Translations under genes and position numbers: made by a program
In this document: positions 1 to 64,000 of the stretch, piece after piece
How positions within the stretch are numbered: the stretch's first letter is position 1
How the letters are laid out: the number at the start of each line of letters is the position of its first letter
Notes under the pieces: generated by a model
The model's input: only the letters and a program-made list of their open reading frames with translations
Told to the model about the DNA's origin: nothing
The model's database searches: none
Virus record (IMG/VR): IMGVR_UViG_3300042402_001868
Span: 91,923-155,922 of that record
Source of the DNA: a virus
DNA: 64,000 nucleotides
Direction: 5' to 3' (one strand)

Positions 1-422
1 AATCTGTCTGGATAGTAAATCCAATATTTTTCATATAAGTTTGTCCCAAACACACCGTTTGGAAATTTAGATTCTACAAGCTCAAGCCAATAGCTAACAG
101 GATATCCAAATGGCAGGTGCCAGGTCTGGTTTGCTTCCCATATCACTGCACCTGGCTGAAGTTTTTGATGATCAGAATTTTCAATCCATCCCAAATACAA
201 CATTTTTCTTAGACTAGATTCGTTCACAAAAACTTGTAAGATTTCTAATCTAATAGAATTGAGACTAGTTATACTCAGTTTGTGTAAACCAAATTCACTG
301 TTGGTATATATAAAAATTCCAGTGTCGTTGACGTTAAACTCAACTATTTGATTGTCTAGTTTAACACATATATCATTAGGAGTTATTTTTCCAGATGTTT
401 CAATAAAAATAAATGGTGTCAT
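1..422 (-). CDS. hypothetical protein, runs off the window edge
   Basis: Manually translated open frame MTPFIFIETSGK...WHLPFGYPVSYWLEL... with no stop before position 1; not in the ORF track. Confidence 0.7.
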   Translation of the reverse strand, partial: MTPFIFIETSGKITPNDICVKLDNQIVEFNVNDTGIFIYTNSEFGLHKLSITSLNSIRLEILQVFVNESSLRKMLYLGWIENSDHQKLQPGAVIWEANQTWHLPFGYPVSYWLELVESKFPNGVFGTNLYEKYWIYYPDR

Positions 423-496
423 TGCTTGAACTAACTTTCTGTAATCATATTTATATTATAAAACATATGACTGACATGTAACAGTCTTGTGAGCTA

Positions 497-1084
497 TTAC
501 ATATCAGGGCCGTTGCCGTTTTTGAAACCTACTGTGCCACCTTCTGCTTGGATGCGTTTGATTACATCTTCAAACAAGATGGGGGCAAAATCTGTTTGTT
601 CCACGCAAACACAATGATATCGAGGATCAATTACAGGAATGCCATACTTGCCCACAGGTTCCATCTTCACACGACTAGCATGCAAGTGACCGTGAATGTT
701 AACTCCAAAACGACCTAATGATTCAGGATGGATCGGGATATGACTCAAAATCATTCCGTTCATCACATGGTATGCTCGCAACTCACGAAAGTATTCACGA
801 TACTCCACATCAGGAAAGATGTCATGGTTGCCACGGATCAACACCTTGTCTCCGTTCAATCGATGCAATGTCTTCAAGGCCCGGCGGTTGATAACAACAT
901 CGCCCAAGTGGTAGACCTTGTCGCTAGGACGCACACGGTCGTTCCATCGCCGAACCATTTCCTCGTCCATCTCATCTGGATCAGTCCATGGACGCAATTT
1001 TACCTCAGGGTCGTCTGGGTGTGTGAAGCGACAGACACCGGCGTGTCCAAAGTGTGTGTCGCTTGTTAAAAATACTGATGGCAT
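497..1084 (-). CDS. calcineurin-like metallophosphoesterase
   Basis: Motifs DTHFGH, HLGD, GNHD, HGHLH. Confidence 0.9.
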   Translation of the reverse strand: MPSVFLTSDTHFGHAGVCRFTHPDDPEVKLRPWTDPDEMDEEMVRRWNDRVRPSDKVYHLGDVVINRRALKTLHRLNGDKVLIRGNHDIFPDVEYREYFRELRAYHVMNGMILSHIPIHPESLGRFGVNIHGHLHASRVKMEPVGKYGIPVIDPRYHCVCVEQTDFAPILFEDVIKRIQAEGGTVGFKNGNGPDM

Positions 1085-1142
1085 CTTGTGCTCCTTTCCT
1101 TAATCAAGTATTATAGCACAACAATCAATATTAGTCAATGTG

Positions 1143-1868
1143 CTATTTTAGTTCCACATCGGTTAAATCAGGAATCAGTTCGCCTTTTTGCATCTGAGTT
1201 TGGTCGCTATAGCTATTTGATGAACGTTTTCCAACATGGATTTGAACAAGGTCTCTGCTTTGAAACTCTGGATACTTGTTCCAGTAACTGGTAACATGAA
1301 TTTGATTTGTATCAAACAACACCGCATCACCTGCTTTGTAGGTAAAGATACCCTCTAGCTCAAGCCAATCGCAATAATTTCTAGTGAGATCGCGCCAGTC
1401 GGCACAATGGTCCAGGTCTTCAATTTCAGATATGTTTGAAATTTTTGGACCTTTTAACTTTTGTTCCATGTATGGCTCGATATCTTGGCACGAATTAAAA
1501 AGCTCTTTGAAAATAATTGCTTTAAACTTTGGTTGGTCATCTAATGCAAAAATTATAGTATAAGTCAGGTCAAATCGATCCTTGCCAAACTCGTCCACAT
1601 GAAGAGAATGGGAAGTGACTTGCCGTTGATAGTTTCCCCAAAAATAGTTCTCGTTAGGAAAATGCGTCTTGACAATTTTTTCTAAAATAGAGTAGGCTGG
1701 CGTATTCTCTTTGATCAGCAATCTACGATCAATGTGATCATGCACACCTATACCTGGATGTACTCCCTCAGGTTTGCCATTGACATAGGCATGTTGATGA
1801 TTGTCAATCCAGTATTTTTTAAATACCTGAATGTCTTCGGGGCTCAGTATATTTTCTAATAGTTTCAT
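1143..1868 (-). CDS. putative 2OG-Fe(II) oxygenase/cupin-fold protein
   Basis: HVD motif plus distal His (NQIH); paralog of 53880..54551. Confidence 0.55.
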   Translation of the reverse strand: MKLLENILSPEDIQVFKKYWIDNHQHAYVNGKPEGVHPGIGVHDHIDRRLLIKENTPAYSILEKIVKTHFPNENYFWGNYQRQVTSHSLHVDEFGKDRFDLTYTIIFALDDQPKFKAIIFKELFNSCQDIEPYMEQKLKGPKISNISEIEDLDHCADWRDLTRNYCDWLELEGIFTYKAGDAVLFDTNQIHVTSYWNKYPEFQSRDLVQIHVGKRSSNSYSDQTQMQKGELIPDLTDVELK

Positions 1869-2134
1869 AGTTGCAATCCTTTATTTTTTTTGTTTGTGTT
1901 TGCAATTCGATGAAGATAGTCATTTCCGACATGACCCTCTTCAATTTCTAATATAGCGGTAACCATTGCACCATACTTGGTAACAATCTTTGGGGCATGC
2001 CCACGACGCAGTTCTCTTGCTCGTTGCGCGGCAACCAGTACCAAATCATATCTGTTACCTAATGCCTCTACTGCATATTCGCTTGTAAGGCCAGCGGTTC
2101 TACCACTTACGTCATGTTTAATTTTCATCTTCAT
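1865..2134 (-). CDS. rpoZ: RNA polymerase omega subunit-like protein
   Basis: NRYDLVLVAAQRAREL...AILEIEEG matches the omega core signature. Confidence 0.8.
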   Translation of the reverse strand: MKMKIKHDVSGRTAGLTSEYAVEALGNRYDLVLVAAQRARELRRGHAPKIVTKYGAMVTAILEIEEGHVGNDYLHRIANTNKKNKGLQL

Positions 2135-2459
2135 CTTTCGTTGTCAAACCATTTGAATGTTTATCTGTGACTTGTTCTAAGTCTTGAAACAAACGCTTTT
2201 CTTGCGCTGTGAGTCGATCCTTGTGAGTCTTGCGTGGGTTACCACACAAGTAACAGCCAGGGTTTCCACAATCCATCACATGATGTTTGGCAGTACGATG
2301 AGGTTGTTTCATCACCTGATCATGAAACCCTAAACCATGTGTTTTGGCAATTTTTACTTGCCTAGCAATCTTGACATCAGTTTTGTGCCGACGTCGTGAA
2401 TTCATAAATTTGGCTAATTCGTTACTCACATTGTTCCTCTCTTGACTATTATATAACAA
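2118..2459 (-). CDS. hypothetical basic phage protein with Cys motif
   Basis: CGNPGCYLCGNPR; operon context; true start may be downstream. Confidence 0.6.
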   Translation of the reverse strand: MLYNSQERNNVSNELAKFMNSRRRHKTDVKIARQVKIAKTHGLGFHDQVMKQPHRTAKHHVMDCGNPGCYLCGNPRKTHKDRLTAQEKRLFQDLEQVTDKHSNGLTTKDEDEN

Positions 2460-2472
2460 TACAACATTGTTG

Positions 2473-3249
2473 TCAACTTGCTAATGCTCGATCTGTACGT
2501 GTCATATCAGCACAGGTATAAGTTTGGTAACTTTGCTTTAGGTGTTCAGGCATGGGAATCTCTTCAATTGGTACTCCAAACCGTTCTGCAACTTCATAGA
2601 AGCTGTGTGTTTTACCTGTGCCTACATTAAACACACCTGACTGTTTGATATTTAAGAAAGCTAAATGTGTGTTGATAACTTGGCTCACGGGCACAAAATC
2701 TCTGCGGTATTCTCTACTGCCTTCAAACACACGTATGCGTCCTGTTTCCCTGGCTTGTTTTTCAAACTGATGATATGGACTAGCCTGCCCACCTTTGTGA
2801 TCTTCGCCGGAACCATACACATTAAAATACCGAAATCCTTGTATGCGATCACCGTTATGGTCAGCAAACTCTTGACGCTTGAGAGCATAGCGTTCAAACA
2901 TGTATTTTGACCAAGCATAAGGTGTTCGCGGATCCACAGGCGAGTCTTCGCGGAACTCTTGGTTTAATCCATACACGCTAGCACTGCTGGAATACTGAAA
3001 GTGTGTGCCAGTGTTCATGCAACGATCCAACAGTCGACAACTGAAGTCATAGTTTTGTCGCATGACTTTGTCTACATCACGTTCGGTGGTGCTAGATATG
3101 CCACCAATGTGAATACACACATCTCGATCTCTAGTATCTAGATTGTCTTCATCTTCGCCCCAGTCATATGTTCTAACATCATGCCCTGCTAGGGCTTTGA
3201 GCATGTTGGAACCGATAAAGCCCCTGTGGCCTGTAAGTAAAATTCTCAT
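2473..3249 (-). CDS. hldD: ADP-L-glycero-D-manno-heptose 6-epimerase-like SDR
   Basis: TGHRGFIGS, SSTTE, YSSSASVYG, YAWSK, RYFNVYG, YQTYTCAD. Confidence 0.85.
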   Translation of the reverse strand: MRILLTGHRGFIGSNMLKALAGHDVRTYDWGEDEDNLDTRDRDVCIHIGGISSTTERDVDKVMRQNYDFSCRLLDRCMNTGTHFQYSSSASVYGLNQEFREDSPVDPRTPYAWSKYMFERYALKRQEFADHNGDRIQGFRYFNVYGSGEDHKGGQASPYHQFEKQARETGRIRVFEGSREYRRDFVPVSQVINTHLAFLNIKQSGVFNVGTGKTHSFYEVAERFGVPIEEIPMPEHLKQSYQTYTCADMTRTDRALAS

Positions 3250-3602
3250 TTTTGACTGTCTCCTTTGCCCACACGATAGTTATCTTCTACTGAATCTGGT
3301 GTGCTAACTTCGATGATAGTGCCAGCTTCTATACAAACCAATTGATGTGGCTGCAATGGCCGATTACGCCATGTGGTGCCCGGTTTAAGTATTGCGTCAT
3401 GCTGACTAGCATCCGTGGTTTCAATGAATACAACTTGAAACAACCCATCCAACACATACCATGTTTCGTCTTTTTCAGCATGGAAGTGCATGCTGAATCG
3501 AGCACCCTCGTTAAACTTCATAAGTTTGCCACAGTACTTGTCATTGGTAGCCCAGATCAATTCTGAGCCCCACCCTTTTTCTACAAAGCCTTCTAGTCTC
3601 AT
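3246..3602 (-). CDS. cupin (sugar-phosphate isomerase-like)
   Basis: KGWGSE, SMHFHAEKDETW, EVSTPD; start reassigned to MRLEG. Confidence 0.7.
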   Translation of the reverse strand: MRLEGFVEKGWGSELIWATNDKYCGKLMKFNEGARFSMHFHAEKDETWYVLDGLFQVVFIETTDASQHDAILKPGTTWRNRPLQPHQLVCIEAGTIIEVSTPDSVEDNYRVGKGDSQK

Positions 3603-4357
3603 TTGATTTCCTCTAGTGTAGGAGCATACACACCTATGTGTTGCACAGTAACGGCGCTGGCTCGGATTGCAAATTCTATTGCAAGATCCATACTCTGAGA
3701 TTTTAAATATTCGTAGCACAGGGCCGCAAGAAATGTGTCCCCGGCACCACACACATCTGTCACTGCTATTTCCACAGCAGGATATGTTCGGTCCTTGTAC
3801 ACAGCACCGTTCCTGCCGTGTGTGACAACAAGATCATCGCATATGGTCTTGGCATCGTTGTATTCTTTATTGTTGATCTTAACAACACACCCGGCTAGTC
3901 TTGCTAGATCAGTTTTCTTTGTATCCACAAATATCGGGCCAGAATATGTTTTGCGTAAATTTTCAATTAACTCGTAAGTGACATTGCCTTTGTTGTAGTC
4001 GCTGATCACAATGGCATTGCATATGGAGAGATCTATACCATCCAATGGGTAAGGCTCGTTGATGTAGTCATTGTCGATGCGAACAATCTGTTGCTTACTA
4101 CGTTCGTCAATCAGTCTTGTTTTTGATCCAGGCTGGCCACTTGCAACAAGTACCTCACATCCAAGTGCCACAAGGTTGGCTGCTACATTGGCAGCCATGC
4201 CGTTGCGACTTTCTTCACGGGTGGGTATAAACACAGGCACAGGTGCTTCGGGACTGATGCGATCAACTACGCCATACTGGTAGTTGTCCACGCACACATC
4301 ACCTACTACCAATATCCTGAATGGCTCGGGTGGTTGAGTATGGTTCAATTCTGTCAT
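3599..4357 (-). CDS. hldE: heptose-7-phosphate kinase (HldE/RfaE domain I, PfkB family)
   Basis: RISPEAPVPV, AANVAANL, SDYNKG, DVCGAGDT. Confidence 0.85.
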   Translation of the reverse strand: MTELNHTQPPEPFRILVVGDVCVDNYQYGVVDRISPEAPVPVFIPTREESRNGMAANVAANLVALGCEVLVASGQPGSKTRLIDERSKQQIVRIDNDYINEPYPLDGIDLSICNAIVISDYNKGNVTYELIENLRKTYSGPIFVDTKKTDLARLAGCVVKINNKEYNDAKTICDDLVVTHGRNGAVYKDRTYPAVEIAVTDVCGAGDTFLAALCYEYLKSQSMDLAIEFAIRASAVTVQHIGVYAPTLEEIK

Positions 4358-4694
4358 AAAACACTATTTCTTTACAATACTGATGACCTATAATATGTCG
4401 ACCTTGATAATCTGATCCTTTGACCATGACAGGGTTGTACAATCTACAGATGTCCTCAAGTTCTTGATCACTGTTAAAAATCCAAACGCTATCTACACTG
4501 CGTAGGCTTTCTAGTATGAGCTTGCGATCATCTTCAGAGTTGATAGGTCTGCCAGAGCCCTTGAGTTCCTTCACACGCTGGTCGCCATCAATGGCCACAA
4601 GCAAAGAATCACCCAGGCTTCGTGCATAATTTAGCAATTGTACATGACCTGGGTGTAAGATGTCAAATGTTCCGTTGACAAATATGGTTTTCAT
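4299..4694 (-). CDS. heptose-1-phosphate adenylyltransferase (HldE/RfaE domain II)
   Basis: NGTFDILHPGH, LKGSGRPIN, VKGSDY, YSTT. Confidence 0.85.
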   Translation of the reverse strand: MKTIFVNGTFDILHPGHVQLLNYARSLGDSLLVAIDGDQRVKELKGSGRPINSEDDRKLILESLRSVDSVWIFNSDQELEDICRLYNPVMVKGSDYQGRHIIGHQYCKEIVFYDRIEPYSTTRAIQDIGSR

Positions 4695-5200
4695 TAACTG
4701 TTTAGAACCTTGGCTACACTATTAATTACCGCCGCAATGCGACCAATGTCACGTAATTGCTCTACTGTGTAACCTTCTTGCTTGAGTGTTTCGTAATGTG
4801 CTTTCACACAAAAATGGCACTTGCCCACAATGCTGGCTGCTAACGAGAATGCTTCGAAGTTTGACTTAGTAGTTCCTCCATGTGATGCGATGGCGTTCAT
4901 TCGTAACTGTGCTGGCAATCCTTTTAGAGACGGATCTTCGGCCATCTCAACGAATGGATACCATACATTGTTCTGTGCCATAATGCTTGCGGCTGTCATT
5001 GCGCTGTCTGCGTGAACAGGACCATCTGCTAACATAACAGCAAGTACTTTACCGTTACCAGTTGCGGCGAGTGCGGCCACAGCACAGCCCATGGCCACAT
5101 CAGCATCCAATGTACTACGCAAAAGAACTGCGTCAAGATTTAACTTAGTGTCCTTAGCGTAGTCTGGCAACGCTTCTTTGATAGCGTCGATGAATGCCAT
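4694..5200 (-). CDS. ahpD: alkyl hydroperoxide reductase AhpD
   Basis: PDYAKDTKLNL, MAQNNVWY, ASIVGKCHFCVKAH; adjacent to ahpC. Confidence 0.9.
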   Translation of the reverse strand: MAFIDAIKEALPDYAKDTKLNLDAVLLRSTLDADVAMGCAVAALAATGNGKVLAVMLADGPVHADSAMTAASIMAQNNVWYPFVEMAEDPSLKGLPAQLRMNAIASHGGTTKSNFEAFSLAASIVGKCHFCVKAHYETLKQEGYTVEQLRDIGRIAAVINSVAKVLNS

Positions 5201-5754
5201 TATAGTGTCTCTCCGCCTACTGTACGGTTACAAGCGCAAAGCTCGCCAGTTTGCAATGCGTCAAGAATACGCAATGTTTCTTCTGGGCTACGACCAACGT
5301 TCAAGTTGTTCACAGTAACGTGTTGAATTTCATTGTTTGGATCAATGATAAATGTGGCACGAAGTGCGGCACCTGCTGGAGCATAGAATACACCAAGTTG
5401 TTCGATTAGACTTACACTGCCACGTTCTTCACCTGACTGATGACGAGCAGTGTCAGCAAATTGAATGTGTTTGATCTTGCTCAAATCTTCGTGACTACGT
5501 TGCCATGCCAGTTTGCAAAACTCATTGTCTGTTGAACCTGTTAGCAATACTGCGTCACGGTCAGCAAAGTCTTGGAACAACTTGTCATAGGCCACAATTT
5601 CTGTGGGGCACACAAATGTAAAGTCCTTGGGATAGTAAACAATTACTTTCCACTTGCCTTCAAATGATTTTTCTGTGATGGTAAAGAAATCGTCCTTACC
5701 TGGGTTTACGCCTGTTACTGAGAACGGGGTTAATTTATCGCCTACTGTTTTCAT
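5200..5754 (-). CDS. ahpC: peroxiredoxin AhpC
   Basis: YPKDFTFVCPTE, GRSPEETLR, GELC. Confidence 0.95.
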   Translation of the reverse strand: MKTVGDKLTPFSVTGVNPGKDDFFTITEKSFEGKWKVIVYYPKDFTFVCPTEIVAYDKLFQDFADRDAVLLTGSTDNEFCKLAWQRSHEDLSKIKHIQFADTARHQSGEERGSVSLIEQLGVFYAPAGAALRATFIIDPNNEIQHVTVNNLNVGRSPEETLRILDALQTGELCACNRTVGGETL

Positions 5755-5802
5755 ATTTTCTCCTATTAAAAATTAGTACATCAGTGTTTGTACTGAGTGT
5801 TT

Positions 5803-5888
5803 ATTGTACTAGTATATAGTCTTGTAGTCAAGCGAAAACGTTAAATCTCGCAGAAAATATTTTAATGGTACCAATAGGAAAAATCAAT
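5803..5888 (-). promoter_or_regulatory. sigma70 promoter of ahpC with an upstream OxyR-like site
   Basis: TTGACT-17-TACAAT (5831-5803); AGAA-N7-TAAT-N7-ATAG-N7-CAAT at 5852-5888. Confidence 0.55.
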
Positions 5889-6039
5889 TGTTAACTGGGA
5901 ATCATTTTGGGAAGGTACGGCACTGCTCTGGGTCCGTAACGTTGTTGCAGAAGAAATCGAGCCGCTTGTGCTGTGTCTGCACCCACACGGTCTTTGAATT
6001 CACGACCGTCGGGTGTGCGTATGGTTGCTTCAAACAGTT

Positions 6040-6555
6040 TCATACAGTATTTAACAATACTGGAGAATAATATGTGGTGTCTTCATGTTGATCGCGTTGC
6101 ATTAGCCATTTGTAGATAGGTGTAGTAAATTCTAAACTGGTCTCTCCTACTGATCCCATATACTCTGATGGCACAACAATATCTGGATGTTCAGGATAAC
6201 AACACTTTCCGTACTCTTCGAGGGCCAATCGAAGATTTAGATTTTCTATCCATGCTCCAGCGATGTGTAGCATGGGAGATGCCCAAAGGCCATCTACATC
6301 AAATCCCTCAACAATTTTTTCAACTTCAATTTTTAATTTATAATTTCCTGTGTTTTGGTCTAAGAATTCGTGCTCAATTTGAACCAGTTGGTCAACTGTA
6401 TCGTGATACAACACAATATCGTTTAATGTAATCTTGACAACACATGCTTGACTGGATTTTACCCATTCTTTAAAGTCAATCATGTGACCGGTATTTAGAT
6501 GGATGTTTAACTTGGCCTTGTTAACATGATTGATTTTTCCTGGCATACTAAACAT
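6040..6555 (-). CDS. hypothetical protein
   Basis: ORF coupled to the upstream gene; C-terminal F..P..WL resembles the 1..422 protein. Confidence 0.6.
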   Translation of the reverse strand: MFSMPGKINHVNKAKLNIHLNTGHMIDFKEWVKSSQACVVKITLNDIVLYHDTVDQLVQIEHEFLDQNTGNYKLKIEVEKIVEGFDVDGLWASPMLHIAGAWIENLNLRLALEEYGKCCYPEHPDIVVPSEYMGSVGETSLEFTTPIYKWLMQRDQHEDTTYYSPVLLNTV

Positions 6556-7603
6556 AATTTTCTACTTCGCCTTCTCTGTAGATGTCATTGGTAATACAAT
6601 GGATACCACCGTCCCAGAAAAATCTATGACGAAAAGGGGTAACAATTGGTTCAATATGCTGTTGTTTAAAAAACTCAAACATATCCTTATTGTAGTTATT
6701 GACTAATACTGTGTGCTCGTTAATTTGTAACATGTTAACATCAAACACAGTTTCGGCAACAAAGCCTAACCAGTGCCCAAGCCAGGTCTCGACAAAATTG
6801 TTAAATTCACTGTTGTCTTGGCTATCCGGAATCCACCAACGACCTTTGTTGCTGTGTTTGAGCTGCCTCCATGCAGGTATTGCATTCCAGCTTTGATTCT
6901 CAATGTATTTCACTTGCCATCCTGGCAATGTGTCAGTGTAGTTGTTGTGATGATATGTGCTCACAACAACCCCTGGTTTGACCAAACTAAACACCGCATC
7001 ATTATGCCCACCAATGAACACTGGCACAATCGTATGATTTGGAAACTGTTGTTTAAAATACTGGTATAGCCACGGATCTTCCCTGCAGTCAAGTATAATG
7101 CAATCACCAACCACTGTGGCCATTGGCGCATCGAACTCTGTTGGGGAAATTATAAGACTGTCGGGAGCCAGCTGATCAACCAATGGCTTGAACCATTTAG
7201 AATCAGTATTGGTTAACATGAGATTGCTGCCAACAATAAGTTGACAATCTCTAGGCTGCATTGGCGGTTTTGGAATCAATGTATAACTGCCCGAAGATTG
7301 GTACGTTAACCTTCCTGAGTTTGGATCAATAAAATCCATAATGGTTAGTGTAGTATCAATGACAGGACGCTGAACATGTACCCCTAACTTACTCAACGTA
7401 TCGACAAGATTGGAATAATCTTCTTCTGTTTCTCGTGCAATCTTTTGCAGGCTGTCTCTGACCTTGCTGTTTTTTACTGGTTCGTAAAACTCGGGCAAAT
7501 AACTAGATCCGACCCAGGTATGCTTCAAGTCATGCCAAGGCGCATTGAATTTAACCTGGCGAGTTGAATAAGTAGTCAAGGCTGTTTCCATGTGCTTTAT
7601 CAA
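6548..7603 (-). CDS. amidinotransferase family protein
   Basis: PMQPRD, GHND, FDVNML, C-terminal FWDGGIHCIT. Confidence 0.8.
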   Translation of the reverse strand: MIKHMETALTTYSTRQVKFNAPWHDLKHTWVGSSYLPEFYEPVKNSKVRDSLQKIARETEEDYSNLVDTLSKLGVHVQRPVIDTTLTIMDFIDPNSGRLTYQSSGSYTLIPKPPMQPRDCQLIVGSNLMLTNTDSKWFKPLVDQLAPDSLIISPTEFDAPMATVVGDCIILDCREDPWLYQYFKQQFPNHTIVPVFIGGHNDAVFSLVKPGVVVSTYHHNNYTDTLPGWQVKYIENQSWNAIPAWRQLKHSNKGRWWIPDSQDNSEFNNFVETWLGHWLGFVAETVFDVNMLQINEHTVLVNNYNKDMFEFFKQQHIEPIVTPFRHRFFWDGGIHCITNDIYREGEVENYV

Positions 7604-8708
7604 ATTCTAATCGACTTAAGAATGGCAAATTTTTTGTGCGTATCACAGTGCTGTCGCTTAATTTAAATATCCACCTGTTATCAAGTAGCCGAACCTTCTT
7701 GGCGGTATATGTTGCAAACTGCCCGCTGTTCTGTTTTCCTACGTTGGTATAGTAGTTTTCATTCTGATCAAATTGATAGATATATTCTTTAAGAAACTGC
7801 TTGTACCCTAAGTATCCGCGACCGGCATCAAGTATTAGATCATTGTTATAGTATATGTAGTTTTCAAATTCATCACACTCAAAAAATCCACTCACACACT
7901 GTTGTGTATAGGATGATTGATTCATAAGGAAAGAATTATCGCCGATTGCATATATCTGGCTTTTTGCCAAACTGTAATAACACCATCTAGCTTCTAGAAG
8001 CGTATTAATTGTACGACCTGACAGAGCAAAATATTTTTCTGAAAAATCAATAAATTTTTGATCTTGATTAACTTTGTAAAAATAATCCTTCCAGGGCTGG
8101 TACAGTGCATCTATCCCAATCTTGGTAACAAAGCTCTCGTCAAGGCTTGCAGTAAATTCATCCCCGCCATGACCGGTAACAAAGTGTCCGTCAAAATGAG
8201 TTTGCAAATATACATCTCCGCTGATGTTTAGCAATTCAACCTGCGGATATTGTTTTTGTAGCAGTTCAAAGAACTCTTGATTTTCGTAGACACTATGTGG
8301 AGAATATAAAATTCTCAACCGATTAAAATTAGGAGTATGCCTTAAGAATGCAATAACAAGACTAGTGCTATCGTGCCCACCGCTCCAGCACAAATTTAAC
8401 AATTGATCAAGTTGTAAATAGTGGTCAACACGATTCTTCATAACTTGTTCAAAGGATAAACATGTGACTGGAATTTTCCAAGGTCTTTGTACTTCAAATT
8501 TAAACGGACTTGTTACAGTCTGTGTGCGATCAACAATGTCACCAAACGGAGAATTAGAAAATATTGCGTTGATATCTAATAGATAATTGTAATCATTGAA
8601 TCCATTGATTTTATGTAAGAGGCCCACTGGAGAATACGCGATATTTCGCCATTCTAAAATTTTTCCAATGTACTCAGAATTTATTGCTGACAGTAGAGGT
8701 AATGACAT
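7551..8708 (-). CDS. PP-loop (adenine nucleotide alpha-hydrolase/asparagine synthetase-like) protein
   Basis: LCWSGGHDST and VTGHGGDE motifs. Confidence 0.6.
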   Translation of the reverse strand: MSLPLLSAINSEYIGKILEWRNIAYSPVGLLHKINGFNDYNYLLDINAIFSNSPFGDIVDRTQTVTSPFKFEVQRPWKIPVTCLSFEQVMKNRVDHYLQLDQLLNLCWSGGHDSTSLVIAFLRHTPNFNRLRILYSPHSVYENQEFFELLQKQYPQVELLNISGDVYLQTHFDGHFVTGHGGDEFTASLDESFVTKIGIDALYQPWKDYFYKVNQDQKFIDFSEKYFALSGRTINTLLEARWCYYSLAKSQIYAIGDNSFLMNQSSYTQQCVSGFFECDEFENYIYYNNDLILDAGRGYLGYKQFLKEYIYQFDQNENYYTNVGKQNSGQFATYTAKKVRLLDNRWIFKLSDSTVIRTKNLPFLSRLEFDKAHGNSLDYLFNSPG

Positions 8709-8983
8709 TAAGAATCACGGTCAGTGACGCACATGATTTCTCTAAGCAGTTGAAGACTGCAATTAAAATCAGTTACGTCGGTTGTTTCAAATGATCGTAT
8801 TTTTGATAAAAGTTGTGATTCAAGCTGTGAAAGTTGAGATAACATGCGTAGCCTTCTTTTGACAATCATAGGGTCTGTTGCATAGTCCACTAATTCAGAC
8901 AGCAATTTATTCCTGTGATCATTGGCTAGCTCAATAAGTTTTTTTGTTGTTTTTATTTTATAGTAGTTGACATGCTCAGTCAT
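8708..8983 (-). CDS. hypothetical protein
   Basis: ORF with overlapping start/stop in the operon. Confidence 0.55.
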   Translation of the reverse strand: MTEHVNYYKIKTTKKLIELANDHRNKLLSELVDYATDPMIVKRRLRMLSQLSQLESQLLSKIRSFETTDVTDFNCSLQLLREIMCVTDRDS

Positions 8984-9216
8984 TAGACAGGATCAACACT
9001 TGCACTTGAGCAACCAATATTTAGAGTGAAATCAATCCACTCTTCGGCATTTGCTAATTCTGGCCATGAACGTATACATACCTGGCGGGTTCCTTCGTCA
9101 GTTTCAGTTAAAGTTGTTTCAATTCCTCTAGCTGCCAGTTCATCAAGTTTTTCATGACATAAAGTTGACTGCTCTGGTGTTATCGGTGGTTGCCAAATTA
9201 CGGTTGTATAACGCAT
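8983..9216 (-). CDS. small hypothetical protein
   Basis: AGGAG RBS and upstream TAAATA motif. Confidence 0.65.
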   Translation of the reverse strand: MRYTTVIWQPPITPEQSTLCHEKLDELAARGIETTLTETDEGTRQVCIRSWPELANAEEWIDFTLNIGCSSASVDPV

Positions 9217-9268
9217 TATAAGTTCTCCTAATATTGTTATTTATGATAATATGCTTTTAGCATCTATA

Positions 9269-9739
9269 TTATGCTGCTTTTAGGCTTTTAAATCTGTCGG
9301 CAGCATAACTAGCCGCAAACGCATTAGGTTTGACAAAAGGCATGACATTGCAAGTGCCTTTGATATAGCCGATAGCTTGTGAAATAACACAGCTAGATCC
9401 ATGCATCTCGTCGGGGCTGATATCCAAATGAACTTCAACATTGCGACCTTCCAGCACCTCGGCTAGTTTAAGATACAGTTCACTGACTTTGTATACTTCG
9501 GTCATGAGTCGCATGGCAGGCTTGGATTCTTTTTGATCATACACACGTTCGCGATGCACCTCACCAAACAGTTTACATCCATTGTTACCGTTGATGTGTA
9601 TCACAATGGCCAACACATAGTCAGCATGCCATACATTGTCGATTCTGATTCGTTCACTGTCGCAGCCAAGATAGATTTTGGTATCAGGTCCCTGGGCTTC
9701 AATAAACTGCTTGACCTTGTTTAGATCCAGTTTTTTCAT
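9269..9739 (-). CDS. RNase H-like YkuK/DUF458 family protein
   Basis: IYLGCDS, RLMTEV, EVHLDI, KPNAFAASYAAD. Confidence 0.8.
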   Translation of the reverse strand: MKKLDLNKVKQFIEAQGPDTKIYLGCDSERIRIDNVWHADYVLAIVIHINGNNGCKLFGEVHRERVYDQKESKPAMRLMTEVYKVSELYLKLAEVLEGRNVEVHLDISPDEMHGSSCVISQAIGYIKGTCNVMPFVKPNAFAASYAADRFKSLKAA

Positions 9740-9794
9740 ACGTTACTTTCTATGGGTATTTATTGAAGCTAAGATTACAGTTGTGTTAAAAAAA

Positions 9795-9975
9795 TGCAAA
9801 CAAACCGGTTTCGCTAGGGCGTGTGGCTGTCGAACACGATTGGGCTCAATGAGCCGTCGTATAAGTTTGAACCGGCAACAGTTATGGGCCTCTCACCCAC
9901 ACACCTGATCCGCTAGATGTACATCACTGCACAGAGCCAGCCGGGGGATTGCCCCTACACGTTTTTTTGTTTGCA
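9795..9975 (-). ncRNA. putative structured ncRNA, family unknown
   Basis: GC-rich, closed by TGCAAACAAA/TTTGTTTGCA; internal hairpins GGGG-CAAT-CCCC and GGCTC-ATT-GAGCC; follows the last tRNA. Confidence 0.5.
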
Positions 9976-9979
9976 AAAT

Positions 9980-10064
9980 TGGTGCCCAGGGTCGGACTCG
10001 AACCGACACATATTTCTACGCCAGAACCTAAATCTGGTGCGTCTACCAATTTCGCCACCTGGGC
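9980..10064 (-). tRNA. tRNA-Leu(TAG)
   Basis: Cloverleaf with long variable arm, T-loop, encoded CCA. Confidence 0.92.
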
Positions 10065-10108
10065 TTAACTACTATAATAACATACAACGTCTATAGTGTC
10101 AATCAATT

Positions 10109-10184
10109 TGGTACCAGGAGACGGAATTGAACCGCCCACGCACAGATTTTCAGTCTGTCGCTCTACCAACTGAGCTATCCTGGT
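10109..10184 (-). tRNA. tRNA-Phe(GAA)
   Basis: Anticodon arm CAGACTGAAAATCTG, CCA. Confidence 0.95.
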
Positions 10185-10186
10185 AT

Positions 10187-10278
10187 TGGCGGAAGACGGA
10201 GGAGTCGAACCCCATCCCTGTTAAGAGAACCTGGTTTTCAAGGCCAGTCGCGGGACCAACCCCACTGCATCATCTTCC
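10187..10278 (-). tRNA. tRNA-Ser(TGA)
   Basis: CTGGCCTTGAAAACCAG, long variable arm, G73, CCA. Confidence 0.9.
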
Positions 10279-10284
10279 TAATTG

Positions 10285-10358
10285 TGGTCTCGGTAGCAGG
10301 AATCGAACCTACGCTCGAACGTCCCAAACGTTCAGTGATACCATTTCACCATACCGAG
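10285..10358 (-). tRNA. tRNA-Pro(TGG)
   Basis: GAACGTTTGGGACGTTC, CCA. Confidence 0.92.
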
Positions 10359-10366
10359 CTTGTGTG

Positions 10367-10441
10367 TGGTACCTGGACACGGTTTCGAACCGCGGACCCT
10401 CTCCGTGTAAAGGAGACGCTCTACCCCTGAGCTATCCAGGC
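10367..10441 (-). tRNA. tRNA-Val(TAC)
   Basis: CTCCTTTACACGGAG, CCA. Confidence 0.93.
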
Positions 10442-10448
10442 AATAATG

Positions 10449-11618
10449 TTATAAATCAAATCCAAATACTGAACTAAAATTTTGTGAGCGAGCCTGATCT
10501 AAATCAATAGTGTACTCTTTAAATGTCTGCCAACTTTGTTCTTCTGGTGCGTTAGTTTCTAAAATATGTTTAACACTAACCAATTGCGAATGCACAGTTG
10601 CTACATCATGTTGATCTAGACCAACTGATTTAAGTATGGGTAATGATTTATCAATAGAGTCTATTGCTTGTTTACGAGCAACGCCGCTGAGAACCGACGG
10701 ATGTAGCATGCCTTCGACCACAATCATGTCTAAACTGGTCTGATACTTTTTTCTGTAATCACATACAAATGCAATCACCTTGTTGACGTCCAGTATGTTA
10801 TACGCACTGAGGGCTATATTTGTGTTAATGCCGATCCGATTGTTATCAAGTCTCATACGACCGTAAAATTCTAAATTTTCTAACATGCGCGGCCAGTTGG
10901 TGCCATCTCGAGTGTACTCGGCCACTGCATCCACCCCATCTATGCTGAGGGTGAGTTGTACATATTTAAATTGCGAAAAGCACTCGACTATTCTTGGATT
11001 TATAGTGCTGACATTTGTAGTGACTTGTAATGTAATATCCTTGCCATGCCCTTGTTCGACAATAGCGTTGGTAATTTTCAACATGCCCGGGATAATCATT
11101 GGTTCGCCACCGGTGAAGTTGATCCATTTGAGATCAGGAATTAGTTCTACAATGTCATCAATGAATTCTTCGTCATTAGACCTGTGTCCAAGATCTGAAT
11201 CAATGTGCCATTTTTTAAGTGCAGGATTGTCATGTACTTCTCGATCAATCAAACTACTCCAATTGGGCTTGCAAATCCTGCATCGAAAATTGCACAAATT
11301 ACTCAGTCTGACTTCGATTGCCTGTGGACGACTTGGTGTATCGATATCTCGAGAAAACTCAATTCCGTTCAGTTCATGAGAACGAAGAAAAATTTGCCTA
11401 AGGCTTTTTCCACCTTGTTCTTCGGTAGTTTTACATCGTTGACAACTTTCTGTTAGATTGCCTGATAATAATCCTTGCTTGACAATTTTCACATGCTCGC
11501 TTGCTAGAAATTGTTTAGGACTAGACATCTTAACCGGAGCATGTCCACAGCAAACACTTTGTTCGTCGTAGCAAAAGAATCCTCCATGCCACGGAGATGA
11601 GCAGTAGAATTCACTCAT
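10449..11618 (-). CDS. radical SAM protein with N-terminal Cys (SPASM/twitch-like) domain
   Basis: CNFRCRIC, FTGGEP, SIDG; N-terminal C..PW..CC..CxxC. Confidence 0.88.
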   Translation of the reverse strand: MSEFYCSSPWHGGFFCYDEQSVCCGHAPVKMSSPKQFLASEHVKIVKQGLLSGNLTESCQRCKTTEEQGGKSLRQIFLRSHELNGIEFSRDIDTPSRPQAIEVRLSNLCNFRCRICKPNWSSLIDREVHDNPALKKWHIDSDLGHRSNDEEFIDDIVELIPDLKWINFTGGEPMIIPGMLKITNAIVEQGHGKDITLQVTTNVSTINPRIVECFSQFKYVQLTLSIDGVDAVAEYTRDGTNWPRMLENLEFYGRMRLDNNRIGINTNIALSAYNILDVNKVIAFVCDYRKKYQTSLDMIVVEGMLHPSVLSGVARKQAIDSIDKSLPILKSVGLDQHDVATVHSQLVSVKHILETNAPEEQSWQTFKEYTIDLDQARSQNFSSVFGFDL

Positions 11619-11631
11619 TAGACTGCACCAA

Positions 11632-11705
11632 TGGAGCGGGGTAGGGGAATCGAACCCCTCGCTTTAGCTTGGAAGGCTAAGGTATTACCACTATACGAAC
11701 CCCGC
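11632..11705 (-). tRNA. tRNA-Gly(TCC)
   Basis: TTAGCCTTCCAAGCTAA, U73, CCA. Confidence 0.95.
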
Positions 11706-11706
11706 A

Positions 11707-12465
11707 TTATTCTGATTCCTTGCCAATGTTATCAGCATGATATTTTGGATCAACCTTTTTGGCAATAAAATTTGCAAAGCTCTTGTGAGCTGACAAAAAA
11801 TAATGTCCTGACTTGGTATTGTTAAATCCACGATCCACAGCCCAGTTACAAAACTCAGTTTGTCCCAGTGGTCGATACACCGAATCAGGAAAATCATATT
11901 CTTGTACTGCACCAAAACTGTCCAGGTTGATAACAGGAATATTTTTTTGTGCTGCCATGGTATTCAATGCCAGTATATTTTTTAACTTGTTCATACGACC
12001 CCACCAGCGATCAGCATGATGAGTAATCCATTGTTTTTGATATGCAACTATATCGTTATGGTTGTCAACAGGTTCTCCTGTAGCTTGGCCTTCTAGCATT
12101 ATTTTGTCTGGAATAACTTTTGAAAAATTGATTTTACCACCAGCAAGGCCAATCCATTCACCTTCTTCGTAGTCCCAGATTTCGGTACGTTCGCCACCAG
12201 TCCAGCAAGCAATCACAACATCGGGCTTTACTCGTTCTTTGTAAGGATTACAATAAGTTTCAAATATCCTAAATATTGCATCGTTTGATCCGCCGGGGAT
12301 GGCATGATTCATTGGATGGTATCCTAGTAATTGGGCCAGTTGAACTGGATAACTCATAAAGTATCCGTAATGTTCTTTGCCATAATTTAGTAAATCCACA
12401 TCTGGCTCTGTATTCATTTCTGAACCAGCGGCGTGACTGCATCCAAGTATAAGTGCTTTTTTCAT
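11707..12465 (-). CDS. SGNH/GDSL-like hydrolase or acyltransferase
   Basis: LGCSHAAG, NHAIPGGSN, C-terminal GHY. Confidence 0.6.
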   Translation of the reverse strand: MKKALILGCSHAAGSEMNTEPDVDLLNYGKEHYGYFMSYPVQLAQLLGYHPMNHAIPGGSNDAIFRIFETYCNPYKERVKPDVVIACWTGGERTEIWDYEEGEWIGLAGGKINFSKVIPDKIMLEGQATGEPVDNHNDIVAYQKQWITHHADRWWGRMNKLKNILALNTMAAQKNIPVINLDSFGAVQEYDFPDSVYRPLGQTEFCNWAVDRGFNNTKSGHYFLSAHKSFANFIAKKVDPKYHADNIGKESE

Positions 12466-12504
12466 AGAAATATTTATAGACTAATATTATACATTAGTAA
12501 AAAC

Positions 12505-12581
12505 TGGCCGGTCCTGAGAGATTCGAACTCCCAACTTCCAGTTTCGAAGACTGGCACTCTATCCAATTGAGTTAAAGACCG
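12505..12581 (-). tRNA. tRNA-Arg(TCG)
   Basis: CCAGTCTTCGAAACTGG, CCA. Confidence 0.92.
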
Positions 12582-12586
12582 ATATG

Positions 12587-12663
12587 TGGCAGGAGATATA
12601 GGATTCGAACCTATGCATGTCGGAATCAAAATCCGATGCCTTGACCAACTTGGCGAATCTCCA
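12587..12663 (-). tRNA. tRNA-Gln(TTG)
   Basis: TCGGATTTTGATTCCGA, CCA. Confidence 0.93.
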
Positions 12664-12674
12664 ACAAAACTATC

Positions 12675-12749
12675 TGGTGGATGAGAGTAGAGTCGAACTA
12701 CCACCGGACTCCGTATGAAGGAGGCGCACTACCATTATGCTACTCATCC
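12675..12749 (-). tRNA. tRNA(CAT), probably elongator Met
   Basis: CTCCTTCATACGGAG; paired 1-72, lacks initiator features. Confidence 0.8.
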
Positions 12750-12767
12750 TGGAATTTTCTAACAAGG

Positions 12768-13490
12768 CTATTGTGTTATTGTAGAATTTTTTAACAAATA
12801 TATTTTATTTTTATATATTTTATTTTTTACCTTTTGCCATTGGGAATCGTTGTCTAAGTTAACTGGATTGTGACGGTGGTCAATTTGCCGGTCGTCGACA
12901 CAGTCAGTGTTAGTCAGTACATTAATATTTTTAAATTCACCAAGTGCTTCGTATCCTAACGGACGTTCTTTAACACAGACACTCCATGCCGACCCTAATA
13001 CGTAAACATTTTTTATGTGAGTATTTTGTGACAGATAATATGTTAATTCCCAGCCCCACTCTATGGCAATTTGAAATTTGTCATGGTTACTGTAATTTAA
13101 AATCAACGGATCGATTGTACGATGGACAAAAATTACACTACCATTAATGATAAAACCTAAGGGTTCACTTTGCTTGACTTGTAAGAATAGCCGGTGTACC
13201 TGAACTAAATCTCTGATTATTCTGGTTGAATTGTTCTTAATAAAATCATTGTAATTTTTATACCATATATTAGATGCTGATATTTTTTCTGAGTTACAAT
13301 CGTATGCGGCTAAGACAACTGTTTTAATATTTTGATTGTTGTCTAAAAATGATATTATTCGTTTATATAATTGGTCAATTGTAGATTTACAATCTTCGGG
13401 TGACCAAGGATCTATTATTATAGCTAGACTAGGCTGCTCTAGGATCTTGCCACTAATTTCAGTTTTAACTTTATGAATTGTATTATACAT
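12768..13490 (-). CDS. AT-rich hypothetical protein inserted in the tRNA array
   Basis: Start reassigned to MYNTIHK because the longer ORF overlaps tRNA-His. Confidence 0.6.
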   Translation of the reverse strand: MYNTIHKVKTEISGKILEQPSLAIIIDPWSPEDCKSTIDQLYKRIISFLDNNQNIKTVVLAAYDCNSEKISASNIWYKNYNDFIKNNSTRIIRDLVQVHRLFLQVKQSEPLGFIINGSVIFVHRTIDPLILNYSNHDKFQIAIEWGWELTYYLSQNTHIKNVYVLGSAWSVCVKERPLGYEALGEFKNINVLTNTDCVDDRQIDHRHNPVNLDNDSQWQKVKNKIYKNKIYLLKNSTITQ

Positions 13491-13527
13491 GATAAAATTA
13501 CTTATCTGAGTTTGAGACTTAAAACCA

Positions 13528-13604
13528 TGGGGTGCATGATGGGATTCGAACCCACGTATATCGGAATCACAATCCGAGGTCTTAACCACTTGACGACAAG
13601 CACC
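13528..13604 (-). tRNA. tRNA-His(GTG)
   Basis: TCGGATTGTGATTCCGA, G-1:C73, CCA. Confidence 0.93.
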
Positions 13605-13638
13605 ATATAGAAACACACTGTGTCAATGTGTTTTTATA

Positions 13639-13714
13639 TGGTAGGACGTATTGGATTCGAACCAATGACCAATAGATTAAAAGTCTACTGCTCTACCAAC
13701 TGAGCTAACGTCCC
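13639..13714 (-). tRNA. tRNA-Lys(TTT)
   Basis: TAGACTTTTAATCTA, CCA. Confidence 0.95.
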
Positions 13715-13766
13715 ACAAATCTTCCCACTCTTATCACTGTCCATTTGGACTCTCCTTTTAAAAACT

Positions 13767-13843
13767 TGGTAGCTTCACTGTGACTCGAACACAGGACCCC
13801 CGCGTTATCAACACGGTGCTCTAACCAACTGAGCTATGAAGCT
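13767..13843 (-). tRNA. tRNA-Ile(GAT)
   Basis: CCGTGTTGATAACGCGG, CCA. Confidence 0.92.
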
Positions 13844-13847
13844 GAAA

Positions 13848-13923
13848 TGGTGCCCCCACCATGATTCGAACACGGGACCTACTGATTACAAATCAGTTGC
13901 TCTACCAGCTGAGCTATAAGGGC
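13848..13923 (-). tRNA. tRNA-Thr(TGT)
   Basis: CTGATTTGTAATCAG, CCA. Confidence 0.95.
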
Positions 13924-13928
13924 TTGTT

Positions 13929-14004
13929 TGGCTCCCCAACGTGGGCTCGAACCACGGACCAACAGATTAACAGTCTGCTACTCTACCGACTGAGCTATTG
14001 GGGA
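13929..14004 (-). tRNA. tRNA-Asn(GTT)
   Basis: CAGACTGTTAATCTG, CCA. Confidence 0.95.
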
Positions 14005-14015
14005 ATTGATTGATA

Positions 14016-14104
14016 TGGCCGAGAGCCTGGGAGTCGAACCCAGTGACCGTTATACACAGTCTACAGATTAGCAATCTGCTGCATTACCGTCCTGCCCGCT
14101 CTCG
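14016..14104 (-). tRNA. tRNA-Ser(GCT)
   Basis: CAGATTGCTAATCTG, long variable arm, CCA. Confidence 0.9.
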
Positions 14105-14149
14105 ACATGCTATTATATAGCAGACACATCTCTGTGTCAACTTAATTCA

Positions 14150-14692
14150 TTACACCAATGGGATGTTTAACTCTTTTAGTTTGTTAAGATAGTGTACTTG
14201 ACCTTGACTGACAGTTGTACGCCAGTCATTTAATGAATCACTATTTGCACCATCACTTACAAACTTATAACACAAAAACTCTATGTTATGTTTCTTACAT
14301 ACCTTAGCAATGGCATATGCTTCCATATCTACTACATCAGCAGGTATCAATAGATTACTATCAGTAACAAAGTTATCACCTGTGCTACACGTTAATCCAT
14401 TACCTGTGTCAATGATGATTTCATCTTCAAATGGTGTTTGACCTGGTAGACTACCTAACTCACAGCACATCATATCACGTTGTACAAACTTTGACACTTG
14501 GTGAAATCCTGACTTAACAGTAACTCCACCTGCAGTACCAAAGTTTATAACACGTTTGGGATTGTACTTTGCAATACATTCTGCCGCTGTCATTGCGGCA
14601 TTGACCTTGCCTACGCCAGTGTAAAACACCTTCATACTATAACTCATGTCAGGTGCTTCATCTTTAAGTGCAATTAAAATTAGATCGTTCAT
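14150..14692 (-). CDS. mtnN: 5'-methylthioadenosine/SAH nucleosidase (PNP/UDP family)
   Basis: TGVGKVNAA, INFGTAGG, TGDNFV, VDMEAYAIAKVC, VSDGA. Confidence 0.8.
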   Translation of the reverse strand: MNDLILIALKDEAPDMSYSMKVFYTGVGKVNAAMTAAECIAKYNPKRVINFGTAGGVTVKSGFHQVSKFVQRDMMCCELGSLPGQTPFEDEIIIDTGNGLTCSTGDNFVTDSNLLIPADVVDMEAYAIAKVCKKHNIEFLCYKFVSDGANSDSLNDWRTTVSQGQVHYLNKLKELNIPLV

Positions 14693-14715
14693 TCAGTTGT
14701 TTCCGTAACATTATT

Positions 14716-14790
14716 TGGTGGACCGTCCCGGGATCGAACCGGGGATTGAAGCTTGCAAAGCTACTGTGTTCCCATCTATACCAACAGCCC
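14716..14790 (-). tRNA. tRNA-Ala(TGC)
   Basis: AGCTTTGCAAGCT, G3:U70, CCA. Confidence 0.92.
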
Positions 14791-14795
14791 ATGAC

Positions 14796-14869
14796 TGGCG
14801 TACCCACTAGGACTTGAACCTAGACTGACGGTTTTGGAGACCGCGATGCTGCCATTACACTATGGATAC
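14796..14869 (-). tRNA. tRNA-Trp(CCA)
   Basis: CGGTCTCCAAAACCG, CCA. Confidence 0.92.
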
Positions 14870-15052
14870 TCAACACACTCTTTAGAATGTGTGTATCAAA
14901 GCACTCTAAAATACTTAGGCTGCCTGTTCTTAAAGAATGCTTTAATACGCTGTAATTTTTCATCTCACACAAGAGACTCTATCCTACAGGCCGCCCGTTT
15001 GTTTATTTTTTAAAGTGCTTTAACAGGACCTCGTTTCCTTGAGCACTAAATG

Positions 15053-15080
15053 AAAAACCCTGGAGTGTTTAGTTCCAGGG
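15053..15080 (-). terminator. intrinsic terminator (attenuator) upstream of the tRNA block
   Basis: CCCTGGA-loop-TCCAGGG followed by TTTTT. Confidence 0.75.
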
Positions 15081-15106
15081 TCCTTTGGGTAGAATACAAT
15101 TGTACT

Positions 15107-15220
15107 TTACACAGACCCTGAGTCTCCTGGAATGCTATTCACGCGACCGTTCGCATGTGACCAGGCTGATACCTGGGTAAACATGGATTTTGTTTGCAGT
15201 GAATAGTTATGTTTTTTCAT
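15107..15220 (-). CDS. 37-aa leader peptide, putative attenuator uORF
   Basis: MKKHNYSLQTKSMFTQVSAWSHANGRVNSIPGDSGSV*; ATG 10 nt after the -10 box; 3' end complementary to the terminator 5' arm. Confidence 0.65.
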   Translation of the reverse strand: MKKHNYSLQTKSMFTQVSAWSHANGRVNSIPGDSGSV

Positions 15221-15230
15221 ATTAGTCTCT

Positions 15231-15259
15231 ATTATAGTTTATTTATGATTGTGTGTCAA
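15231..15259 (-). promoter_or_regulatory. consensus sigma70 promoter
   Basis: TTGACA-17 nt-TATAAT, a perfect match; spacer contains TAAATA. Confidence 0.9.
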
Positions 15260-15275
15260 CCACAAATGGTAAAAT

Positions 15276-15350
15276 TGGTTGCGGGGGAAGGACTCGAACC
15301 TCCGTCTTTCGGGTTATGAGCCCGATAGTCTACCACTGACGTACCCCGCG
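15276..15350 (-). tRNA. initiator tRNA-fMet(CAT)
   Basis: C1:A72 mismatch; three G-C pairs in the anticodon stem TCGGGCTCATAACCCGA. Confidence 0.93.
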
Positions 15351-15360
15351 GTAATACTTA

Positions 15361-15546
15361 TTTGATAACAATACTGCTGTGTGTTTAAAGGTTCCTGCTG
15401 TATTTCTACACCAGCATCCTTCCAACAGCATGTATGACTGTGACTAGCAGTCTGCCGCAACTTTCGTCCGCTCAGCGGCCATTGGATTTATAGTTCCCCA
15501 GCAGTTGGGCTCTCAGTCAAAGAATTTTTGACACATTGTTATCAAA
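15361..15546 (-). ncRNA. putative structured ncRNA, family unknown
   Basis: Closed by the perfect 12-bp IR TTTGATAACAAT/ATTGTTATCAAA; GC-richer interior. Confidence 0.45.
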
Positions 15547-16732
15547 CAGCACTAGGTTTGAACACAGCGTCGTAGTCAGTGCCACGCATGCTGTCAAGCA
15601 GTTTAACATATTGTCGGTAATCATCATAGAGCTTTTGGTCAAACACAGTGGTTTTTCCTAGCCCTGTAATTATATTGTATAACTCTTCTCCCCATAGATT
15701 ATATGGATATATCTGTCCAAGACGAACCGACTCCGGCCTCCGCAACCAATCTACAGTTTCTATCCAGTCTACAAGACGTTTTAAGTCTTGAGGAGGTGCT
15801 GATTCCATGGTCAAACAAGGTGTACCAGACACCGTGGTTATTCTTAAATCTACTTCACGACTTTTAGCATAATCTACCAACGCCGGTAAACTGTACACAC
15901 TTGCGTGTTGCAAGGTGTGATTGATGTTTCTCACTGCCCCTGGTAATGCCTCTTGAAGGAGAATCATATTTGCAGAAATTTCCTCCCAGCGGCTAGGGTA
16001 TCTTAGATAATCATTCATAGCCCCCACACCTTCGAGGCTCACGCTGATCCATACATTTGTAAATAATTTTAACTTGTCCACGAGAACCGGCGGTACACGA
16101 GTGAGATTGGTATTAAATTGCAATCTCACATCGGTGTTATTACTGGCAATCAAAATATCTAATATTTTCCAAGTGCTTGGCAGTGGAAAGGGTTCGCCGC
16201 CGCTGATGTCAATACTCACAGCATCCTTGAGTTTTTCAGTTAAAAATTCAATGTATGCAGGATTTTCCCACCACTTGTCTGGTTGTGGGTGCTGGTGTAT
16301 CATATTGATGCGATCAAATGCCTCAGGGTTTTGGCCACGTTCCTGATGCCATGCACTGCTGGCATAAGTGCCGCACATGATGCATCTTAAATTGCAGTGA
16401 TTACCCAGGCGTATTTCAAAGTTGTAGATGGGATTATCTACACTCGGAGTAGTGTGAGTTTCTGGATGCAATTCGTTGGCTCTTTGTCTCAACGAAGTAT
16501 ATCCAAGATCTTCTTCTCGGAAACATTTTACGCATCCAACATGGCGAATTCCTTGATCAAAATCTTTAAGAATTGCAGTGCGTACATTGTCATTGTACCC
16601 TTGATATTGATCCCATCGGTATTCAAGAGACTGGTCACCTTCGGGGTACCATTGACAGCAAGGTGTTAAAACACCTTGCCATGTTATTCCCAATCCATGA
16701 TTAACCATGGAGCATGTTATTTTTTCAGCCAT
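15542..16732 (-). CDS. radical SAM protein with N-terminal Cys domain
   Basis: CNLRCIMC, ISGGEP, SLEG. Confidence 0.88.
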   Translation of the reverse strand: MAEKITCSMVNHGLGITWQGVLTPCCQWYPEGDQSLEYRWDQYQGYNDNVRTAILKDFDQGIRHVGCVKCFREEDLGYTSLRQRANELHPETHTTPSVDNPIYNFEIRLGNHCNLRCIMCGTYASSAWHQERGQNPEAFDRINMIHQHPQPDKWWENPAYIEFLTEKLKDAVSIDISGGEPFPLPSTWKILDILIASNNTDVRLQFNTNLTRVPPVLVDKLKLFTNVWISVSLEGVGAMNDYLRYPSRWEEISANMILLQEALPGAVRNINHTLQHASVYSLPALVDYAKSREVDLRITTVSGTPCLTMESAPPQDLKRLVDWIETVDWLRRPESVRLGQIYPYNLWGEELYNIITGLGKTTVFDQKLYDDYRQYVKLLDSMRGTDYDAVFKPSAV

Positions 16733-16737
16733 AGGTA

Positions 16738-17940
16738 TTACTTATTTAGAAAAGCCTGGTCAAATGTTATTTTTCGAACGGAGTCTATTGATTGAGTAAA
16801 CTCAAAAAACTTAGATCGGGTGTTTTCATTGAACGCATACTGATCTGTAAGAACTGCTTTTATATAATCTATTGCAGAATTCAGATGTGTGATATAGATT
16901 GGGGGATCTTGTCCTTTCACAATCTTGGTCAATATAGCATTATCAGCAACGAATGTTTCAATCTGTTGTAATAACTCATTGACCTGTGCAGGCGTGAGAG
17001 TGTTTATTTCAAGGTAATCGTGCCATGTTACTGTTTGCACTCGTAGAATATACGCATGGTCAACACAATATTGCAGTACTGGAATCATTGTGTAATAACT
17101 GTAATGTTGTAAAATGTACCCAATATTAAAAAAACTCATATTGGGTAGAGTGTTTAACTTTTGAATATTTGTATTGATGTTTCCCCACTTACTGCCATAT
17201 CTCACATAGTCATTATGGTCTCCAATTCCTTCGACACTGACCATAACATCTATTTGTTTAAATTTTGATAACAGTTCGTAAACATTATCTTTGAGAAGAG
17301 TTGCGTTGGTCACAATGTTAAGATACACCGCCGGAGACAATTGCTCTAAAAAAGTAATTGCTTCTGGGGTAAACAACGGCTCTCCGCCAATTAATCTTAC
17401 GTATCTTAGATTTGAAATCAAGGAAGGAGTTAGGTTTTTAAAATCTTGTGATTCGTACCAAAGAAACTTACTATCAACAGTTGGGTATTTAAAATTATGT
17501 AAAATTGAAAAATTTTGTTTAATTTCAGTATTCCAACTGGAACTACTGTATGGTCCGCACATGTTGCAACGAAGATTGCAAGTGTTTCCAAACGCAATAG
17601 ACAGGTGTTCAAGTTGATCAACTACGGCTGTATCAAATTGATCAAGATTGCCTCCAAAATGTTTGTTATATAACTGCCTTTCGCTAAACGTGTTTTTAGT
17701 AGCAGTCTCTTCAACTTCCCAACAGCGATGGCATCCCGAATGTTTAACCCCGGCTAGTAATTCTTGTCTGACAGAGTCTAATTTAGAAATCTTCCATGTT
17801 TTAAAATTTTTAATATGATGAGATTGTTTGTCTGGTGCCGAGACAGCACTTTCATCGTAGGCACAACATGGTGTAAGTTGCCCAGCATTTCCAATGCTCA
17901 TGCCAACCCAGGGCATTATGCAAAATGTATCTTTATTCAT
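16738..17940 (-). CDS. radical SAM protein with N-terminal Cys domain
   Basis: CNLRCNMC, IGGEP; start reassigned to MNKDTFC to avoid tRNA-Cys. Confidence 0.88.
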   Translation of the reverse strand: MNKDTFCIMPWVGMSIGNAGQLTPCCAYDESAVSAPDKQSHHIKNFKTWKISKLDSVRQELLAGVKHSGCHRCWEVEETATKNTFSERQLYNKHFGGNLDQFDTAVVDQLEHLSIAFGNTCNLRCNMCGPYSSSSWNTEIKQNFSILHNFKYPTVDSKFLWYESQDFKNLTPSLISNLRYVRLIGGEPLFTPEAITFLEQLSPAVYLNIVTNATLLKDNVYELLSKFKQIDVMVSVEGIGDHNDYVRYGSKWGNINTNIQKLNTLPNMSFFNIGYILQHYSYYTMIPVLQYCVDHAYILRVQTVTWHDYLEINTLTPAQVNELLQQIETFVADNAILTKIVKGQDPPIYITHLNSAIDYIKAVLTDQYAFNENTRSKFFEFTQSIDSVRKITFDQAFLNK

Positions 17941-17956
17941 ACTGATATTTAACCTT

Positions 17957-18034
17957 TGGAACACAGGGTGAGATTTGAACTCACGATTTTACGGATTTGC
18001 AATCCGTTGCATTTGACCACTCTGCCACCTGTGC
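17957..18034 (-). tRNA. tRNA-Cys(GCA)
   Basis: CGGATTGCAAATCCG, U73, CCA. Confidence 0.92.
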
Positions 18035-18037
18035 ATA

Positions 18038-18195
18038 TTTTTATAGTCAAGCACCGAGAGATGCCGATTTGTCAACAATGTAGCTAGCACTGACAAGCGA
18101 ATGGCAGTTATGTCAGGACCTGTTCCTCGCACAGTTAGGCCCGAATAGTGACAGCGTCCCGTCACGATACCTTTATCGATGCTTGACTATAAAAA
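18038..18195 (-). ncRNA. putative structured ncRNA, family unknown
   Basis: 16-bp perfect IR TTTTTATAGTCAAGCA/TGCTTGACTATAAAAA enclosing hairpins. Confidence 0.5.
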
Positions 18196-18277
18196 CATAT
18201 TGAAACACACTAACTACCTTGGCATGTACTAAGGTTCAATGAACCGCTACGACCCTATCTTTAATGTGCTTCAATAT

Positions 18278-18475
18278 GCTCTGCATCCCCCGGCGGTAAT
18301 TATAGTACAGGAAGATATGACGCTATCATACCCCCTATAAGTACCTTCCACCCGCTTCCCGACAGGGACCGTTCTCGCATTGCTAGCGGCCTTTGGGTTT
18401 AAAGACTACCACCCGTAGTTGTCACACTACTTCTCATCCTGCGGGTCACAGTATCCGGAGACACCCGGAACGTTC
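18278..18475 (-). ncRNA. putative ~200-nt structured ncRNA
   Basis: GC-rich with many hairpins (TCCGGGTGTCTCCGGA, GTAGTGTGACAACTAC), directly 3' of tRNA-Tyr. Confidence 0.5.
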
Positions 18476-18560
18476 TGGTGGAGATGATAGGGATCGAACC
18501 TATCGTGACCGAAGTCGGAGGAGTTACAGTCCCCTGCCACACCATTGCGGCGGCATCTCC
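18476..18560 (-). tRNA. tRNA-Tyr(GTA)
   Basis: GGACTGTAACTCC, long variable arm, CCA. Confidence 0.9.
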
Positions 18561-18565
18561 ATGTA

Positions 18566-18640
18566 TGGTACTCGATAGCGGAGTCGAACCGCTCTTGCCT
18601 GGATGAAAACCAGATGTCCTAACCGATAGACGAATCGAGC
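18566..18640 (-). tRNA. tRNA-Glu(TTC)
   Basis: CTGGTTTTCATCCAG, CCA. Confidence 0.93.
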
Positions 18641-18719
18641 AAATAAGGGAGAGCCACGGTTGCAGGACCTAGTGCTTCGTTACCAAAGGAAGTATCCAGG
18701 CGATGTGGCTCTCAAAACT

Positions 18720-18794
18720 TGGCGGTCTGTGGGAGAATCGAACTCCCGTAAGTGGATAGACAATCCACAGTAATAACCTCTATACGAACAGACC
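18720..18794 (-). tRNA. tRNA-Asp(GTC)
   Basis: GTGGATTGTCTATCCAC, G73, CCA. Confidence 0.92.
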
Positions 18795-18802
18795 AAAATC
18801 TA

Positions 18803-19017
18803 CTATATTAAAAAATACTAAAGGAACCATTGTGCATCTATGTCTACCTATACAACCGTCTTGTATAGGCCTGCACGGTCATTACTGCCTACATGCTCCG
18901 CCGCTTTTCTGGACATTTCTGCCCGGTTTCATAGACCTAGATTGAGCGTGGGCGGCCCCACTGTCCTCGCCTTAGATCCCTAACGGTGTAGGTAACCTTT
19001 AATACATTTTAATATAG
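18803..19017 (-). ncRNA. putative structured ncRNA, family unknown
   Basis: Closing IR CTATATTAAAA/TTTTAATATAG extended by TAAAGG/CCTTTA; GC-rich core. Confidence 0.5.
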
Positions 19018-19052
19018 CAACCCTTGCGGGCTACTACAAGAAAAACTTAACT

Positions 19053-19084
19053 TTTTAAAGAACATCTAGTTAATTTCTAACTAG
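19053..19084 (-). promoter_or_regulatory. rrn-type antitermination signal (boxB-like hairpin + boxA)
   Basis: CTAGTTA-GAAAT-TAACTAG then TGTTCTTTAAAA. Confidence 0.65.
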
Positions 19085-19089
19085 TCTCT

Positions 19090-19216
19090 AGTATAGCACA
19101 ATGTCAATATCTAGTCAACTTGTTTTTGCAAGTCCCTTCACTTTAGAAGGATTCTGTTAAGAACACCTTGTTTCTTAACTTGTTTCTATTGTAGCAAATT
19201 GCGAATATTGCGTCAA
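19090..19216 (-). promoter_or_regulatory. tandem sigma70 promoters of the tRNA operon
   Basis: TTGACG-17-TACAAT (19216-19188) and TTGACT-17-TATACT (19118-19090), both with extended -10 TG. Confidence 0.8.
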
Positions 19217-19224
19217 CCTCCAAT

Positions 19225-19250
19225 AAAAAACCCGCTTAGTGCGGGTTTTT
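19225..19250. terminator. bidirectional intrinsic terminator
   Basis: AAAAAACCCGC-TTAGT-GCGGGTTTTT. Confidence 0.85.
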
Positions 19251-19276
19251 ATAAATGTAATACTTTTGTTTACATT

Positions 19277-20176
19277 TTATGCAACAAACGGAGTGTACTC
19301 AATTCCTGTTGTTGCTAACCCTACTAATCCAATTGTGGTTTCAAAAGCTGCCAACTCACTTGCGGCTACTAAAACATCTGCTTGGCTCAAATTGCTACTA
19401 GTCATCCAAGCTGTGTAATCGGTAACCTGGGTCAATGTAGCATCTGTACCAAATACGTTTTTGTAAACATGCTTGATAAATGTTTCATTACTGACACCAC
19501 CAGCATCTGTTTTGTAAGTGTCTGTGGCCAATAATGCTGTTGCTAGTTCTTTGTTGGTCCATCCTGAATCAGCAAGGTGTATACCAATGCCTTTGTATGC
19601 GTTGGTTACGTCAGCTGTGCCAAGTGCGGCTGCCAACAATGCGTATACATCGCCGGCACGGCCTGCGGCATCATAAGCAACGGCCTTGTCAGTGAACACC
19701 ACACGCTCATGGTCAGCAAGATTGAATTCCATGTTAGAAACTAGAGTACTTGCCAAGGTAACCTTAGCGGCAGTTTTAGTTGTGGTGAACTCTGTGCTTG
19801 CACCGCCCATGGTGTAAGTGTCAACACCTGCGGTACCAGTGACATCTACAACAACGTCAACGGTGCCATCACCTGCACGACCTGTACCCACTACGCCGAA
19901 TGTGGCAACTTTACCTAGTGTGCCAACAGTGGCCACTGTAACGATCAAGTTGTTGGCTACCGTGCCGCCTAATGCTGTTCCAGCAAGAGTGATTGTATCA
20001 CCTGCTACATAGCCGCGACCTGCACTTGCGGCAAGGCTGTCTAATACAACGGAATATACGCCGTTGGTTTTTGTAACATCAAATGCGGCCTCAACTCCTG
20101 CACCACCTGTTAATCCAGTGATGTTTTGATAGGTAGCGTTTACTGCTTTGTCTTTGATTGTAATTGTTGTTGTCAT
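19277..20176 (-). CDS. Thr/Ala/Gly-rich S-layer-like protein with DUF4214-like C-terminus
   Basis: ERVVFTDKAVAYD, SNETFIKHVYKNVFG, terminal GIEY; own TTGACT-17-TATACT promoter; start reassigned to MTTTIT after an AAGGA RBS. Confidence 0.6.
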   Translation of the reverse strand: MTTTITIKDKAVNATYQNITGLTGGAGVEAAFDVTKTNGVYSVVLDSLAASAGRGYVAGDTITLAGTALGGTVANNLIVTVATVGTLGKVATFGVVGTGRAGDGTVDVVVDVTGTAGVDTYTMGGASTEFTTTKTAAKVTLASTLVSNMEFNLADHERVVFTDKAVAYDAAGRAGDVYALLAAALGTADVTNAYKGIGIHLADSGWTNKELATALLATDTYKTDAGGVSNETFIKHVYKNVFGTDATLTQVTDYTAWMTSSNLSQADVLVAASELAAFETTIGLVGLATTGIEYTPFVA

Positions 20177-20232
20177 TATTTTTCCTTGTAAAATGAATAT
20201 CAACTAGTATATAGCGTTTATACTAATAAGTC

Positions 20233-20264
20233 AAAGAAAAAGGGCACAAAAATGCCCTTTTTTT
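20233..20264 (-). terminator. intrinsic terminator after tmRNA
   Basis: AAAAGGGCA-loop-TGCCCTTTTT. Confidence 0.75.
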
Positions 20265-20580
20265 GGTGGTTTCTGTTACGAGGTATTTCCTACCCTAGGC
20301 TGAGTTCAGGCAGCCAAAGCGAACTGTTCGTCGTTTGCATTTACGTGTTTTGCTTCTCCGACCGGGAGACCCCTGTCCTAACGGCTTCTACATTGCCGGA
20401 CTGTCCATTTCCGTACTCTTGACCCAATCGATATCTATGTCAGGCCCATCAAAAACACACTAGAACTAAGATTTTCGCAGTCAAGTTTTAGAGTACTCGT
20501 ACTACGCCAATGTGCTTATGGTGGACCTGCCGGGAACTGCCCCCGGGTCTTGAATCCTTTTCTGTCTACTTCATACAGTC
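20265..20580 (-). ncRNA. ssrA: two-piece (circularly permuted) tmRNA, tag ANDEQFALAA
   Basis: Acceptor piece ending CAGGTCCACCA (20519) precedes the coding piece starting GGGCCTG (20447); G3:U70; tag ORF 20338-20306. Confidence 0.9.
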
Positions 20581-20658
20581 TTAACTTGTATTTAAACATA
20601 TCTTCGAATTATTGTCAACCTCTAATCACAGCATAATTACATACAGCAAGGACAACAT

Positions 20659-21366
20659 ATGATTTATTTTGATGGTGATAGTCACACATACGGGGAAGAA
20701 TTAGAAAACCCTGCGCAGGAAAGTTTTCCAAAAATCTTGTCAGAAAAACTAGGACATGAATTTGTAAACTTAGCCGAATCTGGATGTGCCAATGATGAAA
20801 TCATGAGAAGGGTACATCGTTACCTGGCACAGTGCAAAGAAAAAAATCAATACCCAGACATGATAATCATTGGTTGGACTGAAGTTGACCGCGAAACATG
20901 GTTCCTTAACGGTGTGGGAAAATCTGTTGAAACATACAAATTAACCGCAACAGATGCACATAAACTGAACCCTGAGAGGCTTGCTAAATTTAGAAAAAAT
21001 GTCAAATACAACGGTATGTATATTGCTGCCATGACACACTATTGGTACAATCAAGTTTTTAATTTACATTGTGAACTTGAACTGTTAAAAATTCCGCACT
21101 TGTTTTTTCATGGCTGTCCAAATTGGTTAAAAAAGTGGAATGACATCCGTAGTTGGAATATTGTAAAAATGGACAATATCACCACATATCCGTGGAATAA
21201 TACTTTTATAAATCAGACAGATCCTGATTTTAGCATGTTTCAATGGACCACTGCTCGTGGACATCCACACACCAAATATGATCACGTTGGACCTCTAGCA
21301 CATGTTGAATGGGCCGAGTTGTTGTACAACCACATACAACAGCATGCTCTGCTAGATCAATTGTGA
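20659..21366 (+). CDS. SGNH/GDSL-like protein
   Basis: FDGDSHTYG, NLAESGCAN, IGWT, DHVGPLAH. Confidence 0.6.
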   Translation: MIYFDGDSHTYGEELENPAQESFPKILSEKLGHEFVNLAESGCANDEIMRRVHRYLAQCKEKNQYPDMIIIGWTEVDRETWFLNGVGKSVETYKLTATDAHKLNPERLAKFRKNVKYNGMYIAAMTHYWYNQVFNLHCELELLKIPHLFFHGCPNWLKKWNDIRSWNIVKMDNITTYPWNNTFINQTDPDFSMFQWTTARGHPHTKYDHVGPLAHVEWAELLYNHIQQHALLDQL

Positions 21367-21887
21367 CTGTCATTGTCCCATTCTTTTGGAATCCAGCCTA
21401 GTCGAAATAGGTCTGCTCGTATTTCGTCAGTAACTGTGCCCTCTGGCACATGTCCTAGGTTCACCCATTGTTCATCGGGTTCACCTTGTATTCCTGAACA
21501 ATACCAATCAATATAGTCACCTTGTTCGCGCATGTCTGCCACAATGCCTCCTGCATGGCGCCAACTGGCACTCCACCGCTGATCCCGGATCAATGGCCAT
21601 ACTTTGTTCTTTACAAACTGCATGTTGCACATGGCCGCATACAAGTTTTGAGCATAAGAGGCATTGCTTTTAACTTTGTCACAGATCCACTTGGTGCTAC
21701 GCAGGTCGTATTCCATGTTGTCTTTTTGCCATTCAGGATCTACTATATTAGCTTCAGCTTGTTCTTTAGCTGTTTTCCACATGTTAATATAAATTTCTGG
21801 AACTTCTTTGCCATCTTGTTTGGCTCGCTCTTTTGCACTCTCAAGTTGGAAGGTATGGCGCTCGGGACTGCTGTTTACTTTGGTCAT
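21357..21887 (-). CDS. hypothetical phage protein
   Basis: YAQNLYAAMCN, SWRHAGGIVA, DYIDWYCSG. Confidence 0.7.
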   Translation of the reverse strand: MTKVNSSPERHTFQLESAKERAKQDGKEVPEIYINMWKTAKEQAEANIVDPEWQKDNMEYDLRSTKWICDKVKSNASYAQNLYAAMCNMQFVKNKVWPLIRDQRWSASWRHAGGIVADMREQGDYIDWYCSGIQGEPDEQWVNLGHVPEGTVTDEIRADLFRLGWIPKEWDNDSHN

Positions 21888-21897
21888 GATATAAAAA

Positions 21898-21984
21898 TGG
21901 TACGAGTGACCGGAATTGAACCGGTACGCCTTTTAAAGCGAGAGATTTTAAGTCTCTTGTGTCTACCTATTTCACCACACTCGC
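21898..21984 (-). tRNA. tRNA-Leu(TAA)
   Basis: AGAGACTTAAAATCTCT, long variable arm, CCA. Confidence 0.92.
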
Positions 21985-21991
21985 TTGTGCA

Positions 21992-22153
21992 TTAACCGCC
22001 CCTGCCAGTGACCTTTTTAACAGGTTTGCCCACAGGCTGTGGCGCTGTTGCTTTCTTAACTGACTTGGAACCTTTAGCAGGTTTTGCATCAGGATGTTGT
22101 GCGGCATGCTTTTTTTCCAATGCCGCTTTTACTGCTGTGATATATGAAGCCAT
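21992..22153 (-). CDS. 53-aa Lys/Ala/Pro-rich basic protein
   Basis: MASYITAVKAALEKKHAAQHPDAKPAKGSKSVKKATAPQPVGKPVKKVTGRGG; AGGAG RBS; below the ORF-track cutoff. Confidence 0.7.
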   Translation of the reverse strand: MASYITAVKAALEKKHAAQHPDAKPAKGSKSVKKATAPQPVGKPVKKVTGRGG

Positions 22154-22187
22154 ACTGTTCTCCTAGTGTCTGTTATTTAACAGGGCA

Positions 22188-22262
22188 TGGTCCGGCCACT
22201 AGGAATCGAACCTAGATTGACGGCTTAGAAGGCCGCTGTATTATCCATTATACTATGGCCAG
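22188..22262 (-). tRNA. tRNA-Arg(TCT)
   Basis: CGGCCTTCTAAGCCG, CCA. Confidence 0.92.
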
Positions 22263-22267
22263 ACAAT

Positions 22268-22627
22268 TTAATCCCAATGCATCCGGTTGTTCATCTGATA
22301 GAAAAAATCTTTTTCTAACTCATACATATCTGATGGACTCAATCTAAAGTGTTGACTATTACCCAGTCTTGATACTGAAAATCTAACATAGCTAGCAGGT
22401 TCGCAGTTGGGTCGCGGTGCATGATGTTTGTTAATTACCAACCAGTTGTGTCCGTTAACTTCGGCATTGAATCCTGTTTCTTTGTTCCAGTTGGCCAGCA
22501 TGTCGGCCATCTGATCTGTGGTCATGTGATACCCTTGAGCATAGGTGTCGCTAACTCTTATAGAGAGGTCAACCCGCTTTTGCTCTTTGAACACATATAG
22601 TTTTAAAGTTTTGGTAAAGTTTAACAT
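22268..22627 (-). CDS. hypothetical protein
   Basis: ORF between two tRNAs. Confidence 0.6.
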   Translation of the reverse strand: MLNFTKTLKLYVFKEQKRVDLSIRVSDTYAQGYHMTTDQMADMLANWNKETGFNAEVNGHNWLVINKHHAPRPNCEPASYVRFSVSRLGNSQHFRLSPSDMYELEKDFFYQMNNRMHWD

Positions 22628-22638
22628 TTAGAATTAAT

Positions 22639-22715
22639 TGGTGCGCCCACAAGGACTTGAACCTTGGACCAAAGGATTATGAGTCCTCTGCTCTGACCAA
22701 CTGAGCTATAGGCGC
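22639..22715 (-). tRNA. tRNA(CAT), probably Ile2 (lysidine)
   Basis: AGGACTCATAATCCT arm resembles bacterial Ile2; CCA. Confidence 0.8.
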
Positions 22716-22748
22716 ATTGTTTTATTGTACAAGGAAAACTATTTATAG

Positions 22749-22874
22749 TCAACCCATTTGACGGATCTCTACCACCTGATACCGACTATAAGGATAGCGT
22801 TCCTGCAACCATTCCAGCAGGCCTTCTTCCCAGGGAAGCACCACAGTCTCGGCGGAGTTTACAATCACCTTCAT
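22749..22874 (-). CDS. small hypothetical protein (41 aa)
   Basis: MKVIVNSAETVVLPWEEGLLEWLQERYP...; ATGA coupling. Confidence 0.5.
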   Translation of the reverse strand: MKVIVNSAETVVLPWEEGLLEWLQERYPYSRYQVVEIRQMG

Positions 22875-22993
22875 AACAGGGACTTGATGTAGGCAATCAC
22901 AGCCCGAGCTTCTGTGAAGTCTGTGATCTCGGGTGCAAGGGCCTCGTATCTGTAAGAGGTCCAGGCCAGTCGGCTAAAGTCTGCTCGTTTCAT
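22871..22993 (-). CDS. small hypothetical protein (40 aa)
   Basis: MKRADFSRLAWTSYRYEALAPEITDFTEARAVI...; ATGA coupling on both sides. Confidence 0.5.
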   Translation of the reverse strand: MKRADFSRLAWTSYRYEALAPEITDFTEARAVIAYIKSLL

Positions 22994-23310
22994 GCTGTTA
23001 TCCAATCAGTGTTATCTTTTATTTCAATGTTTTCTGCACCGTCGTATTCTCCAATCCGAAACTCAGTGCCCTCGGGCAACCAGGCCACAGCCAAGTCTTT
23101 CATGCCACCTGTGTAGAGACCTGGATACTTGAGTGTGACATAAGTTTCCATCTCAGCCCACTGCTCAGTTTCCACAAACGTCACAATGGCCGGATCAAAC
23201 ACAAGTTCTGGCACTTCCTTGTTCCAAGTCGACCAGCCTGCACCGAACCCTGGCGAGTATAGCACAGCCACTTTGCCGTTGTCAACCAACTTAGTAATAT
23301 TCTTTGTCAT
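22990..23310 (-). CDS. hypothetical phage protein
   Basis: GKVAVLYSPGFGAGWSTWN...EYDGAE; start reassigned. Confidence 0.7.
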   Translation of the reverse strand: MTKNITKLVDNGKVAVLYSPGFGAGWSTWNKEVPELVFDPAIVTFVETEQWAEMETYVTLKYPGLYTGGMKDLAVAWLPEGTEFRIGEYDGAENIEIKDNTDWITA

Positions 23311-23695
23311 AGTCAGCGTCCGTTTCAATATCCACATGCCCAAACCTGAGTAGGCCTAGGCTTACCTTTCTAACTTCAAATGGTTGTGCAAATTCTACAA
23401 TGGCTCCCAGACTTTCAATGTCATCGTAAGTGGGGTCGCGTATGTCTTCAACTTGGATACAACCAATAGATCCCGAGTCCACCATGTGTTCGGTACCAAT
23501 GTTGCTGTTGTATGTGCCGTCACCCCAGGCTGTGCCAAAGCTGGCAAAACGACGACCGTCTTTTAATGTAAACTCACCTTCAACACCACGACCTTCGTGC
23601 CGAGGTGGAAAGAACATAGCACATGCCTCATCCCATTCTGGGTGCATGACATAGCACAAGTCACCAATGTAATATCGTCCTGCTGGCATGGTCAT
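23291..23695 (-). CDS. hypothetical phage protein
   Basis: YYIGDLCYV, TAWGDG, VDSGSIG; AGGAG RBS. Confidence 0.7.
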   Translation of the reverse strand: MTMPAGRYYIGDLCYVMHPEWDEACAMFFPPRHEGRGVEGEFTLKDGRRFASFGTAWGDGTYNSNIGTEHMVDSGSIGCIQVEDIRDPTYDDIESLGAIVEFAQPFEVRKVSLGLLRFGHVDIETDADYDKEYY

Positions 23696-23696
23696 T

Positions 23697-23927
23697 TTAC
23701 CACTCCTTTTTGTCGCCGGTGGCTTCGTTGTTGCGATAGCCTGCGGTGTATGCCACAATCTCTGCCGGTGTCATTTGCGCCATATCAATTCTAGGACTGC
23801 GGTGAGTGTCTCTCACAAAGTAATGCGGCATATAGTCACGACCGTAATAGCTGTCAGCAACTCCACGATCGTAAGGGCCGCCGTGACGTTGATCGTAATA
23901 ACCAGATTGTGTGTGTTCTGCTAACAT
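23697..23927 (-). CDS. hypothetical phage protein
   Basis: RHGGPYDRGVADSYYGR; AAGGAG RBS. Confidence 0.7.
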   Translation of the reverse strand: MLAEHTQSGYYDQRHGGPYDRGVADSYYGRDYMPHYFVRDTHRSPRIDMAQMTPAEIVAYTAGYRNNEATGDKKEW

Positions 23928-23937
23928 AGTTTTCTCC

Positions 23938-24312
23938 TTAAGCCGCTTTGCGGAAGTATTGATAGGGCAAGCCCAGAATCCAGGCCAGGTAATCGTTGTC
24001 GCCGTTAGTCTCTTCGGCTTCGTGAATCCAACGCATGGCCATTTCCGAGTCTTTAGCACCGGTACTGATCAATTCAGCAACACGGCGTTCAAACAACTCA
24101 ACCGCCTTGGACTCTGCCGCCTTACGGGCAGTCTCTTCACGGTCAATAGCTTGACCCAAGATCACAAACTCTTCCTGAAACTGCTCAAGAGTCCAGCTAG
24201 AGGTGTCAACACCACGTGGACGGAAGCCATATGCATCCTTGTGCATATCCCAGTAAGTGGCCTGGGCTTGTTCCAATTCTGTCATGTCTTCCCAAGATGT
24301 AAATTCTGTCAT
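23938..24312 (-). CDS. hypothetical early protein
   Basis: DMHKDAYGFRPR; start reassigned after promoter and AAGGAG. Confidence 0.75.
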   Translation of the reverse strand: MTEFTSWEDMTELEQAQATYWDMHKDAYGFRPRGVDTSSWTLEQFQEEFVILGQAIDREETARKAAESKAVELFERRVAELISTGAKDSEMAMRWIHEAEETNGDNDYLAWILGLPYQYFRKAA

Positions 24313-24316
24313 TTGT

Positions 24317-24660
24317 GGCTCCTTATTTCTTACTATGTTCATATTATAGCAAATCGGCAATTATTGGTCAACCAAATTTAAATTGCTTGGGAGTACCAAC
24401 CTTCACGCTCAATCTTGCGATTGGCACGGAGAATTGTATTACGGGCTTTATCAACACCAGGTGTTGAACTTGATGCATAGATGCTACCGTTGGCTTGAAG
24501 AAACGCAACCGCATTGTGCTTGGCCTGATAGGTTTTCAGTGCCACTGCAGGGATCAACATTGTTCGACCGTTTACAGGGGTAAAAGTAACTTTCATTTCG
24601 GGCTCCTTATTTCTTACTATGTTCATATTATAGCAAATCGGCAATTATTGGTCAACCAAA
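24317..24660 (-). repeat. exact 60-bp direct repeat (24317-24376, 24601-24660): promoter + RBS cassette
   Basis: TTGACC-17-TATAAT with extended -10, followed by AAGGAG; partial third copy at 25020-25053. Confidence 0.9.
24378..24596 (-). CDS. hypothetical early protein
   Basis: Start reassigned to MKVTF after the repeated RBS. Confidence 0.65.
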   Translation of the reverse strand: MKVTFTPVNGRTMLIPAVALKTYQAKHNAVAFLQANGSIYASSSTPGVDKARNTILRANRKIEREGWYSQAI

Positions 24661-24674
24661 ATGCAGTGTTGTAA

Positions 24675-25013
24675 TTAAACAACACCACGCACATCTGTGT
24701 TCAAATTGGGTTTGTGCTCACGGATCAATTCACGCTCTAATTTGTGAGCGTCGGTTTTGCCACGCACAACATCCACAACCACCAAGTTAAATGTGTCAAC
24801 ACCACGCTCACGCATGCACTCATATAGTGCCCAGGATTTGTCTTCTGAACGTGAGCGATATACGTGTTTGTTAAAACGCACTTGAGCACTCTTGTTAACA
24901 GTGCTTTCAGTCTTGGCAGTAACACCAATGTAGAAGTCGGCACCGCTTTGCAACATATAAATGATATGTGTACGATCGGTGCGCTTTTTACGTGATTGCT
25001 TTTTAAGTTCCAT
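24675..25013 (-). CDS. GIY-YIG nuclease-like protein, probably leaderless
   Basis: IIYML...FYIGVT, R..KH, ERELI..LN. Confidence 0.65.
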   Translation of the reverse strand: MELKKQSRKKRTDRTHIIYMLQSGADFYIGVTAKTESTVNKSAQVRFNKHVYRSRSEDKSWALYECMRERGVDTFNLVVVDVVRGKTDAHKLERELIREHKPNLNTDVRGVV

Positions 25014-25084
25014 ACAAGTATTATAGCAAATCGGGCATTTCTGGTCAACTAAAATCCACATGTTGTACAAAAACAACATGCTGA

Positions 25085-25144
25085 ATTATAGTGGATTATA
25101 GTTAATTATAGTGGGATTATCGATAATATTATCGGGGATTATCG
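25085..25144. repeat. six phased ATTAT(A/C)G heptamers
   Basis: Copies at 25085, 25095, 25105, 25116, 25128, 25138. Confidence 0.75.
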
Positions 25145-25145
25145 A

Positions 25146-25343
25146 TTAGGGTACTTTATATGGGCCTGCATATACGGTATAATTACCAGATTCGGGGATG
25201 GGTTCATTATAGATTTTCATGAATAGTAATGCCTCTCCACGAAATTTAAAATATACTTCATCAATTATGTTACTACTTGTTTGATTATCAGTATGCTCTA
25301 CTAGATTAACCCGCCATAATCCGGAAAAGTTTATGTCAGTCAT
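25146..25343 (-). CDS. hypothetical protein
   Basis: ATGA-coupled ORF. Confidence 0.5.
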   Translation of the reverse strand: MTDINFSGLWRVNLVEHTDNQTSSNIIDEVYFKFRGEALLFMKIYNEPIPESGNYTVYAGPYKVP

Positions 25344-25705
25344 CCACGTGCAATGCCTTTAATGAACTTGTCAATATCCCCATATAATGAATACATTGTA
25401 GCTTCTTTACTACCAAATAATAATAACTTTGGTTTCTTGCCAAGAAAAATATAATATGGACAGGTGAGTTTTCTGTCCAGAGTTAATAACCTTCCTGGTA
25501 TTGCAGGCATACTAGGTGGCACATCAAACTCATAATGCTCAATTTTTAACGAATCAAAAACAAAAAAGCCTTCGGCGGTTAACCGTAGGCCTGCATCTTT
25601 GTCGGGATTCTTCCACCACTCTTGCATGGCTTCGTCAAGTGTGAGTGCTATATCACTGCGAAGTTGTTCAATCAACTGCTGAGTTAATGCGATCTTATTG
25701 AGCAT
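25340..25705 (-). CDS. hypothetical phage protein
   Basis: GLRLTAEG, LDRKLTCPYY; start reassigned. Confidence 0.65.
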   Translation of the reverse strand: MLNKIALTQQLIEQLRSDIALTLDEAMQEWWKNPDKDAGLRLTAEGFFVFDSLKIEHYEFDVPPSMPAIPGRLLTLDRKLTCPYYIFLGKKPKLLLFGSKEATMYSLYGDIDKFIKGIARG

Positions 25706-25994
25706 TGGGGAACACACGAGCCCCCTGAGTCAACAGCACCACACTGAACTTGTCAGTTTTAAACTGCGTGTTGAGTTTGCGAGCCAAGTTAATGGCATGT
25801 CCAGGATTGGAGAAACTGACCTTCTTGTACTTTGGGCCAGGATACTGTGTGAGCATGTTTGATGTTTTGAGGTTAATGGGAGTGTTATCGTAGAAAACTG
25901 CCCATACTCCTTCCGACGCTAGCACTTGCTCAGTCTTGTAAGATTGTTTGTTTGTGTGCTCGATTAGCACACTGGGTTTTGGTCTACTCATCAT
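25695..25994 (-). CDS. hypothetical phage protein
   Basis: PGPKYKKVSFSNPGHA; AGGAG RBS. Confidence 0.7.
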   Translation of the reverse strand: MMSRPKPSVLIEHTNKQSYKTEQVLASEGVWAVFYDNTPINLKTSNMLTQYPGPKYKKVSFSNPGHAINLARKLNTQFKTDKFSVVLLTQGARVFPNAQ

Positions 25995-26032
25995 TAAACT
26001 CCTAGTACTATTTACCTAGAAAACTGAGTAGT

Positions 26033-26236
26033 TTAAAATGTGCCACCGGTGATTTCCACCTGAATTTTTTCATCAGTTTTACCATTTGGTTGTCGTAGTT
26101 GTTCTAGCACCAACAACAATTTGGTAATATCTGCGTGTAGATCTTTGGCATCTTTGAGCGGCATAGTAAAATCTTTTTGCCCCCTAGACTCATGTGCTTT
26201 GATACTGTCAACAAATCGATTAATGTGCAAGCTCAT
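26033..26236 (-). CDS. hypothetical protein
   Basis: Coupled ORF ending GGTF. Confidence 0.6.
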   Translation of the reverse strand: MSLHINRFVDSIKAHESRGQKDFTMPLKDAKDLHADITKLLLVLEQLRQPNGKTDEKIQVEITGGTF

Positions 26237-26703
26237 ATAGTTGCTTGGGTAGACATGTTGGTATGTTGAACACTTGCTTCATCTTTAGAGTGGAACGGAC
26301 CTTGATACTTATAGCGTTCAAGTACAATGAGTTTAGGGTTATGAATAGGTTTCCAGTTGCGATGTTGCTTGACCATGTACCATCCGGCTGCAAACCACGA
26401 TTTGCTTTTGTTATTTTTAGTAAACAAGGGTAGCTTGTGTTTCACATCCCAGATGGGGTTGTATGTTCTGCATCCAGTACTATAGCCATGTACTAGGTCT
26501 GCCGCAGGCTTGGTTACTTTTTCAGCTGGCTCAAATTCCACATTCTCACGTTTACGCAACATGGGAATGGTCTTGTATAATCCAACCTTGTTCTCAATTG
26601 TGATTTGATATCCATCGTTAACTGCCTGGATGTTACCAATCTTTTGGTCATCTTTTTTCAAGATCCAATATTCGTTATCAACTACTGGTTTGGCGTGTAT
26701 CAT
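26233..26703 (-). CDS. hypothetical phage protein
   Basis: LPLFTK..KSKSWFAAGWY; AAGGAG RBS. Confidence 0.7.
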   Translation of the reverse strand: MIHAKPVVDNEYWILKKDDQKIGNIQAVNDGYQITIENKVGLYKTIPMLRKRENVEFEPAEKVTKPAADLVHGYSTGCRTYNPIWDVKHKLPLFTKNNKSKSWFAAGWYMVKQHRNWKPIHNPKLIVLERYKYQGPFHSKDEASVQHTNMSTQATI

Positions 26704-27697
26704 TTAATACTCCTTTGTATGTTTCATTGAGCCAACGACTGATTGTATCAGCTTGGTCACTCAGCTTGGTCAGCTCGTACCTGCCACAAAACTTCATGAA
26801 GTGTGCGCCTACCATGCCCACATCTTTGTGACTAAGTTGTTCACGGATTGCGGCATCTACAGTTGCCTTGACCGCATCCGGTTGTGCGTTGAGATCGATC
26901 AATGTACAGTTACGTTCATAGTCGTCTAACACTCTGTGCTCTTCGCCGTTATGGTCGGTCCAGCGTTGAAGCATCATGTTGTTCCAAGAATATCCTCGCT
27001 TGTCTCTGTCGGCAAAGGCCTCACGGAGACCAACTTTATTCTTTGTCCCTTTTTCACGTACTCCCGGATAAGCAGAGAAGACATTGTCGGAGGTGTCGCC
27101 ACGCATGCACTTCTCAAATAGTAGCCAGGCCGGATCCGGGATGGTTTTTGGTTGTTTAGTTTTTTTATCTGTAACAGGCTTACCCTTGGCATCAAATATA
27201 CCCTCCAGTGTGATCAGTTCGTCTGTGATACCATTGTATTGTGTGACATTGGGAGCAACCAGTTGCACAAAGTCTGTGTCTGAACTAACTACCACATGAT
27301 CGTCTTGGGGGTGTAATGAAATCCAACGTGCAATAATGTCATCTGCTTCGGCTGTTGCGCAACGAATAACACTGCAATTGGTTCTGTCTGACAAGTATTT
27401 AGTCAGATTGTCATAAGTTTCCCAAAACAGCTTGTCTTCTTCTGCTTCGTCTTCGGTCATCTTACCACGTGCCACAGCACGGTTTTTCTTATAGGGCTCA
27501 TAGTAGTCCTTGCGCCAGCTACGACCTTCCAGTGCGAAGATAACGTGATCTGCTTGAAAACGCTTGGCTACCTTGTTGGCAGCCATCATTGTGACGTGTA
27601 ATGCAAACCCCAGTTTAGTCCAAGTATCACTGGCTCTGTGGGCACCGTGACGTGCTCGGAAAAACATGTTGGCTGTGTCAATAAGTAGGTATTTCAT
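26678..27697 (-). CDS. rnh: T4 RNase H-like 5'-3' exonuclease (flap nuclease family)
   Basis: LLIDTAN, YKKNR, EADDII, SSDTDFVQL, GDTSDN. Confidence 0.9.
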   Translation of the reverse strand: MKYLLIDTANMFFRARHGAHRASDTWTKLGFALHVTMMAANKVAKRFQADHVIFALEGRSWRKDYYEPYKKNRAVARGKMTEDEAEEDKLFWETYDNLTKYLSDRTNCSVIRCATAEADDIIARWISLHPQDDHVVVSSDTDFVQLVAPNVTQYNGITDELITLEGIFDAKGKPVTDKKTKQPKTIPDPAWLLFEKCMRGDTSDNVFSAYPGVREKGTKNKVGLREAFADRDKRGYSWNNMMLQRWTDHNGEEHRVLDDYERNCTLIDLNAQPDAVKATVDAAIREQLSHKDVGMVGAHFMKFCGRYELTKLSDQADTISRWLNETYKGVLNDTRQTSS

Positions 27698-28406
27698 TTG
27701 GACTCAATAGTTGGTTGCGTTTAATGTATTGTAACACATATTCCGCCCAATAGCAATGGGCATCTGGCCCAAAATGCCAACTATCCGGATTGACCGTTTT
27801 GAATCCGTTACTTCTCAAAACCGAATTGTAGGTCATTTCGGCGGCATACGGGTGCATGTAGCTAGAGCCCCAGGGCTTTTGGTCTGCAATTCCATCAAAA
27901 TGGTTGTTGCCGTTAAACATCACGTGCCGTATTTCCTGTGCCTCTAGCTCTCGGTGAAATTCCCAAATTTCATTGTGGGCACGTTGTCTACATTTTTTCC
28001 AATCAACATCAACAACAAATTGTTTGTAGCGTTGTTGTAAAGCTTCTGGAATATCATCAATTCCCGATGCATTAACTTGAAAGTCGTGACCTTTATACCA
28101 CCACTCTTCTCGTTCCCAGGTAGTCCATTGGATGACCATAAAACAATCTTTTACTGCATCAGGGTTAGATTTGATCCACTCACGTGTGGTACGTATGATG
28201 CGTGTGTTTGAACACCCTGCTTGGGCATCCAAGTACAGCACAGCATTTAACCAGTTGGCTAATTCACATCCAAAACTTGCACGTTCGTTGTCAGGATGCG
28301 GTTGTCGTCCTAGACCATAAAACAATCCGTCATCCTGTGCCCAGGCGTGTGGATTTACTGCTTCGGCCGCAGCAGCGTGACTATCGCCGTTGACATACAA
28401 AATCAT
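27678..28406 (-). CDS. SGNH/GDSL-like protein
   Basis: NGDSHAAA, AQAGCSN, IQWT, WHFGPDAH. Confidence 0.6.
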   Translation of the reverse strand: MILYVNGDSHAAAAEAVNPHAWAQDDGLFYGLGRQPHPDNERASFGCELANWLNAVLYLDAQAGCSNTRIIRTTREWIKSNPDAVKDCFMVIQWTTWEREEWWYKGHDFQVNASGIDDIPEALQQRYKQFVVDVDWKKCRQRAHNEIWEFHRELEAQEIRHVMFNGNNHFDGIADQKPWGSSYMHPYAAEMTYNSVLRSNGFKTVNPDSWHFGPDAHCYWAEYVLQYIKRNQLLSPNEIPTY

Positions 28407-28879
28407 TCTTGTTTGAGTGCTTTGATTTTTTCTGCTTCTGCAACTCGCTTGCGCAAACTGCTAGAACTAAACGAATGATCACGTCTATTAAATATCACCT
28501 GTATACCGCGACCAGCACCCTCATTACGTCCGGTAAAGTTCTTGTCCTCATACTCTGTGCCTAAAATGCGCACATCCAATGGAAGTATTAACAACAGGTC
28601 AATCAAGTCTTGTTCAGTTTGATAAACTACAACTTCATCAACATAACGACAAGCCGCAAGTTGAATTTGTCGTTCTACTATGCTTTGAATAGGATGATTT
28701 TTAGTATCAGGCCTATCAATAGTTGGATCAGTTTGTAATCCGCATATTAGATAATCACAATGATTCCTTGCTTCACTTAACATAGCCACATGACCTGCGT
28801 GTAGCATATCAAATGTGCTGAAGGTAATGCCAATCTTTTTACCTTGTAGTTTTAATTCTTTAATGTGATTGAAAATCAT
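28403..28879 (-). CDS. cytidylyltransferase (TagD-like)
   Basis: STFDMLHAGH, RYVDEV, FSSSSLR. Confidence 0.85.
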   Translation of the reverse strand: MIFNHIKELKLQGKKIGITFSTFDMLHAGHVAMLSEARNHCDYLICGLQTDPTIDRPDTKNHPIQSIVERQIQLAACRYVDEVVVYQTEQDLIDLLLILPLDVRILGTEYEDKNFTGRNEGAGRGIQVIFNRRDHSFSSSSLRKRVAEAEKIKALKQE

Positions 28880-29298
28880 GATACTTCACTCCTGCCATTG
28901 CCAATATCTTTACTCTGTACCCAGATACCCGAGTTCTTGATTGCTTGTTCTTGTTCCCATGTTTCCATCACAACATGTCTGCATACATTCTGGAACCATT
29001 GATCCACAATGTCAGCATCAACCTTGCCTTGATAGCCTGCCTTGATTAGTCTAGCAACAAAGATTTCGTTCCAGTCAAGTTCGAATGCACCTTGATGCAA
29101 ATTGTCAAGATCTACGTCCATTCCTAACACAGCCACATAAGGCTCACCTGCTTCGGTAGCAATTTGCTTGGCAGTTTTTTCAGGAACCTTGGCCTTGGGC
29201 ACAGACACCTTGGGTGCTACCTCTATAGGCTTCTCTACCTTCTTGGGTTTTAAAAATCTATCAAATATTCCCATCATTTGCCCCAGCCATTGCCCCAA
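28876..29298 (-). CDS. hypothetical phage protein
   Basis: GAFELDWNEIF, IVDQWF. Confidence 0.65.
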   Translation of the reverse strand: MGQWLGQMMGIFDRFLKPKKVEKPIEVAPKVSVPKAKVPEKTAKQIATEAGEPYVAVLGMDVDLDNLHQGAFELDWNEIFVARLIKAGYQGKVDADIVDQWFQNVCRHVVMETWEQEQAIKNSGIWVQSKDIGNGRSEVS

Positions 29299-30128
29299 AG
29301 ATCAACGTGCAACCTTGGAGTATAATAATAACCACGTGCTAATGCCCAGTCTGCAACGTTCACACGATTCTCTGCGTATGGTGCAACAACACCACCTTGT
29401 GGCATCACATACACCACGCCTGTAAATCCTGCCGCACGATACGCAGTCACAGCACGATCCACTTCTTCAAAGTGTACTTCACTGTCAATCACAAACTTAA
29501 GATACACTGTGCCTACCTCTTGATATTCTGCCACAACCTCAGGCTTGATGGCCTCGTCCCATACTTCACCGCTGGCACTCAGTTTAGGGCTCACGCTAAA
29601 TGTAAGTTCATTGTGTCCAGCCAGCCACTCGTTGAGATATGTTTTAAATTTAGACTGTAGTTTTTGAGTGCCATTGGTTTCAAAGGTGACATTCTTGATA
29701 CCACGCATGTGATCATGATCAAACAAGTCTTGATATGTGCGTTGCCAACCCAACAACGGCTCGCCACCTGTGATCACAAGATGTGTGTCATTGCCTGTGC
29801 GATTGGTCCACTTGCGATCCGGGATCAAGTCTAGCATCTTGTCTACCAATGCATCAATCTCGTATGTGGGACTGAGTTCTTTAAAGTCTGGGTGCCAACT
29901 GGCATAGCTGTCACACCCAGTGTTCACTAGTGGTAGTTCCTCAAATGTTTTGTACAAGTGTACAGACTTAGCAACTTCGTCTGCTTCGGTTGACTTCTCT
30001 CCAGGCTTGCAACCAAATCCAGCACAAGTAAAGTTGCAACCAAATGTTCTTAAGAACACTGACGGAACGCCAATAAATCGTCCTTCGCCTTGTGCGGAAT
30101 AAAATAGTTCTGATACTTTGAGTTTCAT
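29274..30128 (-). CDS. queE: 7-carboxy-7-deazaguanine synthase (radical SAM)
   Basis: ELFYSAQGEG, FLRTFGCNFTC, CDS, TGGEP, ETNG, SVSPK, RLH. Confidence 0.9.
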   Translation of the reverse strand: MKLKVSELFYSAQGEGRFIGVPSVFLRTFGCNFTCAGFGCKPGEKSTEADEVAKSVHLYKTFEELPLVNTGCDSYASWHPDFKELSPTYEIDALVDKMLDLIPDRKWTNRTGNDTHLVITGGEPLLGWQRTYQDLFDHDHMRGIKNVTFETNGTQKLQSKFKTYLNEWLAGHNELTFSVSPKLSASGEVWDEAIKPEVVAEYQEVGTVYLKFVIDSEVHFEEVDRAVTAYRAAGFTGVVYVMPQGGVVAPYAENRVNVADWALARGYYYTPRLHVDLWGNGWGK

Positions 30129-30129
30129 A

Positions 30130-30861
30130 TTATAATCTCGTAATCTCTGGTCGTTTTAAAAATTTGTGTATGATGTTGGGATCTTCTGTCTCTTCTACTA
30201 CTTTAACACGAATATCTGTGTTTGTCACCCAACCTGGCAAAACCCAATCCAGATAGGCCAAGTGCTCCACTGGTGTAGGGTGCGGATCTTTTAATCCGGT
30301 GCCCCAGTTGTGCAACTTCCAACCATTGTTTCTATCTTCGGCAAGTACAGTTTCATAGTAACTGGGTTTGATAGTATTTAGAACAGAGCTATATAACTCT
30401 TGAATATCGGGCTCACTCATAGAATGATTAGGATCGTATTGATCAGGGTACACCAATGGGCACATGCTTAAGAATTCAAATTTTACTCCGGGGATGTTTT
30501 GCAAAAAAGACTGGGTAGATTTAATACATGCCAAGTCTCGAATCAAACTACCACGCTCAGTTACATATTTTCGAACATAAGCATCGTCATAGAATTTACA
30601 AGTGGTAATGTTTCCATGAGTTTGCCATCCTGTGGTATAACGATCTTCTCGCATGATGTTGGTCCAACACACTATGACTGTGTCACCTGGACCAAACTTA
30701 TGACGTTGATCTGCTTCCATGACGGAATTGAAGATAAACTGATTGCCCCCGCCACTTTGTCCCCAATTTTGATATTCGTCGTAGTGTACTGCCAAGATGT
30801 CAGCCCAGGTGCTCCATCTATAGTGGGTGAAACTACAACCAAATGCAAATAGTCTACTCAA
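30130..30861 (-). CDS. SGNH-like protein
   Basis: FGCSFT, NWGQSGGGN, DPHPT. Confidence 0.6.
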   Translation of the reverse strand: MSRLFAFGCSFTHYRWSTWADILAVHYDEYQNWGQSGGGNQFIFNSVMEADQRHKFGPGDTVIVCWTNIMREDRYTTGWQTHGNITTCKFYDDAYVRKYVTERGSLIRDLACIKSTQSFLQNIPGVKFEFLSMCPLVYPDQYDPNHSMSEPDIQELYSSVLNTIKPSYYETVLAEDRNNGWKLHNWGTGLKDPHPTPVEHLAYLDWVLPGWVTNTDIRVKVVEETEDPNIIHKFLKRPEITRL

Positions 30862-31643
30862 ACTTTGCGAGCCTTAACTAACAAATGCCAACCTAGATAT
30901 TCACGTACTGCCTGGCGATGTGAATCTGTCATGGCTTCAAACCAAGGTTCTAGTTCGTAACGTCCTGCTTTGTATGCATCTACGTTGTACATGAAACAAT
31001 GATCTTGACGCAGACGTTCAACATACCAACCATTGTCACTGTTCATCATCTGATGAATTTCATCCTTGGAGAATGCTTGTGCATATGGACAACCTGCTTG
31101 TGCTTCAAATTGATCAAGACCTTTCTGGATCATGGCATACTTCCAGGAGTTCTTGGCATATACCATGTAGCGGAATTCACCACCATGCTTGACTACCTCA
31201 TGTACATTGTCAATAATTTTGTTAATGCCCGGAAAGTGATGTATCACACCATAACTGTACACAAGATCAAACTCACCTAACGTAGCCAATGCGTAAGCAT
31301 CAGTTGCATCTACATTGTAAAACTCACCTTCGAGGCCTAGTGTTTCAAAACGTTGTTTGCTCAATGCGATACTTTGATCGCTTAGGTCAATGCCCACATA
31401 CTCTGCACCGTGCTTGGCAAACTCCTCGGCATCAGATCCAATACCGCAACCAATTTCCAACACACGTTTACCAGCCCACAGGTGGAATCCTGCAAACTCA
31501 GCAATGTGTGGCTCCACACGATAGCGTCGCTCGCTTACTTCTCGGAAGAAAGCAGGCGTGCCAACATCGCTGGTACCGTGTTTGATATTACACGGTTGTG
31601 TGTTCCAATAACGTTTGATACGTTCTTCAAGGCTTTGCGACAT
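30858..31643 (-). CDS. class I SAM-dependent methyltransferase
   Basis: VLEIGCGIG, GIDLS, FDLVYSYGVIHH. Confidence 0.9.
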   Translation of the reverse strand: MSQSLEERIKRYWNTQPCNIKHGTSDVGTPAFFREVSERRYRVEPHIAEFAGFHLWAGKRVLEIGCGIGSDAEEFAKHGAEYVGIDLSDQSIALSKQRFETLGLEGEFYNVDATDAYALATLGEFDLVYSYGVIHHFPGINKIIDNVHEVVKHGGEFRYMVYAKNSWKYAMIQKGLDQFEAQAGCPYAQAFSKDEIHQMMNSDNGWYVERLRQDHCFMYNVDAYKAGRYELEPWFEAMTDSHRQAVREYLGWHLLVKARKV

Positions 31644-32487
31644 CTTTTGTTTCCTGAAAGTGTGTGTGCGGATTCTTAAACTGCACCATTTGTTTGTTTA
31701 CATCGTTCTTGGCCAGTTTCTCCCACGGGTCTTGAGTGCCGTTGAATATGTTGGCAAAGAAGCTCATGTCATGCCCACGTTCGTTTTGCAAGTAGGTGGC
31801 AATCTTGGCACAGTCATTATGGCGTAATGCCATTTGTTGTACACTATGAAAGTCTCTTGAATCTTTGGGATTGCCTTCTAACATGGGACGATTCTGGAAT
31901 GTTTCATCGTTGTTGTTGCCGGTAAGATCATGACGATCGTGCAACACATCTACTTCGATACGTTCCCAAATATCCAACATGTATGCCTGTTGGCTTAGCC
32001 ATGCATCACTAATTTGATGCGGGCTCAGATAGCCCAACAAGTCTAACCACTTGCGAGGAACAATGGGAAAGATACTGTATGGATGATCATGATGCGTGTG
32101 GAATGCAAGTAGTTTAAACTCACCCTCGTGCTTCATGATTTCTTTGTCCCAATCTTGGGTTTCCATCACAGCATCATCATTCCAAAATACCAACCAACGT
32201 GCGTCGCTATTACGTGCAAGCTCATTAACATATTCATTGAGTCGAATGTATCCCAACGGAGCAAAACTCATAGCAGTATAGTTAATCTCTTGTGCATCTA
32301 GCCAAGGTTGCAACTCTTCTTCAAAGTGCTTGGTGCCAATCTCATCGTCATTGTCAAATCCAAACATAAGTTGAACTCGACTGGCATCCGATGCCAGTTC
32401 AATCACGCTTTTTACACTGCGTTCTAGCGAGTCGGATCGCCCACGAGTGGGCAACAAGATTGCAATATCAAATTCTGGTGTGCTCAT
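31627..32487 (-). CDS. GT-A (family 2-like) glycosyltransferase
   Basis: ILLPTRGR, FDNDD, WNDD. Confidence 0.7.
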   Translation of the reverse strand: MSTPEFDIAILLPTRGRSDSLERSVKSVIELASDASRVQLMFGFDNDDEIGTKHFEEELQPWLDAQEINYTAMSFAPLGYIRLNEYVNELARNSDARWLVFWNDDAVMETQDWDKEIMKHEGEFKLLAFHTHHDHPYSIFPIVPRKWLDLLGYLSPHQISDAWLSQQAYMLDIWERIEVDVLHDRHDLTGNNNDETFQNRPMLEGNPKDSRDFHSVQQMALRHNDCAKIATYLQNERGHDMSFFANIFNGTQDPWEKLAKNDVNKQMVQFKNPHTHFQETKDVAKP

Positions 32488-33038
32488 GCAAATAAGTCCT
32501 CATTCCATTCTCTATGGCCTTCTCTAAAAGCCATGTTTGCTTGTGTTTCACGTACTTCCACTCGGTAGCACCACAGGCGTTGTGCTTCACCCTCGCCCCA
32601 AAAGTCTGGAATGTAAACACCGTTCACATACTTGTACAGCATGTCAGCAAGTGATTCACATCCTACTCTGGGCAAGATTGTGAGTTTGGCCAGTTTGCGA
32701 CGTTCCATCTCTTTATAGAACTCGAGTTCTGGATCGTCGGCACTGACCAAGGTTGTGTGATCAAACTGATCTTCTAAAATCTTTTTAAGTTCTTTAAGAC
32801 CGCCATAGTCAGCGGCCCAGTTGCGAACATCAAGGTCGTTGGTACCAAAGTAAAACTTCATACTAAACGAGTAACCATGATTCAAGTTACAATGACTATC
32901 GGCTCTCCACTGTCGGTAGGCACACGGAAATGCGTCAATGTACTCTTTGGTACTGGTAAATTTGTATTGTACAGGCCCGCGATACGGAAGATTTTGCTCC
33001 ATGTGATTAATTAGATCCTGAGTTGATGATATTGCCAT
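32484..33038 (-). CDS. queD: 6-carboxytetrahydropterin synthase
   Basis: CNLNHGY, DYGGLK, FDHT, GCESLA, VRET. Confidence 0.85.
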   Translation of the reverse strand: MAISSTQDLINHMEQNLPYRGPVQYKFTSTKEYIDAFPCAYRQWRADSHCNLNHGYSFSMKFYFGTNDLDVRNWAADYGGLKELKKILEDQFDHTTLVSADDPELEFYKEMERRKLAKLTILPRVGCESLADMLYKYVNGVYIPDFWGEGEAQRLWCYRVEVRETQANMAFREGHREWNEDLFA

Positions 33039-33045
33039 TATTATT

Positions 33046-33113
33046 CTCCTATGTTAAATTTTAGCATAGGCTTGCAGAATTTATATAGCGGGATGAATGC
33101 TCTAAAGGCCGCT
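33046..33113 (-). promoter_or_regulatory. preQ1-I-like riboswitch candidate with RBS-sequestering hairpin
   Basis: AGCGG-loop ending CATC-CCGCT, A-rich tail, then CCTATG/CATAGG stem over AGGAG, directly 5' of queD. Confidence 0.5.
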
Positions 33114-33124
33114 GAGATCATTAC

Positions 33125-33526
33125 TTATGCTGGTTTGGTGTAACCACTGGCTTTATAATTAGCTTGTCCGTGTATAACGCCTCGAACACCGCCAATGGGA
33201 TTGGAGCAGTCACCTACCTTGCGTGGAATCAAATGCACATGCGGATACATCACAGTCTGGCCTGCGGCCTCGCCGCAGTTGACGCCTACATTGTAGGCTT
33301 CCCATTCGCCAGTTACTACTTTTTCATATCCAAAACGGAAAGCATATTTCATTGCTTCTTCAATGATCACATTCTTGTTCCAACGTGGCACAAATAGCAA
33401 GTGTCCTATTGTAACTGGGTAAGCATCACGGAATACTGCCACATGATAGTCTGAGTGTTCTGTGGCCTCATCTGACCATGGTGCGGCACCTGCGGCCGCT
33501 GCCTCTTCTAATGTTTCGTATCTCAT
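33125..33526 (-). CDS. HIT family nucleotide hydrolase
   Basis: DAYPVTIGHLL, AGQTVMYPHVHLIPR. Confidence 0.9.
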   Translation of the reverse strand: MRYETLEEAAAAGAAPWSDEATEHSDYHVAVFRDAYPVTIGHLLFVPRWNKNVIIEEAMKYAFRFGYEKVVTGEWEAYNVGVNCGEAAGQTVMYPHVHLIPRKVGDCSNPIGGVRGVIHGQANYKASGYTKPA

Positions 33527-33572
33527 AGTTTAATTAATTAAGTAATGTTGTGAATAGGAATAGAAGCAACTC

Positions 33573-34241
33573 TTAAAGATTGCTAACAAACGATTGTATG
33601 TTATTTGCTATTTCTTTTGCAAATAATTGATTGCCTTTTTTGTTAGGATGCACTCCTCGCCAGACACCTAACAGTTCCAATTGTGTCCACACTCTAAGAG
33701 TATCAGCGGTTTTATTGATCATATCTTTGTTGGGACGAGAATTTTTAAATTCGTACATGGCATACCGATGCGCAACCTCAGCTCCCCATCCGTGCTCAAG
33801 ATCAATACCAACCTGACTGGTTAAAAATTTCTGCCAACTTGGATGGATCACAGTAATATTGTTATAGTGGTCACAATCAACTATATCACTATGGCCGCCA
33901 ATAAGTCCAACCGGACAATTTAGCCGATTAATCATGTCAAGCGTATCAGAATTGATGTTATTTCTTAGATCCCAAAAATTAGGAGATTCTATCAACTCCT
34001 TTTTGTTTTCGTGCAGTACATCTAGAATAGGTTCGCAGTAGACCCACAGTATGGCATCAAACGAAGATTTATAACTGTTTATGCAATCTAGACACTGCAT
34101 GTTGCTCCAGCCACGTTGTGATAAATTTACTGCATCAAGATTAAGTTCCTGCAACAAGTTAGTGTAGTTAGATTCGGACCCCTCAACCGTGTCATAACTT
34201 CTAAACGCCCAGCTCGGGCCAATGTACAAAATATTCTTCAT
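33573..34241 (-). CDS. SGNH-like protein
   Basis: IGPSWA, NLSQRGWSN, GVHPN. Confidence 0.5.
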   Translation of the reverse strand: MKNILYIGPSWAFRSYDTVEGSESNYTNLLQELNLDAVNLSQRGWSNMQCLDCINSYKSSFDAILWVYCEPILDVLHENKKELIESPNFWDLRNNINSDTLDMINRLNCPVGLIGGHSDIVDCDHYNNITVIHPSWQKFLTSQVGIDLEHGWGAEVAHRYAMYEFKNSRPNKDMINKTADTLRVWTQLELLGVWRGVHPNKKGNQLFAKEIANNIQSFVSNL

Positions 34242-34251
34242 TTAAATTAGA

Positions 34252-35067
34252 TTACCTTGGGGCAAACTCCTGTTGTAATTTAATGTTGTCAAAGAACTCT
34301 TTCTTCACTGACGGATCAGTCTTAAATGCACCTTTTAACACAGTAGTCTGTGTCAACGAACTATGTGCCATAATACCTCGATTCTCACAGCAACCGTGAG
34401 TGGCCTGAATGTACACTGCTACGTTTTCGGAGTCAGTAGCCTTACTAATCTCACGGGCAATGTCGTTACAAAGTTCCTCCTGGAGAGTTCCTCGACGGGC
34501 ACACCATTGAGCGATTCGAGTATACTTACTAAGACCAATAAGAGTATTAGCGGCAATAATGCCAATATAAGCAACGCCAGCCACAGGTTGGTGATGATGA
34601 CTACACATAGACCGCAACTCACTACGTACAACAAGCATACCCTCATAGCGATCCGCCGAATCATTTGGGAACGCTGTGGCGTCAGGTCCTGGTTCATATC
34701 TGCCTTCCATAATTTCGTTAAAGTACATCTTGGCCAGTCGCCGTGCTGTGCCATGCGAGTTTGGATCGTTCTCACGATCAATTAACAATCGATCAAGCAC
34801 TAGTTCAAATGCTTCTGTGGCTTCGTCGATCAGTTGCTCTTTGTTATGGTCGTTAACATATTCACTAATGTTATCGCCTGCCCAGAATCTTTTGCCGTCA
34901 CGTTGCATTTTTGCGCGAAGATAGTTTCCAAGATACTTTTCTTCTTCATAGCCCTTGTCGCTCATGTTCTCGCTGGCTTTTTCAATTGCGCTTTGATGAG
35001 CGTGGGGGATAAATTTGTTTTTTGAGTCCGAATGGATAATTGTGTCAGGTATAAAGTTTTTTGTCAA
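34252..35067 (-). CDS. folE: GTP cyclohydrolase I
   Basis: SMCSHH, IGLSKYTR, LQE, HGCCENRG. Confidence 0.93.
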   Translation of the reverse strand: MTKNFIPDTIIHSDSKNKFIPHAHQSAIEKASENMSDKGYEEEKYLGNYLRAKMQRDGKRFWAGDNISEYVNDHNKEQLIDEATEAFELVLDRLLIDRENDPNSHGTARRLAKMYFNEIMEGRYEPGPDATAFPNDSADRYEGMLVVRSELRSMCSHHHQPVAGVAYIGIIAANTLIGLSKYTRIAQWCARRGTLQEELCNDIAREISKATDSENVAVYIQATHGCCENRGIMAHSSLTQTTVLKGAFKTDPSVKKEFFDNIKLQQEFAPR

Positions 35068-35131
35068 TTTGTTTCTCCGAGTTAATGACGTGGATGTCTT
35101 TGTGCTATTGTAATGTATTTAGATCGAGATG

Positions 35132-35728
35132 TCAAGGTATAATTTTAATTTTACGTAGATCTGGATAATCTACTGGGATTGGCTTTGGCCGATTTGTCTT
35201 GACGCCTTCTAGTAATGCAAGTCCTTGTTGAGCTTCTTCTATAGTGGGTTTATAGTGATACCCAACTCGGAATACTTGTTGTGATTCCCAGGGCTCGATG
35301 GTTAAATCTCTGCCGTCGTAACGCTGAGCCAACATGGTATCGTATGCTTCAACATCGTCTAACAAGATAGCACCACCACGACCAATGTGTAAGGGCTTGC
35401 CATGTCCAAAACTCAAGCAGGTCAGTGTGTCTGGACGATACATATCTTGTTCGAGTCTGCGAGCACTGTCCCAAATACGTGTTTCGAGTATGGGATATTC
35501 TCCGACCCAACGTTGCCAGGCATGATCAAGATATTCATATTCAATGCCCAACTTGTGCATAGTCATTGGTATGCTCAAGTATGTGTAAGGTTGCATCTTA
35601 CAATGTTTAACTTGCTCGTATCGCAAACACATCTCAATGGCATGCGTACAACAATCGGTCATGATTGCATATGGCGCACCGGTAAACTCTGCTAGAGCTT
35701 GTTCAAACTGCAGGATCTTGTCAAACAT
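35132..35728 (-). CDS. short DegT/DnrJ-like PLP aminotransferase
   Basis: FEQALAEFTGAPYA, DSA, LSFGHGKPL..GRGGAIL. Confidence 0.7.
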   Translation of the reverse strand: MFDKILQFEQALAEFTGAPYAIMTDCCTHAIEMCLRYEQVKHCKMQPYTYLSIPMTMHKLGIEYEYLDHAWQRWVGEYPILETRIWDSARRLEQDMYRPDTLTCLSFGHGKPLHIGRGGAILLDDVEAYDTMLAQRYDGRDLTIEPWESQQVFRVGYHYKPTIEEAQQGLALLEGVKTNRPKPIPVDYPDLRKIKIIP

Positions 35729-36671
35729 TGTACCAGTTCCATGCGTGTTGGATTGTATCAGTAAGAGTGTACCTTTTCCACTCTCCAGCTACTTCGGTAA
35801 ATTTACCTGGTTCGGCGGTCAGCACTGGAGGATCACCCGCACGAGCAGGACCAGTTACGACGTTGACAGTTTTACTGGTAACAGCTTCTGCGGCTGTGAT
35901 AATCTCTCGGTTGCTAACACCAGTGTTGCTGCCAAGATTGTAAACACCTGATGGAATTTTGTTATCAAGTGCCAGCACATGCGCACAAGCAATATCTTCC
36001 ACGTGGACGTAATCTCGAATGCACGTGCCATCTCTAGTTGGATAGTCTATACCATTGAGTGTAAACTCTTGATCATTCTTGATACTTTCGAGTACTCTGG
36101 CAATAATGTGTGTGGCACCCGGCGCTTGACCGTGTCTACGACTACTATCGGCACCACAGGCATTGAAATACCGGAATGCAACATAATTTAGATCATATGC
36201 TCGGCGATAACTGGCCATTGCTTGCTCAATCATTAGCTTGCTTTCGCCATATGGACTAATAGGATCGCATGGGTCTACTTCATGGCACGGGGTCATAAAC
36301 GGAACACCATACACAGCCGCACTTGAACTGAATATGAATCTGGTACTGGATAATTTATTGACCACTAGATCTAACAACTTCAATGTTTTGACCACATTGT
36401 TGTTGTAGTATTCTTGCGGATTGTCAATGCTTGGGCCAACCAAACTGGTTCCAGCACAATGTATGATAGCATCTGGCCGATGTTCTAGAATAGTTTGCAA
36501 TGCAGTATCGCTGGCAAAGTCAGTTTGATGAAATCTAGTAAACTGTGTTACCAAGTGTGCCGGCGCAGGCACGAGGTCAATGCCAATAACTTGGTAACCT
36601 GCATCACGCAAGGCTATACTAATTTGACCGCCTATGTAACCGGCAGCACCTGTAACAATAATTTTACTCAT
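35721..36671 (-). CDS. galE: UDP-glucose 4-epimerase
   Basis: TGAAGYIG, FSSSAAVYG, PYGESK, RYFNACGA, DGTCIRDYVHV. Confidence 0.9.
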   Translation of the reverse strand: MSKIIVTGAAGYIGGQISIALRDAGYQVIGIDLVPAPAHLVTQFTRFHQTDFASDTALQTILEHRPDAIIHCAGTSLVGPSIDNPQEYYNNNVVKTLKLLDLVVNKLSSTRFIFSSSAAVYGVPFMTPCHEVDPCDPISPYGESKLMIEQAMASYRRAYDLNYVAFRYFNACGADSSRRHGQAPGATHIIARVLESIKNDQEFTLNGIDYPTRDGTCIRDYVHVEDIACAHVLALDNKIPSGVYNLGSNTGVSNREIITAAEAVTSKTVNVVTGPARAGDPPVLTAEPGKFTEVAGEWKRYTLTDTIQHAWNWYNV

Positions 36672-37870
36672 TCTTCAATCTTTATAACTTGATACTTTTC
36701 GTGAGCAGTATGATCACGATAACGATTACCTGCACGGTTCCATTGCTCTCCTTGTCCTTGCATGATATCAATCACACGGTCAATGGTACCATTATTCCAG
36801 TCGCTAATCAAACCCATGTTGTGATGCGGATCACGTAACAAGTTTTGCATCTTGTGATAAGCGTCATCTATGCTCCAGGGTACATATAAGCGGTTGGGAT
36901 CGTTGGCAAAGGTTTCTGGAAAACTGCGATAAGCAGGATATAACACATTACAACCAAGAGTGTCCGCTTCTGAAACTGTGTTTGAGACCCAGTCCTGCAA
37001 AGCACAATTAAACAGCACACGAGTATTGTTAAGATGATCATAGTATTCATTCTTGCCTATGTTGTCGTAGATTTTGAGTTTGCCTTCTGCCTCCATCTGC
37101 CGAGCACGTTCAACATACTCTGAGTTGTTGCTTCGTAAAGGTCCACCACTGTATATTGCAAATTCACAAGGTTCAGTAGTAAGTTCGCCATACATCTCAA
37201 TCAAGTCCATAAAGAAACCAGGCTGTTTCTCTTGGTCAAATCTTGCGGCAAATCCCACACGACGCGGACGCTGATTAAAAGGCCGGATATTCTCTGCACC
37301 ACTAATACGTTCTAGTACTTCTGACTTGCCAAATGCTAGACCACTAATATTGTATATAGGAGCACGCCATCCAGCAATACGCATATGAGCAACCATCTCT
37401 TCGTTTGTGGCGAGAACTCCGTCCACGAACTCATTAACCATTTGTTCGTATAGTCCCATCCATTTTGCCATACCCCATACATGTACGAAGTCATCAGGAT
37501 CAATGGACTGAGCAAGACAGCGCACATACACACGAGGACGTTGATCAGTAGGAACCTGATTAAGGATGTAAGGTAAACTCTCGATGCCAGGTTGAAACAT
37601 GTCTTCAAAGTAGATAACATCCGCACTTGTAACCTCTCCGTTCTTCATCAGTTGAACCAAGTTCATCATCTGGCTCATGCTGAAATAACTGCGTCCATGT
37701 GCATCCAGCACTTGACCTACCGAAATAGCTTGGCTGTTGTCAATAGTGGTTCCAGGAACATACACAACGTCAAGACCTCTGCGGTCAAACACACGTCGGT
37801 TCCACTCTGTTAGTTGTAGTGTGTAGCGGGCTTCGTAACTTTCCAAGCCCATGTAGTATAGTTTTCTCAT
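36668..37870 (-). CDS. GT-B fold glycosyltransferase
   Basis: ARFDQEKQP, EADTLGC..LYPAYRSFPE; next to galE. Confidence 0.65.
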   Translation of the reverse strand: MRKLYYMGLESYEARYTLQLTEWNRRVFDRRGLDVVYVPGTTIDNSQAISVGQVLDAHGRSYFSMSQMMNLVQLMKNGEVTSADVIYFEDMFQPGIESLPYILNQVPTDQRPRVYVRCLAQSIDPDDFVHVWGMAKWMGLYEQMVNEFVDGVLATNEEMVAHMRIAGWRAPIYNISGLAFGKSEVLERISGAENIRPFNQRPRRVGFAARFDQEKQPGFFMDLIEMYGELTTEPCEFAIYSGGPLRSNNSEYVERARQMEAEGKLKIYDNIGKNEYYDHLNNTRVLFNCALQDWVSNTVSEADTLGCNVLYPAYRSFPETFANDPNRLYVPWSIDDAYHKMQNLLRDPHHNMGLISDWNNGTIDRVIDIMQGQGEQWNRAGNRYRDHTAHEKYQVIKIEE

Positions 37871-38748
37871 TTTTTTACCTTCTCTAGTAGTGTATTAAAC
37901 ATTATAGCATCAGTTGGAAATTTGTCAAGCCCATCACACCGAATCTCATAACCTTTTGCTCGGAGTCTTTGCTGAACAATAGCTTCTGCTATGATATTAA
38001 TCGGTTGCCACTCTAGTGGTTGATTGATAATAGAACATTCCACAATACGATCTAACAACATAAACTCATCAACAATGTATTGTTGTGCCTTTTGCCAGCC
38101 TAACAAAAAATCATCAAGCCTAGATTTTTGGGTTAGTTTGCAGTGATCAAAAATCTTATTAGACGTAGCTACAGTATCAAATAAAAAATCTGTATTTTTT
38201 ACTGTTAAAAATCTACCATCAACACACTTAAGGGAGTCAATCCACTCCTGGCACCACGGAACATAGAATAAACTGATCCATTCACGTAGCTGCCATGTGT
38301 GCATTTGCGACCAATGGGTATAATTGGGATTCCAAGCTGTGATGTTATGTTCGTTGCCGTTACAAAAAATGTCTAGTCCAAGTCCCAAGCCAGACGAAAT
38401 TTTATGATATTGAAATAACATATTCAACTCGGCTGCCTTAACATCTGTTGCATGAATAAGAATGCAAGGATTGTCGACAATGTTGTACTTGTTAAAGTAT
38501 TCTAGTATCTCAGGTAAGTGTTGTTGTTTAAAAGGGTATATTGGCGTAGTTACTTCAACAACTCTATTAGATTCAAAAAAATCACTGATACGTTCAATGT
38601 CTGTAAAATGTGCATATTTACTAAATGAGTGCATAGACCCATCAGCAAGAATTTTACCATCAACTGGGGTTAGTTCATTGCTATATGATCTTACAATGTA
38701 CTCAATTGTAGATCCAAACATTCCAGGCACAAAGAACACATGGATCAT
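37867..38748 (-). CDS. hypothetical protein
   Basis: Start reassigned to MIHVFFVPGMFGST. Confidence 0.6.
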   Translation of the reverse strand: MIHVFFVPGMFGSTIEYIVRSYSNELTPVDGKILADGSMHSFSKYAHFTDIERISDFFESNRVVEVTTPIYPFKQQHLPEILEYFNKYNIVDNPCILIHATDVKAAELNMLFQYHKISSGLGLGLDIFCNGNEHNITAWNPNYTHWSQMHTWQLREWISLFYVPWCQEWIDSLKCVDGRFLTVKNTDFLFDTVATSNKIFDHCKLTQKSRLDDFLLGWQKAQQYIVDEFMLLDRIVECSIINQPLEWQPINIIAEAIVQQRLRAKGYEIRCDGLDKFPTDAIMFNTLLEKVKK

Positions 38749-38972
38749 GCCGGGCGATATCCCGCAAAACGTCGAGCATCTTCCCACCACATGTTCTTGG
38801 CGTTCTTGCCCTGAGCCCACTTGTTGAACTGCTGGAATGCATAACTCTTGAAGTTATACAAGTCCGCCTCATTGTAGCGGTAGCCAAAGTCCTGGCAGAA
38901 CTCCAGGTACTTTTCGAGATCCTCGTAGATCTCAGTCACACGTGGGTTGGATTTGATTGTAGGCTTGGCCAT
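38745..38972 (-). CDS. hypothetical phage protein
   Basis: DLEKYLEFCQDFGY; AAGGA RBS. Confidence 0.65.
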   Translation of the reverse strand: MAKPTIKSNPRVTEIYEDLEKYLEFCQDFGYRYNEADLYNFKSYAFQQFNKWAQGKNAKNMWWEDARRFAGYRPA

Positions 38973-38982
38973 ACTTTTCCTT

Positions 38983-39426
38983 TTAATTTACAATTGATAA
39001 ACTTGGGCGAGAAATTTCATATTTGATCAAAGCACCGTTCTCGCCATCCTCGGCCACTTCAATCCAGACCGCACGGTCAGGATACCTTTGAGCAATCTGC
39101 AAGTACAGATCGTCTGAGATCATTTCACAACTTTTAAAGTTGAGTTCCAGTGTTCCGCCAGCATACAGTTTCTCCAACCAGCGTTTGAACTGAATAAATT
39201 CAATATCGCGATCGTTGTGAAACACATCAATCCATACACGGAAGTGAAAGATGTGTCTATGAGGTACGCCAAGAAAACTCACGTCATACTCATCGCCTGT
39301 GGCTAATGCAGGATCAGTTGCGGCAGCAGGATACTTGTGGATGCCTTCTTTGCGGAAGGTAACCCAGATTTTTCTATCTGCATGTTGTTTAATTCTGTCA
39401 ATTTTATCTCGTTGCTCTTGATTCAT
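38983..39426 (-). CDS. QueD-paralogous T-fold protein, DpdL-like
   Basis: EGIH, LGVPHRHIF (LxxxHRHxF), SCEMI, VAEDGENG. Confidence 0.65.
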   Translation of the reverse strand: MNQEQRDKIDRIKQHADRKIWVTFRKEGIHKYPAAATDPALATGDEYDVSFLGVPHRHIFHFRVWIDVFHNDRDIEFIQFKRWLEKLYAGGTLELNFKSCEMISDDLYLQIAQRYPDRAVWIEVAEDGENGALIKYEISRPSLSIVN

Positions 39427-39429
39427 ACA

Positions 39430-40560
39430 TCATCCTTGTTTAGTGTATATTAACGGAAACACCCGGCGGCTGTCAAGTTTTCTTCTGGTATCTAGGACAT
39501 TTAGGTTCTTCAAAGTACTCTCATCAAGTTCTCTGAAGTATTCGGTGTCACCAAGATTGGTAATGTAATCCCAAATATTTTGCCATCCCAGCATGTGTTT
39601 GTATTTGGTTTGATCCATACGTGCTAGTGTGGCTTTTCTAAGATCGTTAGTTAGGTATTTCACATCCCATGGGCCAGGATAGGTACCATTATTATACAAT
39701 GCGATAGTGATGGTTTTGTTAGAGAACCCTTGATCCAGCAAATAGTCCACAGCGTCCCACACAGTGGCTGCATTTACATTCATACATACCATGTTAAATG
39801 CCACACGATTGGGACCTACTAGATCTTTAAGAGTCTGTAAGTTTTCAGCAAACTCAGACCACACAGCTGGGTATCGAATATACTCAAATTTATCTTCAAT
39901 AGCATCAATGCTTACTAACCAAGAGCAATGTTCCATGCTGGTTGCCAGTTCAAATATTTTATTGTTTTTAATCTGTGTTAGATTTGTATTGATAAGCACA
40001 TGGCAATCAGGATTCTTGTCTAACAAGGCCCTTAATACAATTTCGTTTTCCTTTAACATCAACGGTTCGCCGCCTGCCAAATATAATTCTTTGAGAGTAT
40101 GGATGTTATCTAACACATAGGTCATCAAGTCTGACTTGTTGTCCCGTTCAATTTTATGATATTGCTTGAGCTCATCGGCCCAGGTAGAACTCAATGTAGG
40201 TGAACAATACATGCATGCTAGATTGCATGTGTTATGCCATCTAAGGTCCATGTAACCCAGTTCAAATTGTCCAGGAGCGGTGTACAATGGGTTCGTGTCT
40301 GAATCTTTGAATATGTCAAAAAATCTTTTTTGTAAGCTGTGTGTAGTGTCATGACACCACTTGCAACCCTCAATTGTTTTTCCATCTAGCATGTCTTGCT
40401 GAATTTTTAAGTTCTTGTCAGCAAAAATAATTTTCTTGATATCAGGCACATCGTTAATATTGCCTAATTTGTTTTGGCTCACACAGCAATTTTCTACTGC
40501 CCCTGCAGGATTGATAAAAAAACTGTTCCACGGAGCCGGGCAAAAACTTTTATTTGTCAT
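39430..40560 (-). CDS. radical SAM protein with N-terminal Cys domain
   Basis: CNLACMYC, AGGEP. Confidence 0.88.
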   Translation of the reverse strand: MTNKSFCPAPWNSFFINPAGAVENCCVSQNKLGNINDVPDIKKIIFADKNLKIQQDMLDGKTIEGCKWCHDTTHSLQKRFFDIFKDSDTNPLYTAPGQFELGYMDLRWHNTCNLACMYCSPTLSSTWADELKQYHKIERDNKSDLMTYVLDNIHTLKELYLAGGEPLMLKENEIVLRALLDKNPDCHVLINTNLTQIKNNKIFELATSMEHCSWLVSIDAIEDKFEYIRYPAVWSEFAENLQTLKDLVGPNRVAFNMVCMNVNAATVWDAVDYLLDQGFSNKTITIALYNNGTYPGPWDVKYLTNDLRKATLARMDQTKYKHMLGWQNIWDYITNLGDTEYFRELDESTLKNLNVLDTRRKLDSRRVFPLIYTKQG

Positions 40561-41093
40561 TTGATTACTTCATCCTTTGTGTATTTAGACCATGCGGTAA
40601 ATTTTGATCTATTTTGCAATGTATGTATGCTATGACACCATACACCAGGATTGGTAGCATCAAAGTCTTTGTCATCAATCTTTAGGGTTGCATTATAGTT
40701 GAGTAGACGGATATAAGGAATTTTAGCCGAGACCACGGGAATAAAGTTATTGTACTCGCATAATGCACCTTCTGCCAGACCTTCCACACACGCAATATCA
40801 ATGTCTAGTGTACACATATATCCGGCATCGAGTATTGGTGTAATCATGTTTTCCCAGTCCTGCCATCTGTAGTCATTTACCAAGAGATGTGGAAAGCTCA
40901 TGTTGGCACCAAAGTACACATGAGTTAGGTGTTTGTCTGGGTCAAGATATGCTCGATGATTTGTAAGTATATCTAAAATTTTATTGGTATCTTGTAGCCC
41001 TACCACAAACAATGTCTTTTGTCCATGTGCAGGAGTGTGTTCTACTTCCTCACCAATAAACAAGTCGATGTTTTCGTGACCTTCTCTGTTCAT
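40557..41093 (-). CDS. hypothetical protein coupled to the dpdA-like gene
   Basis: EVEHTPAHG, YFGAN, KIDDKDFDATNPGVW. Confidence 0.65.
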   Translation of the reverse strand: MNREGHENIDLFIGEEVEHTPAHGQKTLFVVGLQDTNKILDILTNHRAYLDPDKHLTHVYFGANMSFPHLLVNDYRWQDWENMITPILDAGYMCTLDIDIACVEGLAEGALCEYNNFIPVVSAKIPYIRLLNYNATLKIDDKDFDATNPGVWCHSIHTLQNRSKFTAWSKYTKDEVIK

Positions 41094-42655
41094 AGCTGTT
41101 CCTGTTCAAGTTTATCCAATGCTGACATATCTAATTGTACACTGTCATTGAGTTCTATGTCAACTTCTGGTTCTTCAAACGTGAACAATGCTTTGAACTG
41201 TGTGCGAGCATTCTTGGCCTTTTTGCCTTTGAAGCCACGTGTGCCCACAATCTCCATCCAATAGGTATCATACTGTTCAATTATAGCTTCAGCAGTGTCT
41301 CGATCTGGTGCCGCAAAGATTGCTTCCACAATGTCCTCAAACTTGGCATAGTCACCACCTTGACGTTGCATCATGGCAGGACGAGATCCTGCATCAAAAC
41401 GTCTGTTGGCTTCTTGCACAGCAGTCAAGTGCATCCAAACATTATGTCCCATAAGCAAAGCATACGAGAATGAATCCCAAGATGTTTTGCCTTCTTTGCC
41501 AATTTTGTTAAGGTCACCTGGTTTGTAGATACAGATATCTTTCATCTTGAACAAGTTGCTCAACGGACTGTCTTCCCAACGTGGATAAACTCCGTCGGCT
41601 ACTACTCCATCACTCCACTTACGGATGTCTGTGGAGTATTTTTTGTCATCGGCTGAAGGAGCCATGCGATACGACCATTTGGAGTCGTGTTCGTAGACAT
41701 TTTCAAAATACACTTGCCCGTTGGCTGTGGCAAGGAACGGACTGGCGCAGTCAAACGAGATAGTGAATTGTGGGTTGACATATTTTCTTACGGCTCTCTG
41801 GATTACAGTTAATAAAACGGCCCACTCCAGTTTGGAGGTTCCCAAGAAGTGCATCCAATCATGGCGCCCTTCTTGTAGTAGATTGTCGTAGCGTAATGCC
41901 ACCAGTCGCTTGAGCACCAGGTGTACATCGCACATGTTCTGTCCGCCCATGCCCCAACCATCAAAGTGACGATCTGGATACACAGCAGGATCACAGAAGT
42001 GTTTCATTTGCTGATACCATTCTTCTGCTGACGTATGGTTATCGCCCTGTAGCACATTCAAGAAACGTGCACCACCTTGATCTTTACCTTTGCGGTGTTT
42101 GATAAAGTATTCATTGTTGAACTTGGTGGCTGCAACTGCTTCGTCTAGTGTTTTGATCTGGCAAGCATCTGACGCTTTCTTGTCATGAATAACCCAGGTG
42201 GGGATATCAAGTCCCATGCCATAGTTGCTGATGGTATCCAACCAAGTTAACACAGACTCACGCTTCTTTTGTGCTTTGGCACAGCCTGAGTTGGCTTTCC
42301 AGTCACCTTCCCACAAGCCCTTGGCAATCTGGAATCCACCAGAGTCGCCTAGCATGATTGTGTTGGGATCTCGATTACGAACCATGTCCTCGGACCAGTC
42401 CGGCTTGTTCAAGTCCAAGTTGGCATGACCACCAGAATACAGTGACCATTTGTATGGGAACAAGCCTTTAGAACTGTTGAGCCAGTTCATTTGTTCCATG
42501 TCTGTGAGCCCTTGCGGAAACCTAGCAGGATCTACATATGGTCCATTTACAGGATCACGTTGCTTGCCCACAAAAGTGGCGTAGAAGCCAGAGATAGCCG
42601 GAAGAAATACAGCATAGTCATTCTGCTTGGCAGTTAAGTTGTCTTGGTTTATCAT
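41090..42655 (-). CDS. dpdA: TGT-fold transglycosylase, DpdA-like (DNA deazaguanine insertion)
   Basis: DSGGFQI, LDIP, NVLQG, HFLG, SFDCAS; clustered with folE/queD/queE and replication genes. Confidence 0.7.
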   Translation of the reverse strand: MINQDNLTAKQNDYAVFLPAISGFYATFVGKQRDPVNGPYVDPARFPQGLTDMEQMNWLNSSKGLFPYKWSLYSGGHANLDLNKPDWSEDMVRNRDPNTIMLGDSGGFQIAKGLWEGDWKANSGCAKAQKKRESVLTWLDTISNYGMGLDIPTWVIHDKKASDACQIKTLDEAVAATKFNNEYFIKHRKGKDQGGARFLNVLQGDNHTSAEEWYQQMKHFCDPAVYPDRHFDGWGMGGQNMCDVHLVLKRLVALRYDNLLQEGRHDWMHFLGTSKLEWAVLLTVIQRAVRKYVNPQFTISFDCASPFLATANGQVYFENVYEHDSKWSYRMAPSADDKKYSTDIRKWSDGVVADGVYPRWEDSPLSNLFKMKDICIYKPGDLNKIGKEGKTSWDSFSYALLMGHNVWMHLTAVQEANRRFDAGSRPAMMQRQGGDYAKFEDIVEAIFAAPDRDTAEAIIEQYDTYWMEIVGTRGFKGKKAKNARTQFKALFTFEEPEVDIELNDSVQLDMSALDKLEQEQL

Positions 42656-42656
42656 G

Positions 42657-43712
42657 TTAGATATTATATTTTTTAAATGGCACCGGAAGTCTTACATCTA
42701 CCCAAGACATATGGGATACTTCCTCAAGTTGTGACATGGCAATATTGTGCAGTGGATGTTTTTTGTTATAAAAAACTTCGTGATTATCAAAATCATCTGA
42801 ATAGGTCTGTCGATTTTCTAAATTAGTAATGTCTCCACGAAAATTATATTTTGCACACAATTGAGCAAAATTTACTATATCATGTGCATTGCCATCACTA
42901 AGTGTAAATTTTAAAACAACATTACCACTAGCCAAGCTAGTTTTGGCAGCCCAATCTAGATTCTCTATCAGTACGTCAAACTTTCCTGGACGTCGTACAT
43001 TTTCATAGACCTCCTTGGTGCCGGCATCTACACTGATCCATAAATTGGATATGTTGTGTATTATGGTGCTGTTGGGTAATAATTTTTTCATAAGCAGACC
43101 ATTTGTAAACAAAGTAATAAATTGAGTCGGCTTAATTTTCCAATTCATTATCAGTGGTCTCATGATTAAACTGGCCAATGGATCTCCCCACGACGTTAAA
43201 ACTATTCTTATGGGATGATCAAAATTTTCTAACAACTGCATGGTGTGCATGGTAATTTTAGATTTAACATCAAACTCGGCACCCGAAGTAGTATTAATCA
43301 TGCCGCTTCTGCAACTAGGACATGCCAAATTACAACTTGAATCAATATTGATGCCTAACCAGTAAGGCTCAGGAAGATCAAAAATTTTGGTACGCAAGAT
43401 TCCGCAATTTTCTACAGCACACCAAGTAAATTTTTGATCAAACACATCTTGTTGTATCAATTTAGATGTGGGAGTTTGCCATATATCTTCGAGCTTATCA
43501 ATATCAAGTATACTTGTAACTGATATAGGTAGCCACGCAGAGCATTTACAAATAGTAACTTGACCGTTAGCACCAATTTCTGCCGCAAGCCAAGGAACTT
43601 TACACTTATTTGTAATTGGTTTTGTTCGCTGATAGCCCCGAGGAAGTGAATCCATGCTAAATTGATCTGTTATCAAATCAGGCTGAATTGGAATATGCTT
43701 TCCAGACATCAC
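42657..43712 (-). CDS. radical SAM protein
   Basis: CNLACPSC, GDP, TNG, SVDAG. Confidence 0.85.
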   Translation of the reverse strand: MMSGKHIPIQPDLITDQFSMDSLPRGYQRTKPITNKCKVPWLAAEIGANGQVTICKCSAWLPISVTSILDIDKLEDIWQTPTSKLIQQDVFDQKFTWCAVENCGILRTKIFDLPEPYWLGINIDSSCNLACPSCRSGMINTTSGAEFDVKSKITMHTMQLLENFDHPIRIVLTSWGDPLASLIMRPLIMNWKIKPTQFITLFTNGLLMKKLLPNSTIIHNISNLWISVDAGTKEVYENVRRPGKFDVLIENLDWAAKTSLASGNVVLKFTLSDGNAHDIVNFAQLCAKYNFRGDITNLENRQTYSDDFDNHEVFYNKKHPLHNIAMSQLEEVSHMSWVDVRLPVPFKKYNI

Positions 43713-44431
43713 TTGCTTTGTGCTGGTAAGAGATAATTGTAAACAGCGACACCTGAGTCCACGGTGATTTGTGCAACACCATCATCACTGATGCGAACAG
43801 TTTTGTCGCCAGTCAAGTCCATGATGCTGGCAAATTGTTTAGCAGGGTAGGCCCAGGCACGTTTCAACTGTCCTGTGATATCAGGTTGAAACACAAAGTT
43901 GCCAGCGTGTGTAGAGTGATCACCAAAGTAAAACTTCAGGTCTGTGCCATCAGTTTTGACCTGGAAGTTTGGCTCTTCTGTGTTGGCGCTCATTTGCATT
44001 TTCAAGCGCATGATACTGGCAACTGTGGGTTCAAACTCAATGTGCCAAGTCACCGGTTTCATCTTTGCAGTCTTTAACTTCTCGCTCACAACACCAGATG
44101 TCATGAATCGATAGTTGTTTTTAAAGTCGCCTGTTTTGTTCACAAAGTCAATGCCATCTGGCTCTGTGGGTGTTTTACGTGTGATAGTAAGTTTGGCATC
44201 TTCCTTGTACTCTTGCAAGCTCAAAAGTGTTTTGAGTTTGTTCAAGTTAGGCATACCAAACGTGCCAACAAAATCAGGTACTGGATTTTTGTACTCGCCC
44301 TTGACTACCACGCTCAGGTCTTCCGCCAAGCCCTCAATTTGTGTAGTGTTCTCGTCGCCCACAATCTTCACAAGGTCAATGCAACCAAGATCGTGTGTGT
44401 GTTGTACCAAGTCTAATAGACAGTCTTTCAT
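43709..44431 (-). CDS. putative sliding clamp/processivity factor
   Basis: 240 aa, beta-rich, C-terminal YNYLLPA, near the DNA polymerase; inference. Confidence 0.5.
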   Translation of the reverse strand: MKDCLLDLVQHTHDLGCIDLVKIVGDENTTQIEGLAEDLSVVVKGEYKNPVPDFVGTFGMPNLNKLKTLLSLQEYKEDAKLTITRKTPTEPDGIDFVNKTGDFKNNYRFMTSGVVSEKLKTAKMKPVTWHIEFEPTVASIMRLKMQMSANTEEPNFQVKTDGTDLKFYFGDHSTHAGNFVFQPDITGQLKRAWAYPAKQFASIMDLTGDKTVRISDDGVAQITVDSGVAVYNYLLPAQSK

Positions 44432-44481
44432 AATTTTCTCCTAAGTGTTTAAGTATACAGGGTTTATTTAGATTTAGCAAG

Positions 44482-45417
44482 CTATTTCGAAATAATTTTT
44501 GCCAAAGGTTGTGCGCTTCGCAGGCTGGTTATCTCTCCAGGCTTGCGGAATTCTAACCAGCTGATATCACCGAGTCCGGTATGATCATGACTGAGATCAA
44601 ACCCAAGAGATTCGGCATAGTTAATGACCTTGTGCTTGGGGGTGTAGCACATGAAATTAGATTCCACCAATGCCACTCCATGTCCTCGATCACAGTCATT
44701 AAATGTTAAAATTACTGCGCCGCCTGGTCGCATCTTTAGATACAGCTCTTGCAGATAGCGTTGTAGTAATTCATATGGTTTGTAATTGAAAAAGTTGTAG
44801 GCAAACACAAATCCAAACTGTCCATCTGGTAAGCATCCAAGCATGTGTTTATCTTCTTCGCTGATTACATACGGGCGTAACCTAGATTTGTAAACTTCAT
44901 TGAATCCCGACATGCTGGGTGTGATAAGATCCATGTGATGGTCAACAATGTACAATGGATCCAAGGGCACAAGATCTTCAATAAACGTTTCACGTGCTGG
45001 ACGAATAATCAAGCCTGGTACCCGCCAGTCAGTGTAATTTCTTAGCCTGCTACGCAACACTATGTTACTATCATCATCAATATGCAGTTTACGTCCAAGG
45101 ATATAATCGTTGGTTTCCCAACACATATCTTGTTCGTACATTCTGGTACTCTCAGACATGTATTCTGCGGTATGGTGCTCAATTAGCAAATCAAGCTCGT
45201 CACGTAGATTATGCATGACTGCAGTCATTTCAGCAACAGCACTCACAGCTGAACTATATTTGTCATGGATTAGATCAGCGTAATTGCCAATCTTAACTCC
45301 ACCATGATCAACCACATGCCGCATGGCATCTAGTTCACGCATGGCATTATACTTGACAGCATCTGTGTTAACGCTGTCTAGATGATTACGATAATAAACA
45401 ATGTCGCTGAGTTTCAT
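44482..45417 (-). CDS. methyltransferase-like protein
   Basis: FGFVFAYNFFNY, MRPGG; start reassigned to MKLSD. Confidence 0.5.
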   Translation of the reverse strand: MKLSDIVYYRNHLDSVNTDAVKYNAMRELDAMRHVVDHGGVKIGNYADLIHDKYSSAVSAVAEMTAVMHNLRDELDLLIEHHTAEYMSESTRMYEQDMCWETNDYILGRKLHIDDDSNIVLRSRLRNYTDWRVPGLIIRPARETFIEDLVPLDPLYIVDHHMDLITPSMSGFNEVYKSRLRPYVISEEDKHMLGCLPDGQFGFVFAYNFFNYKPYELLQRYLQELYLKMRPGGAVILTFNDCDRGHGVALVESNFMCYTPKHKVINYAESLGFDLSHDHTGLGDISWLEFRKPGEITSLRSAQPLAKIISK

Positions 45418-48074
45418 TCGAATGCAAATAAACTGGTAAATGTATTTTCCGTGTTGGTTGCTGCCGCCAAGTCCCATTCCAACACACCCAGCAAGTTGTC
45501 AACCTTTTGATCCACAACAGTTGCTTCCATCAGTCCGTCATCAAATGGTAGTTCGGTAAACCAAGTGGGCAATCTCTGCTCATCTGTAGGATAACCAATG
45601 CTGGTCCACCCAAGAGCATTTGACTTGAGTTTACACACAATAGTTTTCATACCATCCACAATCTGCATACTATAGTTGTCCGAATTCATTCTACGCATTT
45701 GATTCCAGTTCATTGCGGCTCTGACGTGTCCGGGCATGTTGGCTTTGCCCAGTCGGGCTTCTTCTGCCGCATACTTGGTCAAGTTGTTCACACGCTTGGG
45801 CGAACCTTTCTCCCAACCTGGTCTTTCCATAAACTCATACTTGAACTCACGAATACGTGCCACAATAGAATCTCTGTCAGCGCCATGCAATGTACTATTT
45901 AGAATTTCCAACAAGAAGTCTTGAATAACCTTGGGTGTGTCACTGCGTTTCAAGTCCAAGCCCATGGCCTTGGTTTTGCCTTTCTTACCCTCTACATCCA
46001 GTCGCTTGCCCTCAAGGTCAATGATGTTTACAGCATAGCGTTTCTTTGTGATAAACAATCCGCGATCCGCAACCAGTTCACGGCCTGCCGCGATCAACGC
46101 ACCCATCTCTCTTGGGCAGTGAAATGCCTGTTCCATAAAGCCTGGAAAACTATCATTAACTTGTTCAGCAACTGAGTCATACAAGGCAATGGCAGTTTCC
46201 TTTGACCACTGCATGCGACCTTCTTCTACTTCCTTCTTCAGCACCGGCCATGCAGTAAAGTAACAGGAATCTGTGTCGCCATAGATGATAGCTTCGCCTG
46301 TGTGATCATACTTGCCTGTGATACACTCGTTAATGTGTGCATCCATGTGCCGGGCAATAGCACGTCCAGTTAGCGTGGTACTCTGTCCAATTCTATGATC
46401 AAAAAACCTGCAACCTGAATTCAAAATAGCACCATACAACGAGTTCAAGTTAATCTTTTTGACCAGTTGTCGCTTGTCCCAGAACGCTTCTTCTTTTTTG
46501 TCCTTGGCTGTTTTCTTTTTGGCCTGTAGTTCTTTACGCTCACTGTACCAGCGTTCCAACAAGCCTGGAATGATACCCTTCTTCTCGTATGTGAGAATAG
46601 TACCGTTAGCACTCATGATCCAGGGCTGGTTTGAATCAAACATGATAGTCCAAATCTCTGCTGCCGAGTGTGTGCTTTCTGTGCCGTCTTGCCAGTCGAT
46701 GGTGATCTCTGTGCCACGTTGCTGTTCCATCACGGCAGTGTATTCCAAGCTGCCAAACAAGCCCTCCCAAGCAGCCGCAAAACTTGCGCCCTTGGCCATC
46801 TTTTCTTTGATGTAGTGGTCAGTCATGATAGGACGCAGTTGCCCCACCACAGTTTCTGGACCCATGTTCATGGCACGAATGGCCGAAGGATACAGACTGT
46901 TAATGTCAACTGATCCAATCCAATCATGCAAGCCCTTTTTAGGATAAGCTACATACGCACCTGCGGCCTGTGTATCATCATCTGTCAGTCGTTGCTTGCG
47001 ATTGGGTACCACCATGCCACGTTCATGGGCTTCATTGATAATGGCTTGTTCAGTCACTGCCACAGCACCCATTGTGGTCTGGAGCAACACAGTATTAGCA
47101 TGTGCCAGTTCACTTGCTAGAGCCAAGAACTGTAGTTTGCGATCCAGCTTGTGCAACAACAATGTATCTTGACGGTTGTATTCAATAAACTTTTTAAAGT
47201 GTTGATTGTACAACTGATCCAAGGTGCCTTCAAACTGTGTCTTACGCTCATTAAGTTCGTATTCGCCAATGGCATCCAAACTGTATGAGTGACGTTCTTC
47301 ATATGTGTACTTTCGATACAGTTGCATATAGTCCATATGCACACGACCAATCAAGTCATATGTTTGATTCTCACTGCCAAAGCGTTCAAACATACGCATC
47401 TTGGGCAGTTGACCCCACAAGCAAAACTTGCGTGTGTCATCTTTGCTCAACACACGAGTGCAACGATTCACAGTATATGGAATATCATAGCCCTCTGAGT
47501 TCCATCCTGATAACACATCTGCATCCTCAATCAAGTCAAGGAATGTTTTGATCATGTCCTCTTCTCGTTCGAACAGTAGTGTGTTTTCAAAGTCCTTCAC
47601 AAGCTCTTGTGCAGTTTCCCAGGTCAAACCTTTGGGAGGCACCGCCAGTGTGACCAATTGATCCAACCAGTTTAGGTAGACTGAGATTGCAGTGATAGGA
47701 TTAAACGGATCACTCACAGGCGAGAAACCTCGCTCTTTATCAAAGTCCACCTCAATGTCGAAAAATGCAACATTGAGTTCTGGAGCGTCTTGGTCTTTGT
47801 AGTTTTCTTCTAAGCAACGAAAGATGGGATTGATATCACTCTCATACAATTGCTTGCTGGAGTGCATTTTGACTTCCTTGCGGAACTCTTTGTTGTTACG
47901 TGTGCTGAAGCGACTAACAGGTGTGCCGTAAATGCTTTGGAACTTGCCTCTAGCATCGTCATAGTAAAAGATGTAGTTGGCCGGATACTCTTGGTATCGC
48001 CTCACGCCGTCTCGGCGTTCTACAACATGAATGCGATCGTGTTCACGATCATAAAGTGCGTCAATATAACTCAT
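45414..48074 (-). CDS. family B DNA polymerase (T4 gp43-like)
   Basis: FDIE, WNSEGYDIPY, DINSLYPS, KINLNSLYG, YGDTDS, KKRY. Confidence 0.97.
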   Translation of the reverse strand: MSYIDALYDREHDRIHVVERRDGVRRYQEYPANYIFYYDDARGKFQSIYGTPVSRFSTRNNKEFRKEVKMHSSKQLYESDINPIFRCLEENYKDQDAPELNVAFFDIEVDFDKERGFSPVSDPFNPITAISVYLNWLDQLVTLAVPPKGLTWETAQELVKDFENTLLFEREEDMIKTFLDLIEDADVLSGWNSEGYDIPYTVNRCTRVLSKDDTRKFCLWGQLPKMRMFERFGSENQTYDLIGRVHMDYMQLYRKYTYEERHSYSLDAIGEYELNERKTQFEGTLDQLYNQHFKKFIEYNRQDTLLLHKLDRKLQFLALASELAHANTVLLQTTMGAVAVTEQAIINEAHERGMVVPNRKQRLTDDDTQAAGAYVAYPKKGLHDWIGSVDINSLYPSAIRAMNMGPETVVGQLRPIMTDHYIKEKMAKGASFAAAWEGLFGSLEYTAVMEQQRGTEITIDWQDGTESTHSAAEIWTIMFDSNQPWIMSANGTILTYEKKGIIPGLLERWYSERKELQAKKKTAKDKKEEAFWDKRQLVKKINLNSLYGAILNSGCRFFDHRIGQSTTLTGRAIARHMDAHINECITGKYDHTGEAIIYGDTDSCYFTAWPVLKKEVEEGRMQWSKETAIALYDSVAEQVNDSFPGFMEQAFHCPREMGALIAAGRELVADRGLFITKKRYAVNIIDLEGKRLDVEGKKGKTKAMGLDLKRSDTPKVIQDFLLEILNSTLHGADRDSIVARIREFKYEFMERPGWEKGSPKRVNNLTKYAAEEARLGKANMPGHVRAAMNWNQMRRMNSDNYSMQIVDGMKTIVCKLKSNALGWTSIGYPTDEQRLPTWFTELPFDDGLMEATVVDQKVDNLLGVLEWDLAAATNTENTFTSLFAFE

Positions 48075-48170
48075 AGTCTCCGTTTGTGGCCGGTAAGCCG
48101 TGATTCATGCTCGTAACGTGAGCGACCCTAATAATATTTATTTCGTTAAAAATAATCATATAAGTATTTC

Positions 48171-48809
48171 ATGCTTCAATCTAATAGAACTATATCATTC
48201 GGTGCTAGTATTACTGTCGGAGCAGGTGCAGGCGGAATAAACAACGCTTGGTCATCTATTATAGCAAACAAATTAAACAAATCCTATTTGTGTTTAGCCG
48301 AAGCAGAAGCCACTAATACTACTATTGCTCGAAAAATAATTTCAACTGGGTTTTCTCCTAACGATACAGTATTGGTCATGTGGGTCAGTACCACTCGATT
48401 TGAATTTTGGTTAGAAGATCAATGGGTAAAATTTACCCCGTGGTCTGAGCAATCAGGATTTGTTAAAAACTGGTATCAAGGACCTGGGCAATGGGAGTAC
48501 ACGGGAATAAGCACCGCCCTCAAAGAAATATATCTTGCACAGTCATATCTCAAATCAAACAACATACCTTATCTGTTTACTATTGACAACAACGAAGTTC
48601 ATAAAAGTTGGTTACTCGAACATGATACTGGGTATATTAAATCATTGTCTCAAATAATTGATTGGTCAAAATTTATATTTTTTGACGGACAAGGATTTAT
48701 ACCGTGGTGTCAAGAAAAACAGTTTAGTCTGTCAACTGATGGTCATCCAGGCGCCGAAGCCCACCAAGCCGCCGCTAGATATATTTTAGATAATTGTGTT
48801 ATTCAATAA
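48171..48809 (+). CDS. SGNH-like protein
   Basis: FGASITVG, DGHPGAEAH. Confidence 0.6.
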   Translation: MLQSNRTISFGASITVGAGAGGINNAWSSIIANKLNKSYLCLAEAEATNTTIARKIISTGFSPNDTVLVMWVSTTRFEFWLEDQWVKFTPWSEQSGFVKNWYQGPGQWEYTGISTALKEIYLAQSYLKSNNIPYLFTIDNNEVHKSWLLEHDTGYIKSLSQIIDWSKFIFFDGQGFIPWCQEKQFSLSTDGHPGAEAHQAAARYILDNCVIQ

Positions 48810-49373
48810 TGTTATCAACTGTTGAAATACTGCGTTATGTCCTTGTGCAGATAGGTGATTAATTGTTCCGGGATATTTTTTCCAGATTTGATGTAAAGAT
48901 TTAAGTGGAAAATCTGTTGTCACTATTTCATCAAAAAAACTAATTACACAACATGGCTTATTGTGTTTTTTTAGATATTGTATGTCCCAATTAATAGTTA
49001 CCAACTGTTGAAACCGGGCTTGCTCAAGATTAAAAATTTTTTCAAACCACCATATGACATGATCTTTGTTGTGACTTGGTTTTTTATGAAGCACATCGGT
49101 ATATAATAAATCAGAGTTATAGTGAGTCTGATGTTTGTTATCATAAAACGGATTTGATTCAACATATATGCGATATGGACTAGTGACCAACATCAAAACG
49201 CCATTGTACTGCTCAACAGGAACAGACATTAATTGTTGATGTATTTTATACTGGCCAACACCGTTCTGTCCTAGATTAGTGACAGTATAGTAGTTGTTAA
49301 GTTGGTTATGCCAACTGCAGGTTTCTTGATTGGGCGAACAAAAACTATCACCTACAATAAGTAATTTTTTCAT
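48786..49373 (-). CDS. SGNH-like protein
   Basis: VGDSF, NLGQNGVG, NHLSAQGH. Confidence 0.6.
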   Translation of the reverse strand: MKKLLIVGDSFCSPNQETCSWHNQLNNYYTVTNLGQNGVGQYKIHQQLMSVPVEQYNGVLMLVTSPYRIYVESNPFYDNKHQTHYNSDLLYTDVLHKKPSHNKDHVIWWFEKIFNLEQARFQQLVTINWDIQYLKKHNKPCCVISFFDEIVTTDFPLKSLHQIWKKYPGTINHLSAQGHNAVFQQLITLLNNTII

Positions 49374-49408
49374 AATTACTTGAAATAGTGTTGAAATACA
49401 GAATACAT

Positions 49409-49672
49409 TTAGAGTGTTTTGCCCACAGTTTCCAAAATAGTTTCTAGTGTTTCGTGGTCTTGTTTCTCTTGACCAAAGCTGGCTTTGTGTGCTAGTTTGA
49501 CTGCCTTCTTGAGAATAGCAGGTTTGACTTCAAGTTCTTCTGCTACTGCTTTGATGGTGTCATTGAGACCACCTTGTAAGGTATCAATCTCATGCATGAC
49601 TTGCATGCCCTCGTTGATAATTTGTACGAGTTTGATCTTTTGATCGCCATTGAAAGTTTTGGGTTGTGACAT
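49409..49672 (-). CDS. small dsDNA-binding protein (T4 DsbA/GapR-like)
   Basis: Helical 87 aa, IKAVAEELEVKPAILKKAVKLAHK; AAGGAG RBS. Confidence 0.55.
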   Translation of the reverse strand: MSQPKTFNGDQKIKLVQIINEGMQVMHEIDTLQGGLNDTIKAVAEELEVKPAILKKAVKLAHKASFGQEKQDHETLETILETVGKTL

Positions 49673-49758
49673 AAAATACTCCTTGTTTTTCTATTATACA
49701 TTTGCTCTAGAACAAAGTCAAATACTGTTTTACCGTATTAAACTCATGTAAATATGAT

Positions 49759-50406
49759 ATGACCTCCAATATCACATTAACGTTTGTTCCGTCTCCTCAC
49801 CCTAGAGTGTTCCAACTTCGGGTTAATTTGCCCTATCGTACCGAGGACGTGATTGCTGAATTAGAAAACGAAAATTGGGTGCCGCCGGCGGAGACCACTA
49901 TGTGGCCGGATCATAAGTGGACTGCGGTAAGATTTAAAGTGTGTCCTCCCAGTGCCCACAGCAAGATATTATGGCAAATTTCTAATTTTTTCTCTTCAGA
50001 TAAACTCAAGCGTCAAGTTGTAAACCATCTGTTTGAAAACATTCCTGGATTTGATGTTGAGTACATGATGAACGTTGATCAGATGTGTAGCAAAACTATT
50101 TTTCATGGTGAATTTACCAAAGACATGCCTGGTTTTGTAAATGTAATGCACACGGACTATAGACTGTTGGTAGCAACTGGAATGGTTTATTTTAGTACCA
50201 TTGACAATCCTGATATAAGCTCTTATTTTTATACATCGGCACAAAGAGATAACCCATTTAGAATGTCAACTGAGTTTGGCGACGGCTGGTTTCATGCCAA
50301 TGGCAATGATACCTATCACGAAGGATGGAATCGCACCGAACAAGTTAGATATTCGTGTTTGCTGGGACTGACACTAAATGTCACTCCTGTGACCAGTCGT
50401 TCTTGA
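49759..50406 (+). CDS. 2OG-Fe(II) oxygenase-like protein
   Basis: MHTD...TYHEG...R.S. Confidence 0.6.
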   Translation: MTSNITLTFVPSPHPRVFQLRVNLPYRTEDVIAELENENWVPPAETTMWPDHKWTAVRFKVCPPSAHSKILWQISNFFSSDKLKRQVVNHLFENIPGFDVEYMMNVDQMCSKTIFHGEFTKDMPGFVNVMHTDYRLLVATGMVYFSTIDNPDISSYFYTSAQRDNPFRMSTEFGDGWFHANGNDTYHEGWNRTEQVRYSCLLGLTLNVTPVTSRS

Positions 50407-51604
50407 TAATATCATAAAATTCAGGGAATGTAGAAGCAAACTTTTGCTTACGTCTTGCATCTAGTCCGTTAGTGACTCTTATAAACTCTTCCCAGTCGCC
50501 ATCCTTGAGTATAGGCTCATTCATATAAGATATAAGTGGCGTTACGTTGCGTTGAAATGTTTTGTCCTGATATTGTGATAATTTATTTTCAATTTGTTTT
50601 TTAGCATGCTCAGGTATGGCTTTTACATTCACGTGTCTAGGCATGTGTGCAATATTGAAATGGCAATGCCAGCCCCGATCTTGAAAATACTTCCATATTT
50701 CATCAACATAGTACATGTTTAAAATACTCACAGTAATACATATGCTCACATTATGTTTGCCCATGTATTGTTTTTTAAAGTTGTCATATTTTTCAATGTT
50801 TGAACTTATAGTAGCCCATGATTCACCGTATCGGGTGTAGTCAAAATGATCATACAATCCATCAACACTGACATCAAAATACACCTGTTTAAACTTACTC
50901 AATATATCAATGTGTGCTTGATTCCAAATAGTACCATTGGAGTTAAAATGCAATATTTGATTGTCAGCATTGCCTTGGTCAATACTTGATTGTAACACAT
51001 CAAACAATTTATCAATCATCATTGGTTCGGCACCATAGATGTCCACGTATCGAACTTGCGGAAACCACTCTGCTAAACTAGACCATAGTTGTTCATTGTT
51101 AGCAGCATAACTAAGTTTGCCTGTTAAATACCTTGCGTCTAGATATTGCCGATAGTCTTTGAATTGGTTGGTATGTTGATCAATCACATGCCACCAATCA
51201 GCGTACCACTTACTGCTGACATCAGGATTACAAGTTCGACAAGCTAAATTGCATAAGTTACCTAACTTTAAATCCATCAACATTGGTGTGGTAGAATCTT
51301 CTGGAACAACAATGTTATCATCACGCAGATGATGCATTCGTCTGCTGGTGCCGCCAACATTTTCTTCGTCCCAGCAGGCATTACAACTGGGATGCTGAAT
51401 ACCATTATCAAGTGCGTCTTGAATCTCGCGCCTGGTTGGACTTTCCCATGCATCTTTTAATGTATGCGTATGCCAGTAGATTGGCTGTTGATTCTCATCT
51501 TGCAAATATGTTCTGCTCTGGCAGCATAACAATGCGCCACCTCGGTTGTGCAAGGCCAACCCTGCATCGGCCCACTTGCAATAATACTTGGATTCTCTAT
51601 TCAT
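50381..51604 (-). CDS. radical SAM protein with N-terminal Cys domain
   Basis: CNLACRTC, YGAEP, SVDG. Confidence 0.88.
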   Translation of the reverse strand: MNRESKYYCKWADAGLALHNRGGALLCCQSRTYLQDENQQPIYWHTHTLKDAWESPTRREIQDALDNGIQHPSCNACWDEENVGGTSRRMHHLRDDNIVVPEDSTTPMLMDLKLGNLCNLACRTCNPDVSSKWYADWWHVIDQHTNQFKDYRQYLDARYLTGKLSYAANNEQLWSSLAEWFPQVRYVDIYGAEPMMIDKLFDVLQSSIDQGNADNQILHFNSNGTIWNQAHIDILSKFKQVYFDVSVDGLYDHFDYTRYGESWATISSNIEKYDNFKKQYMGKHNVSICITVSILNMYYVDEIWKYFQDRGWHCHFNIAHMPRHVNVKAIPEHAKKQIENKLSQYQDKTFQRNVTPLISYMNEPILKDGDWEEFIRVTNGLDARRKQKFASTFPEFYDIIKNDWSQE

Positions 51605-52483
51605 TTAAAGTACAATTTCAAAGTCTACATCTGTGCTGTCAATACGGAAAGCAGGGCTAGCCATCAAATCCAACAATGCTTGATCCTTGTTTCTAATCTG
51701 CCCTAATGGAAAATCACCTAGCACAGTCTGATAGTCCACATTATTATTGGCCATCCATTGTTTAAACTCGTTGCTTTGATACATAGCACTACGATTGGTA
51801 GATGTAACTAATTTACACCCGCCGTGACTGAGATGGTGTCCGGTGGTGTCCCAATGTTTTGGATCATCGTTGTCTAGAAAACTCTGCATGGTTGATTTGC
51901 CGTGAATTGCTTGATCCAATATCAAATCTGCTTGTTGAAAACTATGACAACCTACAAAGGGTTCTAGATCTACACTGGGGATAGTTGGAAATCCATGAGC
52001 CGATGTTTCAGGCCAGAGGTTGAGTTCCACGCTGTATTCAGGCGCAAAGGTGCTTCTTGGCCACTCAGTTAAAAATCTTTCCCATATATGCACAACCTGA
52101 TTAAGCTCGTGTAACCAATGATACTCATGCGCCAGCTCTTGATATGCCAGGGCCTGATCAATTTTTTTAGATTCATCTGTGAACCAACGATGCCACACAT
52201 TCAAGTGATGTTGTGTGACTTGGTCAGCACTAGAGACTGGCAACGGAATAGGAGTAGTTGATCCTGACAATTCCTGTTGTACTTGTTGTTGGTGCTGCCA
52301 GGCTTTTGCATGATCGTCTGCGCCTGTAACAGGATAGCCAGGCAGTGGTTGTCGGACTGCTTTGCGAACATTGGGCAATTTTGTGCAATGTTCGGCCCAG
52401 GCTCTCACTCCTGGATTGTCAATCAAGTCAATTATCATTGGAATTGTTTGTGACTGAACGTGAAATGTAAGATTTAGTTGCAT
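51605..52483 (-). CDS. hypothetical protein
   Basis: LNVWHRWF, LNQVVH..E, GKS..Q.F.DND. Confidence 0.65.
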   Translation of the reverse strand: MQLNLTFHVQSQTIPMIIDLIDNPGVRAWAEHCTKLPNVRKAVRQPLPGYPVTGADDHAKAWQHQQQVQQELSGSTTPIPLPVSSADQVTQHHLNVWHRWFTDESKKIDQALAYQELAHEYHWLHELNQVVHIWERFLTEWPRSTFAPEYSVELNLWPETSAHGFPTIPSVDLEPFVGCHSFQQADLILDQAIHGKSTMQSFLDNDDPKHWDTTGHHLSHGGCKLVTSTNRSAMYQSNEFKQWMANNNVDYQTVLGDFPLGQIRNKDQALLDLMASPAFRIDSTDVDFEIVL

Positions 52484-52529
52484 ACGAACTTCTTTCTATT
52501 AAATATAATACACTCTTACTTAAAGGATT

Positions 52530-53903
52530 TTGATGTCATTGGAAAATAATATTGCGGTTGTGTTATATGACAACAGCACCGTAGACTGGGCAGACTTGGC
52601 CATTCGAATGATGGATTTCACTCGATTTAGACTAGCAGACATAGAATCAAACAAGAGTAACTATTGGGTTGAAACAAAAGATATTGACCATGCACTGTTG
52701 ACCATGCCAGAACATTATGAATGGGCAGTGGTTATTACTTCTGGTAACATGGTTTTTGACAATTCAATCATGCAAAAAATTGTTGATCATTGCAAAGAAA
52801 ATGCTTCGCCACTGGCTGGCCATATTATTGCTCGCCACGGATATTATCATCTACACCCACAGTTTTTTTGCATAAACATAAAATCCTACAAACAGTTTGG
52901 TCAGTCGTTGATACCACTGCCTGGCATCACTTCGGTTGATTCTCCCACAGTGCATCGTAGCGATACCAATGTACACGATGACTACACACCGTGGTGGATT
53001 CGACCAACAGACAATGATAATATTGTTTCACAACCAGTAGATCACGACAATTTTGCACAACGATACATGGCCTGGGCAATCAGTCAAGGACACAAACTGG
53101 TAAATGTGCCAGAGTATGTGCGTAATCAAAAAATGTATAGCTATGTTGATTACAGTCATGAAGACATACGAAAATTCATAATTGACACAACCTACCGTCC
53201 TAATGTGCAGGGTGGCATATCACAATTTCTTGACTACATGAGATACGCAGACGAATCACTTGATCGTGGGTTTTATGTGCTCAATACTGAACAGTTTTTA
53301 CCAGTGACTGGAGATCCGGGCAGTATAAAAATATTTGCCGGAGTTTGCGGTGGGATCAAGCCAGCAATGATTGTTGCTCAACCAGCATTTGATGTTGACT
53401 GTAAAATAATTTTATTTGACATCAGTGGCACAGCAATAGAGTGGCAAAAACATCTACGTAGTGCCTGGGACGGAAATCTTGACAATTTTCAGTCAGTATT
53501 TGATAGTTTTATAACACAACATCCAGATGCGCAACCTTGTTATTTTTCACACCTGGGCATTGATGGAAACATTGATTGGTTTCTAAGAGACAGATTTACT
53601 CGTGAACAAGTTTATAATGCTTGGCAACGCTGGATCAAGTTGGATGTAGAATACATCAAGTGTAATTTACTAGAACTACTGGCTCAACGACATTTGTTAG
53701 ATCGTGTGCATAGCCTGCCAGGAACTGCGTACATATGGACCAGCAATTTGTTCAGCATGGATTGGATGATGTTTTTTTACGGAAACGAATGGAGCAAATT
53801 AATCAATCGCACTTGGTTGAATCGGGTGCTTGATCTGGGACAGTCAATTATATTAGAAAATCTTGGAACTGTGGTGCGTTCACGTGACATGGATAATGAC
53901 TAA
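52530..53903 (+). CDS. hypothetical protein
   Basis: 457-aa ORF with AAAGGA RBS. Confidence 0.7.
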   Translation: MMSLENNIAVVLYDNSTVDWADLAIRMMDFTRFRLADIESNKSNYWVETKDIDHALLTMPEHYEWAVVITSGNMVFDNSIMQKIVDHCKENASPLAGHIIARHGYYHLHPQFFCINIKSYKQFGQSLIPLPGITSVDSPTVHRSDTNVHDDYTPWWIRPTDNDNIVSQPVDHDNFAQRYMAWAISQGHKLVNVPEYVRNQKMYSYVDYSHEDIRKFIIDTTYRPNVQGGISQFLDYMRYADESLDRGFYVLNTEQFLPVTGDPGSIKIFAGVCGGIKPAMIVAQPAFDVDCKIILFDISGTAIEWQKHLRSAWDGNLDNFQSVFDSFITQHPDAQPCYFSHLGIDGNIDWFLRDRFTREQVYNAWQRWIKLDVEYIKCNLLELLAQRHLLDRVHSLPGTAYIWTSNLFSMDWMMFFYGNEWSKLINRTWLNRVLDLGQSIILENLGTVVRSRDMDND

Positions 53904-54551
53904 GTCTTTGTAGGTGTATTTTTTACTTCTTAGCCAATTGTTGCTGGCATGCATTTGTATTCTAGGAAACATCCCCACAGTCCCGAGCTTGTATTGATAT
54001 ATGCCATCTAATTCGTGACAATCAGTGAATTCTGGTTTGACGCTACAGCTACAGTGATCAAGCCAGTATTCATCAGATAGATTGTTTATATTAACAGCAG
54101 TGCTGTGATTTTTTCTAAAGTCAACACGGTACAGTTCTAACTCATGTGATGATTCAAACTCGTTTTTCCATACAAAAGTTTTGAAACTAGGATCCTCCAT
54201 TAAAGGAATCACAAGACTATAATTGTTTTCTTTCACATAGTCTGGGCCTAATGTAACATCGTCCACATGCACATGATGCGGTAGGTATTGGCGTTGATAT
54301 CCGCAGTATACACTGGCAGGATCAAGCCTTCGGCGAACAATTTTAGAAATCAATTCTAAAGCTGGATCGCCCTTGCCAAAAATTACTCTTCTGTCTATGA
54401 CATTACGCCCTGGCAGATGCCATATCATGTATGCTAGATCCTTACGCATGTCTCGGTCAACACCTTCGGGTTCAATTCTCCGAGCCATGTCGTCTTGCAG
54501 CCATTTGAGCTCGTCGGGAGTGATAATATCTAGGGATTCAACTTTGCTCAT
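53880..54551 (-). CDS. 2OG-Fe(II) oxygenase/cupin-like protein
   Basis: HVD, QMH; paralog of 1143..1868. Confidence 0.55.
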   Translation of the reverse strand: MSKVESLDIITPDELKWLQDDMARRIEPEGVDRDMRKDLAYMIWHLPGRNVIDRRVIFGKGDPALELISKIVRRRLDPASVYCGYQRQYLPHHVHVDDVTLGPDYVKENNYSLVIPLMEDPSFKTFVWKNEFESSHELELYRVDFRKNHSTAVNINNLSDEYWLDHCSCSVKPEFTDCHELDGIYQYKLGTVGMFPRIQMHASNNWLRSKKYTYKDLVIIHVT

Positions 54552-55251
54552 TTAACTGGTCCTTGAAACTGTTTAAAATAATAGATTGCCAATAGGACAT
54601 GTCAGGCTGTCCGTGAACTATGATGTGTAATCGATCTTGGTCACTGTCATTGAATGCCGCATGTTCATATGATGTGTTAAAATAAAACATACTACCGGAG
54701 TCTCTGAAAGGTACCGTGCCACCTGTACTTGTTAATCTACACCCAGCAGGGTTGCTTAAACTCATGTTGATAGCACCTCCAACATGGTAATTGTCGTTAT
54801 CCGCATGTGGCTCTATAAAACCACCTGGTTGTAGCAACATAAATCTCACACGCTGAAATTTAACGTAGTGAAAGTGATTGCGAAAAAAATCAACAGTGAC
54901 TGGACAATCTTTTTCAATGTCGGTCCAGGCAAACGTTGCTGTGTCGTCAGTTAATCCATAGCTGGCAGCACTGTTTGTGTGTTCTGCACTGATGCCATGA
55001 ATGCACAAACTCAACCATCCTGTGCCATTTTCGCCACGATGATCCACAAATCTATGTCTTAGTTGACCAGCTTCGGATAACATTTCTGCATAGGGAGGAT
55101 CAAGGCCTTGAAGTTCTAACCATGGTAGTCGACTTTCCTTCATGATCCAGTCTACAAGATTCTTACCTTGACCAGGCGATGGAATCATTGATGTGCAAAT
55201 ATCTTTATGAACTTGTATAAATTCGCGGGTCTGATCCATCAATGTTTTCAC
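54538..55251 (-). CDS. Asp/Asn beta-hydroxylase-like 2OG oxygenase
   Basis: RVRFMLLQPGGFIEPHAD, HAAFNDSDQDRLHII. Confidence 0.75.
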   Translation of the reverse strand: MKTLMDQTREFIQVHKDICTSMIPSPGQGKNLVDWIMKESRLPWLELQGLDPPYAEMLSEAGQLRHRFVDHRGENGTGWLSLCIHGISAEHTNSAASYGLTDDTATFAWTDIEKDCPVTVDFFRNHFHYVKFQRVRFMLLQPGGFIEPHADNDNYHVGGAINMSLSNPAGCRLTSTGGTVPFRDSGSMFYFNTSYEHAAFNDSDQDRLHIIVHGQPDMSYWQSIILNSFKDQLNEQS

Positions 55252-55253
55252 AA

Positions 55254-56324
55254 TTATACAACTACTGATTTGTTAGTTTGTGCAAGATTTCTATCGTTTA
55301 CCCATACCTTGCCGCAATTGCTGTCACACATGAAAAGTCGTTCTTTAGACTCTCTGCCCTGCCACTTGGGTTCAACTTGGCTAAACCATGCCATTGTTGC
55401 TTCTAGTCCGTGCTCTAGTGCATTGTGATCTTTGATTAGTTCGTATACCTGTTCAAGATTGGTCATGTTCGGACGACCAAAAGATTCTGTGGCATTGCCC
55501 AAGAAACAGCACGGAAATACCAGTCCTGTTGATGTCACATAGATACTACTGTTTTTTTTGGTAAAGCATTCAATTTCTATTGAATCTGGATCAAATTCAA
55601 TCAGTTTACTGGGCATTGGATCTTTAAGCAATCTTTTAAAATCATCTTCATGTACTTTGTATTCAGTGGGACCGTTCCACTTGCCAATCACATGACTCAG
55701 TTGTCCATCTCTCTGATATACTGGTCCTGAATTTCTGCCATGTGGTGTTTCGCCTGAATCCCAAAATATAAAGTCCAACACTCCTTTGCTGATAGCAAGA
55801 GCCTTGACTTGTTCAACTTGATGTCGGTTGTGATCAAACACAATCATTTTCCAATTTGGTCTTCCGCCTGCTTCAATATAAGCATCTAGGTTGCGCATCA
55901 AATTGTTCCAGTTTACATCCTGTCGATACAGATGATTGGTATCCTCTAGACCATCTATGCTGAAAATTATATCAACTTTCATTGTTCCAAGTTCGGCCCA
56001 AAATTCTTTGGTGCGCATGCCGCCATTGGTGCAAATGCTTAGTATTATACGTGGGTTTATGCTTCTGGCATACTTGAAGATATCGATCAGTTCGGGATTC
56101 ATACAAGGGTCACCAAAGTTACCATTGCAGTTGATTTCGCGTAGTTGTTTTATAAATGCATCAGCGAATATTTTCTTAAATTCGCTCAACGTCATGTTGT
56201 GTTCAGTATATCCAAGGTCTTCACGGTTGACTCCGTAATGATTTCTTGGACACAATGGGCACCTGGCGTTGCATAGAGATGATGGTTCGAGATGTAGATG
56301 TCGAACGTCGTTGTAATTGATCAT
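55254..56324 (-). CDS. radical SAM protein with C-terminal Cys domain
   Basis: CNARCPLC, GNFGDP, TNGG, SIDG, FPCC. Confidence 0.88.
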   Translation of the reverse strand: MINYNDVRHLHLEPSSLCNARCPLCPRNHYGVNREDLGYTEHNMTLSEFKKIFADAFIKQLREINCNGNFGDPCMNPELIDIFKYARSINPRIILSICTNGGMRTKEFWAELGTMKVDIIFSIDGLEDTNHLYRQDVNWNNLMRNLDAYIEAGGRPNWKMIVFDHNRHQVEQVKALAISKGVLDFIFWDSGETPHGRNSGPVYQRDGQLSHVIGKWNGPTEYKVHEDDFKRLLKDPMPSKLIEFDPDSIEIECFTKKNSSIYVTSTGLVFPCCFLGNATESFGRPNMTNLEQVYELIKDHNALEHGLEATMAWFSQVEPKWQGRESKERLFMCDSNCGKVWVNDRNLAQTNKSVVV

Positions 56325-56335
56325 ACAATTATATA

Positions 56336-56430
56336 GCTCACTTTACAGTTTACGGTAGCGAATCGCTCGCTGTAGGCAGCAGCCGCCCACACACTACGGT
56401 AACAAGTACCGGTCCTAAGGTGTGATTCAG
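56336..56430 (-). ncRNA. putative structured RNA or cis-element
   Basis: Stems CACAC/GTGTG, CGGTA/TACCG, TGGGCGG/CTGCCTA, AGCGA/TCGCT within 95 nt. Confidence 0.45.
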
Positions 56431-56436
56431 AAATGT

Positions 56437-56664
56437 TTAAAATGCATTTGCGTAGGCCATCCATCTTTGGAATATGGCTGCGGCAGAACCGTTTGCTTCG
56501 GTGGGAGAAACACCTGGATTGGCTAACATCCAATTAGAGTGTTCAGTTGATGCTGCCTCCCACTCGCTTACTAATGTAGGGTCTGCACTAATCCATGCAT
56601 CAAATCCAATTTTATCGTCGTCATGTGGCCATGCTCGTCCGTGTGTATCTGTCCATATTGCCAT
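56437..56664 (-). CDS. small Trp/Ala-rich hypothetical protein
   Basis: Start reassigned to MAIWTD after an AAGGA RBS. Confidence 0.6.
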   Translation of the reverse strand: MAIWTDTHGRAWPHDDDKIGFDAWISADPTLVSEWEAASTEHSNWMLANPGVSPTEANGSAAAIFQRWMAYANAF

Positions 56665-56677
56665 TTTATTTTCCTTG

Positions 56678-59599
56678 TTATGTAGCCAGTTGTTGGCTGT
56701 GGCTTCTTCTGCGCAAAGCACCAATTCTGGTAACTTCGTTCAGTAAGTGTGAACGGTGTGTCTTTGCTGACTCAGACACTAGTCCGTGGCGTTGAAACTC
56801 TCTATTGATATATTTTTTAATAAAAGCAACATCATCTCGAGTTTCAACAGTTTCTAGCATTTTCTTCACCTGCTTGATTGTTTCAGCAACCGGTTGTGCT
56901 TTGGCAGCGGCAGATTTCTTCGGTGCCAATAACCCACCGTAGGTAACCTTAGACGGTGCACCTGCTGTGGTAGATGTTGCTTGAGGAGTTGTTGGTTTAG
57001 CGGCCGAGTTGCCTGCGGCAGCGGCACGAGCAGCTTGACGACGTTTGACTTCTAGACGTCCAATATAGTTAGGACCTGTAGGATCTTCTCCTGGAAATTT
57101 ACCAGTAGTTGATGCTGTGGTTGTTGTGTTGGCAGGTGTCGCCGTACCTGTTGCCGCTGGTTTAGCATATTTTTCCATGCCTTTCATCTGCATTACATTG
57201 GAGGCATTAAACGACGTTGTGTTATTTGGTTGTGTAACCTTGCCCGGCGCAGGAGTAGAACCAGTTGCTGGCGGTAATCCAGCAGTTGGACCACCAGTAA
57301 GAGCAGGTGTATTAGATGTTTGACCAGCGGCTGCTTGTCTTGCAGCCAGGTCAGCCGCAAGTTTGTTTCTTCCGTATGGTTTGCCAGTTGATGGATCAAT
57401 GTTATAGATGTCACCTGTTTGCAAATCTGCGGCGCCGCCAGCCCCTTGTTGTTGTGGTTGTGTACCATCGGGAACTGCGGCTGGCGCTGTGTAAGGAATA
57501 CCCATTTTGCCGTATACACTACCAACGACTTCTTTTGGAACACCCCATTCGGTGGTCAACAACTGATACAATCGGTCACTGTCGTATGGCTCACCGGCAC
57601 GATTCCACATGTTGTTGAGTTTGTCAGCTGTGACTTTGGTAATAACATTATGTCCAACATTGCTGACATAGTTGCCAACTTTGTCAACACCTCTGCCAAT
57701 AGCATCAAGTCCTCGACCAAACCAACCTTGTGGTTTGCCTTGTCCGGCAGTGGCACTTGCTGGTGCGCCAGGTGCTGTGGGATGACCGTAGTCGGCAGTG
57801 GGTGCGCCAATATATTCTTTCAAGTATGCACGGCGATAACGACCAATGTTTTCAAATACAGTACGCACACCCTTGGTTGTTAAATGTACATTTTGCTGAC
57901 CCTTGCGATTAACACTTTCGTTCAAGGCCCAGGCCATCACAGTGAGCTTCTGATCAATCAACTGATCAGCAGGAATAATTTTATAATTGATCGATTCATT
58001 TTTTGGTCTAAATGGACTATTGGCCAGATCTGCTGCCGTTGCATTTGGGTTTATATTAGATGGATATACTGGTGCCAATCCTGGCTTCCCGGCATTCCAC
58101 GAGCCATCAGGTTGCTGGGTTGCTTCTGGAAATCTGCTCTTGAAGTCTGCTAACCAATTGTCGTAAGCTGCTTTTTGTCCAGCAAGTTCTTCGGCCTGCA
58201 ACCCAGGATTTGGAGCCTTAAAGCTACCCTGGTCATTGACAGGTATTCCATATTCAAGTTTTTGTCCCATGCTGTCTGTAGTGACTGGGCCAGGCTTGCT
58301 GTAATCAATTTTATAAAAACTTGGATCACCTTGCGGTCCTGGCGTTGACGCTGGTGGCACAGTGTCTGTTGGTCCTGGTTCAACTGCTGGTGCATTGGGT
58401 TTAGTAGGACCTTCCCACCCTTGCCACACATTCTTTATCGGTTCACCGCTGGCTGCAGGCATATTAATTTCCTGGCCAATAAAAATTTTGTTTGGATCAG
58501 TGATCTGAGGATTGGCATCCCATAATTGCTGTGCAGTAATTCCATTATCCTGTGCAATTTTTCCAAGTCCTTTAAAGTCATTTGCAGTCACAGTATATGT
58601 GCCACCGCCTGCATCTGGTTGAGTGTAATCAGCACGAGTATTGGGATCAACGGGTGCATCGCTTGGATCAGGATTTTGTTGGTACGCATTGTTTGCGGCA
58701 TCACTGTATTCACCAGGTACCGGTGGAGTATTGCTAGAGTCGTTGTAAAAATCTGGATCGCCTGCAGTATTAGGCAAATCTAAACCGTTGATGTTGCTGT
58801 TGCTGGCCGGACCACCAGGTATGGCTGTATCATTCCAATCGCCCAAGGCTGCATTGTTGGCAGTGATGTCTGCCGCACTAGGAACTCCATTGTATGCATC
58901 GGAGGCCGCACTTGCTAGATCTCCAGCACCTTGTATTCCGCCGCTGACCAAGGCAGCTATTCCGGCATCTCCTACAATGTCAACAATTTCTTTATCTTTG
59001 AGTGCAGAGTCGATTGCAGCCAGGCCGGCGGCCACGCCTACTCCGCCTAGGCCGCCTGTGGCAAAACCAGCGGCGGTGATAATTGCCCATTTGGCAAGTC
59101 CAGCGGCTCTTGGGTATTTTTTAGCCGCATCACGATATTTGTAAATGGCTTTGGTAATGGCATTTGCTTCACCATTCTCGCCACCAGCTTTGCCCAGGGC
59201 AGCCATGGCTTTGTTATACTCTGCATCAACAGCCTGATATGTGGGTCGGTCCTTGACCCATTTTCTTGCACTGGCCAACATTTTTTGTACACTGCCAATT
59301 GCTTGGGTTGTGGCATCTTTGGCTTTGCCTAGACCTGTGCGGTTGCCGCCTGCGGCAGTGGCACCTTGCTCTACATCTTTGAATAGTTGTTGAACTTGAG
59401 CTTTGGTCAAATTGTATTCTACTAATAATTGTCCAAATTGTCGAGCTTGTCGGAAAACTGGATCTTCCATGAGCATGGATTCGGCTAACTTGCGTTGTTT
59501 GGCCTTTTTAGCAGTCTCACGTTCTAGACGGCTCTCACTAAAAAACTGCCGGTTGTTACCAACCACAGTGTAGGTTGTGAATAATTGATCTACTATCAT
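56678..59599 (-). CDS. large LysM-domain protein with hydrophobic hairpin and Pro/Ala/Gly-rich linkers
   Basis: YTVTANDFKGLGKIAQDNGITAQQLWDANPQITDPNKIFIGQEINMP. Confidence 0.75.
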   Translation of the reverse strand: MIVDQLFTTYTVVGNNRQFFSESRLERETAKKAKQRKLAESMLMEDPVFRQARQFGQLLVEYNLTKAQVQQLFKDVEQGATAAGGNRTGLGKAKDATTQAIGSVQKMLASARKWVKDRPTYQAVDAEYNKAMAALGKAGGENGEANAITKAIYKYRDAAKKYPRAAGLAKWAIITAAGFATGGLGGVGVAAGLAAIDSALKDKEIVDIVGDAGIAALVSGGIQGAGDLASAASDAYNGVPSAADITANNAALGDWNDTAIPGGPASNSNINGLDLPNTAGDPDFYNDSSNTPPVPGEYSDAANNAYQQNPDPSDAPVDPNTRADYTQPDAGGGTYTVTANDFKGLGKIAQDNGITAQQLWDANPQITDPNKIFIGQEINMPAASGEPIKNVWQGWEGPTKPNAPAVEPGPTDTVPPASTPGPQGDPSFYKIDYSKPGPVTTDSMGQKLEYGIPVNDQGSFKAPNPGLQAEELAGQKAAYDNWLADFKSRFPEATQQPDGSWNAGKPGLAPVYPSNINPNATAADLANSPFRPKNESINYKIIPADQLIDQKLTVMAWALNESVNRKGQQNVHLTTKGVRTVFENIGRYRRAYLKEYIGAPTADYGHPTAPGAPASATAGQGKPQGWFGRGLDAIGRGVDKVGNYVSNVGHNVITKVTADKLNNMWNRAGEPYDSDRLYQLLTTEWGVPKEVVGSVYGKMGIPYTAPAAVPDGTQPQQQGAGGAADLQTGDIYNIDPSTGKPYGRNKLAADLAARQAAAGQTSNTPALTGGPTAGLPPATGSTPAPGKVTQPNNTTSFNASNVMQMKGMEKYAKPAATGTATPANTTTTASTTGKFPGEDPTGPNYIGRLEVKRRQAARAAAAGNSAAKPTTPQATSTTAGAPSKVTYGGLLAPKKSAAAKAQPVAETIKQVKKMLETVETRDDVAFIKKYINREFQRHGLVSESAKTHRSHLLNEVTRIGALRRRSHSQQLAT

Positions 59600-59600
59600 T

Positions 59601-60419
59601 TTAGCGTTCTTCCAAATAATCTTGATTGCCCTGGGGCTTGTTGTTACGCTTCTGGAATATCTTTACTGCCATGTCGGCATCATTGACATTGCGGAAACGT
59701 GTGGGTAATTTGCGTTTGCCATGACGAATTTCAAATCCTTTTGCTTCATCACCATAGCATTCGAGCATACTGCCATCTTCCATGGGATAGGTTTTTACAG
59801 GTGCTTCGAGTAACCCCATCATGGCAAGCCCTGTCCCGCCGATTACTGTGGCATTTTCAATTCCCTGTTGCATGTCATCAAATTCTTCGTCATATACTTC
59901 TGCCAGAGTAGGATCTTCGGCAGGTGCTTGTGCAGGCACTATATCAAAGTCTTGTTGCGTGGGATCTTCATCAATCTCTTCATTTTCAGGATCTGGGTCA
60001 TTGGCAATGTCCAACTCGTCCTTGGCCTTGCGAACCAAGTGGCTGTCAATTTTGTTGCTGTCTTCCAGTCGCTCAAGATAATCCACAAAGGTGCGTTTGA
60101 CTTTGCTCAGCATGTCTTCTTCAACTTCTTGCATGGCTTCTTCTAACGGGCTCTTGGTGGGTTCAATACTATCTCCTACCAGTTTACCATCCATTGGATG
60201 TTTCTGATAGGGCTTTTTAGTAAGTGTTGGGCTAATGTCTCGGGGCTTGAACAGCGCAGGCAACTGGTCCACAGACTTCTGCTGTTTGTTTAATCCATGC
60301 TTGACATTCACAGGAGTAAGTTTACCTTCCTCTACTGTGGCCAAGCGATCAAGTATCAATCTGATGTCTGCCGATGAACTCATGCTCTTTGCTCTTTCAA
60401 ATAACTTCTCAACATCCAT
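59601..60419 (-). CDS. acidic hypothetical protein, possibly virion-associated
   Basis: Acidic ORF with many LxE/VxE motifs. Confidence 0.6.
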   Translation of the reverse strand: MDVEKLFERAKSMSSSADIRLILDRLATVEEGKLTPVNVKHGLNKQQKSVDQLPALFKPRDISPTLTKKPYQKHPMDGKLVGDSIEPTKSPLEEAMQEVEEDMLSKVKRTFVDYLERLEDSNKIDSHLVRKAKDELDIANDPDPENEEIDEDPTQQDFDIVPAQAPAEDPTLAEVYDEEFDDMQQGIENATVIGGTGLAMMGLLEAPVKTYPMEDGSMLECYGDEAKGFEIRHGKRKLPTRFRNVNDADMAVKIFQKRNNKPQGNQDYLEER

Positions 60420-60868
60420 CCATGTTTCTGATGGGCATCAATTCGTTCTGCAATGAAGTTGGCAATACCTTGCTGATTTTCTTCAGTTGCCACTTGGAAA
60501 GTTTCGTTAAGAAGATCTAGCATTTGACCGTTGTTGGCCAAGAGTTCTTCTAGCATGAGTCTAGCACGTGGGATCTTTGTTTGTCCCTGTATTTTTGTCA
60601 ATTCAATAAATCGTTCAAATGATCCTGGAGCATAGTCGCCTAAGGCACGAATGTATTCAGCGGTGGGGTCAGTAGCACCATACACATCGTCGTGGATCGC
60701 GTCAAAGAAAGCATGTAGCTGGCCAAAATCAGGGCCTTCTACGTTCCAGTGAAACTGTTTGGCTTTTAGTGCAAAAGCCTCTTCAGTTGCCAGGAGAATT
60801 TTTAAAGCGTCCGCTAACATTCTTGTTCCTTTTGTATTCCTTAGGTGTGTTGGGAGTTGGGTCATCAC
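60380..60868 (-). CDS. dps: Dps/ferritin-like DNA protection protein
   Basis: KQFHWNVEGPDFGQLHAFF, D..AEYIRALG, HQKHGWMLRS; true start probably MLADALK. Confidence 0.9.
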   Translation of the reverse strand: MMTQLPTHLRNTKGTRMLADALKILLATEEAFALKAKQFHWNVEGPDFGQLHAFFDAIHDDVYGATDPTAEYIRALGDYAPGSFERFIELTKIQGQTKIPRARLMLEELLANNGQMLDLLNETFQVATEENQQGIANFIAERIDAHQKHGWMLRSYLKEQRA

Positions 60869-61001
60869 CTGTTACATATTTACCTGTTAGCATTGATCCA
60901 CCGTTTCTTGATACCATGCCCAGGCTGCTTGCAACAGGAGCAATTGATCCTGCACAAGTGGCGCCTACAGAGGCATTTTCCATGATTTCATGCGCTCGCA
61001 T
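60783..61001 (-). CDS. small protein with capsid-targeting-like N-terminus
   Basis: MRAHEIMEN. Confidence 0.6.
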   Translation of the reverse strand: MRAHEIMENASVGATCAGSIAPVASSLGMVSRNGGSMLTGKYVTGDDPTPNTPKEYKRNKNVSGRFKNSPGN

Positions 61002-61278
61002 TCGGAATCCTTAATGTGTTATTGTCTACAAATTCTGCTGTGCCAATGGTAACTCGTGGATTTTTTGCAGTCAGTGTGCCGTTACCATGCAATTCGTGAC
61101 GAACAACATAGTCACCAGGCGGTGCTTCTATTGACACTACTTCTTCTAGGTATTTGTCGGGCCAGATGTAAGTGCGCTCACTAAACAATTCGTCATTGAC
61201 ATACAAGCGATACACAGGCGGTGTGCCAGTCCAGTCGCAATGTACTTCATATTCGAATTGAACGCTTTGTAATCCCAT
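60988..61278 (-). CDS. hypothetical phage protein
   Basis: PVYRLYVNDELFSERTYIW; upstream TAAATA. Confidence 0.65.
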   Translation of the reverse strand: MGLQSVQFEYEVHCDWTGTPPVYRLYVNDELFSERTYIWPDKYLEEVVSIEAPPGDYVVRHELHGNGTLTAKNPRVTIGTAEFVDNNTLRIPNASA

Positions 61279-61327
61279 ACTATATTTAGTTGGAGTTTAT
61301 CGCCCGGTTGATCCAAGTAAATAAACA

Positions 61328-62029
61328 ATGACTGAACTAATTTACACTCTAGTAGTCACACATATTACTATAATTTGTGTCACACTATTCCTACACCGTG
61401 GACAAGCACATCGCGGTATCGTCTTTGCTCCTGCACTAGAACATTTCATGCGAGCCTGGCTATGGCTTACCACAGGCATGGTGACTCGGCAATGGGTGGC
61501 CATACATCGCAAACATCATAGATTCACAGAAGAAACTGAAGATCCTCACAGCCCAGTACACTACGGCATATGGCGTGTGTTATTTACAGGAGCGGGATTG
61601 TATCACTCGGCCAGCAAAGATGCTGAGATGGTTGCACAATATGGCGCGGGCACACCCGACGACTGGGTTGAACGCAACATCTACACCAAGCACAGTCGCG
61701 TGGGCATTGTGTTAATGTTATTGATTGACATTGTGTTGTTTGGTGCCTGGGGTGTGTTGATATGGGGCATACAAATGATATGGATACCATTCTGGGCCGC
61801 AGGTGTTATCAACGGCATAGGACATTGGTGGGGATATAGAAATGGCGAAACTAAAGATCAAAGCAGGAACATTATGCCTTGGGGCATTATTATTGGCGGT
61901 GAATGTCTGCACAATAATCATCATCTTGAACCCGGCAATCCTCGTCTCAGTCGCCGCTGGTTTGAATTTGATATAGGTTGGATGTGGTTGAGCGTGTTTA
62001 GACTTGTGGGTCTTGCCAAGCTACGCTAG
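61328..62029 (+). CDS. membrane fatty-acid (delta-9 type) desaturase
   Basis: His boxes HRGQAH, HRKHH, HNNHH; DPHSP. Confidence 0.92.
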   Translation: MTELIYTLVVTHITIICVTLFLHRGQAHRGIVFAPALEHFMRAWLWLTTGMVTRQWVAIHRKHHRFTEETEDPHSPVHYGIWRVLFTGAGLYHSASKDAEMVAQYGAGTPDDWVERNIYTKHSRVGIVLMLLIDIVLFGAWGVLIWGIQMIWIPFWAAGVINGIGHWWGYRNGETKDQSRNIMPWGIIIGGECLHNNHHLEPGNPRLSRRWFEFDIGWMWLSVFRLVGLAKLR

Positions 62030-62031
62030 TT

Positions 62032-62256
62032 TTATGATATTCTTACTACACCACTTACCACTGCGTCTTTACCGTATTGCCCTTGCAGTAGCAGTTTAGC
62101 CATGGCTGGACTTTTGGCAAAAACTGCCACATCAATGCTGGTGCTGTAGTCGGGATTTTTTACCTTGACTCGCGCCTGGTACACTTGAAATCCTGGTGCT
62201 ACAGATTCATTGAGATTGTATTGTGATCCTGTCACGTTGGTTGCGTACTGTTTCAT
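62032..62256 (-). CDS. hypothetical protein
   Basis: ATGA-coupled; start reassigned to MKQYA. Confidence 0.6.
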   Translation of the reverse strand: MKQYATNVTGSQYNLNESVAPGFQVYQARVKVKNPDYSTSIDVAVFAKSPAMAKLLLQGQYGKDAVVSGVVRIS

Positions 62257-62453
62257 TTTTTTCTGCCTGACTTCATGTTGGCACACCAGTGATACATCTT
62301 GGCTTTTTCACCAGATGCATTCTTGGCACGTTGGCGTAGATCAGTTACTGATCCTGAGCAACTGGCACCTGCACGTTTCACACGCCCAGGACGGCTCTTG
62401 CCTTTGACTTTGCCATCTGCAAAGTTTTCGTTAATAAATTCGTGTGCTCTCAT
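62253..62453 (-). CDS. small basic protein with capsid-targeting-like N-terminus
   Basis: MRAHEFINENFADGKVKGKSRPGRVKR; start reassigned by ATGA coupling. Confidence 0.7.
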   Translation of the reverse strand: MRAHEFINENFADGKVKGKSRPGRVKRAGASCSGSVTDLRQRAKNASGEKAKMYHWCANMKSGRKK

Positions 62454-63154
62454 GCCAGTTCCTGAAAACGTTGAATCAAAGTTTTGGCATCCACGCCAAA
62501 TACCAATTTTACCTGTGACCCAGCATATAGGTAGGCAGCAACTTCTTCTTCGATATGTGCGTGATAGTCCAATTTGGTTTTTAGTACCTTTGCCATGGTC
62601 TTTACCACAGGATCGTTGCGGCATTCGTCAAACAACTGATCTACTTGACGTTTGAACTTTGGATCTAGATAGTACTTGGCATGAAACAACTCGTGTTGTA
62701 CAGTGGCCGGATCATCACCACTGACACCTATTACACAGAATTTTTTCATGCCTTTTGTGGCCTGTTCAACTGCACTCACCACTGTTTGTTCTGCTTGACT
62801 GAGTTTGCCCACTGAGCGATGCCATGATCGAAATGCAGAATCTGTTATGTTAAATCCGTCCCAGAATTTAAAATAGTCTGCATCACCCTGGCGGTCCATC
62901 CAGTCATCTAAAAACTCCGCCATGTCAACATGCTGTTTTTTGTCAGTGTATCTGTTTCCCTCATAGTATTCAGACATTCGAAAAAAACTTTTAGTAAGAT
63001 CAGGAATAGTTTTAAACTTTAGCAACACACATCCATTACAGGGACGAGAAACTGAAAAATCACGACGTGAGGGCTTGGGTTCTTTTTTATTGTCAAAATA
63101 ATCATCGACTGTGCGTTTGGTCCACCGCTCGATTAAAAACTCCTGGGCTCTCAT
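62450..63154 (-). CDS. protein with capsid-targeting-like N-terminus and HExxH motif
   Basis: MRAQEFLIE; HELFH...EE. Confidence 0.65.
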   Translation of the reverse strand: MRAQEFLIERWTKRTVDDYFDNKKEPKPSRRDFSVSRPCNGCVLLKFKTIPDLTKSFFRMSEYYEGNRYTDKKQHVDMAEFLDDWMDRQGDADYFKFWDGFNITDSAFRSWHRSVGKLSQAEQTVVSAVEQATKGMKKFCVIGVSGDDPATVQHELFHAKYYLDPKFKRQVDQLFDECRNDPVVKTMAKVLKTKLDYHAHIEEEVAAYLYAGSQVKLVFGVDAKTLIQRFQELA

Positions 63155-64000
63155 AGTTCATCCCGGAACAAGTACACTTGTATAGGAGTACCAGATTTGT
63201 GTGCATCTGCAGATCTATGATGCCCGTCAAGTATGTACAGTTTGTTGTTTTTTTGTAGCACAACCGGATGTTGTTTCATTGTGGCAAATGGTGGCTTGCC
63301 TCCACCTTGTGTGCTCAGCCAGTCCTGTGTGGCCAACAAGTGGCGTGGATTAACTTGTAGCAATGTGGGTTTGGTTCCTGCATCTAGCAGACTGTGTACA
63401 CGATCTTTTAAATCACCTGAGAACTTGAACTTGCTATCATATGGTTCGTTGGTAGCAGGATGTGCTTTGCCACGATACTCGCTCATGCGCAATGGCATGG
63501 CAAAAAACTCTATGCCTTCCGCCACACCTTGCTTGTGCTGATTTTGAGATGCATTAGCTGATTCCTTTTCGGCAGCATTCCACTTGTCGGCATAGTACTT
63601 GGCATCGCGTCTCAAGTCAGTAACGTCTACCACAAAGTCACCGTCCATAATGTGCCATACAGATTTTTCTACACCAGCCTTGGACATGGTGTAAGATTTT
63701 TTAATCGTGTATTTTTTATCTGCGCCTTCTGCAATGCTCTCGCTCATGATTGGCACAACTTCAATTTCTGTGCCGTAAGCATAGCCGTTGTTTTGAACCC
63801 ATTGTGTAGCCACACGGTTAGCATCGCGTTGATCGTTACCTATACCAGAGAATCTATGCATCTCGTTGCCGTCAGCATCTAGAACCTTCCACGCACCTGT
63901 AAATGTGCCGGGTGTGGCTCGTTGCCGTGCTAGATCATTTGTGGATCCCGAAATATCGATCAGGCCACCTTGCTGTTGATCCGGTGTGAGTGCTGGGGTA
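63151..64000 (-). CDS. modular protein with C-terminal ParB/Srx-like domain, 5' end outside the window
   Basis: Frame open to the window edge; LLATQ, YILDGHHR; IAEG/VAEG linkers. Confidence 0.6.
   Translation of the reverse strand, partial: TPALTPDQQQGGLIDISGSTNDLARQRATPGTFTGAWKVLDADGNEMHRFSGIGNDQRDANRVATQWVQNNGYAYGTEIEVVPIMSESIAEGADKKYTIKKSYTMSKAGVEKSVWHIMDGDFVVDVTDLRRDAKYYADKWNAAEKESANASQNQHKQGVAEGIEFFAMPLRMSEYRGKAHPATNEPYDSKFKFSGDLKDRVHSLLDAGTKPTLLQVNPRHLLATQDWLSTQGGGKPPFATMKQHPVVLQKNNKLYILDGHHRSADAHKSGTPIQVYLFRDEL

Follow-up and report, generated by a model that had tools for sequence, protein, structure and literature searches.

The locus examined here raises the question of whether a phage can adjust the transcription of its own tRNA genes to the supply of the tRNAs that they encode. 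The role of phage tRNA genes is itself an open question, for which codon-usage matching, the replacement of degraded host tRNAs and the evasion of anticodon nucleases have been proposed. The window, that is the whole stretch of 64,000 nucleotides that was analysed, comes from an uncultured jumbo phage from a lake, represented by a viral record of 155,922 bases that is estimated to be 45% complete; related viral contigs reach 330–352 kb. It contains 24 tRNA genes, all on the minus strand, 16 of which follow a small cassette made of a promoter, a short open reading frame (ORF) and a hairpin, all on the minus strand as well. The original prediction, drawn from the window alone, was that this cassette has the geometry of the trp and his attenuators and that its leader peptide samples the whole tRNA supply. 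The comparison of related cassettes leads to the following reading, to which a probability of about 0.7 is given: the cassette is a ribosome-mediated transcription attenuator that heads a phage tRNA transcription unit and exerts a codon-checklist feedback on tRNA supply.

The cassette begins with a sigma-70-type promoter (15231–15259) consisting of TTGACA (15259–15254), a 17-nt spacer and TATAAT (15236–15231). The promoter scan matched it at 12 of 12 consensus positions, as expected from the original prediction of a perfect promoter. The near-leaderless ORF of 37 codons (MKKHNYSLQTKSMFTQVSAWSHANGRVNSIPGDSGSV), also part of that prediction, was located at 15107–15220, stop included, with its ATG at 15220, 10 nt past the −10 box, and its stop codon at 15109–15107. 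It is present in the ORF list and is open in all related cassettes, as detailed below. The predicted mRNA has 3–4 nt ahead of the AUG and is therefore not strictly leaderless. Upstream, the end of a tRNA-Met gene is 16 nt from the −35 box with no terminator in between, so that transcripts from upstream probably enter the cassette. On these read-in transcripts the leader ORF would be internal and, with no evident ribosome-binding site, probably poorly translated.

An intrinsic terminator is found at 15053–15080, the hairpin beginning 26 bases past the stop codon of the leader ORF. As predicted, it consists of a 7-bp stem CCCUGGA/UCCAGGG (CCCTGGA at 15080–15074 and TCCAGGG at 15064–15058) followed by five U (T5 at 15057–15053); the loop, ACUAAACAC, has 9 nt. 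The hairpin folded in isolation has a free energy of −16.3 kcal/mol (z −3.7). It is absent from the terminator-scan output because the scan considers loops of up to 8 nt. In relatives the stem takes other forms that preserve the pairing (GCCCCGGA/UCCGGGGC, CCCCAGG/CCUGGGG, CCCUGC/GCAGGG and AGCCUCUAA/UUAGGGGCU), and a U-tract follows it in almost all of them. A G+C-rich predicted terminator thus stands between the ORF and the genes presumed to be regulated. While the stem co-varies, the loop A(A)CUAAACAC is conserved. This conservation exceeds the needs of a plain terminator and hints at a further partner. Contigs from RNA libraries of four studies cover the ORF and the non-coding RNA beyond it, and one 131-nt insert spans the terminator. 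Their ends cluster at 15052–15054 and 15081–15082. An interpretation of these as RNA ends was rejected, as they are the edges of a 30-nt block common to many strains, where assembly graphs branch. The RNA-library contigs may stem from DNA carry-over and were excluded from the evidence.

The end of the leader ORF can pair with the terminator region over 9 bp, TCAGGGTCT at 15121–15113 facing GGACCCTGG at 15083–15075. In the RNA, the 5′ strand of this putative antiterminator (UCAGGGUCU, 15113–15121) corresponds to leader codons 34–36, and the 3′ strand (GGACCCUGG, 15075–15083) takes six of the seven bases of the terminator 5′ arm. The antiterminator is the best fold (−18.9 kcal/mol) of the 53-nt segment that precedes transcription of the terminator 3′ arm, and the lowest-energy structure of the complete leader (−52.3 kcal/mol, z −4.1) includes it as well, so that the alternative pairing exclusive with the terminator that had been put forward is recovered in both. 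In a 76-nt local segment, the terminator is favoured (−23.3 kcal/mol). As each structure wins in a different segment, their energies are nearly equal, as a switch demands. Leader folding gave no convincing upstream protector (1:2) hairpin, from which read-through is predicted for the ribosome-free state. One weak candidate from the predicted fold, H1 (CCAGGU-AUCA-GCCUGG, 15161–15176), has the single Trp codon in its 3′ arm. Its UGG is paired in 25 of 28 family members, which is not a significant excess over shuffled sequences (21.8, P 0.11).

When the region was compared by BLAST with 50,697 phage records, the near mode returned nothing and the distant mode only tRNA-Met; no cultured relative was found among these records. 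Phage C48C1 (Kyanoviridae), which provides the best protein match of the neighbouring nucleosidase, was discarded as a relative: it is not close, and its gene lies away from tRNAs. The cassette was found in about 50 related viral contigs, which represent 30 distinct versions. Twenty-four viral contigs contain the terminator in exactly this sequence. In 23 of them it is preceded by TTGAC-N17-TAnAAT, an ATG 6–10 nt further on and an ORF of 33–44 codons; the last one ends 29 nt ahead of the terminator. More distant cassettes with other terminators were found by searching for the conserved RNA that lies 3′ of the terminator. The promoters of the relatives have the form TTGAC(A/C)-N17-TA(T/C)AAT at the equivalent position, and the ATG is 6–10 nt past the −10 box in the 24 cassettes first checked. 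Same-strand tRNA genes are present downstream in 26 of the 30 distinct cassettes, and three of the other four have less than 700 nt of downstream sequence. Two contigs carry two cassettes each, every one at the head of its own sub-block. Ahead of the upstream tRNA block of the window, which has a different leader, no second cassette was found.

A conserved ORF position and covariation of both stems in relatives had been named in advance as the checks on this attenuator. Frame 0 of the leader region is open for 27–53 codons in all 30 distinct cassettes, in which stops occur at 7.8% per codon in the other two frames. The stop codon and the terminator stem are 24–32 nt apart in every one of them, despite a two-fold variation of ORF length. 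Maintenance of the ORF and of its spacing to the terminator is thus established by sequence comparison, and the ORF is probably translated.

Both helices were found to co-vary. In alignment A1, the nine antiterminator pairs are formed in 92.7% of cells, compared to 58–60% when the partner is shifted by one column, and compensatory CG/UA changes occur at two of the pairs. The distant cassettes are more telling, because their terminator flank is rewritten and the end of the ORF tracks the change, giving wholly new strand pairs: GGGGUUCUG:CAGAGCCCC, GGGGUUUUUGAA:UUCAAAAGCCUC and AGGGUUUAAGU:ACUUAAACCCU. The pair extends to 13 bp, stop codon included, in one of the relatives (L163). A swap test was performed in which every ORF end was scored against every terminator flank. 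With related cassettes counted as separate observations, duplexes between own partners had a mean energy of −17.8 kcal/mol against −13.9 ± 0.46 kcal/mol for swapped partners, and none of 20,000 permutations was equally strong; the result survives when one representative is kept per flank type. The 5′ strand is assigned from folding, covariation and the swap test, and the 3′ strand from alignment A1, covariation in the distant cassettes and the swap test. The 5′ strand lies 0–21 nt ahead of the stop codon in the cassettes inspected by eye. The predicted antiterminator, which excludes the terminator, would thus be within reach of a translating ribosome. With an open ORF, a fixed stop spacing and covarying strands in 30 distinct cassettes, the attenuator geometry originally proposed is borne out.

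What the leader would sense was examined through its codons. The peptide of the window contains 18 of the 20 residues and lacks Cys and Glu, the tRNAs of which are encoded upstream of the cassette. This count had been correctly noted in the original prediction, together with the caveat that such diversity could arise by chance in 37 codons. The caveat was justified: for the window alone the diversity is not above chance (P 0.16–0.21 with three nulls). Nor do the codons that are exact cognates of downstream tRNAs, which had been presented as a signal, provide one, as they make up 19 of 37, compared to a baseline of 45% in the long ORFs of the phage (P 0.27). Across the family, there is a modest excess of residue diversity (mean z +1.16, or +0.84 with Trp held fixed), and the full set of 20 residues is present in 7 of 30 leaders. 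This excess is better explained by a match between each leader and the tRNA genes that follow it.

The downstream set was defined as the tRNA genes located before any next cassette, several of the arrays ending at contig edges. With related cassettes counted as separate observations, only 1 of the 227 amino acids with a downstream tRNA gene has no codon in the corresponding leader, compared to 18.6 ± 3.5 when leaders are permuted. A stricter null, which fixes the downstream set and the number of missing residues and weights residues by their frequency of absence in the family, gives 11.3 ± 2.4 expected overlaps against the one observed. If the two codon boxes of each six-codon amino acid are counted as separate classes, the leader has no codon for 4 of 204 downstream classes, compared to 17 of 31 classes encoded upstream only. 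When four arrays were extended with sequence from their full contigs, about 18 downstream slots were gained, and one more mismatch appeared (Cys, L177). Depending on the level counted, there are two to five mismatches in total: Ser-AGY (L068), Leu or Arg boxes (L038, L150 and L069) and Cys (L177). A ribosome stalled near the end of the leader would itself cover the antiterminator strand; 191 of the 204 downstream classes have one or more codons ahead of this region.

In the window, all 17 downstream tRNA classes have a leader codon. The only classes without a codon in the ORF are Cys, Glu, Leu-UUR and Arg-AGR, which are four of the six upstream-only classes, the other two being Asp and Tyr. 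By chance, four missing classes would all be drawn from these six of 23 with a probability of 15/8855 = 0.0017, or about 0.002. Missing sets vary within the clade of the window (Cys and Glu; Cys and Asp; Cys, Glu, His and Tyr; Glu, His, Arg and Tyr), and the missing residues always correspond to upstream tRNAs where the sequence extends over the upstream tRNAs. Where tRNA-Cys has moved downstream (L054), the leader has a Cys codon, and cassettes with the His and Arg tRNAs upstream have leaders without His and Arg. Regulatory codons therefore appear to match what the operon supplies, in a variant form in which 200 of 204 downstream classes but 14 of 31 upstream-only classes are represented. The proposal that the leader samples the tRNA repertoire at large is upheld in this form, with the requirement relaxed for upstream-only classes. 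At the level of sequence, the covariation of both helices and the match between leader repertoire and downstream tRNAs are established by comparison of the cassettes.

This match is what separates the codon checklist from a sensor that responds to translation capacity or to ribosome availability in general, in which codons would play no specific role and the composition of the peptide would be incidental. The switch would then report the loading and pace of ribosomes, for instance late in infection or in the presence of translation inhibitors. The covariation, the swap test and the spacing apply equally to such a sensor, and the leaderless start makes initiation a plausible control point. Antibiotic-responsive ribosome-mediated attenuators are reported to work in this manner, as in the cases of vmlR (PMC9226507) and mef/mel (PMC4335068). 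However, a capacity sensor leaves unexplained that almost only upstream-encoded classes are omitted from the leaders, and that Cys, His and Arg codons track the position of the tRNA genes within one clade. It is considered unlikely.

An ordinary small gene is a still less probable explanation. The cassette would then encode a functional protein of 37 residues, or its terminated transcript of 170 nt would act as a small RNA, and the proximity of tRNA genes would be incidental. The strong promoter and good terminator are consistent with this, as are the retention of Trp in 29 of 30 peptides and a recurrent N-S motif. In Sinorhizobium, liberated attenuator RNAs and leader peptides are reported to be able to act in trans (PMC6614838, PMC7298713). 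However, the peptides are otherwise poorly conserved and gave no match in a Pfam search, the covarying pairing that competes with the terminator would have no role, and the cassette precedes same-strand tRNAs wherever enough downstream DNA is available. The retention of Trp is explained by the downstream tRNA-Trp. Two more specific functions of the peptide were considered and dropped: an arrest peptide of the SecM or TnaC type, as there is no family-wide conserved motif, and a RiPP precursor for three neighbouring radical-SAM enzymes, as the peptides are too variable and the cassette accompanies tRNAs rather than those enzymes.

That the conserved UGG senses charged tRNA-Trp and controls tRNA-Trp, the first tRNA here, is very improbable and was rejected, for while an in-frame UGG is present in 29 of 30 leaders (at codon 16–24 in the 28 with a mid-ORF Trp) and tRNA-Trp comes first in 7 cassettes including that of the window, the first tRNA is Tyr in 7 others and Ala, Asn, Ser, Asp, Gly, Cys, Lys or Glu elsewhere, the sole leader that lacks Trp (L038b) is followed by a block in which tRNA-Trp is absent as well, and the repertoire match extends to all classes, of which Trp is one. 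The variation of the first tRNA indicates that the element is tied to tRNA arrays generally.

The region that follows the switch begins with a conserved structured non-coding RNA of about 170 nt that extends from the terminator to tRNA-Trp (14880–15052). In alignment A2, 20 of its 31 predicted pairs are maintained through changes on both sides. It is proposed to be the first product of read-through. No Rfam family was found for the cassette or for this RNA (14850–15275, E up to 10). In many relatives, a gene for a protein of 52–57 residues is also located between the terminator and the tRNAs; the alignment of this small protein shows no stretch of conservation, and no homologue was found in the partial genome of the window. 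The first tRNAs past the switch are tRNA-Trp(CCA) and tRNA-Ala(UGC), at 14716–14869 (ARAGORN). Fifteen more are distributed over 9980–14104, broken up by protein ORFs: Ser-GCU, Asn, Thr, Ile, Lys, His, Met and Gln, then Arg-UCG, Gly, Val, Pro, Ser-UGA, Phe and Leu-UAG (ARAGORN in default or relaxed mode, and Rfam). The default search gives 16 downstream tRNAs, from Trp (14869) to Leu-TAG (9980), and the seventeenth is tRNA-Ser(UGA) at about 10191–10274, detected by relaxed ARAGORN and a weak Rfam match. The original count of 17 is thus recovered when this last gene is included, but the genes do not form a single uninterrupted block. They are separated by four protein ORFs, of which one encodes a Pfs-like nucleosidase and another a radical-SAM enzyme, the remaining two being without assigned function, and promoter-like sites occur internally at 14140–14112 (perfect) and 10102–10074 (11 of 12 positions). 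These sites could drive most of the downstream tRNAs independently of the switch, which would make the switch one of several inputs to the 17 tRNAs here. In L032 and similar relatives, the first five tRNAs follow without space for a promoter.

The geometry involves three strands, formed by the ORF end, by the terminator 5′ arm together with its flank and by the terminator 3′ arm. According to the proposed mechanism, RNA polymerase would initiate at the consensus promoter, and ribosomes would load on the leaderless or near-leaderless AUG. A ribosome that completes the 37 codons would cover UCAGGGUCU, which would allow the terminator hairpin to form and end transcription at the U-tract. With no ribosome present, or with one stalled at an earlier codon, UCAGGGUCU would pair with GGACCCUGG and occupy most of the terminator 5′ arm, and the polymerase would continue into the structured RNA, tRNA-Trp, tRNA-Ala and further tRNAs. 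The gap of 24–32 nt would let a terminating ribosome block the antiterminator yet leave the terminator free. Since the leader has at least one codon per downstream tRNA class, it would act as a checklist on which the scarcest class sets the level of read-through, so that the tRNA supply of the phage would be under negative feedback. That stalling leads to read-through is suggested by the geometry and by the precedent of whiB7. The physiological trigger may be codon demand, host tRNA decay or anticodon nucleases.

In the classical amino-acid attenuators (trpL, hisL, pheL, leuL, thrL and ilvL), a short translated leader is followed by an intrinsic terminator and a mutually exclusive antiterminator, and a ribosome at the stop codon favours termination. 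The cassette resembles them in having a predicted antiterminator strand at the end of the ORF. It differs by the lack of a single-codon run and of a convincing 1:2 hairpin, by its leaderless start and by its tRNA targets. Judged on its predicted structure, it qualifies as a leader-peptide attenuator, one whose regulatory codons are heterogeneous instead of forming a single-codon run. T-box riboswitches likewise couple tRNA status to terminator read-through through an antiterminator, but they bind uncharged tRNA directly and require no ORF, and the genes that they regulate are synthetase or amino-acid genes. Rfam, at E up to 10 over 14850–15275, gave no match to a T-box (Stem I specifier loop or T-box sequence).

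The nearest analogue in working principle is whiB7/wblC of mycobacteria and streptomycetes, in which a uORF of mixed composition is combined with an antiterminator and a terminator, and a stall at any represented codon leads to read-through (PMC10274678), as proposed for the cassette. Experiments on the whiB7 uORF showed that the switch responds to Trp starvation by virtue of a single Trp codon, that it no longer responds to His starvation once the His codons are removed, and that basal expression is higher when the start codon is lost (PMC10274678). This tested behaviour, together with the three-strand geometry, is the basis for reading the cassette as a negative feedback on decoding capacity. 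However, whiB7 is bacterial, controls a transcription factor and has an Ala-enriched uORF, whereas the cassette belongs to a phage, has tRNA targets and has a tRNA-matched repertoire. No relation between the two was found by sequence or Rfam, and the cassette is not a member of the whiB7/wblC family, the members of which precede a WhiB7/WblC transcription factor gene in Actinobacteria: its switch is located on a phage contig and is followed by a non-coding RNA and tRNA genes. The leaderless polycysteine short ORFs of mycobacteria are also ribosome-borne sensors that head an operon, but they detect a single amino acid by means of a Cys tract and work at the level of translation, where a ribosome-binding site is unmasked, rather than through an intrinsic terminator (bioRxiv 10.1101/834739). 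A literature search found no account of attenuation ahead of phage or cellular tRNA genes, in line with the original statement that no description in phages was known.

If the reading is correct, this would be the first known attenuator controlling tRNA genes, and it would bring the translation machinery within the scope of leader-peptide attenuation, alongside amino-acid and resistance genes. With a length of about 210 nt and a consensus promoter, the cassette is probably tractable in laboratory bacteria, and it could serve as a compact reporter of decoding stress. From a leader, one could then read directly in the genome which tRNAs its transcription unit should supply. A switch that senses decoding failure codon by codon would make the question of phage tRNA function testable, as the leader ORF predicts the relevant tRNAs for each unit. 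It is somewhat favoured, on balance, that large phages regulate their own tRNA arrays by such a codon checklist, in which a codon for every tRNA that follows would be maintained in the leader by evolution, and in which the shortage of a single decoder would open the terminator and replenish the whole set.

Read-through, that is, transcription past the cassette terminator, first yields a structured, conserved RNA about 170 nt long, which lies between the terminator and tRNA-Trp (14880–15052, minus strand, as are all features of the window described here). This RNA also follows the cassette in about 40 other related contigs. The motifs GGnAACGnGnnCC, GGGCGG, and GAU are invariant, and pairing is kept despite two-sided changes in 20 of the 31 predicted pairs. 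No family match was found in Rfam. In many relatives, a gene for a protein of 52–57 residues lies immediately after the terminator, ahead of the structured RNA (2654–2812 in contig L036, 1676–1837 in L016, 1162–1335 in L049, and others). This gene has its own Shine-Dalgarno sequence and its product, which contains the motif LTxEQxxKLIxxKxERA, belongs to no Pfam family and has no homologue in the partial genome from which the window comes.

The terminator loop A(A)CUAAACAC (15065–15073) was compared with those of the relatives. The loop is near-constant and the underlying stem varies by compensatory substitutions, which suggests recognition of the loop by a protein or another RNA.

A second perfect TTGACA-17-TATAAT site (14112–14140), directly behind an inserted nucleosidase gene, ends 8 nt ahead of tRNA-Ser(GCU) and probably provides the later tRNAs with an attenuator-independent input. 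A tRNA-Ser(UGA) gene (about 10191–10274) was detected by ARAGORN at relaxed but not default settings, and gave a sub-threshold tRNA-Sec-like match in Rfam.

The tRNA block upstream of the cassette (Asp, Glu, Tyr, Cys) has a leader of another kind (19050–19250). In this leader, a terminator precedes a pair of promoter-like sites spaced 98 nt from each other, accompanied by boxA-like motifs (TGTTCTTAACA / TGTTCTTTAAAAA), and there is no leaderless ORF cassette. In some relatives, a second cassette heads the Asp/Glu/Tyr/Cys sub-block (L034, 4270–4445; L038, 5933–6026; both on the minus strand), the leaders of which contain exactly Asp, Glu, Tyr, and Cys residues. One of these leaders lacks Trp and His, and the Trp and His tRNAs follow the next cassette.

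A permuted, two-piece tmRNA gene is present at 20306–20580 (Rfam RF04321, 108 bits, E-value 8e-21). In relatives also, tmRNA genes adjoin the tRNA array (ARAGORN on L038). Three paralogous radical-SAM proteins (10449–11618, 15542–16732, and 16738–17964) and a PNP_UDP_1/Pfs-like nucleosidase (14150–14692) are interspersed with the tRNA genes. 5′-deoxyadenosine is a by-product that inhibits radical-SAM enzymes, and the nucleosidase could clear it. The enzymes encoded amid the tRNA genes may modify tRNA.
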